64,000 nt of DNA, from contig JBBECI010000043.1 of NCBI GenBank assembly GCA_040881895.1, positions 9,065 through 73,064 on the forward strand. The letters run 5' to 3'. The stretch is from Solirubrobacterales bacterium. Its GTDB lineage: Bacteria; Actinomycetota; Thermoleophilia; Solirubrobacterales; 70-9. This document shows positions 1 to 64,000 of this stretch, one piece after another (positions within the stretch are counted from its first letter, which is position 1; each line of letters opens with the position of its first letter). Position numbers and translations under genes: made by a program. The notes under the pieces were generated by a model that was given only the letters and a program-made list of their open reading frames with translations, was not told where the DNA came from and made no database searches.

Positions 1-206
1 TACATCGTGCTGGCCGGATTTTCAATGTCCCACAGCCCGCCGACCTCGGTGTGAAGCTCAAATCCGACAAATGGGATACCGCGACGGGCGAGGTTCCGGG
101 CTGCTGCCAGGCCTGCAGGTCCGGCGCCGATCAGCGCATACGGCAGCTGCGCCGTTTTTCCGTTCAGCTCTCCGGCGCCCGGCTGGCCGTTTTCTGCACC
201 ATGCAT
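1..206 (-). CDS. FAD/NAD(P)-binding flavin monooxygenase-like oxidoreductase, N-terminal fragment running off the left edge
   Basis: Absent from the ORF track because it has no stop in the window. Reverse-strand ATG at 206-204 opens MHGAENGQPGAGELNGKTAQLPYALIGAGPAGLAAARNLARRGIPFVGFELHTEVGGLWDIENPASTMY. It has a GAGPAGL dinucleotide-binding motif followed by GGLW, as in FMO/Baeyer-Villiger-type flavoproteins. Confidence 0.6.
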   Translation of the reverse strand, partial: MHGAENGQPGAGELNGKTAQLPYALIGAGPAGLAAARNLARRGIPFVGFELHTEVGGLWDIENPASTM

Positions 207-272
207 GATCAAAGATGCTAGCGATCCCCGGCCAATAGCCAGACTGGCCGGTTGAGACGGTACCTTTGTGGC

Positions 273-1535
273 ATGGCCGATATCCAGCCTCTTCCTGCCC
301 TCCACTACAACCTGGCCTCGGTGGGTTCGCTTTCCGCGGTGGTCGCACCGCCCTACGACGTGATCGTTGGGAGCGAACGCGCCCGGTTGCTGGCCCGATC
401 ACCATTCAACGTGGTAGAGATCGACCTGCCTGTTGCCCAAGGCGAGGAATCTGACGCATACGCGCACGCCGCCGAAACCCTTGAAGAGTGGACGCTGGCA
501 GGAGTACTCACGCAGGACCGCAAGCCGACCATGTGGGCACTCTCGCAGCAGTACGAGGGCCCGGACGGAGCCACCCGTACTCGCAACGGGATCCTGGTCC
601 GGGTCGGCGTCGATGACTACGGACCCGGTCGGATCCGGCCTCATGAGCGAACCCAGCCAGGACCAAAGCAGGACCGGCTGGACCTGACGCGCGCGACCCG
701 TTACAACCTCTCCCCCATTTTCTCTTTGACCACCCGCGATGCCTGGCCGCATGTGGCACCGGCAACCCTGGCCGAACCTTGGGCCGAAGTCACAGACGAA
801 GAAGGCACCGTTCACCGGATATGGCCGATTGATGACCCTGCGATCCACGAGGCGGTGCGCGAGGAGTTGCGTGAAGCCGAGCTGCTGATCGCCGATGGCC
901 ACCATCGCTACGAGACGGCCCGCGCCTACCGCGACGAAGTGCCGGGAGCTGGCCCGCAGAACTACACACTGATGGCTCTTACCGGACTCTCAGACCCGGG
1001 GCTGACCGTCTTTCCTACCCACCGCCTGCTCTCGGGGCTGGCTGGGGATGCGGACCTCCGTGACCACCTCGAGCGTGGCATCAACGAAACCTTTGAAGTT
1101 GAAGAGACTGACCTCGACGGACTCGACCCGGAAGGGCGCGAAGGGATCGGCTGCTTCGGCTATGTCGACGGCACCACCGGCCGGCACTTCAAGCTCACTC
1201 TCCGGGATCCGGGCGGGCTGGATCAGCTGATGGAGGGCCGCTCCGAGGCCTACCGGGAACTCGATGCGGCAATCCTCGAGAAGGTTATTTTTCAGGAGGT
1301 TCTGGGAATGAGTGAGGCAGACGTTGAAGCCAAGCGTGGTCTCGGATACTCGAAGAGCATCCGGTCCTCGCTGGAGATGCTGGCCGGAGGCGAATATCAG
1401 GCAGCCTTCATCCTTCGGGCCACGCCGATCGAGCAGGTACGCGAAGTAGCAGCGGCAGGTGAGACGATGCCCCCCAAATCAACCTACTTCTTCCCCAAGC
1501 TACTTTCGGGAATGGTCTTCAACCCACTCAGTTAG
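273..1535 (+). CDS. DUF1015 family protein
   Basis: ORF 252..1535. The N-terminus MADIQPLPALHYN and the LIADGHHRYETA motif are typical of DUF1015. The ATG at 273 is preferred over the TTG at 252. Confidence 0.7.
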   Translation: MADIQPLPALHYNLASVGSLSAVVAPPYDVIVGSERARLLARSPFNVVEIDLPVAQGEESDAYAHAAETLEEWTLAGVLTQDRKPTMWALSQQYEGPDGATRTRNGILVRVGVDDYGPGRIRPHERTQPGPKQDRLDLTRATRYNLSPIFSLTTRDAWPHVAPATLAEPWAEVTDEEGTVHRIWPIDDPAIHEAVREELREAELLIADGHHRYETARAYRDEVPGAGPQNYTLMALTGLSDPGLTVFPTHRLLSGLAGDADLRDHLERGINETFEVEETDLDGLDPEGREGIGCFGYVDGTTGRHFKLTLRDPGGLDQLMEGRSEAYRELDAAILEKVIFQEVLGMSEADVEAKRGLGYSKSIRSSLEMLAGGEYQAAFILRATPIEQVREVAAAGETMPPKSTYFFPKLLSGMVFNPLS

Positions 1536-1542
1536 GAGAACC

Positions 1543-2109
1543 TTGCTCAAGATCTACACAAAGAAAGGCGACGACGGTACGACCGGCCTCTGGTACGGGG
1601 GAAGGGTCGAGAAGTCTGGCCTTAGGACCGACGCCTACGGCACCCTCGACGAAGCCACATCAGCCCTCGGCATCGCCCGGGCTGCCTGCGGTGCTGATCA
1701 GGCTGAACTCGCGGCCGACATCCTCGCCCTCCAGAACGAACTTTTTGTGGCAGGTGCCGAGCTCGCCACCGCCCCGGAGGCGGCCGAACGCCTTGAGGAC
1801 GGGGTCAGCCGGATCACCGCCGAGATGACCGATGCCCTCGACGGGGAAATCGACAAGTACATGTCACAAGTGGATCTGCCGCCGAAATTCGTCATCCCTG
1901 GAGGCACGGAACTGTCAGCGCAACTCGACCTCGCCCGTACCATCGTTCGACGGGCCGAGCGCGCAGTGGTCCGGATCAGTCTGGCCGGCGAACTGGCTTC
2001 CAACGAAATCCTGCGCTTCCTCAATCGGGCCTCGGACCTCTGCTTCGCGATGGCCAGATATGCCGATAACGAAGAGCCGCAGCTGTTCGAAGGAAGGCGC
2101 AAGTCCTGA
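1543..2109 (+). CDS. PduO-type ATP:cob(I)alamin (cob(I)yrinic acid a,c-diamide) adenosyltransferase
   Basis: IYTKKGDDGTTGL N-terminal signature. In-frame TTG at 1543 lies 5 nt after an AGGAG at 1534-1538. The upstream part of ORF 1459..2109 overlaps the DUF1015 gene. Confidence 0.85.
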   Translation: MLKIYTKKGDDGTTGLWYGGRVEKSGLRTDAYGTLDEATSALGIARAACGADQAELAADILALQNELFVAGAELATAPEAAERLEDGVSRITAEMTDALDGEIDKYMSQVDLPPKFVIPGGTELSAQLDLARTIVRRAERAVVRISLAGELASNEILRFLNRASDLCFAMARYADNEEPQLFEGRRKS

Positions 2110-2501
2110 GTAAGACAGCAACCATCACCACCGGACCCGAACTCCCGTCCAGGGTGGAGCTGAACACGGGCATGACTCTGGTTTTCGACCAGGATTACGA
2201 CGGTCGCGAGACCGACCTCGAGGGTCCAAGCTCGACCGAAGGAGTGAGCGCAGCCCTCGCATCCTGCACCGCTGTAACCCTGAACATCTATGCGTCGCGA
2301 AAAGGCTGGGATCTCACCGGTCTGGAAGTCACGGTTGAGACAGCCTACGAAGGCCCTAACCCGTCCCTGTTCAAGGTCAGGGTCAGCTACCCCGAGCAGC
2401 TCGCGGAGAATCAAATCGAACGCCTGGCTCGGATTGCGGCCCGGTGTCCGGTTCACCGACTGATCGCTGAAGCGACTCCGATTGAAGTCCTGACCGCGTG
2501 A
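2106..2501 (+). CDS. OsmC/Ohr family protein (start probably CTG 2106; canonical-start alternative GTG 2154)
   Basis: The ORF track gives 2154..2501 (115 aa), with GPSSTEGVSAALASCTAVTL and ARCPVHRL OsmC-like motifs. The frame is open back to TAA 2067 and contains no ATG/GTG/TTG. CTG 2106-2108 overlaps the upstream TGA (CTGA) and follows GAAGGAAGG. This start adds SKTATITTGPELPSR, which matches the first beta-strand of OsmC/YhfA-like proteins. Confidence 0.7.
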   Translation: MSKTATITTGPELPSRVELNTGMTLVFDQDYDGRETDLEGPSSTEGVSAALASCTAVTLNIYASRKGWDLTGLEVTVETAYEGPNPSLFKVRVSYPEQLAENQIERLARIAARCPVHRLIAEATPIEVLTA

Positions 2502-3298
2502 ATCTCGGACTTGAGAACCGGGTCTGCGCCGTGACCGGGGCCAGCAGCGGGATCGGTTTCGAAGTTTCGCGACAGCTCTGCGCCGAGGGCGCGAAAGTCT
2601 TGATGATTTCGCGCAACCCGGAGCAGCTGGCTGCGATGTCGGAAGTCGTCAGGGCCGAAGGAGGCACAGCCGGGGTGGTGGTAATGGACATCACCGAGAA
2701 TCACTCGGGCGAGCACATAGTGGCAGCAGCCCGACAGGAGTTTGGCGGACTCGACGTCCTCGTCAACAACGCCGGATTCGCCCGCCGGCAGGATCTGGCA
2801 GACACTCCGGAGCAGGATTTCCGCGATCAGCTTGAGCTCAGCGTCATGGCTCCGCTGAACCTGATTCGGGCAGCCCTTCCGGGAATGCTTGAACAGGGAT
2901 GGGGAAGGGTCGTCAACGTTTCCTCAAGCGCCGGCAAGAGGCCGTCCGAGATGATGCCCGACTACTCGGTGGGCAAAGCGGCGATGCTTTCTCTCTCCCG
3001 CCTCTTTGCCGAGCGCTACGCAGCTCAGGGAGTTCTGGTCAACGCTGTCTGTCCCGGGCCCACCGGCTCGGAACTCTGGATGGAGCCGGGCGGGCTGCTT
3101 GATCAGGCGCGTCATGCCGCTGGTGGAGACAGTCGCGAGGAAGCCCGTGCGAGAGTTGGCTCGAAGCGGCCGATCGGACGCATGGCTACGCCGGAGGAAA
3201 TCGCCTCGGTAATCACTTTCCTGTGCTCCGACCGCGCATCCTTTGTCTCGGGCTCCGCCTGGGGGGTCGATGGTGGGACCGTCCCCGTGATCATCTGA
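2498..3298 (+). CDS. SDR family oxidoreductase
   Basis: VTGASSGIG cofactor motif, NNAG, and the YSVGKAA catalytic Y-x3-K. GTGA start/stop overlap with the upstream gene. Confidence 0.85.
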   Translation: MNLGLENRVCAVTGASSGIGFEVSRQLCAEGAKVLMISRNPEQLAAMSEVVRAEGGTAGVVVMDITENHSGEHIVAAARQEFGGLDVLVNNAGFARRQDLADTPEQDFRDQLELSVMAPLNLIRAALPGMLEQGWGRVVNVSSSAGKRPSEMMPDYSVGKAAMLSLSRLFAERYAAQGVLVNAVCPGPTGSELWMEPGGLLDQARHAAGGDSREEARARVGSKRPIGRMATPEEIASVITFLCSDRASFVSGSAWGVDGGTVPVII

Positions 3299-3358
3299 GC
3301 TTCGCCTCGAATCGTCCCTTTCAGGACAGCCTGTAACGGGCGGCACGGGGCGTGCGGC

Positions 3359-3940
3359 ATGATTCGTGTCGTGAACTACGGCGATCTCGAACTCTCGGAT
3401 CTGCTCCTGACGCATCAGGAGGCAACCGACCTGAAGGCTCACGGAAACCGCGAAGCCGCCGTCCTGCTGCCGATTACTGACTGGTCGCACAAACCCAGGC
3501 TGGTCTTCACCGAACGCCGGGCTGATCTCAACAAGCACGCCGGGGAGATCTCCTTCCCGGGCGGCATGAGTGAATCCGACGACAGAGACCTCGCAGCGAC
3601 CGCCCTCCGCGAGTCCCATGAAGAGGTCAACCTCCACCCGGAACGGGTCGAGATAGTAGGCGCCCTGGCACCAGTGGGAACCTTCGTCACCTCGTACCGA
3701 ATCCAGCCTTTCGTCGGAATCGTCACGGGAGACGAACCACTGATCGCCAACCCTCAGGAGGTCGCATCGATTCTCCACTACGGGATCGATGAGCTGGTTG
3801 ACTCCTACGCGATGCGGAGGCTGGTCCGGCGGGGAGTCCCGATCCGTACCCCCACCTTCAATATGGGTCGTCACACGATCTGGGGTGCCACGGCGCGGAT
3901 CCTGTCGGACTTTTTGATCCGAATCCGCGCTTTCAGCTGA
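3359..3940 (+). CDS. NUDIX hydrolase, CoA pyrophosphatase-like
   Basis: Nudix box in ISFPGGMSESDDRDLAATALRESHEEVNL (G-x5-E-x7-REx2EE-like). The length and context resemble the NudL/CoA pyrophosphatase subgroup. Confidence 0.75.
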   Translation: MIRVVNYGDLELSDLLLTHQEATDLKAHGNREAAVLLPITDWSHKPRLVFTERRADLNKHAGEISFPGGMSESDDRDLAATALRESHEEVNLHPERVEIVGALAPVGTFVTSYRIQPFVGIVTGDEPLIANPQEVASILHYGIDELVDSYAMRRLVRRGVPIRTPTFNMGRHTIWGATARILSDFLIRIRAFS

Positions 3941-3985
3941 CCCGGCTCGGCAATCTTCTGCCGGATTCGCCCCTAAGCTTGTCTG

Positions 3986-4831
3986 ATGGCTGATCCACAG
4001 CTGCTGACGAGCATCGACGGAGTGATCACCCCCTCGACCGAGGCCGTGTTGCCCCTGCCTGATGACGGACTCTTCCGCGGCGACGGCGTCTTTGAGGTGC
4101 TGCGCAGTTACGAGGGTCATGTCTTCGCACTCAGCGAGCATCTCGATCGTATGGAGGCGTCAGCGGCGGTGCTGGATCTCCAGATCGAGCGGGAACAAGT
4201 AGAGGCCGACGCCGCAGCCCTCATCGCCCAACCCGCCGCAGGTGAAGCCCCCGGAGGGGACCAGGATCATGGGAGCCGGATGGTCGGGCCAGACTGCCTC
4301 CTCAGGATTATCGTCACCAGAGCAGGCAGGCGGGTGCTCACACTCGAACCCCTCCCGGTCTACCCGCTTTCGGTTTCGCTCGCGACCGTTTCCTACTCGC
4401 CAAGCGTGATCCTCAACGGAGTCAAGTCACTTTCATATGCGGCGAACATGCAGGCAACCCGGATCGCCAAAGAGTCGGGGGCCGACGAAGCCCTCCTGAT
4501 CACGCCCGAAGACGTTGTGCTGGAGCCTCCCACCTCAACGCTGTTCTGGGTCTCACCCGACGGTCCCCTGCGTACCACCGACACCAGGGCCGGCGTGCTC
4601 GATTCGATCACCAGGCGCAAGGTCATCGAGCGATGCGAGGTCGAGACAGGTCACTTCGGGATCGAAGATGTCATGGCATCGAGCGAGGTCTTCCTGGCTT
4701 CGACCACGCGTGAGATACAGCCTGTCCACGCAATCGACGGCCAGCCGATCCCCACTGTTCCCGCCCCCCGGACCAACGAAGCCGGCACGGCCTTTGCGGA
4801 GGCGGTTGCTGAAGAGTGTGGAGCCGGCTAG
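3986..4831 (+). CDS. Class IV (fold type IV) PLP aminotransferase / aminodeoxychorismate lyase family
   Basis: GDGVFEVLRSY... and LNGVKSLSY (PLP Lys region) with a C-terminal EVFLASTTREIQPV pattern, typical of the BCAT/D-AAT/PabC family. Confidence 0.75.
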   Translation: MADPQLLTSIDGVITPSTEAVLPLPDDGLFRGDGVFEVLRSYEGHVFALSEHLDRMEASAAVLDLQIEREQVEADAAALIAQPAAGEAPGGDQDHGSRMVGPDCLLRIIVTRAGRRVLTLEPLPVYPLSVSLATVSYSPSVILNGVKSLSYAANMQATRIAKESGADEALLITPEDVVLEPPTSTLFWVSPDGPLRTTDTRAGVLDSITRRKVIERCEVETGHFGIEDVMASSEVFLASTTREIQPVHAIDGQPIPTVPAPRTNEAGTAFAEAVAEECGAG

Positions 4832-4855
4832 CCCCCGTCGGCGGTCAGTCGCTAC

Positions 4856-5800
4856 TCAGAACTCGGTGTCACGCAGGTACCACTCAGCGTCCAACGCACC
4901 CTGGCAACCCGAACCTGATGCCGTGATCGCCTGACGATAGGTGTGATCAACCAGATCCCCTGCGGCGAAGACTCCCTTGAGGTTGGTCCTGGTTGACTCT
5001 GCTTCGGTGACGACGTAGCCCTCGTCATCCGTGCTGACCTGGCCGGCCACCACTTCCGACCTCGGGATGTGACCGATCGCAACGAACGCACCGCCTACAG
5101 CGACCTCGCTTGCTTCGCCCGTATCCGAGTTGCGAAGCCTGACCGAAGCCAGTGAGCCATCCTCGCCGGCGATGAACTCCTCGGGCGCGAAAGGGGTCAT
5201 CAGATTGATGTTGGGTGTTGCCTTGGCACGGTCCTGCATGATCGCCGAGGCCCGGAACTCATTGCGACGGTGGACCAGGTCCAGTTCGGTAGAAAATTTC
5301 GACACGAAAATGGCATCTTCCATGGCAGAGTCGCCGCCACCGATGACCATCGTCTTTTTGCCCTTGAAGAACGCCCCGTCGCAGACGCCGCAAGTCGAGA
5401 CGCCACGGCCCATCAGTTCCATCTCGCCCGGAATGCCGAGCCGTCGCGGCTCCGCACCCATGGACAGGATCACCGACCTGGCGAGGTACTCCTCATCGCC
5501 GAGGTAGGCCTTCTGAATACCGCCGTCTCCGAGTTCAACCCGGTCAATGTCGTCACTTACGAAGCGGGTCCCGAAGCGCTCCGCCTGCTCGCGGAAGCGG
5601 GTCATCATCTCCGGACCCATGATGCCCTCTGGAAAGCCGGGGTAGTTTTCAACGTCGGTCGTGTTCTGAAGCTGCCCGCCCCACTGGAAGCCTTCGAAGA
5701 CGAGAGGGTTCAGTTCGGCACGGCTGGCATAAAGGGCAGCGGTGTAACCGGCGGGGCCCCCACCGATGATGATCATGTTCTCAACTTCGCTGCCGCTCAT
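4856..5800 (-). CDS. trxB: Thioredoxin-disulfide reductase
   Basis: IIGGGPAGYTAALYASRA FAD motif, redox-active CGVCDGAFF, second GGGDSAMEDA NADPH motif, C-terminal GVFAAGDL. Confidence 0.9.
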   Translation of the reverse strand: MSGSEVENMIIIGGGPAGYTAALYASRAELNPLVFEGFQWGGQLQNTTDVENYPGFPEGIMGPEMMTRFREQAERFGTRFVSDDIDRVELGDGGIQKAYLGDEEYLARSVILSMGAEPRRLGIPGEMELMGRGVSTCGVCDGAFFKGKKTMVIGGGDSAMEDAIFVSKFSTELDLVHRRNEFRASAIMQDRAKATPNINLMTPFAPEEFIAGEDGSLASVRLRNSDTGEASEVAVGGAFVAIGHIPRSEVVAGQVSTDDEGYVVTEAESTRTNLKGVFAAGDLVDHTYRQAITASGSGCQGALDAEWYLRDTEF

Positions 5801-5913
5801 ATTGTTCTTTCCTTGCTTTCTCCGCTACCGGATGTGTCTTCCTGAAGTTCCATTACTTTACTTTATGAAGTCTAACTTCCCGGCCACCCAGGACGCCCTG
5901 ACGGGTTGAAGCC

Positions 5914-7092
5914 TCACGCCTTGTGTCTGCTCAGGGATCTCTGCGGTGGGCGGTCAATTGGAAGTCCCTCGGTCTTCCAGCGCTTTACCGTCCCGCGTAG
6001 CTGGAAGAAGGCGACTACTCCCGGTGGGATCGGCAGCCAGAAGGCAACAAGACGGTAGATCAGGATCGCGGCAAACACCTCTGCGTCCGGAAAACCGAAA
6101 AGTACGAAGGTCCCGATCATGCCCGCGTCCACGGCTCCTACTCCGGCCGGCACGAAGGGGATCAGGTTCGCAGCCATGCCGATGAAGAACCCCATCACCA
6201 CGACCCCGAATGGCACCGCTATCCCGAGTGCTTTGAATGACGCCCAGAGGATCCCGATATTGGCGGCCCAGAAGCCAACCGCACCCAGAACTGCCAGTCC
6301 TGCCCGGGTTGGATGTGCGAGCAGTTTCAAGGCCACCCTCACTCCTTCGGCAACGGTGGCCGGCACCTTCGCAAGCCGCGCCAGGTACTTTGCCGAGGGG
6401 CGACGGTCCGAATACGCCTGGATCCGTCGTTCGATATCGGCTGGCACCAGGGCGACCGCCAGGCCGACGACCATCACGATTCCAGCGATCGCCGCGGGAA
6501 CTATGGTCAGCGATACGACTGTACTGCCGCTGAGGACCCCGGTTCTCAGAAGGACTCCGAAAACGACGATCGCCAGTGGATAGAAGAGGTAATGAAGCAC
6601 GATGAAGGCGACCATGCGGGTTCCGACATCGCGCCTCTCCATCCCTCCCTGACGCAAGGCCCAGTAGGTCAGAACCACTCCGCCTGCACCACCGGCTGAG
6701 AAGAGCAGCGTCGCAGCGAAGCCCGCCATATTGATCTCGTAGGCCTCACGCCAGGTGATCGGAAAGACATCCCCTCCCACAACCGCTCGAAAAAGGGCGA
6801 TGTAGGTGATGAAGGAAGCGATGCCGAACCCGATGGCGACAGCCACCCAGATCGGAGTTGCCTCTCCGAGGGTCCCGGCCGCGTCTCCGACTCCCACCAG
6901 TTTCGGTATGAAGAAGTAGATGCCGACGATCAGGACGGTTATGAGCAGCAGTGTCTGGACCGCGCCCCGGACCGTAAAGGTCGGAAGGCCATCGTCGACC
7001 TCGACCGCAGGCTGACCAGCCTCTGCTTCCTCCACAGTCAAATGATCAGGTTGCGGCACAGAGACCACCTCACGAAGTCGCGATCGCTTCAA
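5914..7092 (-). CDS. Flippase-like / lysylphosphatidylglycerol-synthase TM-region family membrane protein (UPF0104-like)
   Basis: 392 aa and polytopic, with about 8 hydrophobic segments. The pattern resembles the TIGR00374/UPF0104 family. Assignment is by general resemblance only. Confidence 0.55.
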   Translation of the reverse strand: MKRSRLREVVSVPQPDHLTVEEAEAGQPAVEVDDGLPTFTVRGAVQTLLLITVLIVGIYFFIPKLVGVGDAAGTLGEATPIWVAVAIGFGIASFITYIALFRAVVGGDVFPITWREAYEINMAGFAATLLFSAGGAGGVVLTYWALRQGGMERRDVGTRMVAFIVLHYLFYPLAIVVFGVLLRTGVLSGSTVVSLTIVPAAIAGIVMVVGLAVALVPADIERRIQAYSDRRPSAKYLARLAKVPATVAEGVRVALKLLAHPTRAGLAVLGAVGFWAANIGILWASFKALGIAVPFGVVVMGFFIGMAANLIPFVPAGVGAVDAGMIGTFVLFGFPDAEVFAAILIYRLVAFWLPIPPGVVAFFQLRGTVKRWKTEGLPIDRPPQRSLSRHKA

Positions 7093-8029
7093 ACCGCTGC
7101 AGGCTTGAGTTGATCTGACCGACGATCGGGCGGGCGAGGGGCTCTCCCTTGCGGACCAGCAGGACGACGGCAGCGCCGGCCAGAAGGTCCGTCACGTAAT
7201 GCTCGCCCAGATAGACAAGCGAGAAACCGAGCGCCCCGGCATAGAGCCAGCCCAGCGCGCCCTGAATCCGGCCACCGTTGTCGCTGAGAAGAATCGCAGC
7301 CATCAGGGCTGTGGCGAAATGGAGTGAGGGCATGGCAGCCCAGGGATTGCTCCCAAGGGTGCCGAATATCCGCGTCCATGCCGGACCCCAGGTCCGCTCG
7401 CCGAACTGAACCATCACCCGATCGATCTGTTCGTCACCCGTATGTCCGTTTTCGGCGGCCCACCACGGTGGGGCTGTTGGCACCACGAAATAGAAGAGAC
7501 ATCCGATATCGAAGACAGCAGCCATCTGCCTTGCCGAGTGCGGGAAGGCTTCGCTCCGACGAAGCAGTATCCAAAGCAGCGCCGAGTTTGGCTGCACAAA
7601 CCAGATCCAGTGGGACCAGGCGGCAAAGGTTGTCAGGAAGTCGCCTCGAAATCCTTTCTGAAGGGAGCGCTGGAGCATGGAACCAGGAAGCCTGCCTCGA
7701 CCGATCCAGCGATCTGCCTTGATCGGATAGTCGATCCTGAGACGCCGACGCAGGCGCTCAGGATTGTCGTAGGGAAGTTCGTGGGTAACCGCGAAGGCCC
7801 ACATCTGCGCGCCGAACAGGGCGAGGTCCCGTGCCTTGGTCCTGGGCCAGAGAACCGCGATCGCGGCTGGCGCCGCCACAGTCGAGGCCACCGTCACCGA
7901 TGTCGGCAGGCGAAGCTGCCGACGCACATGCGGCACGACGACCGCAGCCGCCAGCGCAGCGAACCCGGCGACCCGCAGGGCAGATCGCTTCCGGTCCCGT
8001 GCCGCGCTGGAGGGGGTCCGCCATCTCAT
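7070..8029 (-). CDS. PAP2 superfamily phosphatase / phosphotransferase-like membrane protein
   Basis: C-terminal PSLHFATALMAA and GEHYVTDLLAG match PAP2 motifs C2/C3 (SxH, SRxxxxxHxxxD-like). Overlaps the downstream membrane protein gene by 23 nt. Confidence 0.6.
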   Translation of the reverse strand: MRWRTPSSAARDRKRSALRVAGFAALAAAVVVPHVRRQLRLPTSVTVASTVAAPAAIAVLWPRTKARDLALFGAQMWAFAVTHELPYDNPERLRRRLRIDYPIKADRWIGRGRLPGSMLQRSLQKGFRGDFLTTFAAWSHWIWFVQPNSALLWILLRRSEAFPHSARQMAAVFDIGCLFYFVVPTAPPWWAAENGHTGDEQIDRVMVQFGERTWGPAWTRIFGTLGSNPWAAMPSLHFATALMAAILLSDNGGRIQGALGWLYAGALGFSLVYLGEHYVTDLLAGAAVVLLVRKGEPLARPIVGQINSSLQRFEAIATS

Positions 8030-8117
8030 TGCCGTATGGAGACTAAGCCAACAACGCTGACCGTTGACGATGACCCGGCGTCGCCTGTCCGGCTCATCCG
8101 ATTAGAATGGCCGAGTT

Positions 8118-8951
8118 GTGCTGTCCCGTTCCGGAAAAATCCTGCCCCTCGCTTTGACGATCGCCTCAGCAGCGACCGCGATGGCGGCCTTCGCCTCACC
8201 GGCTTCGGCCTTTTCGCTGAACCCGGATGCCGCATCGCCGGGCATCGAAAAAATCAACACTTTCCACTGGATCATTTTCGTCGTGACCGTGATCGCGATC
8301 GTGATCGTGAACCTCGCAATTCTGCGTGCCGCGAAACCGCGACACCGGCATGTCCAGAGCGAAAGCACCGGCGGCGGACGCCAGATGCGCGTCGGCTTTG
8401 GCCTCGGTGTGGTGGCCCTCGCTCTCTTCGTCACGGCAACTGTTTTTTCAAGTCAGGCCCGGGAAGTGCCGGTGGGTAGCAGCGAAGTCGCGGGGCTGAA
8501 CGCGGATGACCAGCTCGAGATCCGAGTCACCGGACAGCAATGGCTCTGGCGCTACGACTATCCCAACACAGCCTTTTCCTACCATCGACTCGTGGTACCG
8601 GTCGATACCACTGTTGCTCTGAATCTGGTCTCGGCTGATGTAATCCACGGCTGGAACGTGCCTGCCCTCACCGGCAAAGCACAGGCTGTGCCGGGCAAAA
8701 CCAACAGCCTTTACTTCAGGGCCGACCGGGAAGGGGTCTTTACCGGACAGGCCTCCGTCCTTTCCGGACAGGGCTACGACACCATGCAGTCTGAGGTAGC
8801 AGTCGTTTCTCTGGCCAAGTACGAAGCCTTCGTGCAACGCCTCAGGGCGGCCATTCAGGAGGCCCAGGACTCTGTGGTCGCCACGCAGCAAAAGGAACTC
8901 CGCGAAGCCGCTGAGGAGACGCCCACAGGAGAGGTTGAACCCCAGCCATGA
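8118..8951 (+). CDS. Heme-copper oxidase subunit II-like protein lacking the CuA Cys/His ligands
   Basis: Signal/TM N-terminus plus a cupredoxin-like C-terminal domain (LWRYDYP, DVIHGWNVP). Canonical CtaC in this window has CTELCGAGHSTM; this protein has ASVLSGQGYDTM (nt 8751-8786). Confidence 0.75.
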   Translation: MLSRSGKILPLALTIASAATAMAAFASPASAFSLNPDAASPGIEKINTFHWIIFVVTVIAIVIVNLAILRAAKPRHRHVQSESTGGGRQMRVGFGLGVVALALFVTATVFSSQAREVPVGSSEVAGLNADDQLEIRVTGQQWLWRYDYPNTAFSYHRLVVPVDTTVALNLVSADVIHGWNVPALTGKAQAVPGKTNSLYFRADREGVFTGQASVLSGQGYDTMQSEVAVVSLAKYEAFVQRLRAAIQEAQDSVVATQQKELREAAEETPTGEVEPQP

Positions 8952-10642
8952 GCAGTTTTCCGACGGTCATGCCACCCACCCGCCCGGAAGTCACCACGGG
9001 GGATTCTCCAGACCGCCCTGGCTGGGCGCGGCTCGCGACGAGCCCCGATCACAAGGTCATTTCCCTGATCCTGATCTCGGCTGCTTTCGGCTCGGTCTTT
9101 CTGGCTGCCCTGGAACTTCTCCTGGTGCGCCTGCAGCTCGTCGTCCCGGAGAATGTCTTCCTCAGCGCCGTTACCTTCGACCGGCTGCTCTCGGTCTACG
9201 GGGCCACCGCAATATTCCTGTTCATCCTGCCGCTCTGCATCGGCTTGCTCTACTACGTGACACCACTGCAGATAGGAAGTCGCGGAACTGCGCTGCCGAG
9301 ACTGGGGCAGACCGGGCTCTGGCTGTTCATCCTCGGAGGTTTCCTTCTCTACGCCTCCTTCCTCTTCACTCCGCCCGAAGCTGGCATCAACCCCCTCCCC
9401 CCGCTTTCGCAGCACATCTTCACACCGAATAACGGGGTCGACGTCTGGATCGCATCGACCAGCCTCGTCACACTCGGCATCCTCCTGCTCGTCATCGACC
9501 TGCTTGTGACAGTGAGGAACATGAGGGCCCCCGGCATGGCCTGGCGCAGAGCGCCGATCTTCGTCTGGACCGCCACGATCGTCTGCTGGCAGATCGTGAT
9601 CATCGCCCCGATTTTTCTCGCCGCACTGACCATGCTGATGGTTGACCGTCAGCTCGACGGCGGTTTCTTCACCGGTGGCGTGGGCGGAGCACCACTGCTC
9701 TGGCAGCACCTCAGCTACATCTTCTTCACCGGTGCCTACATGGCCGTGGCGGTGACCATGCTAGGTGCGATTTCCGAGATCGTTCAGACTTTCACCCGCC
9801 GCCAGCTGCCCGGCCGGAGAGCGATTATCGGCTCCCTGGCTGCGATCGCGCTAATCGGTACCCTGGCCTGGACCCAGAACATGATGACCGCCCCGATTCC
9901 CGGCGGCGTCAAGTACTACGCGATGCTCCTTTCGATCTCCCTGATCGTGCCCTTCGGGCTGATCTTCTACAACCTGATCTCAGCGGTTGCCAGCAGCGAC
10001 TTCCACATGCGGGCGCCGCTGCGATTCGCCATGGGCGCGCTTTCTCTGGGCTCTGTCGGCCTGGCCGCAGAGGTGAGCCAATCGACTGTCGCGCTCGGCT
10101 CCCAGCTCCAGCAGACCTACGATGCCTGGGCTGCGACTCACTTCGCCCTGATCGGCTTCGGACTCTTCGGAGGCTTTGCTGCTGTCTCGTACTGGTACCC
10201 GAAGATGACCGGCCGGATGCTTGACGAAGACCGCGCGAGGATCTCCTTCTGGGTGATGTTCGCAGGCACCCTGATCGCTCTGGTGCCGCTGTTTGGTGCC
10301 GGGGTGGAGGGTCAGGTCACTGACTCCTTCCGGTTCTTCGCCGATGAAAACGTCAGCCTGTTCAACCTCATCGCGACGTTCGGCACCCTCATCCTGTTTG
10401 TCGGCATCGTGCTCGCCGTCGGCAACCTCGTCCGCAGCCACTCTGAAGGCGCCACCTCGACACCCGACCCATGGCGCGGCAGCTCTCTCGAGTGGTTGGC
10501 GCTATCGCCACCCGAGCCGCATAACTTTGACGTACTGCCGGATGTGCGAAGCGTTCAGCCGATGCAGGACATCCGCGAGTCCCTCGTTCGGCGCGAAGCC
10601 GAGCAAGAGGCTCCGGCTGGCGAACACCAGCCGGTAGCCTGA
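8948..10642 (+). CDS. Heme-copper oxidase subunit I-like protein with 5 of 6 canonical His ligands substituted
   Basis: 564 aa and collinear with the CtaD of this window (DHKVI, MRAPGM, YPKMTGRM, SSLEWLALSPPEPHNF). The ligand columns read Y84, T261, Q310-N311 and A/T-H398. ATGA overlap with the subunit II-like gene. Confidence 0.8.
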   Translation: MSSFPTVMPPTRPEVTTGDSPDRPGWARLATSPDHKVISLILISAAFGSVFLAALELLLVRLQLVVPENVFLSAVTFDRLLSVYGATAIFLFILPLCIGLLYYVTPLQIGSRGTALPRLGQTGLWLFILGGFLLYASFLFTPPEAGINPLPPLSQHIFTPNNGVDVWIASTSLVTLGILLLVIDLLVTVRNMRAPGMAWRRAPIFVWTATIVCWQIVIIAPIFLAALTMLMVDRQLDGGFFTGGVGGAPLLWQHLSYIFFTGAYMAVAVTMLGAISEIVQTFTRRQLPGRRAIIGSLAAIALIGTLAWTQNMMTAPIPGGVKYYAMLLSISLIVPFGLIFYNLISAVASSDFHMRAPLRFAMGALSLGSVGLAAEVSQSTVALGSQLQQTYDAWAATHFALIGFGLFGGFAAVSYWYPKMTGRMLDEDRARISFWVMFAGTLIALVPLFGAGVEGQVTDSFRFFADENVSLFNLIATFGTLILFVGIVLAVGNLVRSHSEGATSTPDPWRGSSLEWLALSPPEPHNFDVLPDVRSVQPMQDIRESLVRREAEQEAPAGEHQPVA

Positions 10643-10646
10643 ACGA

Positions 10647-11582
10647 ATGATCGACGGACTCGAAGTGCGCGAAGCGCATGTTCGTTCTGCCGAAAACGTT
10701 CAACCGACCCCTCTTCGAGACGTGCTTTCAGTAGCTCGCGACTACATCACCCTCACCAAGCCCCGGATCATCAGCCTGCTGCTGCTGACCACGGTTACGA
10801 CGATGTTTGTCGCCGATCCGGCAGGGCCGGCCCTCGCGACGATCCTCTGGACCATGCTCGGCGGGTATCTGGCAGCAGGAGGGGCCGGGGCGATCAACCA
10901 CTTCGTCGACCGCAAGCGCGATGCCCGTATGGCCAGAACCAGTTCTCGGCCTTTGGTCAATGGCCGGATATCCCCGATTCACGGCCTCATCTTCGGGATC
11001 GTGCTTGGAGTGGCGGCGTTTATCCAGCTCTGGCTGACCGTCAACTTTCTGGCCGCGGGGCTGGCGATGGTCGGACTTCTCGGTTACGTATTCCTGTACA
11101 CGCTCTGGCTCAAGCCAATCACGCCGCTGAACATCGTGATCGGCGGCAGCGCGGGGGCAGTGCCGCCGCTGGTCGGGTGGGCAGCGGCAACGGGTAGCCT
11201 GACGCCGGAATCGGCGTGGCCGTTTCTGATCATCTTCTTCTGGACGCCACCCCACTTCTGGGCGCTCTCTCTGATGATCAAGGAGGACTACGAGCGAACC
11301 GGAGTCCCGATGCTCCCGGTCGTCAAGGGCGACGCAGAAACCCGCCGGCAGATCCTCATCTACACGATCGTAATGTTCCTGTTCACCCTGGGGCCGTTCT
11401 TCACTGGACTACTGGGAACGCTCTACCTTGCCTGCGCTCTGGTGCTGGGCGGCATCTTCATCTGGCTATCGCTGGCCCTGTATCGCGATCCCAGCCCGGC
11501 GCGCAACCTTCGGACCTATCTCTACTCGCTCGCCTACCTTGCCCTGCTTTTCGTGGCGATGGCTGTCGACGCCGTCGCCTGA
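10647..11582 (+). CDS. ctaB: Protoheme IX farnesyltransferase (heme O synthase)
   Basis: UbiA-family motifs: GGAGAINHFVDRKRDARMARTSSRP and the polytopic profile typical of CtaB/CyoE. Begins 4 nt after the preceding stop. Confidence 0.9.
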   Translation: MIDGLEVREAHVRSAENVQPTPLRDVLSVARDYITLTKPRIISLLLLTTVTTMFVADPAGPALATILWTMLGGYLAAGGAGAINHFVDRKRDARMARTSSRPLVNGRISPIHGLIFGIVLGVAAFIQLWLTVNFLAAGLAMVGLLGYVFLYTLWLKPITPLNIVIGGSAGAVPPLVGWAAATGSLTPESAWPFLIIFFWTPPHFWALSLMIKEDYERTGVPMLPVVKGDAETRRQILIYTIVMFLFTLGPFFTGLLGTLYLACALVLGGIFIWLSLALYRDPSPARNLRTYLYSLAYLALLFVAMAVDAVA

Positions 11583-11595
11583 TAAAACTCCTGCC

Positions 11596-11709
11596 ATGGA
11601 TCGCAAGAAAACCAAGTCGAACTTCTCCTCGGGCATGCTGATCGGGACTGGCGCGGCCGCTATCTTCGCTTTCACTTTCTTCTTCGCAACGCTCTACCTG
11701 GCAGCCTGA
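11596..11709 (+). CDS. Small (37 aa) single-TM membrane protein, hypothetical
   Basis: An internal ATG of ORF 11428..11709 gives MDRKKTKSNFSSGMLIGTGAAAIFAFTFFFATLYLAA, a basic N-terminus plus one hydrophobic helix. It lies 13 nt after the ctaB stop. No homology call is possible. Confidence 0.35.
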   Translation: MDRKKTKSNFSSGMLIGTGAAAIFAFTFFFATLYLAA

Positions 11710-11714
11710 AAAAG

Positions 11715-12017
11715 ATGGATACCCGGGAAGAGCCGCCAGCACTGGTCGAACCGACCGAAACCATCCAGCTGCCTGCCCCGTCCTGGGCGCCGGTGCTGCT
11801 TGCCTTCGGGATACTTGGCATGGTCGCGGCGACCTTTGCGACCGGCTTCATATTCCCGGTCTGGTCCTACGGGGTCGTCGGGGCAGTTTTTGCCTTCTTT
11901 GGTCTCCGCAGCCTGATCAAGAAGGGCCGCCGCTCCTTCTACAGCCTGCCCCGTGAACAAAGTGACGTCCGGGCGGAGCTTCCGATCGAAAGTTTCACCG
12001 CACCCGGCCGAGACTGA
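11715..12017 (+). CDS. Hypothetical two-TM membrane protein
   Basis: ORF of 100 aa with two hydrophobic segments (WAPVLLAFGILGMVAATFATGFIF, YGVVGAVFAFFGL). Codon usage is GC3-rich. Starts 5 nt after the preceding small ORF. Confidence 0.5.
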   Translation: MDTREEPPALVEPTETIQLPAPSWAPVLLAFGILGMVAATFATGFIFPVWSYGVVGAVFAFFGLRSLIKKGRRSFYSLPREQSDVRAELPIESFTAPGRD

Positions 12018-12035
12018 CTGCTCCCGGCAACTGCC

Positions 12036-12434
12036 TCAGGGTGGTCCGCTTGAAGTCGCTCCATCGGTGGTCCACGCGCGCATGATGTCGCGCATCGAAA
12101 GTATGCCGACGAGCTCCCCGTCTTCGTAGATCATGAGATGCCGGATACTCCGGCGCGACATCTCCATGGCTGCCCGTTCCATGCTCCACTCGGGTGAGGC
12201 CGTAATGACGCTTTCACTCATGTGATCGCCAACCTTCTCGGAATCCGGGTCCAGGCCTGTACCGAGAGCCTTCAGGATGTCGCGCTCAGTGATGATCCTC
12301 AGCACCGGAAACTCGTCATCCTCAACGACCGCAGCGCCCACCCCTTGACCCACCATTCGAGAGGCAGCTTCGCGCAGAGTGTGGCCCGGCCCGACCCTGA
12401 GGACGACTTCCGACATTCCTACACTGACTCGCAT
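12036..12434 (-). CDS. CBS domain-containing protein
   Basis: 132 aa. Two CBS-like repeats (ITERDILKAL, ILSMRDIMRAW). Confidence 0.75.
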   Translation of the reverse strand: MRVSVGMSEVVLRVGPGHTLREAASRMVGQGVGAAVVEDDEFPVLRIITERDILKALGTGLDPDSEKVGDHMSESVITASPEWSMERAAMEMSRRSIRHLMIYEDGELVGILSMRDIMRAWTTDGATSSGPP

Positions 12435-12542
12435 ATTTCGCCTCTCACTACGCTTGTGACTTTAGTTGCCAGCGTAACCGATCAGCTGCCACCGTGTCAG
12501 GGACCGCGATCTATAGAATGAGATCAGAAAGCTTCCGAACCG

Positions 12543-13256
12543 ATGACCCGCCTTCGCCCCACCTCAAAATCCCTCGTATTACTCGTTTCCTTCGGTATTC
12601 TCACCGGCCTCGTCGCAGGCTGTGGAGCTGAAACGTCTGCACCGATCTCAGGCGGCTTCCAGGATCGAGGCAGGCAGCTGTTCAATGCCAAGTGCGGAAC
12701 CTGCCATGTCATGGCTCAGGCGGCCAGCCAGGGAATTCAGGGGCCCAACCTCGACACCGCCTTCGCCGCAGCGCGCGCTGCCGGCTTGACAGAAGACACT
12801 GTCAAGGGAGTCGTCGAGTACCAGATCAAGCACCCTCGTCCCTCCCTTGATGGCTACCCGGGTGTTAGCATGCCGGCCGACATCGTCACTGGAAACGACC
12901 TTCAGGATGTCGCCAGGTATGTCGCCCGCTACGCCGGCGTACCCGGTGCCGGACCACCGGTGGCACCAGGCGAAGGTCCGGGGGCACAGGTCTACGCAAA
13001 CCAGGGCTGCGGTAGCTGTCACATACTCGCCGCGGCGGAATCAGCCGGTGTCCTCGGTCCGAATCTCAACAAGGTGATTCCGGGAATGACACGGGCAATG
13101 ATCGAACAGGCAATCGTGGAACCCGACGCCAGCAAATCCCCCGGATATGAAAACGCCGTTATGCCCAACCGCTGGTCAAACCTGCCTTCTCAGGAACTCG
13201 AGCAGCTGATCGATTTCCTTCTCGCTTCGACCAGTGGCGGAAAAAACGGCGGCTGA
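12543..13256 (+). CDS. Diheme c-type cytochrome, predicted lipoprotein
   Basis: Lipobox LVAGC after a signal peptide. Two CxxCH motifs (CGTCH, CGSCH), each followed by a candidate Met ligand (VSMPAD, AVMPN). Confidence 0.85.
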   Translation: MTRLRPTSKSLVLLVSFGILTGLVAGCGAETSAPISGGFQDRGRQLFNAKCGTCHVMAQAASQGIQGPNLDTAFAAARAAGLTEDTVKGVVEYQIKHPRPSLDGYPGVSMPADIVTGNDLQDVARYVARYAGVPGAGPPVAPGEGPGAQVYANQGCGSCHILAAAESAGVLGPNLNKVIPGMTRAMIEQAIVEPDASKSPGYENAVMPNRWSNLPSQELEQLIDFLLASTSGGKNGG

Positions 13257-13317
13257 CCCTGCCAGGGCGCGCGCCTCGAAGCGCCCGACATCGTCGCCGA
13301 AGCACAGGTAATCCGGC

Positions 13318-14259
13318 TTGCTGAAGCGCATCGAGATATCGCCGGAGCGCTACGCGCAGGTCACCCTCATCGCACTTGTTGCGCTAGTACTGATCGTCTT
13401 CACCGGTTCTGCCGTTCGGCTTACCGCATCTGGCCTTGGCTGCCCGGACTGGCCGAAGTGCTACGGCGGTTATGTAGCGCCCGCCCAGATCAACGCCTGG
13501 ATCGAATACGGAAATCGGCTTCTGACCGGTCTCGTCGGGCTTGCAGTAATCGCCGCCTCACTGCTCGCGTTCTTCCGCAGGCCCTATCGCTGGCACCTTG
13601 CCCTCTTCGGTGCGCTGCTCCCACTGGGAGTAATCGGCCAGGCCATTCTCGGTGCGTTTGTGGTCGAGTACCATCTGCCGCCGGAACTGGTGATCGGTCA
13701 CTTCCTGCTTTCGATGGTGCTCCTTGATGCTGCGTTTGCGCTTTTCTGGTGTTCGCGCTACGAACCGGGAGAGCGCGCCTTCTCGGGCGACTTCTTTGGG
13801 GTCTGGGCTGTCCGGGCCCTGATCCCGCTTGGTCAGATGACCGTACTGCTGGGGACCATAACCACGGCCTCCGGCCCACATCCAGGCGACCATGACAAGG
13901 AACTCGTCCATCGCTTCAACTTCAGAGGTGAAGAGACGCTCGAATGGATAGCCCAACGTCATGCTGCCATGGCCGTGCTCTTTGCCGTGGCAGTTCTGGT
14001 TGTGATCCTGATACTGATGCGCAAGGGCGGTGACCGCCGGGCCCTCCTCCCCCTGGGCGCAACCCTTGGCCTCATCCTCTTCCAGATCACTCTGGGAATC
14101 ACTCAGTGGCTCCTCGAACTGCCGGCTGTGCTGGTCTGGTTCCATGTGGTCACTGCGACTCTGATCTGGCTCGCAGTGCTCTGGTCGGTTGCGACAGCCG
14201 GGCAACTCAAGGGCCGGGATGTAACCAGATCTGCGGCAGAGGCAAAGCAGAGCAGCTAG
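13318..14259 (+). CDS. ctaA: Heme A synthase (COX15/CtaA family)
   Basis: GLGCPDWPKCYG motif, eight hydrophobic segments, and conserved His in the TM helices (EYHLP, HVVTATLIW). Confidence 0.85.
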   Translation: MLKRIEISPERYAQVTLIALVALVLIVFTGSAVRLTASGLGCPDWPKCYGGYVAPAQINAWIEYGNRLLTGLVGLAVIAASLLAFFRRPYRWHLALFGALLPLGVIGQAILGAFVVEYHLPPELVIGHFLLSMVLLDAAFALFWCSRYEPGERAFSGDFFGVWAVRALIPLGQMTVLLGTITTASGPHPGDHDKELVHRFNFRGEETLEWIAQRHAAMAVLFAVAVLVVILILMRKGGDRRALLPLGATLGLILFQITLGITQWLLELPAVLVWFHVVTATLIWLAVLWSVATAGQLKGRDVTRSAAEAKQSS

Positions 14260-14262
14260 CCT

Positions 14263-14283
14263 CAGGCCGGCGACGTCGGCCTG
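14263..14283. terminator. GC-rich hairpin between convergent ctaA and the minus-strand cta operon (possible bidirectional terminator)
   Basis: caggccggc-gac-gtcggcctg forms a 9-bp stem (one G-U) with a 3-nt loop, 4 nt after the ctaA stop. There is no U-tract. Confidence 0.3.
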
Positions 14284-14337
14284 ATGGATCGGCGAGCCAG
14301 AAAGATGCTGGCCCTCGAGACGGAGCCTTTTGCCTTC

Positions 14338-14667
14338 TCAGCTATCCGGCAGCGTGCCAGGCTCGACTTCAGATGGCTCCTCCTGAGCCTGGCCTGAAGA
14401 ATCCAGCGAAGTCGGGGACTCATCTGATCGCTCATCCTGTCCGTCCCCGGCCGAACCGACTGGATCTTCGTCTCCATCGGGTGACCCGAGCATATGTGCC
14501 ATGCCCTTGACGATAAAGACAGCAACCATCGCTAAAAGGATGAAGCCGAGCAGCGCCGCCGCAACTGAAGACATGAGCAAGGCCACAAGGATCACCAGTA
14601 CCGCACCGCTGATGAAAGCGATCAGCCATCGAAACGCGGCACCCTCCGACTTGAGGGGATTACCCAA
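14338..14667 (-). CDS. Hypothetical membrane protein with acidic C-terminal tail (last gene of the cta operon)
   Basis: 109 aa. Two hydrophobic helices (WLIAFISGAVLVILVALLM, LLGFILLAMVAVFIV) followed by a D/E/S-rich tail. Lies 11 nt downstream of ctaE. Confidence 0.5.
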   Translation of the reverse strand: MGNPLKSEGAAFRWLIAFISGAVLVILVALLMSSVAAALLGFILLAMVAVFIVKGMAHMLGSPDGDEDPVGSAGDGQDERSDESPTSLDSSGQAQEEPSEVEPGTLPDS

Positions 14668-14678
14668 AGTTCAGCCGA

Positions 14679-15305
14679 TCAAATGATGTAGATCGTGACG
14701 AACACGACGATCCACATAATGTCGACGAAGTGCCAGTAAATCCCCGGGACTTCGACACCCAGGTGATTTTTTTGCTCAGGCCCGAAGTGGCCTCGCCAGG
14801 CACGGATATTGGCGAAGGTGAGAAGGAGCAGGCCGATGAACACATGAGCGCCGTGAAGACCAGTGAGGCTGAAGAAAATCGTGCCAAAGGCCCCGTCACG
14901 AGGGGTGAAGCCGATGTGGACGTATTCGTTGATCTGGATGAAGAGGAAGGCAGCTCCCAGCAGCCAGGTCAGACCGAGGCCCAGCTTGAGGCCGCGGTGG
15001 TTGTTGTGCTTGATCGCCTCGAGGGCGTAATGAATGGTGAAGCTTGATGAAACCAGAACAACCGTGTTGATTCCGGCGATCAGAACCGGGAGTTCAATTC
15101 CCGTCGGCGGCCAGGTGTTGGGTGAAACCACAACCCGGAGAAAGAAGTAGGCGGCGAAGAAGGCCGCGAAAAGCATGATCTCCGAGAGGATGAACAGAAG
15201 GATCCCAAGAACCGTCTGGTCAATCCGCGCGCTGCGATGAAACTCTGGGGGGCCGTGATGTTCAGCGGCGGCTCCGTGGCCGACTGCGATGCTTGCGCTT
15301 TCCAT
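14679..15305 (-). CDS. ctaE: Cytochrome c oxidase subunit III
   Basis: FILSEIMLFAAFFAAYF, LTGLHGAHVFIG and YWHFVDIMWIVVF are classic subunit III motifs. Confidence 0.9.
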   Translation of the reverse strand: MESASIAVGHGAAAEHHGPPEFHRSARIDQTVLGILLFILSEIMLFAAFFAAYFFLRVVVSPNTWPPTGIELPVLIAGINTVVLVSSSFTIHYALEAIKHNNHRGLKLGLGLTWLLGAAFLFIQINEYVHIGFTPRDGAFGTIFFSLTGLHGAHVFIGLLLLTFANIRAWRGHFGPEQKNHLGVEVPGIYWHFVDIMWIVVFVTIYII

Positions 15306-15310
15306 TTTCC

Positions 15311-16219
15311 CTAAACCTCGCTGGCTTCCGCGTTGGAGTGTTCGACTTCCAGACTGTCATTATTGACTGTCGCACCCTCGGCGACCGCTGAAGCGACAGC
15401 ATTCGGGCTGGCTCCAGACTCGTGGTGGGCGACCGGCTTGTCAGTTATCTCGCGAACTTTGCCGACGAGGTCATCAGCCAGCCACCGCGACTGCTCGCCG
15501 GGCAGAGTTGAGATCAGGATGTCGTCCACCTGATAGTGCGCAATCGCATTCCTGACGGAAGAGAACGGATCCGGACTCATTGGCTGACCGGTCGCATCGA
15601 TGTCTGCCCGGTAGAGCCGCGCCATGAGGCTGGCGAGGTTGCGGGTGAGCGAACCGGACGAGATTCCTTCGGTTTCGGGCGCAATGATCGTAAAACGGTG
15701 GGGCCTTTCAGCAGCGCTCTCAATCAGGCGCCTTCCCAGTTCGGGGTCGGCGAGTGTCTGATTGGCCACCACGAGGGTGTGGGTCAGATCCTGCCTGATC
15801 GAGTCCTCTTCAATCCGGACCGGGATGTGCGTGATCTTGGTTTCCGGCTCGAACTCATGCCGTGCCCACTCAACCAGATCCTTCCGGGTGAATCCGAAAC
15901 GGGTGTCGTAAAGGCAGGACATCAGGACTTCACTCGGCCGGTGACTACGAACTGCGTCACCGAGAGCCAGATCGGAATCAGGGTCCATGACTTCCCCGAC
16001 CGCGTTGACTCCGAACTCCTCAAGCACTCCCAGCGTCACTTCGACTCTGCTTTTTGCTGCCGCACGAGCCTCCTTGGGCAAAATCAGCTGACCCGCAACA
16101 GGCTGGTTTTGAGGGGCAACCACGACAACATACGAAGCGTCTTCGGCCCTCTCCAGCGTCGCGGCGAGCAGCTTGCGACCGCCAGCGACCTCGTTGAGGA
16201 AGATCAGCAGCGGCTTCAA
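15311..16219 (-). CDS. Hypothetical protein with two tandem USP-like (adenine-nucleotide alpha-hydrolase-like) repeats
   Basis: 302 aa with an internal duplication. LLIFLNEVAGGRKLLAATLERAEDASYVVVVAP ... EVLMSCLY parallels TLVVANQTLADPELGRRLIESAAERPHRFTIIAP ... DILISTLP. The TTG start overlaps the ctaD stop (TTGA). Confidence 0.6.
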   Translation of the reverse strand: MKPLLIFLNEVAGGRKLLAATLERAEDASYVVVVAPQNQPVAGQLILPKEARAAAKSRVEVTLGVLEEFGVNAVGEVMDPDSDLALGDAVRSHRPSEVLMSCLYDTRFGFTRKDLVEWARHEFEPETKITHIPVRIEEDSIRQDLTHTLVVANQTLADPELGRRLIESAAERPHRFTIIAPETEGISSGSLTRNLASLMARLYRADIDATGQPMSPDPFSSVRNAIAHYQVDDILISTLPGEQSRWLADDLVGKVREITDKPVAHHESGASPNAVASAVAEGATVNNDSLEVEHSNAEASEV

Positions 16220-18126
16220 GCCGGCTCAGCTACCCTCGAGGGCTTCGGGGCTGGCAGCTCGGGTTCGTCTTCTCCACCCATGATTACGTGGCGCGCACCC
16301 GGGGTACCGTACTCATACGGACCACCGACAACCCTGGGGATTTCGTCGAAATTGAATATCGGTGGCGGCGAGCTGACCTGCCACTCGATGGAGTTGGCCC
16401 TCCAGGGGTTGTCGCCAGCCTTCGGACCGAATCGCCAGCTTACGATCATGTTGTAGATGAACACTAGCTGGACGAACCCGAGGATGAAGGCAAAGACGCT
16501 GATCATAAGGTTCCAGTCCCCGTAGATGTTGGCGTAGTCGGCAACCCGGCGCGGCATGCCGTCCAAGCCGATCCAGTGCTGCGGGATGAAGGTTCCCCAG
16601 GTACCCACCATCGTGCCCCAGAAGTGGACGCGCCCCAGTTTTTCGTCGTACATGCGACCGGTCATCTTCGGGAACCAGTGGTAGATGCCGGCGAAGATCG
16701 TGAATACCGACCCCCCGAAAAGCACAAAGTGGATGTGCGCGACGATGAAGTAGGTGTCGGAGACATGGATGTCAATTGGCACCATGCCCAGCATCACGCC
16801 ACTGATCCCGCCCACCGTGAAGGTCACAATAAATCCGAGCGAGAAAAGCATCGCGGTCGAATAGGTATTGATCTTGCCGTAGAAAAGAGTTCCCAGCCAG
16901 GAGAAAACCTTGATTCCGGTGGGCACCGCTATCAGCAGGGTCGTGATCATGATCGGAACCCGAAGCCAGTCAAACATGCCGGCTACGAACATATGGTGGG
17001 CCCAGACCGAGTAGCTTAGAACCACGATCCCGATAAGGGCGAGGGCCATAAGCCGGTATCCAAACACCGGTTTCCTGGAGTGTGTGGAGATGATCTCCGA
17101 CACGATTCCAAAGCCAGGCAAGATCATGATGTAGACGGCTGGATGCGAGTAAAACCAGAAAATGTGCTGGTAAGAGAGGACGTCACCTCCCTCCAGAAAC
17201 TGGAAGAAGTTCATTCCGAGTACGCGGTCAAACAGAACCATGAACTGGGCTCCGGCCACGAACGGGGTGGCTCCGACGACCAGCAGCGAGGTGGCGAGGT
17301 TGGCCCAGACCAGAAGCGGCATCCGCCACAGATTCATTCCGGGTGCACGCATGGTGATGATCGTGACCAGGAAGTTGAGTGCGGTTGCAATAGACGAGGC
17401 TCCGGCGAACTGGACCCCGATATTGAAGAAGGATTGCCCCAGGGGAGCTCCAGTTGAAAGCGGTGCGTAGCCCGTCCAGCCTGCGTCGAATGCGCCTCCG
17501 GGAGCCAGGAAGCTGCTGAGAAAGATGACTCCGGCAATCGGAAGCATCCAGAAACTGAGGGCGTTCAGGCGTGGGAACGCCATGTCGGGAGCGCCGATCA
17601 TCAGCGGCAGCACATAGTTGGCTATGCCGGCGAACATCGGAATGATGAACAGGAAGATCATCACCACAGCGTGAGTTGAGAAGAGGCCGTTGTAAACGTT
17701 CGGATCCACGACTTGGGTGCCGGGCTGGGCCAGCTCGGCCCGGATAAGCAGCGCGAGAACACCGCCGATCAGGAAGAACCCCATGGTCGTGACGATGTAC
17801 TGAATCCCGATTACTTTGTGGTCGGTATTGAACTTGAAGTAATCCTGCCAGCGAGTCGCGCCGTGACCGGAGTGGTCGTCAGGAACGGTCGGCTTCCCTG
17901 CCGCCCAGCGGAACCAGTAGTCAAAAGCGCCAAAGCCAAAAAGGAAGCCAAAAGGAGTTGTGATCAGCGGAACTACGACATGCGGGTATCCGGTCTGTTC
18001 GGTCTGGAAGACGTCAAGTCCTGAGATCGCCCGCAGGACCACAACGAGACCAAATCCGAACGCGGCACCGAGCAGCGCGCCAAGCGCGCCCCGATACCAG
18101 CCTGGTTGTCTTAGTGCCGCTGCCAT
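16216..18126 (-). CDS. ctaD: Cytochrome c oxidase subunit I (aa3-type), with about 65-aa N-terminal extension
   Basis: All six canonical His are present (FSTHAVVMIF, FWFYSHPAVYIMILPGFG, VWAHHMF, VAHIHFVLFGG). 636 aa. Confidence 0.95.
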   Translation of the reverse strand: MAAALRQPGWYRGALGALLGAAFGFGLVVVLRAISGLDVFQTEQTGYPHVVVPLITTPFGFLFGFGAFDYWFRWAAGKPTVPDDHSGHGATRWQDYFKFNTDHKVIGIQYIVTTMGFFLIGGVLALLIRAELAQPGTQVVDPNVYNGLFSTHAVVMIFLFIIPMFAGIANYVLPLMIGAPDMAFPRLNALSFWMLPIAGVIFLSSFLAPGGAFDAGWTGYAPLSTGAPLGQSFFNIGVQFAGASSIATALNFLVTIITMRAPGMNLWRMPLLVWANLATSLLVVGATPFVAGAQFMVLFDRVLGMNFFQFLEGGDVLSYQHIFWFYSHPAVYIMILPGFGIVSEIISTHSRKPVFGYRLMALALIGIVVLSYSVWAHHMFVAGMFDWLRVPIMITTLLIAVPTGIKVFSWLGTLFYGKINTYSTAMLFSLGFIVTFTVGGISGVMLGMVPIDIHVSDTYFIVAHIHFVLFGGSVFTIFAGIYHWFPKMTGRMYDEKLGRVHFWGTMVGTWGTFIPQHWIGLDGMPRRVADYANIYGDWNLMISVFAFILGFVQLVFIYNMIVSWRFGPKAGDNPWRANSIEWQVSSPPPIFNFDEIPRVVGGPYEYGTPGARHVIMGGEDEPELPAPKPSRVAEPA

Positions 18127-18140
18127 CTAACTGACCTCCA

Positions 18141-18980
18141 TCATGACTGATCCACGTTGTCAGCCGACGTTTCGTCGACGCCGCTGCCGTCGATTCCCCG
18201 TTCGGCTTCCTGAATCTGTCGCTGGATTTCAAGGGCCTGATCAGCGGTGAGCAGAAGTGTTTCCGGAACCTCGGATTCGAGTCCTGCGACCCAACTCTCA
18301 AACTGTTTTTGGGTCTGAACAACGACCAGCGCTCGCATCGTCGAGTGGCCAGCGCCACACAACTCAGTGCAGATCAGCTGGTAGGTGCCGACCTTGTCCG
18401 GCGTGATCAGTGCATCGGTCGTTATCCCGGGAACGTTGTCCTGCTTGATACGCCACTCGGGCACCCAGAAGGAATGGATCACATCCTGGGCATTCAGTTT
18501 GAACTCGATCTGCCGATTGACTGGCACATGCAGCACACCTTCAGACCACTTGTTGCCGTTCTCCGGATAGCCAAAGGTCCAGGCGAACTGCTGGGAGTAA
18601 ACATTGACCGCCAGCGAGTTGGGATCCTTCTTCTCAATCTCGTTGAGGACCACCCAGCTGTATCCGGCGGCGAAAAGGACAATGATCGTCGGAATCAGAG
18701 TCCAGATGATTTCAAGCTTGGTGTTTCCGTGGATCGGCAGACCGTCGCTCTCGTCGCCAGGCTTCACCCTGAACTTGACCAGCGCGTAGCCAAGCGCAAC
18801 GCAGACGATGGCGAAAACGAAGGAGGAGAGGATGATCATCACATCCATCAGCGTGTCGATTGGTCCGGCAGCCGTTGAGGCAGCGTCACCCATCCAGTCG
18901 TACTGCATCATCAGGATGGAGACGATGGTTCCGACGGCAAATGAGGCGAGGGCGAGCTTCAAGTAGGGCAGGCGTTCCAT
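18141..18980 (-). CDS. ctaC: Cytochrome c oxidase subunit II with intact CuA site
   Basis: Two N-terminal TM helices, DVIHSFWVPEW, and the CTELCGAGHSTM CuA motif. Confidence 0.95.
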   Translation of the reverse strand: MERLPYLKLALASFAVGTIVSILMMQYDWMGDAASTAAGPIDTLMDVMIILSSFVFAIVCVALGYALVKFRVKPGDESDGLPIHGNTKLEIIWTLIPTIIVLFAAGYSWVVLNEIEKKDPNSLAVNVYSQQFAWTFGYPENGNKWSEGVLHVPVNRQIEFKLNAQDVIHSFWVPEWRIKQDNVPGITTDALITPDKVGTYQLICTELCGAGHSTMRALVVVQTQKQFESWVAGLESEVPETLLLTADQALEIQRQIQEAERGIDGSGVDETSADNVDQS

Positions 18981-19033
18981 AATTCCCTATGAATTCTAAT
19001 GGAGCGGACGACGGAGGAACTTTGATCCCGAGC

Positions 19034-20581
19034 TCACGGTTTGCGAACCGGCTTTATCTGGCTCTGGGAAGCGGCAATTACGTCGTTAGCGACACCGGTC
19101 CAGCTCCAATGCCGATCCGCTGACTCGGCTATTTTTTGCCCAATCCCCACTCGTTCAGCAGCCGCGAGACCGAGCCATCGGTTGACTTTTGAGCCCAGGT
19201 CACCGACTGCCTCCGGGCCCAGGCGAAAGGAGATCAGATCGGATACTGAGGGAACTTCCTCTGCCAGAACTGCCGTCACTTCCGCCAGCCCGGAGTGTTC
19301 GGCACAGACCGGCAGAATCCCCGACGCAGCCCCTTCGGCAGCGACCATGCCGAAGGCCTCGGGAAATGTGCTCGGAACGACCATCACATCGCAGGCTGGC
19401 AGAACGCGCGCAACCTCCTCATGTTCCAGGCGCCCCGAAAATGAGACTGAGCCAGCTGCTTCCCGAGCGGCTTCCGCATATCCAGGCCCTGGCTGCGCGA
19501 GAAAATCGGCAAGATAATTCAGTCTGGAAGCCTCTCCGCCTTCGAGTTCCCGGCCGGCTTCAGCGATATATCGAGCCGAATCAAGATCTCCTTCGCCGAG
19601 CGCCGTGACCAGGGCTCTCAGGCCGGACTCGTAAGCACCGAACCCGACCAGCAGCAGCTTCGCGCCGGGGTTGGTGCGGTGGATCAGCGGCCAGGCCGCT
19701 ACCAACAGATCAACACCCTTGGAGACGATCAGCTTGCCTACAAAGATCACTCGGGGACCAGTGGCACCTGCAGTGTGCTCCAGGGCCTGAACGGCTTCCT
19801 CTTCGCTCCGTCCGAAGCTTGAAGACGGAGGGCCGAGGCGGATCGTGTCCGCCAGTTCCGTGATGCGACCCCGGGCTTCGCGGGCGGGCAGCGGACTGAA
19901 CTCGACCGTGTCAACCCCGGGTGGGCCGAGGCCCGTTTTGCCTTCAAGCTGAAGACCCGGGACTGCCTCCCAGAGACTCGCCGCCGTGTGCCAGGAACCG
20001 ACCAGGATTGACGTCGCGGGGCCCAGACCCTCTTCGGCGTAAGGCAGGAAGCGGGGGTTCGGTTTGACGGTGTACTCCAGATCCGAGCCGTGGTGCTTGA
20101 CGACATACGGTCGCACTCCCGCTCGAGCCAGTACCACCGGAGCCATCAGCAGGTGGTTGGCAAGGGCGGCGTCGCTCCCACCGATCAGTGCCTCAACCTC
20201 TCGCACAGCAGCAACATTGATCGAGATATAGCTCTCGACCTCCTGGTCGCTCAGGCGGGGATAAGCGCGCGCCTCAAAGCCTTCGTAAGGATCCTCCACA
20301 AAGACCGGCAGCACCCTGCCGATCGGTGGCCGATACACGGTGACCGATCCTGCGGCGGCGGTATCCCGGAGCCTGCGAACTTCGAGTCTGCCGGCCTCCC
20401 CACCCGTGCCGTCGTCCCAAAGTCCGATCGAATCCACCCACGGAAGCCCCTCGGCCTCAAGGTCCTGACAGAAAAGGTGAACTTCATGCCCCATGCCGGC
20501 AAGGGCCCGGGCAAGATTGTTGTTGTAGATGTTGCTGCCAGTGCCGCGAAGCAGATAGCCGTGAAAGATAAGGATCTTCAT
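19034..20581 (-). CDS. Glycosyltransferase family 4 (GT-B, group 1)
   Basis: MKILIFHGYLLRGTGSNIY N-terminal Rossmann start. The C-terminal PSTFPEAFGMVAAEGAASGILPV matches the E-x7-E region. Confidence 0.75.
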   Translation of the reverse strand: MKILIFHGYLLRGTGSNIYNNNLARALAGMGHEVHLFCQDLEAEGLPWVDSIGLWDDGTGGEAGRLEVRRLRDTAAAGSVTVYRPPIGRVLPVFVEDPYEGFEARAYPRLSDQEVESYISINVAAVREVEALIGGSDAALANHLLMAPVVLARAGVRPYVVKHHGSDLEYTVKPNPRFLPYAEEGLGPATSILVGSWHTAASLWEAVPGLQLEGKTGLGPPGVDTVEFSPLPAREARGRITELADTIRLGPPSSSFGRSEEEAVQALEHTAGATGPRVIFVGKLIVSKGVDLLVAAWPLIHRTNPGAKLLLVGFGAYESGLRALVTALGEGDLDSARYIAEAGRELEGGEASRLNYLADFLAQPGPGYAEAAREAAGSVSFSGRLEHEEVARVLPACDVMVVPSTFPEAFGMVAAEGAASGILPVCAEHSGLAEVTAVLAEEVPSVSDLISFRLGPEAVGDLGSKVNRWLGLAAAERVGIGQKIAESADRHWSWTGVANDVIAASQSQIKPVRKP

Positions 20582-20601
20582 TTCGGGTTATTCTCCCCTC
20601 A

Positions 20602-20877
20602 ATGAGTTCCGAAAGCAGTCCCGAAAGCAGTCAGCAGGTATTCCGCCTCCGGGCTGCCGCCTCCGGGCGCGAGTCGATTACGCCCGTGACCGAAGGGGTG
20701 ATCTACCGGGATGCAGAGACCGGAGAGGAGCTCGAACCGGTGGCCCAGGTGCTGCCGCTTGCCCCTTCGTCTTCACACCTGCCCCGAACTCCGGAAAACC
20801 TGCGGGTTTGCCGCCGATGCAGCCAGTTCACGGCGAGAGACCTCGCCAAGTGCGAGTTTTGCGGACTTCCCGCCTGA
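20602..20877 (+). CDS. Hypothetical protein with C-terminal CxxC...CxxC zinc-ribbon-like motif
   Basis: 91 aa with GC3-rich codons. Ends VCRRCSQFTARDLAKCEFCGLPA. No clear SD, and only 20 nt separate it from the divergent GT start. Confidence 0.4.
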   Translation: MSSESSPESSQQVFRLRAAASGRESITPVTEGVIYRDAETGEELEPVAQVLPLAPSSSHLPRTPENLRVCRRCSQFTARDLAKCEFCGLPA

Positions 20878-20919
20878 CCCCTACTTCCTGAAATGAAGCG
20901 GCCCGGCGGGACCCGGGAG

Positions 20920-21801
20920 TCAGTTCTTGCCGATTATGGTGGCCGTGTAGAGCAGGACGTTGCTGCCGTAATAGCATCCGTATGCTCGATCGGAGTCCAC
21001 CCTTTGCTGGGGTGAGGTCTTCTCCAGCGCTTCGTTCGGCTGACCGTTCTCAAGAATGCCGAGCTTGCACTTACCTGCTGCCCGACTGCCGCGCCAGGTG
21101 TATTCCTTCTCTGCCGCCGCGCAAGCCTCGGGATCCTGAACCCCGCTGATCGGGTTGAAGCTGCAGGAGCGCGGCTTCCAGACCGCGGGTGCCCAGGTCG
21201 GGATCGTCAGAGCGACGACCTGGTTCTTGACGACGTTCATGGGCTTTTCGAGTGCGAAGTGAACGGTCCGGCCGAAGTAGGGATTCAGGATCTCTACCGG
21301 ACTCTGCCTGACCATTTTGAACTTGGCTGGCCCGGGCTTTCCTGGCTGCAGCTCGCGCAGAACGGCAACTCTGGCCGAAGCAGGAGGACCGAAAAGGTCA
21401 TTGAAAAACGGGAACTGAGCGGGTTGGTCTATGCCGTTGCTTCGGATCACTCGCCGGGTGGGACGGCTGAGCGAAATCGACCAGGAGACGACCCGACCTG
21501 ACCACGGAACAACAAATCCGCGCTTGCGGGCCGATCCCTTTCGAAAGACCTGGTAGCCGGTGACCCTGCCTTCGACGACGCAGTCGCGAGAAAAGTCGGT
21601 GCCACAGTTGGGCTGGAGTCGCTCGGTGGACTGGCCGAGCACAATGCGCTTGACCGGCGCAGCATCAGCGCCCGGGGATGCAGCCAGATAGGCGCAAAGC
21701 AGCACGAATGTCAGCAGGAGAGGCAAAAAAGCCAGCCTTGCTACTGCTGAAGAAAGTGAGGAGTTTGTTAGCGAGAGGTTAGGCATCACTTCAGACAACA
21801 C
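20920..21801 (-). CDS. Hypothetical secreted Cys-containing protein
   Basis: 293 aa. N-terminal hydrophobic signal (LAFLPLLLTFVLLCAYLAASPGADA) and 8 or more Cys in the mature part. I recognise no family. Confidence 0.55.
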   Translation of the reverse strand: MLSEVMPNLSLTNSSLSSAVARLAFLPLLLTFVLLCAYLAASPGADAAPVKRIVLGQSTERLQPNCGTDFSRDCVVEGRVTGYQVFRKGSARKRGFVVPWSGRVVSWSISLSRPTRRVIRSNGIDQPAQFPFFNDLFGPPASARVAVLRELQPGKPGPAKFKMVRQSPVEILNPYFGRTVHFALEKPMNVVKNQVVALTIPTWAPAVWKPRSCSFNPISGVQDPEACAAAEKEYTWRGSRAAGKCKLGILENGQPNEALEKTSPQQRVDSDRAYGCYYGSNVLLYTATIIGKN

Positions 21802-21832
21802 GGCCCTTGGCCGTTGGTTGCGCCCCGGGAAG

Positions 21833-22051
21833 CTATTTGTATCGGTAGGTGATCCGGCCGCGGGTCAGGTCGTAGGGCGAAAGTTCGATCTTGACCCGGT
21901 CTCCGGGCAGAATGCGGATGTAGTGCCGCCGCATCTTCCCGGAAATGTGTCCGAGAACCTCGTGGTCGTTGTCCAGCTTTACCCGGAACATCGTATTCGG
22001 GAGGGCTTCGGTGATTTCACCCTCCATCTCGATCTTTTCTTCTTTGCCCAT
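21833..22051 (-). CDS. infA: Translation initiation factor IF-1
   Basis: [72 protein letters not shown], a 72-aa S1-like IF-1. The internal ATG at 22051 is preferred to ORF start 22075. Confidence 0.95.
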
Positions 22052-22071
22052 TCGACGAATGAGCGTACTAC

Positions 22072-23565
22072 TCATGCGGAGTCGAGGAGGCGACGCGCAA
22101 AATCCACAGCTTCGCTTGCAGAACCGACCTCGCCGCAGAAAACCGCCCGGTCCAGCTCGTCGATGATCCGGCCGAGTTCGGGGCCGGGTTCAATGCCGAT
22201 CCGGTCGGCGAGTTCGTTGCCGGGCAGGAACTGTTCGGGCGGCCCGGATCGTTGCCATGCGAGGGCATCGCCAACCATTTCCCTGGCCAGTTCAAGGTGT
22301 CCGGCGACCATCTCCTGACCAGCGATCGAACCAGTACCGCGAGCGGCAAGACGGTCGGCAACCGTAAGAAGAGTGACGTCCACAGAGTAGGGCTCAGTCC
22401 GCTTCAGGTAGTCGAAGACCTGCCCTCGCGAGAGTGGTCTGTCCGGGACCATGAAGCCGAGAATGAGGTGGTTGCGAGTCAGGTCGGCGACATAGGTTGC
22501 CAACCGCCTGCTTGAGCGCAAACGGGAGAACACCGCGAGCACGCTTCCGGCACCCTCCCGGTCGTGACCACGGAAGCTGATGAAACCATCGGACTCCTTG
22601 CGGGTGGTCGGCTTGGCGCAGTCGTGGAAGAGTGCAGCCAGCCGCAGGCCAGTCGAACGGCTCACACCATCAGCCAAGGGTTCGTCGAGAAGGGCCGCCA
22701 CATCGCTCGCATTCCCGCCGACGAAGCGGTCAAGCTCCGATTCGATTCTCAGCACACCCTCGAGGACCTCGACCGTGTGACCGTAGACATCCAGATGGTG
22801 GTTCGGCCCCTGGACCACCCCCCGCATCTCTCCGACCTCAGGCAGAAGGGTGTCGAGCAATCCAAGACCTTCCATGGCCGCCAGGCCGCCTACCGGGTCC
22901 CTCGATGCCATCAACAGACACAACTCGCTCAGGGTGCGCTCGCCGGCCGGTTCAGCGCATCGGTTGGCTGATGCCCGGCCGAGCTCGAGTGTGTCCGGAT
23001 CGATGTCCCACCCGAACTGGGCTGCCAGGCGGGCGGCGCGCATAAGCCGAAGGGGATCGTCTGAAAACGAGGTGGGTCCGACCGCGCGGATTGTTTCTGC
23101 CGCAAGGTCTTCCAGGCCACGGTTCGGATCGAGTCCTTCACCCGTTTCCAGTGAGACCGCCATCGCGCCCACCGTGAAATCGCGCAGCGCCAAGTCCTCG
23201 ATGATCCCGGGACCACGAAGAGTGGCAACATCCACCTGCCAGGTTTTCTCCCGGTCACCGGCTCGCCAAGTTGGAAACTCGGCCGAAAGCTCGAAGCTGT
23301 GCCCACCGAGGGCGCTGGCGATTCGCCGGGCAAACGGCTCCGGGTCTCCGGAAACGGCAAGGTCAATATCCCTGACCTCACGACCGAGGGCGGCATCTCT
23401 GATCGCCCCACCGACAATCCAGGTCGCAGCATTGCCGACCCCCTCCTTGCCGGATCCGGTATCTGCCGCCGGGAGTTCCAGAGCAGCCCTTACACGGCCT
23501 ACGAGAGACGCGGACAGAATCAGGTCTGCGACGACTTCAAGGCTGGGTTCAGGCCCTTTACTCAC
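22072..23565 (-). CDS. cca: CCA tRNA nucleotidyltransferase (PolyA-pol head domain plus HD domain)
   Basis: [20 protein letters not shown] nucleotidyltransferase motif, [11 protein letters not shown], and a C-terminal HD region (LFHDCAKP). GTGA overlap with the alr stop. Confidence 0.85.
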
Positions 23566-24683
23566 TCCGAGCCGCCGGATAGCTTCCGGGTAACCCTGGG
23601 TGAGATCCCGCAGGTAACCTCGTAGTTGATCGTGTCGAGCTTTGAGGCAACCTGCTCGGCAGTGATCAGTTCGTCACCCTGCCTGCCGATCAAGGTGACC
23701 TCATCTCCGACGGAAACCGGAGCATCGCCTACATCTACCGTGATGTTGTCCATCGATACCGTCCCGGCGATCCGGTGGCGTCCACCACCGATCAAGACTT
23801 CGCCCTGATTGGAGAGCCCACGCCGGACCCCGTCGCCATAGCCGACAGGAACGGTCACCACCGTCGTGGGCTCGGACGCAATCCAGGTGCGGCCGTAGCC
23901 GGCGCTCATCCCGGGTTCGAAATGCTTGACCGTGGCTACATAGGAATGAAGCGAGAGCACCGGGCGCAGGTTATGAACTGCGGGGTCGCGGCCAAAAGGA
24001 TCCATTCCGTAAATCGCTACCCCAGGCCGGACGAGGTCGAAGTGAGTCGCGGAATCGAGAATCAACGCGGCGCTGTTGGCTGCGTGGAGCTTCAGACCGG
24101 GATGGCCTGCTCGAGCCTTCTCTCCCAGTTTCGACAGGCGCTCGCGCTGCAGATCCATAAAGGCCGGATCCTGATCGTCCGCCGTGGCAAAGTGCGTCCA
24201 GAGAGCTTCCAGTTTCAGATCAGGGCTTTCAGCGGCAATATCTGCGGCGGCCAGGACAACTTCCGGATCGATGCCACCGAGCCGACCCATGCCGGTGTCG
24301 TACTTGACATGCACTCCGGTAACACGACCGGCGGCCCGCGAGGCATTCGCCACCGCGTCGACGAACTGCGGATCCCACACGGATATATCCGCCCCCGCCT
24401 TGACTGCCACCTCTACTTCCCCAGGCGCCAGGGCACCGAGCACGAGGATGGGTACGTCGGGGTCCATGGCGCGGATCTCCAGCGCTTCGCCTGCCGTCGC
24501 GACCGAGATCCGGTCGACCCCGGCCTCCAGAGCTGCGGCGGCGCAGTGAGCGGCGCCGTGGCCGTAGCCGTCCGCTTTGAGCACCGGTGCCAGTTCCACA
24601 TCGGGTGCTATCCGGCGCCGGAGCTCAGCGCAGTTTTCCCTCAATGCAGTGAGGTCAATTCGGGCCTCGGCCCGCGCGTACAT
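23562..24683 (-). CDS. alr: Alanine racemase
   Basis: APVLKADGYGHGA PLP-Lys motif and the C-terminal beta-domain pattern (VPVGYGDG, GTVSMD). Confidence 0.9.
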   Translation of the reverse strand: MYARAEARIDLTALRENCAELRRRIAPDVELAPVLKADGYGHGAAHCAAAALEAGVDRISVATAGEALEIRAMDPDVPILVLGALAPGEVEVAVKAGADISVWDPQFVDAVANASRAAGRVTGVHVKYDTGMGRLGGIDPEVVLAAADIAAESPDLKLEALWTHFATADDQDPAFMDLQRERLSKLGEKARAGHPGLKLHAANSAALILDSATHFDLVRPGVAIYGMDPFGRDPAVHNLRPVLSLHSYVATVKHFEPGMSAGYGRTWIASEPTTVVTVPVGYGDGVRRGLSNQGEVLIGGGRHRIAGTVSMDNITVDVGDAPVSVGDEVTLIGRQGDELITAEQVASKLDTINYEVTCGISPRVTRKLSGGSE

Positions 24684-25144
24684 CAGCCGCCAGTGAGGGC
24701 GGCGAGCACATCGACCCTGGTCACCACGCCGACCAGTCGGCCCTCATCGTCGACCACCGGAAGGCGGTTGTGGTGCTTTTTGGAAATCAGGCGGGCGGCA
24801 TGTTCAGCTGGCTCATCGGAACCGACTGTCAAGGGATCCGGGGTCATCATCTGCTCGGCGGTAGCGGCAAATGCCTTCTTTGCCCGCTCTTCAAAGTGCC
24901 TGGTCGACTCAAGGAACACAATCCCACCCATGATGTTGACGTAATGCGGCAGGTGAAAGTCCGAATCTTCATCGGAGATAACAAGGTCAGACTCGGTGAT
25001 GATGCCGAGAACCTTCTTTGTCTCATCAACAACCGGGATCCCTGGCAAGTCATGAGTCTGAAGAGTGGCGATTACCGAGCGGATATCCGTTTCGAGTGAG
25101 ACTGAGACTGGTTCAGGGTCCATGATGTCGGCAACGGTCGTCAT
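24683..25144 (-). CDS. CBS domain pair protein
   Basis: MTTVADIMDPEPVSV... with two CBS repeats (LGIITESDLV, VGVVTRVDVLAAL). The ATG at 25144 is chosen because the longer ORF start overlaps nnr. Confidence 0.75.
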   Translation of the reverse strand: MTTVADIMDPEPVSVSLETDIRSVIATLQTHDLPGIPVVDETKKVLGIITESDLVISDEDSDFHLPHYVNIMGGIVFLESTRHFEERAKKAFAATAEQMMTPDPLTVGSDEPAEHAARLISKKHHNRLPVVDDEGRLVGVVTRVDVLAALTGG

Positions 25145-25202
25145 GGGGAGCGAGTCTAGAGCCTCAACCGGCTGACAGACCCCGTCGTTCGGGCGTTGTG
25201 CA

Positions 25203-26693
25203 TCAGTGGTGGCCGCCGATCGGACCCGTAACCATGGCCAGAGGCATGGCCTCAACCACATCACCGGCGATCACTCCTTCCGCCGAGCCCACCCGGGCTG
25301 CTGCGAGCTGACCGGCCCTGCTGTGGCAGAGAACCGCAGCGCAGGCCGCATCGAATGGCTCGAGGCCACGAGCAAGGAAGGCGCCGCAGACACCCGCCAG
25401 TACGTCTCCGGTACCGGCAGTGGCAAGCGCCGGTGCGGCGCAGTCGTTGACTGCGATCCGTTCGCCGTCGGTGACGATCGTATCGTCACCCTTGAGAACC
25501 ACCACCGCTCCGCTTTCGCGCGCCAGAGACAAGGCGGAATCAAGCCGGGATGCAGCCACTTCGCCTGAACTCCGGCCCAGCAGGCGGCTCATCTCACCTT
25601 CATGTGGTGTCAGGACTGTTGGACCGGGACGCCCGCGCACCAGTTCCGGCCGACCGTCCAAGCCACCGAGACCGTCGGCGTCAACCACAACAGGAGCAGC
25701 CAGACCAACGACCAGATCTCGCAGGAACTCACCAGCCTCCGGTTCACGACCAAGGCCAGAGCCGAGCACCACGGCTGAGGCATTTTCACAGTGCCCGCTC
25801 ACCTGCTCGAGCGCCGAGGGACCAAGGAAGCCTTCTTCCGTTCCACAGCCGATGGTCATCGTCTCGGTCAGTTTCGCTTCAAACACTGATTCGAGACCCT
25901 GAGGCACGGCGGCCGTCGCATACCCGGCCCCCGAGCGGATCGCCGCCCGGGCCGCGAGGCAGACGGCTCCGGTCAGACCCCGGGAGCCACCGACTATCGA
26001 GACCTTCCCCGAGGTGAACTTGTTAGAAGCCGCTCCGCGAGGGGGCAGGAGATCGAGCACGCGAGTGCTGATCCGGCCAGCGGCCTGACCTTCGGGTGCG
26101 CCCGACGGGATCCCGATGCCAGCCACCGTTACCGCACCGCAAAGATGCTTTCCGGGCGAGATCAGGTGGCCCACCTTGAGTCCGTGGAAGGTGACTGTTC
26201 TGTCGGCCTTGACCGAGAGGCCGGCTTCACCGGTGGAGGCATTCACACCGGACGGCACATCACAGGAGACGACCGGGCACCCGGCAGCATTGATCGCCTC
26301 GATTGCCTCCGAAACGGGTGAGCGGGGCTCGCCATCGAAACCGGTCCCCAGCATTGCGTCGATGATAACTCCGGACTCCGCCAGTCTCGACATTGCGCCT
26401 TGTCCTGTCAGAATCTCTGCCCCGGCCAGTAACTGAAAGCTGGTCGTCGCATCCGGGCTCAACGCATCTGGTTCCCAGAGCAGGATCACCTGGACCTCGT
26501 AGCCACTCTCAACCAGATGGCGCGCGGCGACCATGCCGTCTCCACCGTTATTGCCCTTGCCGCAGACCACCGTTACCGGTCCCGGTTTTGCGACAGCAGC
26601 AGATGCTTCGGCGAGAGCGTGGCCAGCCGCCTCCATCAACTCGAGTGACGGAACCGACTGCTGCTCAATCGCCCAGCGGTCCACCTCCGCCAT
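25203..26693 (-). CDS. nnr: Bifunctional NAD(P)H-hydrate repair enzyme (epimerase / ADP-dependent dehydratase)
   Basis: YjeF_N part (LMEAAGHALA, CGKGNNGGDG) followed by the carbohydrate-kinase-like part (GGSRGLTGAVCLAARAA, TAGTGDVLAG). Confidence 0.9.
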   Translation of the reverse strand: MAEVDRWAIEQQSVPSLELMEAAGHALAEASAAVAKPGPVTVVCGKGNNGGDGMVAARHLVESGYEVQVILLWEPDALSPDATTSFQLLAGAEILTGQGAMSRLAESGVIIDAMLGTGFDGEPRSPVSEAIEAINAAGCPVVSCDVPSGVNASTGEAGLSVKADRTVTFHGLKVGHLISPGKHLCGAVTVAGIGIPSGAPEGQAAGRISTRVLDLLPPRGAASNKFTSGKVSIVGGSRGLTGAVCLAARAAIRSGAGYATAAVPQGLESVFEAKLTETMTIGCGTEEGFLGPSALEQVSGHCENASAVVLGSGLGREPEAGEFLRDLVVGLAAPVVVDADGLGGLDGRPELVRGRPGPTVLTPHEGEMSRLLGRSSGEVAASRLDSALSLARESGAVVVLKGDDTIVTDGERIAVNDCAAPALATAGTGDVLAGVCGAFLARGLEPFDAACAAVLCHSRAGQLAAARVGSAEGVIAGDVVEAMPLAMVTGPIGGHH

Positions 26694-26731
26694 GCCGACG
26701 GCATCGTAAAGCGGATCCAGCCAGAAAATCG

Positions 26732-27178
26732 TCAGGCCTCCCCGGCGACTGCGACCGCACCGGCCATGTCGCGCTCGTGGGTGAGGCTGATCTTGACGGC
26801 CAGGTTGCGGTCCACCGCGAACCGGCCAACCTCAGCGTGGAGTTTTACCTGCGGCGGATGGCCGGGGATCACCTCAATTTCCCTGAGGCAGGTTCCGGGG
26901 CCGAGTCCCAGCGCCTTGACCACCGCTTCCTTGGCTGCGAAGCGGGCGGCAAGGTGCCTTGCCGGCCTTCGGTGAGTCCCTGCGTACTCGAGTTCACGCT
27001 CGGTAAAAAGCCGGCTGGCGAGACGAGGGCGACGCTCCAGCGCACGTTCGATTCGCGACACGTCCACGAGGTCGATACCTACGCCGGTGGCCTGAGGGGT
27101 CCCGCTGGATGGATTCCGATCGGTGGCTGCCGGATGGGAGGCGTGTTCGTCGGGGCCGGAATTCGCGTGCTGGCTCAT
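26732..27178 (-). CDS. acpS: Holo-[acyl-carrier-protein] synthase
   Basis: GVGIDLVDVSRIERAL, RLFTERELEY and FAAKEAVVKALG are AcpS motifs. About 30 extra N-terminal residues make the start uncertain. Confidence 0.8.
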   Translation of the reverse strand: MSQHANSGPDEHASHPAATDRNPSSGTPQATGVGIDLVDVSRIERALERRPRLASRLFTERELEYAGTHRRPARHLAARFAAKEAVVKALGLGPGTCLREIEVIPGHPPQVKLHAEVGRFAVDRNLAVKISLTHERDMAGAVAVAGEA

Positions 27179-27230
27179 TGGGAAGCGATCCTAACGGCCT
27201 CGCGGCCACTCGCCAAATGCTGGCGCACGA

Positions 27231-29093
27231 CTACTCGACTGTGACCGTCTTGGCGAGGTTGCGGGGCTGGTCCACGTTGAGGCCGTTGAAACGTGCGACG
27301 TGGTAGGCCAGAAGCTGCAGGGGGACGATCGCGAGAATCGGCTGAAGCAGCCAGTCGGTCTTGGGTATGAGGATGGTCTCGTCCGCGACTCTTGTCACCC
27401 GGTCCGAACCTGCTGTACCGACAGCAATCGTCATCGCACCGCGGGCCTTGACTTCCTCAATGTTGGAGAGCATCTTGTCCAGTATCGGACTGTCGGTTGC
27501 CACGCAGACAACCGGAGTCGATTCGTCGAGCAGAGCGATCGGGCCGTGCTTCATCTCGCCAGCCGCGTAGGCATCGGTCGGGATGTAGGAGACCTCCTTC
27601 AGCTTCAGCGCACCCTCAAGACAGACCGGCAATCCGATGTGTCGGCCGAGGAATAGAAAGAATGAATCGTTGGCGTGCCGTTTCGCTATGACTTCGACCT
27701 CCTCCGAGACGGCATCGATTGTCTGATCCATCATCTCCGGGATCTCGCGCAGACCGGCTACAAGAACCCGAATCCGCTCGATCGAGAGTTTCTTATGTAA
27801 CTCGGCCAGTCGAAGGGCCAGGAGATACATCGCGGCGACCTGGGCGACATAGGTCTTTGTTGCGGCCACGCCGATCTCGAGTCCGGCGCGGGTGTAGAGC
27901 ACCGCGTCTGCATCGCGGGTCGCCTGGCTGCCCATGATGTTCGTCACGGCAAGCACGGTCGCCCCGCCATCACGGGCCAGGCGCATCGCAGCGAGAGTAT
28001 CGGCCGTCTCACCCGATTGAGTCAGACCGATCACCAGATCATCGGGACCGACAACGGGGTTGCGATAGCGATATTCGGAGGCAATGTCCATCTCGACCGG
28101 GATCCGCGCCCAGCGTTCGATCGCGTAGCGGCCGATCAGACCCGCATGGTAGGAGGTGCCGCAGGCGACGATCACGATCCGCTTGACGCTGAGCAGGTAT
28201 TCATCGCTGAGTCCCATGTCGGACAGGTCAACTCCATCGTCATGGGGCAGGCGGTCGAGGATCGTCTCGGCCACTGCTTCGGGCTGTTCGTGGATTTCCT
28301 TGAGCATGAAGGTGTCGTAGCCCCCCTTTTCGGCAGCCTCTTCATCCCAGGTGACGGTTTCCGGCTCACGCTCGATCGCTTTGCCTTCAGCATCAGAAAG
28401 CCTCACACCTTCGGCTGTCACTTCGACGATTTCACCGTTGTCGATGGTCAGCACGCTTCGGGTGTAGGCCATGAAGGCGGGGATCGCCGAGGCGATGTAG
28501 TTCTCGTCCTCGCCGATGCCGACAATCAACGGAGTCTCCTTGCGGGCCCCGGCGATAACCCCGGGTGCCCTGGTGTGCATGGCGACGAACGAGTAGTGGC
28601 CACGCAGTTCACCGTAGGCAAGGCGGACCGCTTCAGTCAGGTCACCGTCGAACTGCCGAGCGATCAGATGAGCGATGACTTCCGCATCGGTCTCGGAACT
28701 GAACCGGCAGCCTTCGGCTTCGAGTTCATTTCTCAGGTCGGCGTGGTTCTCGACGATGCCGTTCATCGCGATCTGAACCTCGCCACTCTCGTCTGAATGC
28801 GGGTGGGCGTTAGCTTCGGTCACCCGACCGTGGGTGGCCCACCTGGTGTGGGCAATTCCGGTGTAGTCGCCGTCGACATCGGGCTGCTCCTCAAAGCCAA
28901 GCAAGCCGCGTTCGGTTTCGAGTGCCTCACGCAGTTTGGCCAGATTCCCGACCGCTTTGACTTTTTCAACACCGTCGGGAATGAGCATCGCAACCCCGGC
29001 AGAGTCGTAGCCGCGGTACTCGAGGTGCTCCAGGCCCGAAACGAGGATTTCCTCACAGGGACGGTGGCCTACATATCCGATGATTCCGCACAT
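27231..29093 (-). CDS. glmS: Glutamine--fructose-6-phosphate aminotransferase
   Basis: MCGIIGYVG Ntn-Cys start, two SIS domains, and a C-terminal ...NLAKTVTVE. Confidence 0.95.
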   Translation of the reverse strand: MCGIIGYVGHRPCEEILVSGLEHLEYRGYDSAGVAMLIPDGVEKVKAVGNLAKLREALETERGLLGFEEQPDVDGDYTGIAHTRWATHGRVTEANAHPHSDESGEVQIAMNGIVENHADLRNELEAEGCRFSSETDAEVIAHLIARQFDGDLTEAVRLAYGELRGHYSFVAMHTRAPGVIAGARKETPLIVGIGEDENYIASAIPAFMAYTRSVLTIDNGEIVEVTAEGVRLSDAEGKAIEREPETVTWDEEAAEKGGYDTFMLKEIHEQPEAVAETILDRLPHDDGVDLSDMGLSDEYLLSVKRIVIVACGTSYHAGLIGRYAIERWARIPVEMDIASEYRYRNPVVGPDDLVIGLTQSGETADTLAAMRLARDGGATVLAVTNIMGSQATRDADAVLYTRAGLEIGVAATKTYVAQVAAMYLLALRLAELHKKLSIERIRVLVAGLREIPEMMDQTIDAVSEEVEVIAKRHANDSFFLFLGRHIGLPVCLEGALKLKEVSYIPTDAYAAGEMKHGPIALLDESTPVVCVATDSPILDKMLSNIEEVKARGAMTIAVGTAGSDRVTRVADETILIPKTDWLLQPILAIVPLQLLAYHVARFNGLNVDQPRNLAKTVTVE

Positions 29094-29105
29094 GAGATCC
29101 CTAGG

Positions 29106-30428
29106 CTACTTGCCGAGTTCTACTTCGACCAGAGAGACCAGTTCCGAGCAGATCCGCTCGGCCTCGTCCTGAGTGGGTGCCTCGACCATCACCCGAACCA
29201 GCGGTTCGGTGCCCGAGGGTCGGACCAGCACGCGTCCTTTGCCTTCGAGATTTCGATCAGCCTCCTTGACCGCAGACCAGACCGCTGCTGCACCGGCAAT
29301 CGCTTCCCGGTCAGCCACAACCACGTTTTTCAGCGTCTGGGGAAGCTTTTTCATTACGGAAGTGCCTGCCAGATCGTCGCCGGCCAAAGCTTCCAGCAGC
29401 ATCAGGGCTGCGGCTATCCCGTCGCCGGTCGGGGCATAGTCGGTCGAAATAATGTGACCGGACTGCTCGCCTCCAAGCACCCACTGCCTGTTTCGGAGCG
29501 CCTCCAGAACGTTTCGATCGCCAACGCTGCTGATCTCAACCTCAATCCCGGCACTGTCCATCGCCTGGTGAAAGCCGAAATTCGTCATTACGGTGACCAC
29601 CACTCCGCCGCCGAGTGACGAGCGGGAGGCACGGTCGGTCGCGATGAAGGCAATGATTTCATCGCCGTCGTGCACTTTGCCCTCGCGGTCAACCGCGAGG
29701 ACCCGGTCACCATCGCCGTCAAAGGAGAAACCGATGTCAGCTCCGGAGCCGATCATCTGCCCGGCCAGACTGTCCACGTGTGTCGATCCGCAGTCCCGGT
29801 TGATGTTCAGGCCATCCGGCTCGTTTGCCCGCAGTTCGACCTCGGCGCCCAGTCGGCTGAAGATCTCCCCCGCAACCCGATAGGTGGATCCATTGGCGCA
29901 GTCGAGCATCACCTTCATGCCGCCAAGGTCCAGGTTGAAGTGTGACTCGAGGGCGCGCAGGTAATCCCGCTCGGCGCCATTGAGCCGGGTGATCCGGCCG
30001 GGGTTTGGACTCGCCGGCGGCGGGTTGTGAATCAGTTCCTCTATCCGGGCCTCGGTGGCATCATCAAGCTTGCCCTCTCTGCCAGCGAAAAGCTTGATTC
30101 CGTTGTCGTGGTAAGGGTTGTGAGAGGCGGAAATGACCGCAGCGAGATCGAAGTCGTAAGAGCGCGACAGCAGCAGCGCGGCGGGCGTGGGCAGTATTCC
30201 GCCGAGATGGACCTCACCCCCGACCTCGGCTGCCCCGGCGGCAAGTGCCGACTCGAGCATAGGTCCGGACTCACGCGTATCCCTGATTATGAGAACTTTC
30301 GGGTGATCGACCCCGAGAGCTGCGGTTCCGGCTCGGCCGATGGCCATCGCCAGTTCAGCGTTCAGTAGATCGCCTACACGGCCGCGGACTCCGTCCGTGC
30401 CAAAGAGCTTTCCCGGCGGCACAGCCAC
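29106..30428 (-). CDS. glmM: Phosphoglucosamine mutase
   Basis: LFGTDGVRG, the active-site SASHNPYHDNGIK, and the GDGDR metal loop. Confidence 0.95.
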   Translation of the reverse strand: MAVPPGKLFGTDGVRGRVGDLLNAELAMAIGRAGTAALGVDHPKVLIIRDTRESGPMLESALAAGAAEVGGEVHLGGILPTPAALLLSRSYDFDLAAVISASHNPYHDNGIKLFAGREGKLDDATEARIEELIHNPPPASPNPGRITRLNGAERDYLRALESHFNLDLGGMKVMLDCANGSTYRVAGEIFSRLGAEVELRANEPDGLNINRDCGSTHVDSLAGQMIGSGADIGFSFDGDGDRVLAVDREGKVHDGDEIIAFIATDRASRSSLGGGVVVTVMTNFGFHQAMDSAGIEVEISSVGDRNVLEALRNRQWVLGGEQSGHIISTDYAPTGDGIAAALMLLEALAGDDLAGTSVMKKLPQTLKNVVVADREAIAGAAAVWSAVKEADRNLEGKGRVLVRPSGTEPLVRVMVEAPTQDEAERICSELVSLVEVELGK

Positions 30429-30435
30429 CCGGGAA

Positions 30436-31206
30436 TCAGCGCTTGGAGAACTGCGGACGCTTACGGGCCTTCTTCAGGCCTGCCTTGCGCCGTTCCTTCG
30501 CACGGGCATCACGGGTCAAAAAGCCGCGTCGCTTGAGTTCGGGGCGCAGTTCGGCATCAACTTCGATCAGGGCCCGGGCGATGCCGTGGCGAACAGCACC
30601 GGCCTGACCGCTTATTCCCCCACCGTGGACACGGATCCTGATGTTCAAATTCGTCTCGTAGCCGGTCACAACCAGAGGCGAGTTGACCACCGTGCGGTGA
30701 CGGGCGCGGGGAAAGTACTCCTCGAACTCGCGGTCATTGATCGTAATCTTGCCGTTGCCGGCCATGAGTGTGACTCGGGCGACCGAACGCTTGCGTTTGC
30801 CGGTCGCGATGAAACGGGCATCCTTGGCAATCTTGGCGGGGGCAGGAGGAGCGGCAGGCAGGTCATCTTCGGAATCCGAGTCAGCGGCCTCACGTTCGAC
30901 GCGCTCCTCTTCCTCGGCTTCGAGTCGGGCGCGGTCCTCGGCACTGAGTTCAATTTCGGGCTCGACCGAAATGGGCTCGAGGTCGGCACCGGGGGGAAGG
31001 TCGGAGCCAGCTGCCTCGACGGGGACCTCTTCGACAATAACTTCCTCGACTGAAACCTCTTCCTCGACGACCTCGCCGTCTTCGGAGACAGTCTCGGTCT
31101 CGACAACTTCGATCACGGTGTCACCCTCGGGGGTGACCTCTTCGCTCACTTCCAGTTCGACATCAACCTCAACTTCGGGCTCGTCGTCCTTTTTTTCTTC
31201 GCTCAC
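30436..31206 (-). CDS. rpsI: 30S ribosomal protein S9 with about 128-aa acidic N-terminal extension
   Basis: The C-terminal 128 aa are canonical S9 ([12 protein letters not shown] ... [18 protein letters not shown] ... KRPQFSKR). The GTG start overlaps the rplM stop (GTGA). Confidence 0.9.
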
Positions 31207-31637
31207 TTCTGGATCTCCATCGGCTTGGGCTGCTGGGCATGGTGGGGATGCTCGGGGCCCGCGTAGACCTTCAGCTTGAGGAGCTGGGCACGGCCGAGCT
31301 TGTTTCGCGGCAGCATTCCCCGGACGGCTTTGCGGATTACTTCTTCTGGCTGCCTCTCGAGCATCTCGGCCAGGGTGCGCGACTTGATGCCACCCGGGTA
31401 GCCGGAATGCCGCCAGTAAGTTTTCTGGTTGAGCTTGTCGCCGGTTACCCGGATCTTCTCGGCATTGATGACGACGACGAAGTCGCCGGTGTCAATGTGG
31501 GGGGTGAAGTCCGGCTTGCGCTTTCCTCGAAGGGCATCGGCAAGTCGCGTTGCGAAACGGCCCAGGGTCTGGCCTTCGGCATCGACGACGAGCCAATCTC
31601 TCTGGCGGTTGGATGGTTTGGCTACGTAAGTTTTCAT
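31203..31637 (-). CDS. rplM: 50S ribosomal protein L13
   Basis: [39 protein letters not shown]... is a canonical L13. Confidence 0.95.
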
Positions 31638-31823
31638 GGGTAAGTGGGGGCGGAGCAGCGTTTGCTGCGGGCGCGGCTTGCGAATGATAGGGAACCCGCC
31701 CGTTACGCGCCTTACCGGTGTCTATAGTTGTAAGAACCCAGAGCCTAACCCGGTCGTGAATGCGGTCGGGGCGGAGGAACCAACGGGGAGAATTTTCCCC
31801 AAGGGGCGAATCGGAGGCAAACA

Positions 31824-33068
31824 TTGCTCCGTAGCGCGACTCTTTCAGCGCGAGCCCGCCAGCTAACTCCGCAGGCATCAGAAAGAGATTTGGCAAAAGC
31901 AATCACATCCGTAATCCTGATCGCGTTTCTGGCGTCACTTTCTGGTGCCGCCGGATCGGCCAGCGCCGCTCAGACTGCTGGCGGTGGCCTTCTGATTCCC
32001 GGAGTTCCGAGAATCGACAACATCATCTGCATCTCGGGTTGCACGAAAATCCGCGCCTCCAGCCCGGGCGGCACTGTTCAGCTCAGTGGTACCGGGATGA
32101 CCAGGGTCAAATCAGTGAGCTTCGCGGGGGTCAAAGGCAAGGGTAAGGTCCAGACGGAACCGACCGGCAAAAGCGCTACCACCCTGCTGGTGGAGGTGCC
32201 CAAAGGAGCGGTAACCGGCCCGGTCCGGGTTCTCAGCTCGACCGGTTCTTACTCTTCACCTTCGGCCCAGACCCTCGAGATCGGTCCTCCCCCGCCCAGG
32301 CAGGCATCTCCGCTTCGAATCAGCGATGCTCAGACCAGCCCCAAAGTCGCCTACCAGTACGGAGCCCGCCTGCCGCAACTCGACTTCATCCTCGGTGGTG
32401 GCCAGGCGAAAAACGACATCCGGATCGATGTTGTGTCTGCGAAGGGGTCGGTAGTAGCCAGCCAGCCTCGACTCAACGTACCGCGTGGGTCGAGTCAGCG
32501 TTTTATCTGGAACGGCAGGGCCGACGGCAGCCCAGCCCCAAGCGGCAGGTACCGATTCGTGGTGAGGGCTCTCGACGGAACCAAGGCTGCTCTTTCGAGC
32601 CAGCAGGGCAGCGCAAACACCCGGGCCAAACGCGCTTCATTCTCCTTCGCCATCTATGGGTACGTCTTCCCCGTGAGAGCCGGCCACACCTACGGTGACG
32701 GGATCGGAGCCGGTCGCGGCCACCAGGGCCTCGACGTGATGGCCCGGTGCGGTACGCCGCTGATCGCCGCCCGCGGTGGCACCGTCTACTACAACTCATA
32801 CCAGGCGAGCGGGGCAGGCAATTATGTTGTCATCAACCTGGCCGGAACCCGCAACGAAAGCCACGCCTACATGCATCTCGCACAGCGCTCGCCGTTCAAG
32901 GTGGGCAGCAAAGTCAAGACAGGACAGAAGATCGGTGTGGTCGGAACCACCGGGCGCAGCACTGCCTGTCACCTTCATTTCGAGCACTGGTCGTCACCCG
33001 GCTGGTACCAGGGAGGCACGTTCCTCGACCCGACCGTCCCCGTCAAGAGCTGGGACAGGTACAGCTGA
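31824..33068 (+). CDS. M23 family metallopeptidase with N-terminal Ig-like (IPT/FlgD-like) domains
   Basis: C-terminal HQGLDVMARCGTPLIAARGG ... GRSTACHLHFEH (HxxxD ... HxH LytM motifs). A signal-like segment is present (ILIAFLASLSGAAGSASA). The exact start is uncertain. Confidence 0.8.
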   Translation: MLRSATLSARARQLTPQASERDLAKAITSVILIAFLASLSGAAGSASAAQTAGGGLLIPGVPRIDNIICISGCTKIRASSPGGTVQLSGTGMTRVKSVSFAGVKGKGKVQTEPTGKSATTLLVEVPKGAVTGPVRVLSSTGSYSSPSAQTLEIGPPPPRQASPLRISDAQTSPKVAYQYGARLPQLDFILGGGQAKNDIRIDVVSAKGSVVASQPRLNVPRGSSQRFIWNGRADGSPAPSGRYRFVVRALDGTKAALSSQQGSANTRAKRASFSFAIYGYVFPVRAGHTYGDGIGAGRGHQGLDVMARCGTPLIAARGGTVYYNSYQASGAGNYVVINLAGTRNESHAYMHLAQRSPFKVGSKVKTGQKIGVVGTTGRSTACHLHFEHWSSPGWYQGGTFLDPTVPVKSWDRYS

Positions 33069-33238
33069 TGTGCATGCAGTGTGTAGCCGGAGTGACTGTG
33101 GCTGCGACCGCTTCCGCCACCGGCCTTCGAGCATGGCTCGGCGCAAAGCGCCCGGACTGGCTGACCCCGGGCCGGATGAAGCTGATGACCGCCGGACTGC
33201 TCACCGTCGGCGTTATCGCCGCCAGCATTCAGGTCTGA
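33068..33238 (+). CDS. Small (56 aa) hypothetical membrane protein, start overlapping the M23 stop
   Basis: TGATG junction. MCMQCVAGVTVAATASATGLRAWLGAKRPDWLTPGRMKLMTAGLLTVGVIAASIQV has two hydrophobic segments and an N-terminal CxxC. No homology call. Confidence 0.35.
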   Translation: MCMQCVAGVTVAATASATGLRAWLGAKRPDWLTPGRMKLMTAGLLTVGVIAASIQV

Positions 33239-33274
33239 TCAAGCCTCAGTAATCCGGAGGCGCCAGGCCCGGAA

Positions 33275-34441
33275 TCAATGCTGGTGGCCGCCCTCGGCCG
33301 CCTCGTGAAGCTCTTTTTCGCTCAGCCTGTCGGCCAACAGGACAGCCAGGGCGGTGGTGATCGGGACCGCGGCGATGAGTCCGATCGAGCCGACCAGCGT
33401 TGCGACGATCTCCTTCGCGACGATTTCCAGGTTTACGGCATCCACCAGGCCCAGCTGACCTGAGCCGAAGATCAGCAGGATCGGCAGTGAGGAGCCGACA
33501 TAGGCCAGCACCAGGGTGTTGACCGTGGCGCTTACGTGGTCGCGGCCGACCTCGATGGCCCGGTTATATAGCCCCCGGAAGCTCTGGCTGGGATCGGCTG
33601 CTCTGAGTGCCATTACAGTCGAGGCCTGGCTGATGGTCACGTCGTCCAGCACGCCGAGCGCTCCGATGATGATGCCCGCGATCAGCAGTCCGCTGATTGA
33701 GATGTCAGGGCCTCCAACTGCGAGCAGGGTTGCCTCTTCCGAGGAGAAACCCGTAAGGCTGGTCAACTCGGTGAAGACAACTGCGAGCAGGCCGACGAGC
33801 AGCAAACTGAAAGTTGTACCGAGGATCGCGGCGATGCTTTTGGGTCCCAGGCCGTGAGCCAGTGCGATCGTGACCAGCATCACTGCCATCGAGCCGACCA
33901 GGGCCACGGCCAGTGGTGGCCGGCCGTCGAGGATCGCCGGCACGATGAAGACAACCACTATGGCCAGGCTTCCAGCGAGGCCGACCAGTGAGAGTGCTCC
34001 CCTCAGGCGGCCAAAGACCAGCACGAGCAGCACGAAGGCGATCGCCAGCCAGAGCATCGGGGCCCGCCGCTCGAAATCGACCACCGAATACACGGGCTCG
34101 GCCGTGCCGTAACCGACTTCGGTGACGCGGACGGTGTCACCGGCCTCGAAGATCGGAATCGGTCCACCCGACGAAAGCTGAACCGGAACGAGAGAATCCT
34201 GGTCCGGTCCCGAAAGAAGTCGGACCTCCGCGTCCGTGCAGGTGCCCTCAACCGGTGGCGGACATTCCCGCGACTCGACCGACTCAATTTCGCCTTTCTC
34301 GGTCTTGCCCGGCGGTCCGACGCCGATCTCCACGTCTTCCGAGCCGGTGGGCCAAAGCAGCGCCAGGCCGATCAGGGTCGCTGCGGCCAGCAGGGCCACA
34401 GCCCCCACGAACAAGCCTTTCCCTGAGAAGGTTTCTCCCAT
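33275..34441 (-). CDS. YibE/F family membrane protein
   Basis: An N-terminal TM plus extracytoplasmic domain, then a polytopic region with GRDHVSATVNTLVLAYVGSSLPILL, typical of YibE/F. Confidence 0.65.
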   Translation of the reverse strand: MGETFSGKGLFVGAVALLAAATLIGLALLWPTGSEDVEIGVGPPGKTEKGEIESVESRECPPPVEGTCTDAEVRLLSGPDQDSLVPVQLSSGGPIPIFEAGDTVRVTEVGYGTAEPVYSVVDFERRAPMLWLAIAFVLLVLVFGRLRGALSLVGLAGSLAIVVVFIVPAILDGRPPLAVALVGSMAVMLVTIALAHGLGPKSIAAILGTTFSLLLVGLLAVVFTELTSLTGFSSEEATLLAVGGPDISISGLLIAGIIIGALGVLDDVTISQASTVMALRAADPSQSFRGLYNRAIEVGRDHVSATVNTLVLAYVGSSLPILLIFGSGQLGLVDAVNLEIVAKEIVATLVGSIGLIAAVPITTALAVLLADRLSEKELHEAAEGGHQH

Positions 34442-34527
34442 GATCAGGGATTCTCACAGGGCGACCGGCGGCGCTCAGTGAGTGTGCGGCACCCCGGGGT
34501 CCACTGCGGGAACGGATCACCCTAAAC

Positions 34528-34547
34528 TGATAACGAATCTCATTATG
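34528..34547. promoter_or_regulatory. Candidate Zur/Fur-type operator overlapping a -10-like TATAAA in the divergent yibE/F-like and znu intergenic region
   Basis: This is the only AT-rich patch in the spacer: tgATAACGAatcTCATTATg, a 7-3-7 imperfect palindrome (ATAACGA / ATAATGA, 6 of 7). TATAAA follows at 34549-34554, about 40 nt before GTG 34593. A Fur-family gene ends the operon. Confidence 0.45.
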
Positions 34548-34592
34548 CTATAAAGAGGCTCCGTCCAACGCAAACTTGAATCGGAGACACCC

Positions 34593-36482
34593 GTGCTTGA
34601 ACCTTTCACTCTCCCCTACGTTCAGGAAGGAATGATCGAGATACTCCTGCTTTCGATTCCGGCAGGACTGATCGGTACGTGGATCGTTCTGCGTGGCCTC
34701 TCCTTTTACTCGCATGCGATCGGGACAGCCTCCTTCCCCGGGCTGGTCCTGGCTGATGGACTCGGATTCCCGGCCGCATTGGGTGCTTTCGGCATGGCGG
34801 GCGTCTTCACCGCCCTCTCCGCCCTGATCGCGCGATCGAAGAGTGCCGCCGCGGACAGCGTGACTGCGCTGGCGCTCGTAACCTGTCTTGCGGTCGGCGT
34901 GATCCTCGCGAGCGATGTTTTTGGCTCGGGAGCGAACGTCGACACCCTGCTCTTCGGTTCACTGCTCGCCATCGGTCCGATGGACCTGGTGCTCGCCGGC
35001 TCAGCCGCGGTGCTCGCGATCGTCGCCACCAGACTGTTCTCCGCCCACTGGCTGGCAAAGGGATTCGACGAAGACTCGGCGAGCGGGCTGAAGTCGAACT
35101 CCGCCTGGTTCGACGTTGCTCTGCTCGCAGTCGTGGCCCTCACCGTCACGGCAACCCTCAGCGCCGTCGGTGCGCTCCTGGTGGCGGCGCTGATGGTGAT
35201 CCCGGCGGCCACCGTGCGCATGTTCACGAGACGGGTGGCAACTCTCCAGGCCGGGACCGTGCTCCTGATCGCCGCCCAGGGCACTGTCGGCCTGTGGCTT
35301 TCAGTACAGACAAACGCCCCTCCTGGCGCGACAATCGCCGTGGTCAGCGGGATAGTGTTCGCTCTCGCACTTGTTGTTCGCTCAGTAAAGCGCTCCCGGA
35401 AGCTGGGAATTGCGGCGGCGGCGGTCGGCACCTCGCTGGTTATCGCCGGTTGCGGCGGAGGTGCGGGTGGCAGCGATTCAGGCTCCGACACGGTGCGCGC
35501 CGTCGCCACGACGACTCAGGTGGCGGACATCGTGCGCGAGGTCGGCGGCGACCGGGTAGAGGTCACCCAGATCATGCAGCCGAACACCGACCCGCATGAC
35601 TACGAGCCGCGTCCGTCAGATGTGGCTGCATTTGCCGATGCCGAAATCGTCTTCAAGAGCGGAGGCCACCTCGACGAGTGGTCCGAGCAGCTGATTGAAG
35701 ACAGCGGCAGCAGTGCGACGGTGGTCGACCTCAGCAGTGACCTCCCGGTCCAGCTCGAGGCCGAGGAGCATGATCGTGAACACGAGGGTGAGAAAGGTCA
35801 CTCCGATGAGGGTGAGGAGGGGCACTCGGAAGAGGGGCACTCGGAAGAGAAGCCTTCCCAGAAAGGCGAGAAGGAGCACTCGGAAGAGGGACACTCTGAT
35901 GCGAAGCATTCGAATGATGGCGAGGAAACCGACCCACACTGGTGGCATGACCCGGTCAACGTGAGTGCAGCGACCAGCGACGTCGAGACGGCCCTGATCG
36001 ATACGGACCCCGCAGGCAAAGCCGACTTCACCGCCAATGCCGACGCCTTCCGGCGGGAGATCAAGGCCCTTAACACCGCGATCGCGAAGTGCTTTGACGC
36101 CATTTCCGCCGAGCAGCGCAAGCTGGTCACTGACCATGACGCCCTTGGCTACTTCGCCAACCGATATGACATCGAGGTGGTCGGCGCAGTGATTCCGGCC
36201 CTGACTACTGAAGCCCAGCCGTCGGCCGGAGACTTGGCTGAGCTGGAACGGACTATCAAGGAGGAGAACGTGAAGGCGGTCTTCCCCGAGAGTGCCTATT
36301 CGCAGAAGCTTGCAGATGCTGTCGCAAGGGACACCGGTGCCACCACCGAATACTCGCTCTATGGCGACTCTCTCGGGCCGGACGACTCGGCAGCGGCAAC
36401 CTGGATCGGGATGATGCAGGAGAATGCGAACTCGATGGCACTTGGATTCACCGGTGGCGAGCAGGGCTGCGATTTCGGCTGA
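34593..36482 (+). CDS. Fusion protein: ABC-3 (ZnuB/TroC-like) metal permease plus ZnuA/TroA-like metal-binding lipoprotein with His/Glu-rich loop
   Basis: Residues 1-268 are a polytopic ABC-3 permease. Residues 266-287 (KRSRKLGIAAAAVGTSLVIAGC) look like a complete lipoprotein signal peptide. The rest is ZnuA-like (TTTQVADIVREVGGD, DPHDYEP, DPHWWHDP, KAVFPES). One uninterrupted 629-codon frame. Confidence 0.8.
   Translation: MLEPFTLPYVQEGMIEILLLSIPAGLIGTWIVLRGLSFYSHAIGTASFPGLVLADGLGFPAALGAFGMAGVFTALSALIARSKSAAADSVTALALVTCLAVGVILASDVFGSGANVDTLLFGSLLAIGPMDLVLAGSAAVLAIVATRLFSAHWLAKGFDEDSASGLKSNSAWFDVALLAVVALTVTATLSAVGALLVAALMVIPAATVRMFTRRVATLQAGTVLLIAAQGTVGLWLSVQTNAPPGATIAVVSGIVFALALVVRSVKRSRKLGIAAAAVGTSLVIAGCGGGAGGSDSGSDTVRAVATTTQVADIVREVGGDRVEVTQIMQPNTDPHDYEPRPSDVAAFADAEIVFKSGGHLDEWSEQLIEDSGSSATVVDLSSDLPVQLEAEEHDREHEGEKGHSDEGEEGHSEEGHSEEKPSQKGEKEHSEEGHSDAKHSNDGEETDPHWWHDPVNVSAATSDVETALIDTDPAGKADFTANADAFRREIKALNTAIAKCFDAISAEQRKLVTDHDALGYFANRYDIEVVGAVIPALTTEAQPSAGDLAELERTIKEENVKAVFPESAYSQKLADAVARDTGATTEYSLYGDSLGPDDSAAATWIGMMQENANSMALGFTGGEQGCDFG
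35764..35925 (+). repeat. Low-complexity His/Glu-rich loop coding region with a 2 x 15-nt exact tandem (35817-35846)
   Basis: gaggggcactcggaa occurs twice in tandem, with degenerate copies after it. It encodes EEHDREHEGEKGHSDEGEEGHSEEGHSEEKPSQKGEKEHSEEGHSDAKHSNDGEE. Confidence 0.85.
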
Positions 36483-37287
36483 CGGGCCGCTCGGGCCCGG
36501 CGGTCCCTCCTACGACGAAGCTGTCACCCAACCCGGTGACAGCTTCGTCGTAGCGCGCGGACTCTCGGTCGGGTACGACGGATCTCCGGCCCTGACAGGG
36601 GTCGATTTCGAGATATCTCAAGGCGTGCGTATCGGTCTGCTCGGACCCAATGGCGGAGGCAAGACGACCCTCTTTCGCGCGCTCACCGGCGAGCTGAAGC
36701 CGATGGAAGGCCAGCTCGATGTCAGGGTGAGCTCTGCCACGGTGCCCCAGACGGACCGGACCCGGCTCGACTACCCCGTGACCTGCCTCGACGTCGCGAC
36801 CATGGGGGCGCTTGCGCGGCTGCCCTGGTGGCGAAGGCCGGGCAAGAAGGACCGTGCAATGGCCCTCGAAAGCCTCAGTATGGTCGGTCTCGCGGGGCGT
36901 GCCCGGGACAGCTTCGGCGACCTTTCGGGGGGCCAGCGCCAGCGGGTACTGATCGCGCGGGCACTGACCTCAGACTCCGAGCTACTCCTGCTCGATGAGC
37001 CCTACACCGGTCTCGACTCAGCCAGCGCCGACTTGCTGGACGGGTTGATCGAGAGTCTCGCCGACCAGGGCCGAACGGTCATGATCGCCACGCACGATGT
37101 CGATCAGGCAAGGGCCTGGGATCTGGTCCTTTGCCTCAACCGGACCCAAATTGCCTTCGGGCCACCTGAATCTACGCTTGACCGCGATGTGCTCGAGGCG
37201 ACCTACGGAGGCAGCATCGTCGAGATCCCGGGTCAACCCGGCCAGGGCGTCCTGCCGCCCCATCACCATGATCACGGCGGCCACTGA
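36424..37287 (+). CDS. Metal (Zn/Mn) ABC transporter ATP-binding protein
   Basis: GPNGGGKTTLF Walker A, LSGGQRQRVLIARAL signature, LLLLDEP Walker B. The only canonical start in frame is ATG 36424, which overlaps the upstream gene by 59 nt. This gives an atypically long N-terminus of about 73 aa before Walker A. Confidence 0.85.
   Translation: MRTRWHLDSPVASRAAISADGPLGPGGPSYDEAVTQPGDSFVVARGLSVGYDGSPALTGVDFEISQGVRIGLLGPNGGGKTTLFRALTGELKPMEGQLDVRVSSATVPQTDRTRLDYPVTCLDVATMGALARLPWWRRPGKKDRAMALESLSMVGLAGRARDSFGDLSGGQRQRVLIARALTSDSELLLLDEPYTGLDSASADLLDGLIESLADQGRTVMIATHDVDQARAWDLVLCLNRTQIAFGPPESTLDRDVLEATYGGSIVEIPGQPGQGVLPPHHHDHGGH
36510..36553. repeat. Perfect 19-bp inverted repeat with 6-nt loop
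   Basis: ctacgacgaagctgtcacc-caaccc-ggtgacagcttcgtcgtag. It starts 28 nt after the stop of the fusion gene and lies inside the predicted N-terminal extension of the ATPase ORF. Confidence 0.9.
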
Positions 37288-38120
37288 TGCCCGACTTTCT
37301 CCTCGACCCGCTCGCCAGTGGAACCACCGTCAGGGCGCTGTCTGAGATCACGGTCCTTGGCATCGTCAGCGGCGCAATCGGTTGCTGGATAGTGCTCTAC
37401 CAGCTTTCTTACAGCGCCGAGTCGCTTGCCCACGGACTCTTCCCCGGACTGGTTATCGCGGCCCTTGTGGGTGCCCCCCTTCTGCTGGGCGGGGCTGTAG
37501 GGGTTCTGATTGCGGCAACGCTCATCGTCATCGCCACGAGGCTGGCCGATGAATCGGCTGATACGGCGATCGCTGTGGTGATCACGGCGCTTTTCGGTAC
37601 GGGCGTACTCCTGGCACTCTCGCCTTCGAGTCCGGCGGGCATCAAGGAACTGCTGTTCGGCGACTTGCTCGGCGTCACTTATGCAGACGTCATGATCGCC
37701 GCAGGATTCGGCGCGGCGGTACTTGCCGCGCTGTGGGTCCTCCACGACCGACTGCTGGCAGTGGGTTTTGACAAAGGCTCTGAGCAGTCTCTCGGGGTAT
37801 CCGTAATGACCCTCAACCTGATTCTGCTGGCCCTGGTGGCGGTCACCATCCTTGTGGCAGTCCAGAGTCTGGGCAACCTCCTGGTGGCTGCGATTCTGGT
37901 CGGCCCGGCCGCTGCCGCCCGACAGGTGACCCGAAGGATCGGGCCGATGATGGCCGTGTCGGTTGCTGTGGCCGTGGCCTCGGGTGTCGTCGGCATCTAC
38001 GCGTCCTACCACCTGCGGACGGCCGCAGGCGCTTCGGTCGTGGTGGCCATGGTGGGCTTCTATCTGCTCGCCGCTTTGGCTGGCACCCTTCAGCACCGCC
38101 TGTTTCCCGCTCGTCAGTAG
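37287..38120 (+). CDS. ABC-3 family metal transporter permease (second permease)
   Basis: 277 aa, polytopic, and paralogous to the N-terminal half of the fusion protein (LSEITVLGIVSGAIGCWIVL..., LLFGDLLGV). TGATG junction with the ATPase gene. Confidence 0.85.
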   Translation: MPDFLLDPLASGTTVRALSEITVLGIVSGAIGCWIVLYQLSYSAESLAHGLFPGLVIAALVGAPLLLGGAVGVLIAATLIVIATRLADESADTAIAVVITALFGTGVLLALSPSSPAGIKELLFGDLLGVTYADVMIAAGFGAAVLAALWVLHDRLLAVGFDKGSEQSLGVSVMTLNLILLALVAVTILVAVQSLGNLLVAAILVGPAAAARQVTRRIGPMMAVSVAVAVASGVVGIYASYHLRTAAGASVVVAMVGFYLLAALAGTLQHRLFPARQ

Positions 38121-38129
38121 GATCGGAAC

Positions 38130-38576
38130 ATGAGTACAGCAACGCAAACAGGGCAGGAATCCAGTTCATGGGTCGGTCACGCTCTGGAGCAACTCAGCCA
38201 GGCGGGATACCGTCGCGGCGGCTCCCGGACGCGCGTAGTCGAGATGCTGGGAGAGCAGGACTGCGCGATCACCCCTCTCGAGCTTGACGATCGGCTGGAA
38301 GGCGTCGGGCGGGCTACTGTTTACCGCGCAATCGAACAGCTCGAAGACCTGGGCTTGGTCCAACGGATTGACCTAGGGGGCGACTCGACCGCCTACGAGA
38401 AGGTCGACCCCAGGGGTCACCATCATCACCATCTGGTCTGCGGCAAATGCGGCCGGGTGATCCCGTTCGAAGATGAAGAGCTCGAAACTGCCATTCACTC
38501 GATCTCGAGCCGTGATGGATTCAGGATCCAGTCGCACGAGATCACGCTGCGCGGAATCTGCGCCAACTGCACCTGA
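38130..38576 (+). CDS. zur: Fur family transcriptional regulator, probably Zur
   Basis: Winged-helix region (RATVYRAIEQLEDLGLV) and metal sites HHHHHLVCGKCG ... GICANC. It is the last gene of the metal ABC operon. Confidence 0.8.
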   Translation: MSTATQTGQESSSWVGHALEQLSQAGYRRGGSRTRVVEMLGEQDCAITPLELDDRLEGVGRATVYRAIEQLEDLGLVQRIDLGGDSTAYEKVDPRGHHHHHLVCGKCGRVIPFEDEELETAIHSISSRDGFRIQSHEITLRGICANCT

Positions 38577-38631
38577 CCCGCTCGCTGCGCCACAACCAGA
38601 CCGTCCCGCAGACGAGCCTCGCTCGAGACTG

Positions 38632-40179
38632 CTATTCCCACTCAATCGTTGCCGGTGGCTTTGAAGAGATGTCAAGCGCTACGCGGTTGACCCCTTCCAC
38701 CTCGTTGATGATCCGGCTGGATACCCGCTCAAGGAGGTCGTATGGAAGGCGGGCCCAGTCCGCTGTCATCGCGTCTTCCGAAGTGACCGCGCGAATAATG
38801 ATCGGGTAGGCATAAGTACGGCCGTCACCCTGGACGCCGACCGAACGGATCGCGGGCAGGACGCAGAAGGACTGCCACAGTTCCCGGTAGAGCTCGCCAG
38901 CCCGGATCTCCTCCTGAAGGATGGAGTCCGCTGCGCGCAGTATGTCGAGCCGCTCGCGGTTGACCTCGCCACCGATTATCCGGATGCCGAGCCCGGGGCC
39001 AGGAAATGGCTGGCGCCAGACCATGCTGTCAGGGAGCCCGAGTTCCGTCCCAACTGCCCGCACTTCGTCCTTGAAAAGCATTCGGAGCGGTTCGACGAGT
39101 TCGAATTCGAGGTCGTCAGGCAGTCCACCGACGTTGTGGTGAGACTTGATAGTGGCCGCATGGTCACTGCCACCAGACTCGATCACGTCTGAATAGAGCG
39201 TGCCCTGAACCAGGTAGTCGACATCCTCGAGTTTGAGTGCCTCTTCTTCGAAGACCCGAATGAACTCCGAGCCGATTATCTTGCGCTTGGTTTCCGGTTC
39301 GGTCACCCCGGCAAGCTTTTCCAGGAAACGCTTCTCGGCATCGACCGACACCAGCGGAACTCCAAAGTGCTTGAAGGCCTCAACTACCTCGTCGCCTTCG
39401 TTTGCCCGCATCAGGCCGTGGTCGACGAACACACAGGTGAGCTTGTCCCCGATTGCTTCGTGAACCAGCTTGGCCGCCACTGAGGAATCCACCCCTCCGG
39501 ATAGTCCACAGATGACCTTGCTGTCACCCACCTGCTCCCGAATCGCGGCGACCTGTTCGGCGACGACCGAGGCCGGGCTCCACTGCTGGGTGCAGCCGGC
39601 GACATCACGCAGGAACCGGTTCAGAACTTCGGTGCCGAAAGGCGTGTGAACCACTTCAGGGTGGAACTGGATCCCGTACAGGCCCCTTTCGTGGTCTTCA
39701 AGAGCCGCGACTGGCGAACCTGGCGAAGATGCGATCGGGGAAAAACCATCGGGAGCCTCGAAGACCGAGTCGCGATGGCTCATCCAGCAGGTCTGCTCGC
39801 GCGGAAGTCCGCCGAGCAGCGTACCCCCGTCATCGACAACGAACAGGTCGGTCCGGCCGAATTCGCCCTTTTCGGCAACTTCAACCCTGCCGCCCAGCGC
39901 CTTGGCCATCGCCTGCATTCCGTAACAGATACCGAGGACCGGCATTTGGAGGCCAAGCAGTTCCTCCGGGAAAGATGGAGCGCCCGGATCATGTACGGAA
40001 GCCGGCCCACCGGAAAGCACAAGTGCTTTCGGATTCCGGCTGAGAATGGACTCGACCGAGGTGGTGGCTGGCATCAGCTCTGCAAAAACGCCGCATTCAC
40101 GAATGCGGCGCGCTATCAGTTGGGAGTACTGGCCCCCGAAGTCGAGGACCAGCACCTCCTCCGTTGTCGCAGCCGACAT
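38632..40179 (-). CDS. guaA: GMP synthase (glutamine-hydrolyzing)
   Basis: GATase domain (LGICYGMQ), PP-loop SGGVDSSV, and a C-terminal ...PPATIEWE. Confidence 0.95.
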
Positions 40180-41384
40180 CAGTCGTCGGCCACCCCGACA
40201 CCGGCCGATACAGCGGCACGGCCGTTGGAGCCCATCCCCACCGACTGCTCATTCTGCAGTTTCTTGCCTTCACTCATCAGCGCCGGTGCGACCATTACCT
40301 CGGCCCGCTGGAAAGAGCGGATGTCTTCATACCCACAGGTGGCCATCGATGTTCGAAGGGCGCCCATCAGATTGAAGGTACCGTCGTTTTCATGAGCCGG
40401 TCCGAGAAGGATTTCCTCCATGGTGCCATCCTGCTTGGTTGCCACCCTCGTCCCGCGGGGCAGTGATGAATGGAAGGTCGCCATACCCCAGTGGTAGCCG
40501 CGTCCGGGGGCTTCTTGGGCACGGGCCAGCGGTGAGCCGATCATGACTGCATCGGCCCCACAGGCGATCGCCTTGGAGATGTCGCCGCCGGTGCGCATGC
40601 CGCCATCACCGATCACGTTCACATATTCACCCGTCTCGAGCATGTGCTGAGAGCGAGCTGCTGCCACGTCGGCGATGGCAGTCGCCTGTGGCACACCGAT
40701 GCCGAGCACTCCGCGAGTCGTACAGGCGGCTCCCGGCCCGACACCGACGAGCACACCGACAGCGCCGGTGCGCATCAGGTGAAGTCCGGTCGAGTAGGAC
40801 GCGCAGCCTCCGACCACGGTGGGAACTGGTACCTCGTCGATGAATTCCTTCAGATTGAGCGGTTCGACTGAAGTTGAAACATGCTCTGCTGAAATTACGG
40901 TCCCCTGAATCACGAGGATGTCGATACCAGCCTCGATGGCAACCTCGTAATGCGCACGGACTTTCTGCGGCGTCAGCGATCCGCAGACCACCGCTCCTGC
41001 CTCTTTGATCTCGGTGATGCGCTGAGCGATCAGTTCGGGCTTGACCGGCGTCTCGTAAATCTGCTGCATGAGAGCGGTCGCCTCGTCCTTGGGAGCCTTC
41101 GAAACCTTCTCAAGCTGCTCCTCCGCATCCTCAAAGCGGGTCCATATGCCCTCGAGGTTCAGGACCCCGAGCCCGCCGAGCTTGTGAGTCAGAACCGCAG
41201 TCTCGGGACTGACCACACCGTCCATCGCCGAGGCGAGCAGGGGCAGATCAAAACGGTACGGACCCAGCGTCCAGCTGATGTCGATGTCGTCGGGGTCGCG
41301 GGTACGACGGGATGGCACGATTGCCACATCATCGAACCCATAAGCACGTCGGCCCTTTTTACCTCGGCCGATCTCAATTTCCAA
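40179..41384 (-). CDS. guaB3: GuaB3-type IMP dehydrogenase-related protein (no CBS insert)
   Basis: [15 protein letters not shown]-barrel motifs ([33 protein letters not shown]) and no CBS pair. TTG start preceded by GGAGGA. Confidence 0.8.
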
Positions 41385-41492
41385 TTAGGTCCTCCAAGGC
41401 TGCGGGTGGAAGGAGCAGGCTATGGCCCCCGTCGGATGATTCTAATCAGGCTGGCCCCGCTGACCACTTTCGGTCCGGTCAGACTTCTCTGC

Positions 41493-41535
41493 AAAAGTCG
41501 GACCCCGGCTCCCAAGGGAGGAACCAGGGTCCGAC
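41493..41535 (-). terminator. Intrinsic-terminator-like hairpin plus U4 on the minus strand
   Basis: Minus strand: GUCGGACCC-(21 nt with inner CUCCC/GGGAG stem)-GGGUCCGAC followed by UUUU. It lies about 110 nt upstream of the guaB3 start and about 210 nt downstream of the pfkB stop. Confidence 0.5.
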
Positions 41536-41587
41536 AGGAGGGACGCAGTTCGCCGAATCCGCTCCGGCGACTGCACTGTCTAGCCAC

Positions 41588-41609
41588 AAAACGGGGAGGA
41601 GAACCCCCG
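41588..41609 (-). terminator. Weaker terminator-like hairpin plus U4 on the minus strand
   Basis: Minus strand: CGGGG-guucuccu-CCCCG followed by UUUU, about 135 nt after the pfkB stop. Confidence 0.3.
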
Positions 41610-41743
41610 AACTGATGATTGACAAGATATGCGCAGGCCGCCTCACCCTGGCTGTGCTGTTGTACAAACTCGAGTGACCGTGGCTGTCCAGCAGTCCCGA
41701 CGATCCGGTGGTTGAAATCCGGCAACCCCCTTGGGGGACCCGG

Positions 41744-42700
41744 TCAGGCGCTGGTGGGGGCTTTCACCCGACGCACCGTGACGCTGTCAAGCAGGCTTTC
41801 GGCACGCTTGCGATCGAGTCGGCCGGCCCCGAGGTGCTGGGTAGCCTCGGCACCGCAGGCAACTCCGTACGACAGGCACATCTCCTGCGACATCCCGTCG
41901 TAGAGCGCCGCCATGTAACCGGCAGCAAACGCGTCGCCCGAGCCGACGGTCGAAATCGGCTCCAAGGGCTCGATGCTGACCTCGAGCATCCTCTGCTCGG
42001 ATCCCTCCCCGACCATGGCCACACATCCCTCGGGCAGGGTTATCGCGGCCTGTGAAGGACCCATGTCGATCAACTCCGAGAGCACCGGATAGAGGTCATC
42101 GCCTGAGTCAAATTCGTGCCCGACCAGTTCTTCGGCTTCCAGCTTGTTCGGCGTGACCATGGCCGGACCCGCACGCATCCCGGCGGACATCGGCTCGCCT
42201 TCCGAGTCGAGCAGAACCGGAATCCTGTGCTTCCGCAGTATTTCGATGAGGGTCGCGTAGAAATCCATGTCGACACCGGGAGGAAGGCTGCCCGCGAGCA
42301 CGCACAGCCGCGCGCCGGCTGCGAGGTAATCGAGTCGATCAACTAACCGTTCAAGTTCCTCGGCTTGAACTCCTGGACCGCGCTCGTTGATCTCGGTCTG
42401 TTCGCCGGTCGTGGGATCTACCACGGCAAGGTTGATCCGACTCTCCTCCGAAATCCGGATGAAGTCGGTGAGCAAAGTCTCTTCTCGGAGTTGTCTGAGA
42501 ATCCAGCCGCCGTTTGAACCGCCGGCCAGGCCCGTCGCAATGACCGGCCGGCCCAGCAACCCGAGGGCGCGAGCCACGTTGATCCCTTTGCCCCCCGGCA
42601 CGGTCCGGCTCTCGACTGAACGGTGACGATGGCCCTGCCGGAAGTTGGGCACGGCAACGGTCCGATCGATCGCGGCGTTCATCGTCACGGAAATGATCAT
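41744..42700 (-). CDS. pfkB: 1-phosphofructokinase family hexose kinase (PfkB family)
   Basis: MIISVTMNAAIDRT... and GGKGINVARAL, with a C-terminal TVGSGDAFAAGY. Confidence 0.85.
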   Translation of the reverse strand: MIISVTMNAAIDRTVAVPNFRQGHRHRSVESRTVPGGKGINVARALGLLGRPVIATGLAGGSNGGWILRQLREETLLTDFIRISEESRINLAVVDPTTGEQTEINERGPGVQAEELERLVDRLDYLAAGARLCVLAGSLPPGVDMDFYATLIEILRKHRIPVLLDSEGEPMSAGMRAGPAMVTPNKLEAEELVGHEFDSGDDLYPVLSELIDMGPSQAAITLPEGCVAMVGEGSEQRMLEVSIEPLEPISTVGSGDAFAAGYMAALYDGMSQEMCLSYGVACGAEATQHLGAGRLDRKRAESLLDSVTVRRVKAPTSA

Positions 42701-43932
42701 CTTCGCCTCTTACCCACCCTGACCACTCTGGACCTCGTCTTCCTCTCCTGGCGCCGCCGGTAAAGCAGGGCCAGAGCAAGTATTACCGACAGCGCGATGC
42801 CTGTGTTGATCGGATTGGATGTGACCAGACCCAGGGTACGATCGAGCAGGCCGGGCTCGGCAACATCGCGATCGGCAAATAGCGGGACGGTACGAATCAG
42901 CTCACCTTCAACCCGCACAGAAACGCTGCCTAACCGATCGCCTTTGGCCAGCGGGCCCTCGACTTCATCAGGCAGGTCGAGCGAGACTGTCAGCCTCTCT
43001 CCTTTTTTCACCCCGATCCGCACTGGCACCACTGAAGACACAGGGAGGTCCTCCCCCTCGAAACGTACGGGTACCAGCGCCAACGGCCTGCCCGACGGGA
43101 CGGGAACGCGTTTTTGGTAGAGCGAGAAGCCGTAGTCCATCAACTTGACCGTTTCGGCATCCCTTGCGGCCTCGCTTGGGGCCCCCATGACAGCTGCGAC
43201 AAGTTCAGTTGCATTCCGACGACCATCCGAGGCGAGGATGTAGCCGGCAAGTGTGGTCTGGCCGGTCTTGATACCTCTGGCCCACGGGTTATCGCGTACG
43301 AATTCATTGCTCGTTTCGATTTCGATCGGCGGCCTGTAACTGCGCAGGGTTGCCGTGCGGGAACTGGCTATGGCCCGAAACTGCGGGTTCTTCATCAAAA
43401 CCCTGCCGAGAGCGACCAGATCGGCGGCGCTCGAGTACTGACGCTTCCCGTCCAGACCAACTGGATTCTCGTATCTCGTGTTATCGAGTCCGAGTCGTCG
43501 AGCTGTCCGGTTCATCAGTCGGACGAAACCCGGCACGGTGCCAGAAACCGCAACTGCGAGGGTGACTGCCGCGTCGTTTCCACTCAGCAGAATCAGTCCG
43601 TAGAGGAGGTCCCGCACCGAAAGCTCCTGCCCGGCCTGGATACCCATCAGAGACTCGCCCGGACTGGCCCGGTACCGCGCGGCCGGAACGATCTTGTTGA
43701 GCCTGAGCCTGTCCAAAGCGATGTAGGCGGTCATCATCTTCGTGGTACTGGCCATCGGCAGCCGGCGGTCCTGAGCTTTACCGGCGAGGGTCTCGCCGGT
43801 CCGGGCATCAATGAGCAGCCAGGAACGGGCATCGATTCGCGGTGGTGCGGCCACCACAGTTGCCGGCCACGGAGACGCACCAATACAGACGGCGACAGTC
43901 GCCGCGACCATCGCGGCAGAGAGCAGCTTCAA
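42697..43932 (-). CDS. D-alanyl-D-alanine carboxypeptidase (peptidase S11, PBP5-like)
   Basis: SxxK (MASTTKMMT), SxN (LLSGND) and KTG (GIKTGQT), plus a signal peptide and a C-terminal TM anchor. ATGA junction with pfkB. Confidence 0.85.
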   Translation of the reverse strand: MKLLSAAMVAATVAVCIGASPWPATVVAAPPRIDARSWLLIDARTGETLAGKAQDRRLPMASTTKMMTAYIALDRLRLNKIVPAARYRASPGESLMGIQAGQELSVRDLLYGLILLSGNDAAVTLAVAVSGTVPGFVRLMNRTARRLGLDNTRYENPVGLDGKRQYSSAADLVALGRVLMKNPQFRAIASSRTATLRSYRPPIEIETSNEFVRDNPWARGIKTGQTTLAGYILASDGRRNATELVAAVMGAPSEAARDAETVKLMDYGFSLYQKRVPVPSGRPLALVPVRFEGEDLPVSSVVPVRIGVKKGERLTVSLDLPDEVEGPLAKGDRLGSVSVRVEGELIRTVPLFADRDVAEPGLLDRTLGLVTSNPINTGIALSVILALALLYRRRQERKTRSRVVRVGKRRR

Positions 43933-44264
43933 CGAAGTTTCAGTTTCTGCCCGGGAATGATCGCCTGCGGATCAACATCGGGATTCAGTTCTTCAATCGT
44001 TTCAACCGGAACACCCGTCTCCACCGCGATCGCGGTCAGGGAGTCGCCCTCCTGAACTTTGTAGGTTTTCGGCGTTCCCGGATTGTTCTGGTTCCCGCCG
44101 TTATCGCCCTTGGCACCATCAGCAGTCTTTCCCTGAGTGGCAGCCGGTGTCTGGGCCGGGTCATCCGCGCCCGTCTGCGAGCCGAGCACGACCACGACCA
44201 GGACAAGCGCAGATGCAAGCGCAACGGCAGCGGAAATTCGGGCTGTTGTTGATGTCTTCTTCAA
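43929..44264 (-). CDS. LysM peptidoglycan-binding domain protein
   Basis: Signal/TM N-terminus, a low-complexity linker, and a C-terminal LysM domain (YKVQEGDSLTAIAVETGVPVETIEELNP...IIPGQKLKL). TTGA junction. Confidence 0.8.
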   Translation of the reverse strand: MKKTSTTARISAAVALASALVLVVVVLGSQTGADDPAQTPAATQGKTADGAKGDNGGNQNNPGTPKTYKVQEGDSLTAIAVETGVPVETIEELNPDVDPQAIIPGQKLKLR

Positions 44265-44345
44265 AAGTTCTCCCTGAGTTGAGAGCAGGCGAAAATCCTA
44301 CAGTCCGATCGGAAGTTTCTCCAGCCGGCAAGCACCGGCAAAGGT

Positions 44346-45233
44346 TTACCCCGAGACTTTCCAGACTGATTCTCTCAACTGATCCGCCGCCTCCCCAGGA
44401 TCAGGGGATGTGGCGATCGAGCGGGAGGCGGCCACCAATGCACCAGCGCGGCCGGGAGCAAAAGCCGGACCGAGATCCTCAGGGCTTCCACCCTGAGCGC
44501 CTACCCCCGGAATCAGCAGGATCGCTCGCGGCATGATCGACCTCAGGCGCCCGATGTGCTCGGGCTCAGTCGCACCAACCACTGCGCCCATGCCACTCAG
44601 CCGGCCATCTGCACCAGCCAGCCGGTCGCTGAAACCATTGACCATCGCCGCGAGGCGTTCATGTACCGGCCCCTCGGGGGTTTCCAGATCCTGAATGTCA
44701 GCCGCGCCGGAGTTGCTGGTTCGGACCAGAGCGAAGAGCCCCGAGCCGGCCGCTTCAGCGGAAGCCACCAGCGGCTCGAGTGAGTCAGCACCCAGCATCG
44801 GGTTGGCGGTGAAAGCATCGGCATCAAGGCCGGCCACTGGACCCCACGGCGTCGGCGTCTCGCCAACCATCGCCTGCCCGTAGGCCCGAGCGGAAACGGG
44901 CACATCTCCGCGTTTACCGTCTGCGACGACCAGCAGGCCGGACTCCCGGGCAGCCTCACACACTTTCTCAAGGGCTCGCCAGCCTGGCCAACCAAGCCGT
45001 TCAAAGCAGGCGAGCTGGGGTTTGACCGCGACGCAGTACGGGCCAGCCTGCTGGATCAGCCGCAGGCAATGCTCTTCGATCGCATAACCGGCAGCCTCAG
45101 ATGGGGAAAGACCGACGTCTACCTTGGCGACTACACCTTCGAGGAGCTCGGCCGGATCGGGATCAAGGCCGAGGCAGATCTGACTGCGGCGCTCACTGAC
45201 GAGCGCCGCAGCCCGATCGATAAAGAAACTCAG
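44346..45233 (-). CDS. pyrF: Orotidine 5'-phosphate decarboxylase, type 2 (start probably CTG overlapping the hup stop)
   Basis: The ORF track starts at GTG 44963 (205 aa). The same frame is open upstream and encodes LSFFIDRAAALVSERRSQICLGLDPDP...VAVKPQLACFE...VVADGKRGD, the conserved N-terminal half of type-2 PyrF. There is no ATG/GTG/TTG between stop 45306-45308 and 44963. Confidence 0.75.
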   Translation of the reverse strand: MSFFIDRAAALVSERRSQICLGLDPDPAELLEGVVAKVDVGLSPSEAAGYAIEEHCLRLIQQAGPYCVAVKPQLACFERLGWPGWRALEKVCEAARESGLLVVADGKRGDVPVSARAYGQAMVGETPTPWGPVAGLDADAFTANPMLGADSLEPLVASAEAAGSGLFALVRTSNSGAADIQDLETPEGPVHERLAAMVNGFSDRLAGADGRLSGMGAVVGATEPEHIGRLRSIMPRAILLIPGVGAQGGSPEDLGPAFAPGRAGALVAASRSIATSPDPGEAADQLRESVWKVSG

Positions 45234-45508
45234 CCCTTGACCCTCTTCTTCAGGGCCGAACCTGCCGAGAAGCGCGGGACCTTGCCTCCGGCAATGGTGA
45301 TGCGCTCACCAGTGCGAGGGTTGACGCCCTGCCGCTCGCTACGCAAGGCGACATGGAACTTGCCAAAACCGGTGAAGTTGACTTCGCCACCTTCGGAAAG
45401 CGTGTCGGTGATGGCATCAAGAACCGCTTCTACAGCTTCGGCAGCGGCCTTCTTGCTTTCAATGCGATCGTCGTGAGAAACCTTCTCAAGAAATTCAGCT
45501 TTAGTCAC
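45230..45508 (-). CDS. hup: HU family DNA-binding protein
   Basis: VTKAEFLEKVSHD...FTGFGKFHVALRSERQGVNPRTGERITIAGGKVPRFSAGSALK. GTG at 45508 lies 9 nt after GGAGGA. Confidence 0.9.
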   Translation of the reverse strand: MTKAEFLEKVSHDDRIESKKAAAEAVEAVLDAITDTLSEGGEVNFTGFGKFHVALRSERQGVNPRTGERITIAGGKVPRFSAGSALKKRVKG

Positions 45509-45813
45509 GTCTTCGATCCTCCTCGGAGTTGTGGATTGCGAGAACCGTAACACCGCTTGCGGACGGCAATGGATGCGGGCATATCAGAGCTGATGCCGAT
45601 GAGGGCCGGAGACCTCAAGGCGAGCAAGCGATCAGGTGTGACACCGCGGCCATGATTTCTTCCGAACCAGGATCCTCAGGATGGAGCTCGGTCGCGCCAC
45701 CGTCCCTGTACTGGAGGCGTATGTAAGGCCGACGATGGTGCCTCCGGCGACGCATGAAAGCCGATGCTTCATCAGCGTAGGAGCTGATTTTGTCTGCCAG
45801 GATCCGGTGGGGC

Positions 45814-46227
45814 TTAAGCACCGGAAACCCCTCCGCTGGCTGCTTCCAGCGCGATATCTCGAAGTGACATACGCACATCAAAAGAGGTCAGCGATGCGAG
45901 GACGAACCTCGCGGTAACGGCCACCAGAGCAAAACCCGCCTCCCTTACCATGAAGACCTCGGCATCCTCGGTCGTAATGTGGGAGCTGTCCAGCTCGCCC
46001 GGGCCAGCCTTCTCCAGTGCTTCCAGCAGTTCGACTGCAACCACCCCCCAGCCGTCGTCCCCTGTAGTCGTGGCGAGAACTTCCCCATCTTCGGAGATCA
46101 CGGCGGCGGCCCGCAGTTCAGGCTCGAGCCCGGCCAGGGTGTCGAGGGCCAGTTGAGAGCGTTGGGCCAGCGCCTCAGCGCGGGCGGGACCTCCCGGTCC
46201 GGAGTTGAATTTATCTTTCGGGGGCAC
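45814..46227 (-). CDS. Roadblock/LC7 (MglB-like) domain protein, hypothetical
   Basis: LRAAAVISEDGEVLATT ... EVFMVREAGFALVAVTARFVLASLTSFDVRMSLRDI fits the roadblock/LC7 pattern. The start is uncertain (GTG 46227 or upstream as far as 46296). Confidence 0.5.
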   Translation of the reverse strand: MPPKDKFNSGPGGPARAEALAQRSQLALDTLAGLEPELRAAAVISEDGEVLATTTGDDGWGVVAVELLEALEKAGPGELDSSHITTEDAEVFMVREAGFALVAVTARFVLASLTSFDVRMSLRDIALEAASGGVSGA

Positions 46228-46412
46228 GCTGTAGGAAGATACCGGCCATGACACTCGCAAGAGCCTCCTGGATAGCCGCGGTCGTTTTCTGCGCAATGGC
46301 GTCTACCCTCGCATTCGTCACGGGATACGCCGGCTACGGGATAACCGTGCTCGCCGTCGGTGCCGCTGCCGCAGTGAACCTTCTGCCGGTTTCCGGCGAC
46401 TGACACCAGACG

Positions 46413-47012
46413 TCAGTCTTTCCCACCCTGCGCCGCACGTCGCTCGAACTCTGCTGCCATGGCGCGAGCCGCCCGGCCTCGATGACTTATGCCGTGTTTC
46501 TCGGCTGCGCTGAGCTCGGCCATGGTCCGCTGATCCGCAGCACCGGTTTCATCGGGAACGAAGGCCGGGTCGTAACCGAAGCCACCTGCCCCCCGGGGTG
46601 TCTGGATCAGATTTCCATGACAGGCCCCTTCAAAGGTCAATTCGTAGCCTTCATCGTCAACCCAGGCGATTACGCAGACGTAACGTGCGGTCGTCGGTCC
46701 ACCCGCAGCGGCAAGATCAAGCAGTACCTTCTCGAGATTCTCGGAATCGGTAGCCGACTCTCCCGCGTACCTCGCGGACCTGATCCCGGGCCGCCCCCCC
46801 AGCCCGTCAATTTCGATGCCCGAATCGTCCGCGATCACCGCCTCTCCGGTGGCTTGATGGACGGCCCGTGCCTTGATGAGCGCGTTCGCTGCGAAGGTCA
46901 GTCCGTCCTCGGGTGGCATTTCGATTCCTTCGGGCAGTGGCCTGAGCCCGGCATCCGGCAGGATCTCAAGCAGTTCCTTCAGTTTGTGCCCGTTTTGACT
47001 GGCGAGGATCAA
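46413..47012 (-). CDS. rdgB: Non-canonical purine NTP pyrophosphatase (RdgB/HAM1)
   Basis: ILASQNGHKLKEL, ADDSGIEID, GFGYDPAF, KHGISHRGRA. TTGA junction with rph. Confidence 0.9.
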   Translation of the reverse strand: MILASQNGHKLKELLEILPDAGLRPLPEGIEMPPEDGLTFAANALIKARAVHQATGEAVIADDSGIEIDGLGGRPGIRSARYAGESATDSENLEKVLLDLAAAGGPTTARYVCVIAWVDDEGYELTFEGACHGNLIQTPRGAGGFGYDPAFVPDETGAADQRTMAELSAAEKHGISHRGRAARAMAAEFERRAAQGGKD

Positions 47013-47737
47013 GCGGCGGTTGCTTCGTCCTGAGCGATCCGAAGCTCGCCGATCCCGGCCTCGGCAAGCGAGAGCAGTTCATCCAAAGACGCACGGGACA
47101 GCGGGGTTTGCTCGGCAGTCGCCTGGACTTCGATCAGACCGCCGCCTCCAGTCATGACCACGTTGGCATCAACCTCCGCCGTGGAGTCTTCTGAGTAGTC
47201 GAGATCGCAAACGGCCCGTCCGTCAACCATCCCGACGCTGACAGCAGCCACCTCGGTTGTCAGCGGGAAATCCGTGATGTCACCACTTTCAACCAGCTGA
47301 GAGAGCGCGAGATGAAGTGCGACATAGCCCCCGGTAATGGCAGCACAACGAGTGCCACCGTCAGCCTCAAGCACGTCGCAATCGACGTAGACGCTGCGTT
47401 CGCCGAGCGCCTTGAAATCCACAGCCACCCTGAGTGAGCGGCCGATCAGTCGCTGAATCTCGACAGATCGACCATCCAGCTTGCCCTTGCTGATGTCGCG
47501 TGGCTTTCGGTCACCGGTCGAGGCGGGGAGCATCGAATACTCGGCAGTGACCCATCCGGTGCCCCGTCCCTCCATCCACCTCGGCACTCTGCTCGAGACG
47601 GAGGCAGTGCAGATCACCCGGGTCCCCCCAACGGAAATCAGAGCTGAACCGTCAGCGCTGGAGACGAACCCTGGTTCGATGGAAACGGGGCGGATGGCTG
47701 CGTCGGAACGCTCGTAACTTCTTTTGCTCGCTGTCAT
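47009..47737 (-). CDS. rph: Ribonuclease PH
   Basis: RSDAAIRPVSIE..., GTRVICTAS, GWVTAEYSMLPAST, CDVLEADGGTRCAAITG. The ATG at 47737 is preferred. Confidence 0.9.
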   Translation of the reverse strand: MTASKRSYERSDAAIRPVSIEPGFVSSADGSALISVGGTRVICTASVSSRVPRWMEGRGTGWVTAEYSMLPASTGDRKPRDISKGKLDGRSVEIQRLIGRSLRVAVDFKALGERSVYVDCDVLEADGGTRCAAITGGYVALHLALSQLVESGDITDFPLTTEVAAVSVGMVDGRAVCDLDYSEDSTAEVDANVVMTGGGGLIEVQATAEQTPLSRASLDELLSLAEAGIGELRIAQDEATAA

Positions 47738-47825
47738 GGGCCAGAGTCTTCCAGAGGGAGCCAGGCGCTGCGCCCGACCGTAGCGGGACGGGCCGGACAC
47801 CCGTCCCACTTCGATCGGGTGGACG

Positions 47826-48074
47826 TCACCTGAAGGTAACTTTGTCCACGGCCGACTGAATCTTGTCGACGATCAGCTCGGCTAGTTCGGTGCCCTGTCG
47901 ACCCGAGAACCCTTTCATCGCCGCCAGCATCCCGACCATCAACAGGGAGACGAGCAAAATCAGGCCGACATACTCGACCGTGCCCTGTCCACCGTCTCCT
48001 GCCAGGCGCGAGCGAATCCGGTCGGCCTTTGCGATCCTCGCCGCGTGAAAGCGGCCCATGCTTCTGTAAAACAT
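47826..48074 (-). CDS. Flp/Fap-type (type IVb) pilin-like protein
   Basis: ATG 48074 lies 4 nt after GAGGAGG. A basic leader is followed by G/QGTVEYVGLILLVSLLMVGML, matching the Flp prepilin G-x4-EY processing motif and hydrophobic core. Confidence 0.5.
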   Translation of the reverse strand: MFYRSMGRFHAARIAKADRIRSRLAGDGGQGTVEYVGLILLVSLLMVGMLAAMKGFSGRQGTELAELIVDKIQSAVDKVTFR

Positions 48075-48272
48075 AACTCCTCCTCTTTCGCTTTTGAACA
48101 CAATCCTTGGATGCCTCCAGCAACCGATCCAGACCTGATCGCAACAAGTCCCGAGCCGGGGCGTCATGAATCCCGAAAAGCCATCTCACTCTCCGGCACG
48201 GCGAACCGGAGAAACTCGCCCGCCAGAGCTTCGACGGACGCCGGCTGCCGGGAGAGGCTCTAGGCTCAGGCC

Positions 48273-49223
48273 GTGCGAGTCCTCGTCGTGATGAACTTCG
48301 GGCCCGACCCGGAAACCCCGCAGCGGGGCCGCTGGGTGGTCGATCAGGTCGATGCGTTGCGGTCGGACGGAATCGACGCAGAGCTGTTCACCTTCCAGCC
48401 CGGCAAGGACCAATACCTGCCCGCCACCCGGCGCCTCAGGTCACTGCTAAGGGCTGAGGATTTCGATCTCGTGCATGCTCATTACGGCCTGGCTGGCTGG
48501 TGCGCCCTGGCGGCCGGTGCAAGCCCGCTGGTCGTGACGTTTCACGGCACCGACGTAAGGCACGGGGTGGTCGGGCCAGCCTCACGACTGCTTTCCAAGC
48601 GGATCGCGCTGGGAGCAGGTGCATCCGCGGCGCTGTTCAAAGAGGAGGCGGGGCGGCCTGGTCTACCGTTGATCCCGGGTCGAAACGCCGTCTTGCCATG
48701 CGGTGCAGACCTGTCCCGATTCCGCCCTGGTTCCCGGACCGAGGCCCGGGACAGACTCGGCCTCGATCCCGACCGGCGCTACCTGTTTTTCCCAGCCGAT
48801 CCAGACCGGCCCGAGAAGCGGGTCGACCGGGCACGGGAAGTCGCCGCCAAGGCCGGCGTCGAGCTCCTGACCGGAGGAGGAATCGAGCCAGATCGGATGT
48901 CAACCTGGATGAATGCAGCCGATGCTGTGGTGGTTACATCTGACTACGAAGGCTTTGGTCTGGCTTTTCTGGAAAGCCTTGCCTGTGAAGTGCCGGTCCT
49001 GACGACCCCGGTCGGAATCGCGCCCAGTCTGCTGCGCTCCCTGCCTAACAGCCTTTGCGCTGCGTACGACCTGAATACCTGGTCGTCGTTTGTGGGCAGC
49101 CTGCTCCGAGATCCGGATCCACGAACGCCCGGCAGGGCCCGCGCAGAAGCTTTGTCGGCCGAGCGCATGGCCGTGCGAGTGAGAATTGCGTACGAACAAG
49201 TGCTGGGGCAGGAGCGGCCGTGA
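48273..49223 (+). CDS. Glycosyltransferase family 4
   Basis: MRVLVVMNF..., HAHYGLAG, and the C-terminal EGFGLAFLESLACEVPVLTTPVG (E-x7-E). Confidence 0.8.
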   Translation: MRVLVVMNFGPDPETPQRGRWVVDQVDALRSDGIDAELFTFQPGKDQYLPATRRLRSLLRAEDFDLVHAHYGLAGWCALAAGASPLVVTFHGTDVRHGVVGPASRLLSKRIALGAGASAALFKEEAGRPGLPLIPGRNAVLPCGADLSRFRPGSRTEARDRLGLDPDRRYLFFPADPDRPEKRVDRAREVAAKAGVELLTGGGIEPDRMSTWMNAADAVVVTSDYEGFGLAFLESLACEVPVLTTPVGIAPSLLRSLPNSLCAAYDLNTWSSFVGSLLRDPDPRTPGRARAEALSAERMAVRVRIAYEQVLGQERP

Positions 49224-49263
49224 ATGTTCCTTCCGCCGAGTTCGGTAATGATGGGGAGATCAG

Positions 49264-50673
49264 ATGAGGAAGGGTGCCCTGAAAAAGAAGCAGCGGCAGC
49301 TCGAAGAGCTACACCTCGACCGGTGCGAGGCTCTCGGGGAGCTGATCCTCGGAATGTATGTTCAGGGCAGCTGGGACGAAGACACGATGTCCCGTGGGGC
49401 AGCGGAAGTCCGCGAGGTAGCCGATGAGCTGGATGGGCTGAAGGGGCCCGCTGAGGAGCCGGCAGACAGCGCCGAAGTCGATCTGCCACCGCCCGGCGAG
49501 GACACAGCCGAGCAATCACTTCCCGAAACCGGTGAGTCCGCACGAAGGCGAATAGTTCCCGACCCAGAGACACCCGAGACTTCTGAACACACCCGGGAGC
49601 ACGAAGTCGCCTCTGGGCCGGTTGCCGCAGAGCCTGAATCGAAGAGGTCTGAACCGAAAAAGTCGAGGGCCCGGAAGCGGCCGTCCGGTCCACCCGCGGA
49701 GATTTCCGATTCCAAGCCGCCAGAAGTTGAGGTCCCGAAGGCCGCAACGGCGAAGCCTCAAGAGGCGTCACCTGTTCCAGCGGCAAAAGCCGAGCCGGCC
49801 AAGCCACCGGCCCCACCCTTGCCAGCCAGACCGCCAGTGCCACCGGTGCCGGCCAGACCGCCAGTGCCACCAGTGCCGGCGGCACCACCAGCAGCGCCGG
49901 CCAGGCCGCCGCAGCCAGCGCCGACGTCTCCGGCACAGGCCGAAAGCGAAGAGGCCGCCGCATGGCAGAAGAAGCTGGATGAACTCGACCTCCTCGACGG
50001 CAAGATCGGCAAGAGCGTCTCTGAAGCGCGTACCGCAGCCGAAGCCGCCAAAGCGGCGGCGGCTGCCGACTCGCGAACGGAACTGAGTGCGATCGCCAGA
50101 GAACTCGAGGCGAACCGGACTAACTTGACCTCAACCCTGGCCGCAGCCGGCAAGCGACTCAACGAAGCGAAGAAGCGGGCCGACGACGCCGAGGCAAAGA
50201 TGGCCCGGGAATCGGCCGCGAGCCGCGAGGCCGCGGCCGGCTGGGTACGCGGTCAGGCCGCCGAGATCGAGGCTGATGCCGCCCTCGCTGCCGAGATCGC
50301 GGCAAGCCCCGCAGATACGACGGAAGTCACAGACGCTGCCAAACTGCGCCAGGCCGAACTCGAAGCCCGGATCGGAAGCCTCGAAGCATCGCTTGAAGCC
50401 GAGAAGGCCAGCAAGATAGAAGCCTTGACGATGGCCGAATCGCGCCTGAAGGCGATTGAAGAAAGCGCGCGGGAAGCCGAGAGGCGGGTCGAAGAAGCCG
50501 AAGATTCGCTTGCCGAGGCAGGCACAGCACCGGTAGCGGTGGAAGCTGTTTCCGGCATAGTCACTGAAGCCGAAGCGCGGGAGGCCGCCGTGACCTGGTT
50601 GCGAGGTCAGATTGCCGCAATGCGGAAGGAAATCGTCAAGGGTGGAGACACCGAATCTCAGGGTGGTGCCTGA
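49264..50673 (+). CDS. Hypothetical protein: small N-terminal helical domain, Pro-rich linker, Ala/Glu-rich coiled coil
   Basis: 469 aa with an SD (GGGGAGA) before the ATG. The N-terminal domain is paralogous to the next ORF. Linker: PPAPPLPARPPVPPVPARPPVPPVPAAPPAAPARPPQPAP. The C-terminal half is A/E/K/R-rich with heptad-like character. Confidence 0.7.
   Translation: MRKGALKKKQRQLEELHLDRCEALGELILGMYVQGSWDEDTMSRGAAEVREVADELDGLKGPAEEPADSAEVDLPPPGEDTAEQSLPETGESARRRIVPDPETPETSEHTREHEVASGPVAAEPESKRSEPKKSRARKRPSGPPAEISDSKPPEVEVPKAATAKPQEASPVPAAKAEPAKPPAPPLPARPPVPPVPARPPVPPVPAAPPAAPARPPQPAPTSPAQAESEEAAAWQKKLDELDLLDGKIGKSVSEARTAAEAAKAAAAADSRTELSAIARELEANRTNLTSTLAAAGKRLNEAKKRADDAEAKMARESAASREAAAGWVRGQAAEIEADAALAAEIAASPADTTEVTDAAKLRQAELEARIGSLEASLEAEKASKIEALTMAESRLKAIEESAREAERRVEEAEDSLAEAGTAPVAVEAVSGIVTEAEAREAAVTWLRGQIAAMRKEIVKGGDTESQGGA
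49825..49878 (+). repeat. 2 x 27-nt tandem direct repeat (1 mismatch) inside the Pro-rich linker
   Basis: gccagaccgccagtgccaccggtgccg / gccagaccgccagtgccaccagtgccg, encoding ARPPVPPVP twice. Confidence 0.9.
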
Positions 50674-50972
50674 TGGGCCTTTTCGGAAGCGGCAAACAGA
50701 GCGGACGGGAACGAAGGGCGATGAAGGACCATCTGGTCGAACTCGATGAGTTGCGTCGAACGCAACTGAGGGATCTCGGCGAGATGACCGTCGAGATGGC
50801 CAAGACCGGACGGTTTGACCGGGAACGACTTTCAGATCAGGCTCGCGAACTGGTTGGCATCGATCGGGAATCCGACCTGATCGCTCATGGGCTTGAAGAG
50901 GGCCTGACCCTGGAACAGCTGGAAGACCTGGCCCGCAGTGATGAACGGCCGGCGGCCGATCCCGGCAAGTAG
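50673..50972 (+). CDS. Hypothetical 99-aa protein, paralog of the N-terminal domain of the preceding gene
   Basis: TGATG junction. DLGEMTVEMAKTGRFDRERLSDQARELVGIDRESDLI aligns with ALGELILGMYVQGSWDEDTMSRGAAEVREVADELDGL of the upstream protein. Confidence 0.6.
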   Translation: MGLFGSGKQSGRERRAMKDHLVELDELRRTQLRDLGEMTVEMAKTGRFDRERLSDQARELVGIDRESDLIAHGLEEGLTLEQLEDLARSDERPAADPGK

Positions 50973-50975
50973 TCC

Positions 50976-52439
50976 TTGACGGATCGCGCGCCAGCCAACC
51001 AGAACGGACCTTTCGATCTGGCCGTCATAGGGGCAGGTGCGGCAGGTCTCTGGTCGGCGATCCGAGCTGCCGAAATGGGTGGCAAGGTCTGCCTGATATC
51101 TCGCAAGCCACTTGCGGAAAGCGCGAGCTTCTGGGCTCAGGGTGGCCTGGCAGCAGCGCTCGACCCCGAAGACTCGCCCGCCGTGCACGCCACAGACACA
51201 ATCGCTGCCGGCCGGAACCTCTGCCGCACCGAAGCCGTCAGGATCCTGACCGATTCCGCACCGGCCGTGGTCGCCGATCTGATCGATCGGGGGCTGAAGT
51301 TCGACCGGGATAACGACGGAACCCTGGAGCTCGCACTCGAAGGTGGACACAGCCACCGCAGAATCATCCACGCTGGTGGCAGCCAGACGGGTCGTGAGAT
51401 AACCGTTGCTCTGGCCCGAATCGTGGCTGGCCAACCGGGTATAACGGTGCTCGAGGAAACCTCGGCGGTAGCGCTTTGGAGTGATGGGTCTCGCTGCCAC
51501 GGGATCCTGACCGATCGTGGTCAGATAGCGTCTGCCGCAACTCTGCTGGCCACCGGTGGTGCTGCTGCATTGTGGCGACGAACCTCCAATCCCTGGGGCG
51601 CAATCGGTGCTGGTGGGGTACTGGCTTCCGCCGCCGGGGCAGACCTCGCCGACCTCGAGTTCTGTCAGTTCCATCCGACCTGCCTTTCTGCCCCCGGGAC
51701 TAACGCCGACGGTGCCTTGATCACTGAGGCCATACGTGGCGAAGGCGCGACCCTTCTCGACTCGGAGGGCAATCGGTTCACCGATGAGCTTGCGCCTCGC
51801 GATGACGTCACCGCTGCCATCCTTGAACAGACTGAGAGGCAGGCCGGGGAATCGGTCAGCCTTGATCTGACCGGAATCGAAGCCGAAAGGTTTCCGAGCG
51901 TGTTCCGAATGCTGGAGGAAGCCGGCTTCGACCCGCGCAACGTACCTGTTCCAGTATCCCCCGGGGCGCATTACGTTATGGGTGGCGTCGAGGTCGACCT
52001 GGATGGTCGTTCCTCCCTTCCTGGTCTCTACGCCGCCGGTGAATGCGCCTGCACAGGAGTTCACGGGGCAAACAGACTGGCCTCAAACTCCCTGACCGAA
52101 TGCTTCGTATTCGGCCAGCGAGCTGCGATGGCGGGCATGGAAGAGACCCCGGCCAAGAGGCCGCCCTCCCCGCCGGACTGGCGGTTCGACCCTCCTACCC
52201 CGACCACTCGGGAAGCCGTATGGCGCCTGGCGGGACCGATGCGGCAGCAGTCCCGGCTCGAGCATCTCGCTGAAGACGACTACCCGCTGGCCCGGGCGAT
52301 AGGGGCCGTCGCGCTGGCCAGGCAGGAGTCTCGTGGCGGCCACCGCAGGTCGGACTTTCCGGTGACCGACCCGTCGATGGACAGCGTCCATTTGATCTAC
52401 CGCTCCGACGGTTCAATCGAGAAGCAACGGTGGCCCTGA
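50976..52439 (+). CDS. nadB: L-aspartate oxidase
   Basis: FDLAVIGAGAAGLW FAD motif, AQGGLAAAL, HSHRRIIHAGG, GLYAAGECACTGVHGANRLASNSL. Confidence 0.9.
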   Translation: MTDRAPANQNGPFDLAVIGAGAAGLWSAIRAAEMGGKVCLISRKPLAESASFWAQGGLAAALDPEDSPAVHATDTIAAGRNLCRTEAVRILTDSAPAVVADLIDRGLKFDRDNDGTLELALEGGHSHRRIIHAGGSQTGREITVALARIVAGQPGITVLEETSAVALWSDGSRCHGILTDRGQIASAATLLATGGAAALWRRTSNPWGAIGAGGVLASAAGADLADLEFCQFHPTCLSAPGTNADGALITEAIRGEGATLLDSEGNRFTDELAPRDDVTAAILEQTERQAGESVSLDLTGIEAERFPSVFRMLEEAGFDPRNVPVPVSPGAHYVMGGVEVDLDGRSSLPGLYAAGECACTGVHGANRLASNSLTECFVFGQRAAMAGMEETPAKRPPSPPDWRFDPPTPTTREAVWRLAGPMRQQSRLEHLAEDDYPLARAIGAVALARQESRGGHRRSDFPVTDPSMDSVHLIYRSDGSIEKQRWP

Positions 52440-53941
52440 GCGGACTGGATCCGATCCGGATCCAGGTGGCTGCAGGAGCATTTGCCTCGATCTGCGAGGA
52501 AATGGGAGCCGCGCTGATCCGCTCCGCCCACTCAGCCAACATCAAGGAGCGGCGCGACTGCTCAGCTGCGATCTTTGACCCCTCCGGGGAGATGGTGATG
52601 CAGGCCGAGCACATCCCGGTGCACCTGGGTTCAATGCCGGCGTCGGTGCGAGCTGTGATCGACCGTGAGCACCGTCAAGGCGTCTCCTGGTTTCTGAATG
52701 ACCCTTACGCAGGCGGTACGCATCTGCCCGACATAACGGTGGTCACCCCGGCCTTCGATGCGACCGGGAGTCTGATCGGCTTCGCTGCCAACCGCGCCCA
52801 CCACGCAGACGTCGGCGGCAGCCGACCTGGATCGATGCCCGCCGACTCAACCAGACTTTCCGATGAAGGAGTTGTGATCTCGCCCCGGGTGCTCGATGAG
52901 GCTTCGATTACCGAAGTTACCTCCCGGATGAGGCAGCCTGCCCAGCGGCGTGCTGACCTCCGCGCCCAGATCGCCGCCAACCGCCTCGGTACGACCCGTC
53001 TCGCTGGGCTTGCAGACCGTCGAGGGAACAGCGACCTGCATCTCGCAATGGCCGAAGTAATTGAGTACGCCGAGGTGCGCACCCGCGCGCTGATCAAAGA
53101 GATGCCGGATGGTGAGCACTCGGCCCAGGACGTTCTCGAAGGACGCCTGGGCGACATCCGTCTCGCGGTCACCGCAACCGTGACGGGAGATTCGATCAGA
53201 TTTGATTTCAGCGACTCGTCCGGGCCGGACCCCGGAAACCTCAACTGCCCGCTGGCGGTGACCGAATCCGCCTGCTACTTCGCCGTTAGAGTGCTGACCG
53301 ATCCGGACATACCGGCAAGCGCGGGGGCCTACCGTCCGATCGAAGTGATCGCCCCCAAGGGCAGCCTGCTCAATGCTCAGGCACCCTCCGCAGTCGTTGC
53401 CGGCAACGTTGAGACCTCATCCAGGGTTGCCGACATCTGCCTCATGGCCTTCGGCAGAGCTGCAGGGCAAGGCACGATGAACAACCTGACTCTGGGCAAC
53501 GACCGGTTTACCTACTACGAGACGATGGGTGGTGGCCAGGCGGCGTCGCCCGGTTCAGCGGGACCAAGCGCCGTTCACGTGGCTATGTCCAACACTCTCA
53601 ACACTCCGATTGAGGCCATGGAGATTGAGTTTCCGCTTTTGGCGCACGAGTACTCAGTTCGCCGCGACAGTGGCGGTGGCGGGCAGCATCGCGGAGGCGA
53701 AGGTCTGGTCCGGGAGATCGAAGCGCTTGAGCCGATGAGCTTCGCCCTGCTGACCGAACGTCGGCGCCACAGGCCACCAGGTGCTTCAGGTGGGGGCGCT
53801 GGCAAGTGCGGGCGCAACCTGCTGTCCCGGGCCACGCAAGCGGGTTACACCGAGCTCGAACCGAAAGATTCGGGTGATCTCGAGACGGGCGATCGCCTGA
53901 GGATCGAAACCCCCGGTGGCGGCGGTTTCGGAAATGGCTGA
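52430..53941 (+). CDS. Hydantoinase B / oxoprolinase family protein
   Basis: DPIRIQVAAGAFASICEEMGAALIRSAHSANIKERRDCSAAIFD...HLGSMP, NDPYAGGTHLPD, and a C-terminal GGGGFG. The GTG start overlaps the nadB end by 10 nt. Confidence 0.85.
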   Translation: MALSGLDPIRIQVAAGAFASICEEMGAALIRSAHSANIKERRDCSAAIFDPSGEMVMQAEHIPVHLGSMPASVRAVIDREHRQGVSWFLNDPYAGGTHLPDITVVTPAFDATGSLIGFAANRAHHADVGGSRPGSMPADSTRLSDEGVVISPRVLDEASITEVTSRMRQPAQRRADLRAQIAANRLGTTRLAGLADRRGNSDLHLAMAEVIEYAEVRTRALIKEMPDGEHSAQDVLEGRLGDIRLAVTATVTGDSIRFDFSDSSGPDPGNLNCPLAVTESACYFAVRVLTDPDIPASAGAYRPIEVIAPKGSLLNAQAPSAVVAGNVETSSRVADICLMAFGRAAGQGTMNNLTLGNDRFTYYETMGGGQAASPGSAGPSAVHVAMSNTLNTPIEAMEIEFPLLAHEYSVRRDSGGGGQHRGGEGLVREIEALEPMSFALLTERRRHRPPGASGGGAGKCGRNLLSRATQAGYTELEPKDSGDLETGDRLRIETPGGGGFGNG

Positions 53942-55820
53942 GCGGGAACAGGCCGATGTGATCCTCGGCGTTGATGTCGGCGGCACATTTACGGATGCCG
54001 TTGTGATCACCGACGGTCAGGTGTTTGCGAGCAAGTCCGCCAGCACCCCTGAAGACCAGTCCGTCGGTGCACTGACGGCTGCCAGTGAAGCCCTCGCACT
54101 GGCTGGCACAGATGCTGCTCAGGTTCTCGTCTTTGCTCATGGCATGACCGTTGCCACCAATGCCCTGCTCGAAGCACGGGTTGCCGATGCTGCTCTGGTG
54201 GCTACCCGCGGCTTCGCCGATCTGGTCGAGATAGGCCGCCAGAACAGGCCTTCGCTCTACCGGCTCGAAGACGCCCCTGCCGCGGCGTTGATCCCGCCTG
54301 AGAGGCGGTTCGAACTCGATGAACGGATGGGGCCCAACGGCCTGATCAAGGCGCCTTCGATCGAGGATCTGGATCGGGTGGTTGAGGCAATCAAGCAGTC
54401 CGGTGTGGGCTCGGTAGCGGTCTGTCTTCTTCATGCCGACCGGTTCCCCGAGCACGAAATCGCGCTCGGCAACCGGCTGCGTGAAAGGCTTGGCCGCCAG
54501 GTTCACGTGTCGCTTTCCCACGAAGTCGTCGGAACCTTCCGTGAATATGAGCGAGCGGCAACAACAGAGGTGGATGCGGCGCTCTCGCCGCTCCTGTCCA
54601 GCTACCTCAGTCGACTCGGTGGCCGTTGTGCCGGGAAGGGCCTGCCTGAACCTCTGATCATGCAGTCGAGCGGCGGCCTGACGAATCTGGAGACTGCCTC
54701 CCGCCACGCTGCGCTGGCTGTGCTTTCCGGCCCGGCCGGTGGAGCCGCTGCGGCAGCGATGATTTCCGAAGCTGCCGGGGAGCCCGACCTTCTTTGCTTC
54801 GACATGGGTGGAACGTCCTGCGACGTCTGTGTGATTGAGGCAGGCCGTGCCAGAGAGACTGGTGGTCGGTCAATCGCGGGGAGGCCGTTGGCTCTGCCGA
54901 TGGTCGACATAGAGACAGTCGGCGCGGGAGGGGGGTCGATCGCATGGCGCGACGCGGGAGGAGCGCTGCGAGTCGGTCCCCAGTCAGCCGGAGCCGAGCC
55001 CGGGCCGGCCTGCTACGGCAAGGGCGGAATCCTTCCCACGGTGACCGATGCCCACCTGTCGCTGGGCCGACTTGGAGACAGGCCACAACTTGCTGGGGGC
55101 ATCCATCTGGACCGGGAAGCCGGACGCGCCGCGATCTCTGCACTCGCGGAGGAGCTCGGAATTGACGACGAGGTCTGTGCGGCAGGGATTCTCAAAGTGG
55201 CCGATACGGAAATGGTGAGGGCGCTGCGGGTGATGACTGTGGAGCGTGGACTCGATCCAGCTGATTTCGCCCTGCTCGCCTTTGGCGGCGCCGGACCACT
55301 GCATGCCGCTTCGATCGCGGACGAGCTGGGGATCGAACGGGTGCTTGTTCCGGCAGACGGCGGAGTCTTCAGTGCGCTCGGCCTGGCCGCAGCTGAGCGC
55401 CGACAGGACGAAATTCGCACGGTTCTAATGTCCGAGGAAGAGACCTCCCCAACCCGTCTTGCCGAGTTGATCGGCGCGGCCGACGAAGTCAGCTGGGATA
55501 TTCGCTACAGGGGCCAGTCGTTTGAACTCCCGGTCTCCACCACAAGCACCGATCCGAAGCGACTGCGCGAGCTGTTTGAGGCCTCCCATGAAGCCCGCTA
55601 CGGATACCGGGACTCCGAGGCCCCGATCGAGCTGGTCACGGTCCGCCGGCGTCACGTCACACCCGGACCGCAGATATCCCTCGTGGAGCAGGATTTTCCA
55701 CCAAAGAACGGGCCGGAGTCGATTGATCTCGGCCAGGCCACGCTCTTTCTCCCAGAGGGATGGTCTGCGAGTGGGGACAGGGCCGGACTGATCCGAATGA
55801 CACGAGTCAAGTCTCTGTGA
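53934..55820 (+). CDS. Hydantoinase A / oxoprolinase family protein
   Basis: ILGVDVGGTFTDAVVI N-terminal ASKHA motif and CFDMGGTSCDV. ATG 53934 overlaps the hyuB-like stop (ATGgcTGA). Confidence 0.85.
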   Translation: MAEREQADVILGVDVGGTFTDAVVITDGQVFASKSASTPEDQSVGALTAASEALALAGTDAAQVLVFAHGMTVATNALLEARVADAALVATRGFADLVEIGRQNRPSLYRLEDAPAAALIPPERRFELDERMGPNGLIKAPSIEDLDRVVEAIKQSGVGSVAVCLLHADRFPEHEIALGNRLRERLGRQVHVSLSHEVVGTFREYERAATTEVDAALSPLLSSYLSRLGGRCAGKGLPEPLIMQSSGGLTNLETASRHAALAVLSGPAGGAAAAAMISEAAGEPDLLCFDMGGTSCDVCVIEAGRARETGGRSIAGRPLALPMVDIETVGAGGGSIAWRDAGGALRVGPQSAGAEPGPACYGKGGILPTVTDAHLSLGRLGDRPQLAGGIHLDREAGRAAISALAEELGIDDEVCAAGILKVADTEMVRALRVMTVERGLDPADFALLAFGGAGPLHAASIADELGIERVLVPADGGVFSALGLAAAERRQDEIRTVLMSEEETSPTRLAELIGAADEVSWDIRYRGQSFELPVSTTSTDPKRLRELFEASHEARYGYRDSEAPIELVTVRRRHVTPGPQISLVEQDFPPKNGPESIDLGQATLFLPEGWSASGDRAGLIRMTRVKSL

Positions 55821-55971
55821 CGCTGGTCACACAACTTGAATATTCGGTAAACGTTCAGTAACCTGCCAAGTCCTGCAGATTCGAAGCCCGGCCGAAGATT
55901 TCCTCCTAGGCTGGTGCACTGACTCGTCTCCGCAGCTATCCGTAGCAACTCCCTACCTGACTGAGAAACCT

Positions 55972-56607
55972 ATGCCAATTGCGTTCAAGGAATGGGCCGT
56001 GACCGTGCGAGCCCTGTCCGAAGGTGAACAACTCCTGACTCTCCGCAAAGGCGGAATCCGCGAGGAGAACAAGCACTTCGAACTGGAGCATGACCGCTTC
56101 TTCCTGTACCCCACATTTGACCATCAGCACAATGATCTGGTGCGCCCTTCGCATCACCCCGAGCTTGATCGGGCGTTGGAAGAAGGTGTCTGGCCCGACG
56201 AGGAGCCTCCGGCCCGCGCCCTGCTTCAGGACGGTGGCATCCCCCAGCCCGACCGGGTTCGGATTCGCGCCTGGGCTGAGGTGGCGGAGCACATTACGAT
56301 CGACAACCCCAAGATTGTCGATGGTCTGTCGCCTTTCTACATCTGGACCACTGACTACGCGACAAAGCGCCTCAACTGGAAGCCGCGTCACCCGCTGCAT
56401 CTGGTTCTGCTCCGAGTCCACCGCATCCCGCGACCGGTAACGGTCAGGGTGCGTGAGGAGTACCACGGCAGTCGCTCCTGGGTCGAGATAGACCGCGATC
56501 TTCCGTTCGAAGGTACTCCGGTAATGGCTGACGAAGAGTTCGAGCGGGCAAGCGCCGAGATCCGGGCCGTCTGCGGCGTCGGCGACCGCATCCCGGCGAT
56601 GGCCTGA
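55972..56607 (+). CDS. DUF1802 family protein
   Basis: MPIAFKEWAVTVRALSEGEQLLTLRKGGIREE...FELEHDRFFLYPTFDHQ matches my recollection of the DUF1802 N-terminal signature. Confidence 0.5.
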   Translation: MPIAFKEWAVTVRALSEGEQLLTLRKGGIREENKHFELEHDRFFLYPTFDHQHNDLVRPSHHPELDRALEEGVWPDEEPPARALLQDGGIPQPDRVRIRAWAEVAEHITIDNPKIVDGLSPFYIWTTDYATKRLNWKPRHPLHLVLLRVHRIPRPVTVRVREEYHGSRSWVEIDRDLPFEGTPVMADEEFERASAEIRAVCGVGDRIPAMA

Positions 56608-56717
56608 GCCTCGACTGACCAACACCGTGAGCGCCCACCGGCGCAAAACCGCACGAAAAGTATCCAGGAGGACCCGCCCGACCGGCGGGTCCTCTTCGTT
56701 CCAATACCCTGCGCCGG

Positions 56718-57527
56718 GTGACTTGGACTGAAACGAACTCGCTTACCTTCAGCGCCCGCCATGAGGACGGTGACACCGGGTATGCCGAAGAGCTGCTCGA
56801 CCGACTCGAGGATTTAAGCCTCCGGCTTGAGGACCGTTTTGAAGCGGCACCGGACGACATTTCGATCGTCATCCACCCGTCTGCCATCTGGCTGAATCTG
56901 GCTCATCCGTTTTTTCCGGCAGTCAGGTGGTCGGCCGCTCCGGCCGGTCGCCGTTATGTGGCCGGATGGCCTATGGCGACCGAGATCCATGTGCTCGGTG
57001 AGTCGGCAATGGAGAAGAGAGCCGCCGGCGAGGCATCCCTGGAGGCCCTCAAGGGCACCGCTGAGCGCCTCTACACGCAGATAGTGGTGGCAGGTAACAA
57101 CGGGTCCATACCCCCTCCCTGGACCCCAAAGCGTTTCCTCCGATACCTCGAATGGTCCTGGCTGGTCGAAGGTAGTGCCCAGCACTTCTCCCGCCAGGTC
57201 GATCTGTACCGGGCCGCCGTTATCCGCCGTCTGCGTGAGGGTTCAAGGCCCTCCTTTCCGCCGGGAAGGCGCGATGCGATTCTTCTGGGCGGAACGATCT
57301 TCGACCTGCTTGAGAACTACCGTGGCGGCGGTGCCTGCGAGTTGCTGGTCGCCAGGCTGCGCAGGGGCGGTCCGACGGCCAATCTTGAGGCGGCATTTGA
57401 CCTTGGTTTACGCGAGATCGAAGAGATGTGGCGCCAGTACCTGCGAGACCTCGTCAGGCCGGACACGGACCTGCGCAGTGAGGGGCCAGATGCCGCAGTC
57501 GACTTCCTGGCCGAACTCGGCGAGTAA
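56718..57527 (+). CDS. Hypothetical protein
   Basis: 269 aa, GTG start, GC3-rich, soluble-looking. No motif recognised. Confidence 0.55.
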   Translation: MTWTETNSLTFSARHEDGDTGYAEELLDRLEDLSLRLEDRFEAAPDDISIVIHPSAIWLNLAHPFFPAVRWSAAPAGRRYVAGWPMATEIHVLGESAMEKRAAGEASLEALKGTAERLYTQIVVAGNNGSIPPPWTPKRFLRYLEWSWLVEGSAQHFSRQVDLYRAAVIRRLREGSRPSFPPGRRDAILLGGTIFDLLENYRGGGACELLVARLRRGGPTANLEAAFDLGLREIEEMWRQYLRDLVRPDTDLRSEGPDAAVDFLAELGE

Positions 57528-57546
57528 TCACGCCGCACAGTTCGGC

Positions 57547-58293
57547 TCAGCGCGCGAGGACGAGACCGAGGAACTTCTTCGTGCGCTCCTGCGAAGGGTT
57601 ACCGAGGACCTCTTCCGGCTTGCCCTCTTCAACAATGTAGCCCTGGTCCATGAAGATCACTCGATCTGAGACCTCACGGGCAAAGTTCATTTCATGGGTC
57701 ACGACCACCATGGTCATGCCGCTCTCCGCAAGCTCCTTCATGACGTCCAGAACTCCCTTGACCAGTTCCGGGTCCAAGGCGCTGGTCACCTCGTCAAAGA
57801 GCATCACCTCGGGGTCCATGGCCAGTGCCCTCGCAATCGCCACCCGCTGCTGTTGACCACCGGAAAGACGATCCGGGTACTCGTCAAGCTTTTCCTCGAG
57901 GCCGACCTTGGCGAGAAGTTCCGCCGAGCGGGAATCAGCCTCTTTCTTCTTGCGGCCACGCACCTTGGTCTGGGCAATCGAAACGTTTTCCCGGGCCGTC
58001 ATGTGCGGGAACAGATTGAACGACTGAAAGACCATGCCGACCTCACGTCGCAGCACGTCAAGACCTTTCGGTCTCCCTTCGCCAAATACTTCCTTCCCGT
58101 GCAGCTCGATCCGACCGCCGTCGGGAAGCTCGAGCATGTTCAGGCAGCGCAGCATGGTGCTTTTCCCGGATCCGCTCGGGCCGATCACACAGACAACCTC
58201 GCCCTCCCCGATCTCGACATTGATGTCTTTGAGCACATCCAACTTGCCATAGCTCTTCTTCAGGCCGCTGACGGTAAGCATGGCCTCTCTCAC
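57547..58293 (-). CDS. Amino acid ABC transporter ATP-binding protein
   Basis: [37 protein letters not shown], polar-amino-acid (GlnQ/HisP) type. Confidence 0.9.
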
Positions 58294-59030
58294 GGGATCC
58301 CCCTCTGGAACTTCTCATCCTGCTTTTTAATTTGCCAGTCGACCAGACGGGCCAACGGGATGGTGACGATGAGAAATAGAAACGCTCCCAGCGTGTAGCC
58401 GGAGGGGTTGAAGAACTCGGAGTAGAGATCGCTGCCGGTCTGAACCGTTTCAACCAGTCCCAAAACTGAAATGAGCGCAGTGTCCTTCATCAGGGCGATG
58501 AAATCATTGAGCAGCGGAGGAATGACTTTGCGTACCGCCTGGGGAATGATCACAAAGCGCATCGCCTGGCCATGACTCATGCCGAGCGACCGGGAAGCCT
58601 CCGTCTGCCCACGCGGGACCGCTTCGATTCCGGCCCGGTAGACCTCGGCCATGTAGGCACCGTAGGTCAGGGTCAACGCAATCACTCCGTACCAGAAGGG
58701 ATCGGATTCCCCGAACCATTGGGGGATACCGATTTCCCTTGGAATCGTTCCCTCCGAGGCCAGCGTAGCGAGGCCCGCTGAAAGCCCGAGAATGACCAGA
58801 AGCAGCGGTATACCGCGGAGAGCATCGATATAGGCGATGGTCAGCCCTCGGACTGGCGCCAGCCACTTGCCGGGCAACTGGCGAAGTACCGAGAGCATCA
58901 AACCCCAGATCAGAGCGAAAAATCCGCCGACGACCGAGAGTTTGATCGTCACCCAGAAGCCAGCGAGCACCTCATCGAAGTGCTCGGCCATGAAGCTGAA
59001 ATCAAAATACGTATCGAAGAAAACTTCCAA
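58290..59030 (-). CDS. Amino acid ABC transporter permease (HisM/GlnP family)
   Basis: EAA-loop region ([24 protein letters not shown]) and five or more TM segments. Confidence 0.9.
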
Positions 59031-59143
59031 CTGATTCTCTCTCGAGTTACTTCATGACGCACGCCGACCTCGACGCGGCTCCGCAATCACGCTCTGCCGG
59101 AAGGGGCTCTGCTGACCCCCTCCGGCATTGCGTTTACCTACTG

Positions 59144-59989
59144 CTACTGCGGCTTGTTGGTGCCGTCAATCACGCCCTTGGGGGCGTCAATCTTGAACCA
59201 CTTTTGGTACAGATCGTTGAGTCGGCCGTCAGTCTTCATGCTGGCCAGCGACTTATTGACAGCTGCGAGGAGGGCCGGAGTGTCCTGCGAGAACGCCAGA
59301 CCGTACAGCTCACCAGTCGGGATCGTGGTCGCCAGAGCGAAACCGGTCTCGCCCTTGTCGATCGCATCCTGAGCGACCGGCTGGTCGATGATCGTCGCCT
59401 CAACCTGTCCGTTCTGCAGGGCAGCGATCGCAGCGGGACCGTTCGGGAATCCTCGCACGCTCCCGGCATCCGTCTCGTCCTGCGCATAGGCTTCGCCAGT
59501 GGTGCCATCCTGAGCTCCTACTGTCAGGCCGGCCAGATCTTCGACCGAGGTGACGTCGGAACCTTCGGGCACCAGCAGGGCCTGTTCGGCCTCGTAGTAA
59601 GGATCCGAGAAGTCAACCTGCTGCTCACGTTCAGGCGTAATCGTCGAAGCCGAAGCGACCATGTCGAACTTGCCTTGGGCCACGTCGGTGAAAATTGTGT
59701 CGAAGGCGGTGTCCTTGATGGCAACTTCAAGGTCGAGGTCCTTGGCGAGTTCGTTCACCAGATCGATGTCGAACCCGTCATAGCTCGGGGCTTTACCGAA
59801 CTCAAACGGCGGAAACGGTATGTCAGAGCCGACTGTCAGGGTTCCGGGAGTGATCAACTCGGATGCGATATCGCCGCTTCCGGAACTGGAGGTATCGGAA
59901 CTGCTGTCATCGCCGCCACAGGCGACAAGCGTCATTGCGGCCACTACAGCCAGGGTGGATGTCAGGCAAAACAGTCGAGACTTTTTCAT
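59144..59989 (-). CDS. Amino acid ABC transporter substrate-binding lipoprotein
   Basis: Lipobox LVACGG. Family-3 SBP motifs (GSDIPFPPFEF, GFDIDLVNELAK, DMVASASTITPER). Confidence 0.9.
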   Translation of the reverse strand: MKKSRLFCLTSTLAVVAAMTLVACGGDDSSSDTSSSGSGDIASELITPGTLTVGSDIPFPPFEFGKAPSYDGFDIDLVNELAKDLDLEVAIKDTAFDTIFTDVAQGKFDMVASASTITPEREQQVDFSDPYYEAEQALLVPEGSDVTSVEDLAGLTVGAQDGTTGEAYAQDETDAGSVRGFPNGPAAIAALQNGQVEATIIDQPVAQDAIDKGETGFALATTIPTGELYGLAFSQDTPALLAAVNKSLASMKTDGRLNDLYQKWFKIDAPKGVIDGTNKPQ

Positions 59990-60120
59990 AAAGTTCCTTC
60001 CTTCGAATGGTTGATTCGGACGCAGCGATCGCAGTATCGCACGGATTCCGTGACTTGATACGACTAATTGGCCTGAGCCACTACACTTTCTAAAGTACCC
60101 TTCTTGGAAACACCCAAACC

Positions 60121-61092
60121 ATGAACCCTTACTACGACCTTCTGAACAAGCCCTGCGGCGGTACCTTCACCGATATCGTCGATTCGATCGGCCACACGCC
60201 ACTGGTCGAACTGTCAACGGTCTCGCCCAACGGGAACGTCAAGGTCTTCGCGAAGCTTGAGTCGGCAAATCCGACGGGTTCGGTGAAGGATCGTGTCGCC
60301 CGATCAATGATGGAAGCGGCCGAAGAAAGCGGTGCCATCGGCCCGGGTCAGACCATTCTCGAACCGACTTCCGGTAACACCGGCATCGCCCTCGCAATGA
60401 TCTGCCGCCGCAAGCGGTACCCACTCAAGGTGGTTATGCCAGACAACGTCACCGCCGAGCGAACCGAACTGCTTCGGATGTACGGAGCCGAGATCGTCTA
60501 TTCCGAAGGTGCCAAGGGCTCCAATGGAGCGGTTGAGATGGCCCTGGAAATGGCTGCCGCCGATTCCAACTACTACATGCCTTACCAGTACGGAAACGAA
60601 GCCAACCCGCTTGCTCACTACAACGGAACCGCAGTCGAGATCCTTGAGGAACTCGATTCCGTCGCAGCTTTCGTAGCCGGGCTGGGTACTGGTGGCACCC
60701 TGATGGGCAACGGCCGTCGGCTCAAAGAACACGACCCCGAGACCAAAATCATTGCTGCGGAGCCGATGCAGGGCGAGCTCGTTCAGGGTCTGCGCTCGCT
60801 CGACGACGGTTTCATACCGCCGATCATCGACCTCTCCGTTCTCGACCGCAAGATTATGGTCTCCAATCGCGATGCGATCATCTGGACCAAGCGCCTGCTT
60901 GATGACGAGGGCATCTTTGCCGGCGTCTCGTCCGGAGCGGTGGCCGCGATCGTCCACCGCATCGCCGGCGAAATGGACTCGGGCAACATCGTCTTTCTTA
61001 TTCCGGATGGCGGCTGGAAGTACCTGTCTTCTGGCATCTACACGAAGTCACTGGACGAACTGGGCGACGTCGACGCCACCAACTGGTGGTAG
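60121..61092 (+). CDS. cysM: Cysteine synthase, CysM-like (CysO-thiocarboxylate dependent by context)
   Basis: PLP-Lys motif NPTGSVKDRVA, SGNTGIALA, GLGTGGTLMG. Confidence 0.85.
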   Translation: MNPYYDLLNKPCGGTFTDIVDSIGHTPLVELSTVSPNGNVKVFAKLESANPTGSVKDRVARSMMEAAEESGAIGPGQTILEPTSGNTGIALAMICRRKRYPLKVVMPDNVTAERTELLRMYGAEIVYSEGAKGSNGAVEMALEMAAADSNYYMPYQYGNEANPLAHYNGTAVEILEELDSVAAFVAGLGTGGTLMGNGRRLKEHDPETKIIAAEPMQGELVQGLRSLDDGFIPPIIDLSVLDRKIMVSNRDAIIWTKRLLDDEGIFAGVSSGAVAAIVHRIAGEMDSGNIVFLIPDGGWKYLSSGIYTKSLDELGDVDATNWW

Positions 61093-61484
61093 TTCCGCAG
61101 AAAATGCTCGACGAAATGATCGAGCACGCCCGGGAGGATGCACCGAACGAGTGCTGCGGCCTGATCGGTGGAATTCCGGAAGAGGCTCAGTCGATCCACC
61201 GAGCTGTAAACGCTGAGGCCAGTCCTTTCCGTTACAGCATCGCACCGCGTGAGCAGCTCCAGTTGATGAACCAGATTGAGGGTGACGGTCAGCAGATTGC
61301 CGGGATCTATCATTCGCATACCCGCACTCCCGCCTACCCCTCCCAGACCGATATCAACCTTGCCTCAGGCTGGCCCGATGCCATCTATTTCATTGTCTCT
61401 CTCGAACATTCGGATACTCCAGTGGTCAAAGCTTTCCGGATAGAGGGCAGCAAGGTTGAGGATGTCGCTGTTCGGACCTCGTAA
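61086..61484 (+). CDS. mec: JAMM/MPN+ metalloprotease (Mec-like)
   Basis: PNECCGLIGG (Glu) and the JAMM motif HSHTRTPAYPSQTD (H-x-H-x7-S-x2-D). The GTG start overlaps the cysM end by 7 nt. Confidence 0.8.
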   Translation: MVVPQKMLDEMIEHAREDAPNECCGLIGGIPEEAQSIHRAVNAEASPFRYSIAPREQLQLMNQIEGDGQQIAGIYHSHTRTPAYPSQTDINLASGWPDAIYFIVSLEHSDTPVVKAFRIEGSKVEDVAVRTS

Positions 61485-61785
61485 GCCGAGAACTCCCGAG
61501 CCGGTGAAAGTAGCCTGGGCTTCCAACCAGTCCGAGGCCGAAATGATTGAAGGGATACTGAATGCCGAGGGCATCCCCTGTCTGATACGCCGGGCCCGAG
61601 GTTTTGATGTGCCTGACTTTCTGGCTGCTGGTCCACGGGAAATCCTGGTACCCGCTCTGGCTGAAGACAAAGCCCGGGAGATCCTTGCGGCTCTTGAAGC
61701 AGGCGGAAGCTCTTTTTCGCCAGGAGTACCTTCAGGCGAGGAACCGCTGGACCCCAGGTTCGAAGCTCCAGACTTTCCAGATTGA
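61462..61785 (+). CDS. DUF2007-like (putative signal-transducing, GlnB-fold) small protein
   Basis: VKVAWASNQSEAEMIEGILNAEGIPCLIR ... ILVPALAEDKAREIL fits the DUF2007 pattern. Overlaps the mec end by about 23 nt. Confidence 0.5.
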   Translation: MSLFGPRKPRTPEPVKVAWASNQSEAEMIEGILNAEGIPCLIRRARGFDVPDFLAAGPREILVPALAEDKAREILAALEAGGSSFSPGVPSGEEPLDPRFEAPDFPD

Positions 61786-61844
61786 CCCGGGTCCACGGCC
61801 AACCGAAAGTCACGGTTGGCCGGGCTACCGGTGCCCGCGGAAGG

Positions 61845-62123
61845 TCAGCTTGATCCGCCGGCCATGGCCGGCAGAATCATGACGGTGTCGTCGCCCGACA
61901 CAGCAGTATCGAGACCATCGAGTACCCGGACATCCTCATCGTTTAGATAGATGTTGACGAAACGGTTCAGATCGCCCTCTTCAGAGAAGATCTGAGCTTT
62001 CGTTTCGGGGAACTGAGCCACGAGAGCCTCCAGGACGGACCCGACCCGGTCGCCTTCGACGGAAACTTCGGTCGCACCACCGGTGTGTTGACGCAGGACT
62101 GGAGGGACTCTGACTGAAGGCAT
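61845..62123 (-). CDS. cysO: MoaD/ThiS-family sulfur carrier protein CysO, C-terminus ...AMAGG-SS
   Basis: VRVPPVLRQHTGG...FVNIYLNDEDVR...GDDTVMILPAMAGGSS closely parallels mycobacterial CysO (IPTILRPHTGG...FVNIYVNDEDVR...ILPAVAGG). Confidence 0.8.
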   Translation of the reverse strand: MPSVRVPPVLRQHTGGATEVSVEGDRVGSVLEALVAQFPETKAQIFSEEGDLNRFVNIYLNDEDVRVLDGLDTAVSGDDTVMILPAMAGGSS

Positions 62124-62166
62124 ACCGGAACCCTAGCGTGAGGAGTCTCTGCCAGGGCGCGTCGGC

Positions 62167-63336
62167 TCAGGAGCCAACGTGCCCGCCGCAGAAAGCCTCA
62201 TAGTCGGGGAACGCACCGAGTTCGGACTCAGGCACCTCGACTGCCTCCGGGCCACATATGGGGCATGAGGGGTCACGCCTGACCTTGAGTTCAGTAAATC
62301 TCGTGCCGAGCGCTTCGTAGAGCAGCAGCCGACCGACCAGCGGTTCACCGATATCGAGCACGAGCTTGATTACCTCGTTTGCCTGGAGCAGGCCCATGAC
62401 ACCGGCCATCACGCCTAGCACTCCGTTGGCCGAGCAGCTAGGAGCCAGCTCGGGAGGAGGCGGACTCGGGTAGAGGCATCGGTAGCAGGGACCTTCGTGC
62501 GGGACGAAGGTTGAGATCTGCCCGTCAAAGGAAAGTATTGAGGCCGAAACCACCGGCTTGCCCAACCGCACACTGGCATCGTTGAGCAGGTAGCGGGTCG
62601 GGAAGTTGTCAGCACCGTCAACGATGATGTCGTAATCGGCGATCGTCTCAATGATGTTGGCTGAGTCGAGCCGATAGTTGTGCTCGACCACCTCAACGTC
62701 AGGGTTTAGCGCCTCGATTGTCCTGCGGGCTGAGGAGGTCTTTGAGTCGCCGATTCGCTCGGTGTTGTGGATCACTTGTCGCTGGAGGTTGGAGGCATCA
62801 ACCACGTCGTCGTCAACCAGACCAATTGTGCCGATGCCTGCCGCGGCGAGGTACAGCGCCGTCGGAGCACCGAGCCCACCGGCCCCGAGAAGCAGGACCT
62901 TTGCCTCGAGCAGCTTGACCTGACCGGTCGCCCCGACCTCGGGAAGCAGCGTGTGGCGGGAGTAACGGTTGCGCTGCTCGTCAGTCAGTCTGGCCTCGCT
63001 GATGACCGGAAGTCCGAGTGCCTGCCAGCCGAGGATCCCCCCTTCGACTGAAACAACGTCCGTGTAGCCGAGCTCCATCATCTGCTCCGCTGCGGTCGCC
63101 GAACGTATACCTGAGCGGCAGTAGACAACTGTGCGGGCTGACTTGTCGGGAAAAGCCTCTTCAACTGTCGCCAGTAAGGTGGCCGGCGGGATCAGCCTGC
63201 CGCCTTCGATCCGTGCCTCTGAAGCCTCGTGGGGTTCGCGGGTATCGATCAGGACGACGCCGCTCTCGATCTCCTCAAACGCTTCCTGAACGCTGATCTC
63301 TTCAACCACCAGCGGCTGTTTTGTATCGGGTGCCAT
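62167..63336 (-). CDS. moeZ: Rhodanese-ThiF/MoeB fusion (MoeZ-like sulfur-carrier adenylyltransferase/sulfurtransferase), rhodanese domain N-terminal
   Basis: Residues about 10-110 form a rhodanese domain with active-site CRSGIRS. They are followed by RYSRHTLLPEVG, GAGGLGAP, DDDVVDASNLQRQ and two CxxC pairs (CYRC, CPIC). Confidence 0.85.
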   Translation of the reverse strand: MAPDTKQPLVVEEISVQEAFEEIESGVVLIDTREPHEASEARIEGGRLIPPATLLATVEEAFPDKSARTVVYCRSGIRSATAAEQMMELGYTDVVSVEGGILGWQALGLPVISEARLTDEQRNRYSRHTLLPEVGATGQVKLLEAKVLLLGAGGLGAPTALYLAAAGIGTIGLVDDDVVDASNLQRQVIHNTERIGDSKTSSARRTIEALNPDVEVVEHNYRLDSANIIETIADYDIIVDGADNFPTRYLLNDASVRLGKPVVSASILSFDGQISTFVPHEGPCYRCLYPSPPPPELAPSCSANGVLGVMAGVMGLLQANEVIKLVLDIGEPLVGRLLLYEALGTRFTELKVRRDPSCPICGPEAVEVPESELGAFPDYEAFCGGHVGS

Positions 63337-63430
63337 CGATGAATCCCCTAAATCTTTATCGGCTTTTGGTCACTTCACAAACTATAGCGTCAAGACCAGC
63401 CCCGGCAAAAGCGGGCTCGGCCTCACAGCC

Positions 63431-64000
63431 CTAGAGCGAGGGGCGCATCTGACGAAGCCTCTTGACCCGCTCTTCAATCGGAGGGTGAGTCGAGAACAGA
63501 CTGGCCATCCCCTTGGCCTTGAACGGCTTGACGATGTACAGCGGCTCGGAAGCCTCATTGACGTGACCGTTCATCGGGATCGCTTCAACTCCCTGCTCCA
63601 GCCGCAGCAGGGCGCTGGCCAGGGACTCCGGGTTTCCGCAGATCGCCGCGCCGCCAGCATCGGCGGCGTACTCGCGTTGCCGGGAAACGGCCAGCTGGAT
63701 GATCGAGGCAGCCAAGGGGGCCAGCAGGACCATGGCCAGCGCACCGACCAGACCGAGCGGCGAGTTGTTGTCGCCACCAAACCAGAGCAGCATGTAGCCG
63801 ATATAGGTAATCGCTGCACCAATCGTCGCCGCCACAGACTGGATCAGGATGTCGCGATGCTTGATGTGAGCGAGCTCGTGGGCAACTACGCCGCGCAGTT
63901 CTTCGGTGGACAGCAGGCGGGTGATGCCCTGAGTCACAGCTACCGCAGAATGGCTGTAGTTACGGCCGGTGGCAAAGGCATTCGGCTGGTCTTGGGGAAT
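63431..64000 (-). CDS. htpX: M48 family zinc metalloprotease HtpX (C-terminal part; 5' end beyond the right edge)
   Basis: The frame is open to the window edge: IPQDQPNAFATGRNYSHSAVAVTQGI...VVAHELAHIKHRD (HExxH)...REYAAD...STHPPIEERV. Confidence 0.9.
   Translation of the reverse strand: MPQDQPNAFATGRNYSHSAVAVTQGITRLLSTEELRGVVAHELAHIKHRDILIQSVAATIGAAITYIGYMLLWFGGDNNSPLGLVGALAMVLLAPLAASIIQLAVSRQREYAADAGGAAICGNPESLASALLRLEQGVEAIPMNGHVNEASEPLYIVKPFKAKGMASLFSTHPPIEERVKRLRQMRPSL

Follow-up and report, generated by a model that had tools for sequence, protein, structure and literature searches.

Why should an actinobacterium maintain, a few kilobases from an oxidase operon with all its ligands, a second pair of oxidase subunit genes whose products have lost nearly all of theirs? 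The question is raised by a locus in a 64,000-nucleotide stretch of Solirubrobacterales DNA (the window), in which a subunit II-like gene (COX2L) and a subunit I-like gene (COX1L) precede a heme O synthase gene. The pair was found in hundreds of uncultured soil actinobacteria, and homolog searches for cultured hosts gave MAG or metagenome sources only. With nearly all its ligands lost, yet under purifying selection and in one operon with a heme O synthase gene, it looks like a 'dead' oxidase kept for some task other than catalysis. The locus and its surroundings comprise the following features.

4856..8029, minus strand: divergently transcribed conserved neighbours, marking the syntenic slot common to canonical orthologs
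4856-5800, minus strand: TrxR-like gene
5914-7092, minus strand: LPG-synthase-TM family gene
7070-8029, minus strand: PAP2_3 gene
8118..8951, plus strand: COX2L, subunit II-like, 277 aa, GTG start, with signal peptide, 2 TM helices and a cupredoxin domain
8948..10642, plus strand: COX1L, subunit I-like, 12-TM, 564 aa, ATG start
10647..11582, plus strand: ctaB, heme O synthase (NF003349, 360.4 bits against a cut-off of 246)
11715..12017, plus strand: small 2-TM ORF, last gene of the operon, kept in ligand-less and canonical operon versions
12036..12434, minus strand: CBS-pair protein, a conserved neighbour (context only)
12543..13256, plus strand: di-heme cytochrome c (context only)
13318..14259, plus strand: ctaA, heme A synthase (Pfam COX15-CtaA, 90.6 bits; context only)
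14679..18980, minus strand: active oxidase operon, the internal reference
14679-15305, minus strand: ctaE of the active oxidase
15311-16219, minus strand: unknown ORF in the active oxidase operon
16216-18126, minus strand: ctaD of the active oxidase, A2-type, all ligands present
18141-18980, minus strand: ctaC of the active oxidase

As described in a first-pass annotation of this DNA, COX2L and COX1L are uninterrupted reading frames that overlap by ATGA at 8948-8951, and their GC3 values of 0.70 and 0.80 are normal beside the 0.70-0.77 of neighbouring genes. The ctaB gene starts 4 nt past the COX1L stop codon, at a junction that reads TGA-acga-ATG; of 64 loci, 59 have a spacing of 4-7 nt here, and no terminator-like site was found between the two genes. 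The pair would thus be co-transcribed with ctaB, with translational coupling to it almost certain. The small ORF that follows ctaB gave a weak profile match to COX3 helices I-II (E ~0.1) and, in 4 of 14 members, a weak match to CtaF. Among 10 ORFs scanned around 15.3-31.2 kb, none encodes Surf1, CtaG or Sco; two had no Pfam match, and the others are housekeeping genes and a glycosyltransferase.

By sequence family and by fold, COX1L groups with subunit I of the heme-copper oxidoreductases. The Pfam COX1 model (PF00115; cut-off 34.8) matched it with 252.8 bits, from model position 3 to the last, 436. The structure prediction that the first-pass annotation had called for returned an oxidase fold: the AF2 model has 12 helices (pTM 0.82), with low confidence at residues 309-316, and Foldseek gave a TM score of 0.84 to the actinobacterial CtaD chains 9gy6_F and 7q21_D. 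Scores on the curated A-family equivalogs fell below their cut-offs (342 versus 670.75 for TIGR02891; 295.7 versus 880 for NF050116), on a scale on which the ctaD of the window's active oxidase itself reached 658 on TIGR02891 (cut-off 670.75). COX1L also keeps an actinobacterial-type cytoplasmic C-terminal tail, HNFxxLPxxRSxxP, a tail that the window's active ctaD does not carry.

The ligand columns of COX1L were read from phmmer alignments to the solved actinobacterial CtaD chains 7q21_D and 6adq_F, with which MAFFT agrees. Where a functional oxidase or NO reductase has six subunit I histidines, two on the low-spin heme, one on the high-spin heme and three on CuB or FeB, COX1L keeps one, His398. 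The affected positions of the pair are listed below.

8751..8786, plus strand: former CuA loop of COX2L, ASVLSGQGYDTM; the canonical sequence is CTELCGAGHSTM
9197..9199, plus strand: Tyr84, codon TAC, in the helix II heme a His column; Tyr in 117/117 subfamily 1 orthologs
9728..9742, plus strand: Thr261 to Met265 (TGAYM), replacing the canonical H-P-x-V-Y
9875..9880, plus strand: Gln310-Asn311, codons CAGAAC, in the CuB His-His columns; Q-N in 117/117
10133..10141, plus strand: Ala396-Thr397-His398; Ala396 in the heme a3 His column, helix X heme a His kept

Thr261 occupies the first CuB His column and Met265 the cross-link Tyr column (Met in 106 of 117), and the kept His398, codon CAC at 10139-10141, is conserved in 114 of the 117 subfamily 1 orthologs. 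Motif strings and codon coordinates given earlier for Tyr84, Gln310-Asn311, His398 and the CuA loop all match our readings. HMM and structure-anchored alignments agree with the original reading that most metal ligands are gone, namely five of the six subunit I histidines, the cross-link Tyr and both CuA cysteines, and neither kind of alignment restored a His to a ligand column. The further claim that only His398 remains is true of this COX1L; it does not extend to the wider orthologous group, in which 62 of 237 members lack that residue.

The losses reach well beyond the metal ligands. Neither the cross-link Tyr nor the proton channels by which the A family is recognised are present: in the D-channel both Asp and Asn are replaced by Gly, with neither the Glu nor the YS motif, and in the K-channel Thr is replaced by Phe and Lys by Ile. 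The Mg-site Asp is missing, and the heme-propionate Arg-Arg pair is lost or deleted, with Asp459, at least 99% conserved, at the propionate-binding Arg site. In helix IX, Leu372 and Glu375 stand where canonical COX1 has glycines with a conservation of at least 90%; Ile147 and Leu150 take the place of the Trp and Tyr that hold the heme a propionates, and Ala88 that of the Met four residues after the helix II His. From these replacements we infer that the pocket of COX1L has collapsed.

The partner subunit has changed in parallel. COX2L scored 70 bits on Pfam COX2, above threshold, and 135.3 on TIGR02866, below its cut-off of 147.7. Tested against the canonical CuA set of His, Cys, Glu (backbone carbonyl), Cys, His and Met, its columns read H-A-V-S-Y-M in place of H-C-E-C-H-M, and in the alignment to R. 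sphaeroides subunit II (1m56_B) the two CuA cysteines are likewise matched by Ala and Ser, and the second His by Tyr. Among 77 orthologs the first His is retained in all and the Met in 76; both Cys are lost in 77/77, the first to Ala or Ser and the second to Ser in every case, and the second His is Tyr in 77/77. Because binding of heme a3, CuB and CuA and both proton pathways are gone, neither reduction of O2 or NO nor proton pumping is expected of COX1L, and loss of catalysis by the pair is, judged from sequence, near certain.

The pair resembles known relatives only in part. The suggestion that it is not simply a CyoAB-type enzyme was borne out, since quinol oxidase models fell far short of their cut-offs (CyoB 278 versus 1020 bits and QoxB 298 versus 1015 on COX1L, CyoA 53 versus 266 on COX2L) and the six histidines are absent. 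Like the pair, the bo3 and aa3-600 quinol oxidases (cyoABCDE, qoxABCD) have a subunit II without CuA, and cyoE places a heme O synthase gene within the quinol oxidase operon (PMC9145763), as ctaB is placed with the pair. However, quinol oxidases are active and retain the fully liganded subunit I, with six histidines, cross-link Tyr and proton channels, all of which except His398 are gone in the pair. Nor does COX1L conform to any of the superfamily's NO reductases (cNOR, qNOR, eNOR, sNOR, gNOR, nNOR), which retain both hemes and combine a high-spin heme His with a metal site of three residues, His or His/Asp: it has Ala396, no CuB or FeB His, and a deleted propionate Arg pair. The gNOR, eNOR, sNOR, nNOR and NOD-like qNOR relatives also combine a COX1 fold with non-canonical ligands and are usually misannotated as oxidases (bioRxiv 10.1101/2021.10.15.464467), gNOR being the first family described with one active-site His replaced (Murali et al., bioRxiv 10.1101/2021.10.15.464467). 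Those NOR/NOD-like families belong to the B or C family, have at most one active-site His changed, keep both hemes and are proposed enzymes, whereas the COX1L family is of A family origin and has lost five of six histidines together with its heme-propionate anchors.

The origin of the pair lies in its own genomic slot. It had been taken for a paralog of the window's aa3 oxidase, and the collinear scaffold does hold up; descent by duplication of that oxidase does not, because its ctaD is A2-type and only 30% identical to COX1L. The positional ortholog is instead the canonical A1-type ctaC-ctaD-ctaB operon of sister families. In Thermoleophilaceae and Solirubrobacteraceae MAGs, canonical relatives (among them P0444, to which COX1L is 37% identical, and P0499) sit in the same slot, in the order TrxR, LPG-synthase-TM, PAP2, then COX2-COX1-(CtaA)-UbiA-small ORF. 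Their COX1-to-UbiA gap is also 4 nt, their subunit I has the six histidines, Arg-Arg, Lys, Asp and Glu, and their subunit II has a full CuA site. The ligands were therefore lost in place, and the P0125 lineage, with CuA intact and subunit I degenerate, is an intermediate. To the A1-type CtaC/CtaD core (PDB 7Q21, 6ADQ, 9GY6) the pair is alike in fold, with ~30% identity to the solved structures, and shares two subunits, overlapping genes, syntenic slot, ctaB coupling and C-terminal tail; it is unlike that core in keeping one subunit I His ligand, in having lost the proton channels, Arg-Arg and the CuA Cys, and in reaching about half the equivalog cut-off (COX1L).

The linkage to heme O synthase recurs outside this group. 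All nine further degenerate COX1 representatives examined (clades A-C) adjoin a gene that scores above the heme O synthase equivalog cut-off, directly or one gene off via ctaA; the arrangement spans three gene orders, and two cases are trios in unrelated surroundings. Acidimicrobiales-type ctaB-COX1deg-COX3 and COX2-COX1deg-ctaB trios resemble COX1L in having a COX1 fold with incomplete ligands beside heme O synthase; in contrast to COX1L, both heme a histidines survive in the Acidimicrobiales type (HTWNEAH, HTWAEAH). A degenerate COX1 with the same fold and incomplete ligands that lies behind an Alternative Complex III cluster, where COX1L does not, is an exception to this adjacency, and the other degenerate types differ from COX1L in gene order and in partners (COX3, a cupredoxin-like protein, a redoxin). 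As the ctaB adjacency was inherited from an ancestral working operon, it is not independent evidence of a present-day partnership. A mirror-tree comparison of COX1L with its neighbours was discarded: the filters left only 16 loci, and even the positive control, COX1L against COX2L, reached a partial r of just 0.14.

Several explanations could account for such a pair. Decaying pseudogenes, or frames kept open only so that ribosomes reach ctaB, are highly improbable, in keeping with the first-pass annotation. The pair does evolve at two to four times the rate of the active ctaD (dN to locus L001 of 0.051 and 0.085 versus 0.022), and L080 is frameshifted in both genes. However, 78 of 80 species-level loci have COX1L in one frame and at full length, the other two being one cut by a contig end and L080, whose frameshifts are likely indel errors because it is a single long-read MAG. 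The dN/dS values are not near 1 (COX1L 0.055-0.26, COX2L 0.10-0.27; 0.05-0.17 for ctaB and 0.04-0.19 for ctaA) and indicate purifying selection, and the predicted fold is confident. Conservation reaches 98% or more in 150 of the 564 COX1L columns, and 95% or more at 99 positions across two subfamilies that share only 44% identity; selection for an open frame alone would leave the amino acids unconstrained. Across the 117 full-length orthologs of subfamily 1 surveyed, the substitutions in the ligand columns are themselves near-invariant, a recurrence that is not due to chance. Could they build a site for another metal, an ion path or a small molecule? The candidates Y84, T261, Q310, N311, T314, E375, D392 and H398, with the COX2L His-Ser-Ser-Tyr-Met pattern, are 97-100% conserved in the 117 members; the COX2L pattern H-[A/S]-x-S-Y-M is common to P0122 and P0124, among lineages 32-44% identical in COX1L, and P0133 keeps H-S-x-S-Y with Glu for Met. 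In gNOR and NOD, moreover, ligand change has altered the chemistry of heme-copper families. Yet these residues are not stable in the sister subfamily, which has the same operon: Lys stands for E375 in 40 of 120 sequences, Phe or Val for D392 and Asp or Thr for A396, and conservation of N311 drops to 69%. When 20 representatives of the ctaB-linked degenerate clades were compared, they had just 28 positions in common with canonical COX1, all of them fold and loop positions, and no replacement residue in the lost cofactor columns is shared. As none of the known entry routes for protons or electrons remains either, we consider a newly gained activity unlikely. The best reading of this fold- and loop-only conservation is a scaffold rather than a new active site, although the subfamily-invariant Q310, N311, E375 and D392 and the H-S-S-Y-M of COX2L could form one.

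A role as carrier of heme O or heme A, with one heme held at the former heme a site by Tyr84 and His398 to buffer or pass on the CtaB product, appears more doubtful still. His/Tyr ligation is typical of hemophores, heme shuttles and heme-transport proteins, both low-spin axial positions hold potential ligands in subfamily 1, and the heme O synthase gene is in the same operon. Residue 84, however, is Tyr in 81 and Phe in 39 members of subfamily 2, and residues 84 and 398 co-vary (Y/H 175, F/F 35, F/H 1), so that the two are not obligatory heme ligands; the orthologs without the His usually have the joint Phe/Phe in the same operon context, and P0122 and P0124 have neither ligand. The residues that would hold the heme a propionate are replaced as well (Ile147, Leu150, the Arg-Arg pair with Asp459 adjacent), as is the Met at Ala88. 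We have downgraded the heme-chaperone idea on account of the Phe/Phe covariation and the ligand-free orthologs; the covariation fits two residues in contact within a collapsed heme a pocket. The somewhat stronger contender is a structural role in a respiratory supercomplex, where the old CtaC/CtaD would have been kept as subunits for assembly or stability of complex III or the supercomplex after the A2-type oxidase took over. In Actinobacteria the A1-type aa3 oxidase is built into the bcc-aa3 supercomplex, COX1L comes closest in structure and sequence to CtaD from the supercomplexes of Corynebacterium and Mycobacterium, its C-terminal tail is the one missing from the window's ctaD, and its conserved fold and loop positions are of an interface type. 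This role too seems unlikely: no qcr genes were found in the window or in the 17-kb loci, the docking partner site at CuA is destroyed, and the adjacency to ctaB in three degenerate clades, including trios with no other respiratory genes nearby, is left unexplained.

Two apparent gene fusions were set aside. A COX1L-ctaB fusion in L080 stems from the frameshifts in both genes of that one MAG. The 875-aa COX2L-COX1L fusion P0368 was rejected as Rosetta-stone evidence, since a single-base indel within the ATGA overlap would be enough to produce it and its linker contains no TM helix, so that the topology would be wrong.

We tentatively favour the explanation that the pair is a former A1-type CtaC/CtaD core kept for a non-catalytic structural role, most likely as scaffold or partner of CtaB and, through it, of CtaA, though we hold this at slightly less than even confidence. 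Under this model, the A1-type core would have become COX2L/COX1L by loss of its redox cofactors in place, while catalysis would pass to the separate, fully liganded A2-type oxidase a few kilobases away. The dead pair would still be made as a folded two-subunit membrane complex, which purifying selection would preserve for its structural role. A dependence of CtaB on the pair may have been acquired while the latter was still a working oxidase produced alongside CtaB, and the pair could now stabilise or organise the machinery for heme O and heme A synthesis and for hand-over to the active oxidase. Surf1/Shy1 and the CtaA/Cox15-Cox1 intermediates act in the same pathway as this proposed role, and the genes of the pair are linked to ctaB and ctaA, but neither COX1L nor COX2L is related to Surf1 in sequence or fold. 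Work on Paracoccus could not confirm that heme A synthase associates stably with subunit I (PMC5249081), which leaves no precedent for a stable complex; we found no precedent in the literature for a COX1-fold protein as assembly factor. In the literature covered, which leaves out most subscription journals, we likewise found no description of a ligand-less COX1 or of a ctaB-coupled COX1-like gene.

The broader proposal, that a cofactor-free oxidase-fold pair was recruited as a non-catalytic part of heme O and heme A synthesis and delivery, partnering CtaB/CtaA, and that it is one member of a widespread, uncatalogued ligand-degenerate branch of COX1, is possible but more tentative than the role suggested for this pair. 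Loss of the known function and retention under selection are shown; that the pair may form a new functional class, as the first-pass annotation proposed, is a reasonable suggestion. The six subunit I histidines count as the invariant that defines the heme-copper superfamily, and their presence is the inclusion criterion of the HCO database, which discarded sequences lacking them (PMC3084760); here a large family has lost five of them and stays under purifying selection over divergence down to ~35% identity. MAG annotations list COX1L genes under cytochrome c oxidase subunit I, which inflates terminal oxidase counts in metabolic reconstructions of the abundant soil Thermoleophilia. Canonical, intermediate and fully degenerate versions in one genomic slot form a rare natural series from respiratory enzyme to pseudoenzyme, and the coupling to ctaB gives a handle on the transfer of heme O and heme A from CtaB/CtaA to subunit I, a hand-over that has been called 'unresolved' (PMC5249081). 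If the partnership with the heme machinery is true, the pair would be the first oxidase-derived pseudoenzyme, and a ligand-degenerate branch of COX1 would have been filtered out by the very design of the classification schemes.

The subunit II-like and subunit I-like reading frames of the ligand-less pair, COX2L and COX1L, are joined by an ATGA overlap and match the corresponding Pfam models:

8118-8951, plus strand: COX2L, 277 aa, GTG start, Pfam COX2 70 bits
8948-10642, plus strand: COX1L, 564 aa, Pfam COX1 252.8 bits

The COX1L match spans positions 3-436 of the 436 in the model, on which the ctaD of the window reaches 504.8 bits. Both proteins fail the equivalog models, COX1L with 342 against the CtaD_CoxA cut-off of 670.75 and COX2L with 135.3 against the CoxB cut-off of 147.7. 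That the pair is not simply of CyoAB type, as the first-pass annotation had argued, is borne out by CyoB and QoxB scores of 278 and 298 for COX1L, against cut-offs of about 1020, and by the absence of the subunit I ligands. An AlphaFold2 model of COX1L, built with 40 orthologs as input, has 12 TM helices (pTM 0.82, mean pLDDT 75) and reaches a Foldseek TM score of 0.84 against mycobacterial and corynebacterial CtaD; its low-confidence patches, residues 309-316, 388-395 and 457-465, coincide with what were once the CuB, Mg and propionate regions.

We read the ligand columns from phmmer alignments to the solved actinobacterial CtaD chains 7q21_D and 6adq_F, together with MAFFT. In COX1L they are occupied as follows:

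Helix II heme a His column: Tyr84
First CuB His column: Thr261
Cross-link Tyr column: Met265
CuB His-His columns: Gln310-Asn311
Heme a3 His column: Ala396
Helix X heme a His column: His398, the sole ligand retained

These structure-anchored columns confirm the near-total ligand loss first noticed from the sequence alone, and the motif strings and codon coordinates reported for it were all correct on recheck. The losses extend to the proton channels, with Gly at both the D-channel Asp and Asn columns and the K-channel Thr and Lys replaced by Phe and Ile. The Arg-Arg heme-propionate pair is deleted and the Mg-site Asp is lost. Leu372 and Glu375 occupy helix IX glycine columns of canonical COX1, and Asp459, at least 99% conserved, stands in place of a propionate-binding Arg. 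In COX2L the CuA pattern reads H-A-V-S-Y-M where the canonical one is H-C-E-C-H-M; the proposed loss of CuA thus holds, both Cys columns being replaced (Ala, Ser) and the second His column being Tyr. Judged from these residues, the known chemistry of heme-copper oxidoreductases (HCOs) would be impossible for the pair.

A search of 5.8 billion proteins yielded 117 full-length COX1L orthologs (59-91% identity), nearly all from uncultured Solirubrobacterales or Thermoleophilia. The ligand columns are almost invariant among them: Tyr84 and Gln310-Asn311 occur in 117/117, Ala396 in 115 and His398 in 114, while position 261 is Thr, Ser or Ala. At least 98% conservation is seen at 150 of the 564 columns. 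In a genomic sample of 80 species-level loci, COX1L is full length in a single frame in 78; one exception is truncated by a contig end and the other, L080, is frameshifted. By the Nei-Gojobori method, dN/dS ranges over 0.055-0.26 in COX1L and 0.10-0.27 in COX2L, against 0.05-0.17 for ctaB (heme O synthase), 0.04-0.19 for ctaA (heme A synthase) and 0.028 for the active ctaD, so the pair evolves faster than the working oxidase yet is clearly constrained. COX2L and COX1L are a folded protein pair under selection, in line with the earlier argument against pseudogenes, and we consider it very probable that they represent a conserved non-catalytic protein. The frameshifts of L080 (7593-9666) affect both genes of the pair in one long-read MAG and are likely assembly indels, with true decay in that lineage alone as the alternative. 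An 875-aa protein, P0368, was rejected as a genuine COX2L-COX1L fusion, since its Gly/Arg-rich linker has no TM helix and the topology is implausible; it probably reflects a one-base indel at the ATGA overlap.

Gene order is near-invariant across the 80 loci. A conserved minus-strand block (TrxR-like, LPG-synthase-TM, PAP2_3) lies 5' of COX2L, followed by a plus-strand run of COX2L, COX1L, ctaB and a small 2-TM ORF, then CBS on the minus strand, a di-heme cytochrome c gene and ctaA on the plus strand and, farther downstream, ctaE, an unknown ORF, ctaD and ctaC, all on the minus strand. The corresponding window features include:

4856-8029, minus strand: TrxR-like, LPG-synthase-TM (PF03706) and PAP2_3 set, divergent, immediately upstream of the COX2-COX1-ctaB operon
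11715-12017, plus strand: small 2-TM ORF 3' of ctaB, conserved in ligand-less and canonical operon versions
15311-16219, minus strand: 302-aa ORF between ctaD and ctaE, overlapping the ctaD stop codon
16216-18126, minus strand: active ctaD, A2-type, 636 aa

The gene of the UbiA family encodes a true heme O synthase, scoring 360 bits on NF003349 (cut-off 246). Its start lies 4 nt from the COX1L stop in the window (TGA-acga-ATG), and 59 of 64 resolvable loci have a spacing of 4-7 nt; no terminator-like site was seen between the two genes. The pair and CtaB are predicted to be made from one transcript, their genes standing at a distance usual for translational coupling. The small ORF carries the motif E-x-I-x-L-P-x-x-S-x-x-P; its profile weakly matches subunit III helices 1-2 (E about 0.1), and 4 of 14 members weakly match actinobacterial subunit IV (PF12270). 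The divergent upstream set keeps its place even where COX1 is only 35-40% identical, canonical lineages included.

The active ctaD is only 30% identical to COX1L. Its helix VI sequence, FWFYSHPAVY, contains the Tyr-Ser motif and lacks an equivalent of Glu286; at the N terminus, about 100 additional aa hold two extra hydrophobic segments. The 302-aa ORF is an uncharacterised gene of the active oxidase operon with no Pfam match; almost every related locus keeps it at this position, with 61-85% identity.

Among canonical enzymes, the closest to the ligand-less clade are A1-type CtaD proteins encoded in MAGs of Solirubrobacteraceae and Thermoleophilaceae. They share 37% identity with COX1L, possess all six His as well as Arg-Arg, Lys, Asp and Glu, and are paired with a subunit II whose CuA site is complete. 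Their genes occupy a slot ordered TrxR, LPG-synthase-TM, PAP2_3, one or two inserted genes, COX2, COX1, (CtaA), UbiA and a homologous small ORF, with a COX1-to-UbiA gap of 4 nt, as in the ligand-less operon. The shared slot, order and gap make the ligand-less pair the positional ortholog of a working ctaC-ctaD-ctaB operon, and hence a derivative, in place, of an A1-type oxidase. An intermediate state of degeneration is preserved in the homolog P0125:

L084 3378-8406: P0125 locus, order COX2-COX1-ctaA-ctaB-small ORF, subunit II HCECHM (all CuA ligands)

Its CuA site is intact, and its subunit I (pattern HHLLRYG) lacks four of the six His, Arg-Arg, and the Lys and Asp channel residues. Together with P0133 (SHLTTHQ), P0124 (LTFLNSW) and P0122 (FSVQSTF), which share the genomic context, it documents intermediate and deeper states. 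No second oxidase was seen within 8 kb of canonical-type loci, and an A2-type cluster lies 3-8 kb downstream in ligand-less loci on every contig reaching that far, a distribution that agrees with functional replacement by the A2-type enzyme.

An exhaustive HMMER search over 1.84 billion representatives recovered many COX1 homologs with incomplete ligand sets, mixed among canonical ones. In a distance tree made without the ligand columns they fall into a few clades. All nine additional degenerate representatives examined from clades A-C adjoin a heme O synthase or lie one gene off via ctaA, and these synthases all pass the equivalog cut-off. The orders are COX2-COX1-ctaB, COX2-COX1-ctaA-ctaB and, in Acidimicrobiales, ctaA divergent from ctaB-COX1-COX3-cupredoxin-redoxin. 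A tenth representative belongs to another clade, linked to Alternative Complex III (ACIII). The loci include:

L090 998-4549 and L091 5324-8909: COX2-degenerate COX1-heme O synthase trios, patterns NQGRHQG and HQVQHWN
L085 5035-9904, L089 965-5787 and L092 97-3249: Acidimicrobiales-type sister clade, ctaA (minus strand), then ctaB, degenerate COX1, COX3, cupredoxin-like (about 330 aa), redoxin
L093 1-8537: ACIII-linked degenerate COX1, pattern HQFWLQH

The two trios have unrelated surroundings with no further respiratory gene nearby. The Acidimicrobiales-type proteins (HTWNEAH, HTWAEAH, HRFEGNH) keep both heme a His and have lost the binuclear site; a complete caa3-type oxidase follows directly downstream in L085 and L089, and the L092 contig ends earlier. 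L093 COX1 likewise keeps both heme a His and has lost the CuB and heme a3 ligands; it comes after a COX2-cytochrome c fusion, directly 3' of the ACIII cluster (Fer4, NrfD, ActD, cytochrome c). All these degenerate proteins carry the public annotation 'cytochrome c oxidase subunit I' or 'cbb3-type ...'.

A second subfamily, P0122-like (120 sequences, 44% identical to COX1L, same operon), shows drift of the pocket residues. At the helix II position 81 sequences have Tyr and 39 Phe; at the helix X position 62 have His, 46 Phe and 10 Tyr. The heme a3 column holds Asp or Thr, E375 alternates with Lys, and D392 becomes Phe or Val. Across 237 orthologs the helix II/X pairs covary (Y/H 175, F/F 35, Y/F 11, Y/Y 8, F/H 1; raw counts, kinship ignored), as would be expected for contacting side chains in a collapsed heme a pocket. 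The joint Phe/Phe replacement speaks against these residues as obligatory heme ligands. In a set of 20 representatives covering every ctaB-linked degenerate clade, the positions still shared with canonical COX1 number only 28: Pro/Gly/Trp/Arg scaffold residues, two loops (MRAPGM and the cytoplasmic W-x-P-K-x-x-G) and the C-terminal segment L-E-W...P-P...F. The 20 have lost the 21 cofactor-related positions at which canonical enzymes are at least 90% conserved, and they share no replacement there. At the sequence level, the selection signal points to retained fold and interfaces rather than a new shared active site.

According to the HCO classifier paper, sequences without the six conserved His were discarded (PMC3084760), and gNOR is described as the first HCO family to replace even one active-site His (Murali et al.). 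Oxidase assembly reviews name no COX1-like factor (PMC9145763). We found no description of a ligand-less COX1/COX2 family in the full-text literature, of which the searchable part is incomplete. The initial reading of a ligand-less oxidase pair holds and the finding is real; the pair is best filed as an A-family heme-copper oxidase core turned pseudoenzyme, with its function a proposal.

The pair may persist through a non-catalytic role already held by the ancestral oxidase, which could be that of a scaffold or partner of CtaB and CtaA in the synthesis or delivery of hemes O and A. We favour this role, tentatively, because ctaB is the one neighbour kept by every degenerate clade of this type, in any order. 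The ctaB linkage is ancestral, however, and so lends no independent support to a CtaB partnership, and in Paracoccus a stable CtaA-subunit I complex was not confirmed (PMC5249081).

Rival accounts would make the pair a structural subunit retained in a bcc-aa3-type supercomplex, or its conserved polar residues a subfamily-specific new site. A heme carrier using the Tyr/His pair is weakened by the drift of the helix II/X positions to Phe/Phe in P0122-like orthologs. Pseudogenes or mere translational spacers are contradicted by dN/dS of 0.055-0.27, by intact COX1L in 78/80 loci and by positions conserved between subfamilies. The ligand-less operon offers an evolutionary series of unusual clarity, and its link to heme O synthase can be tested.
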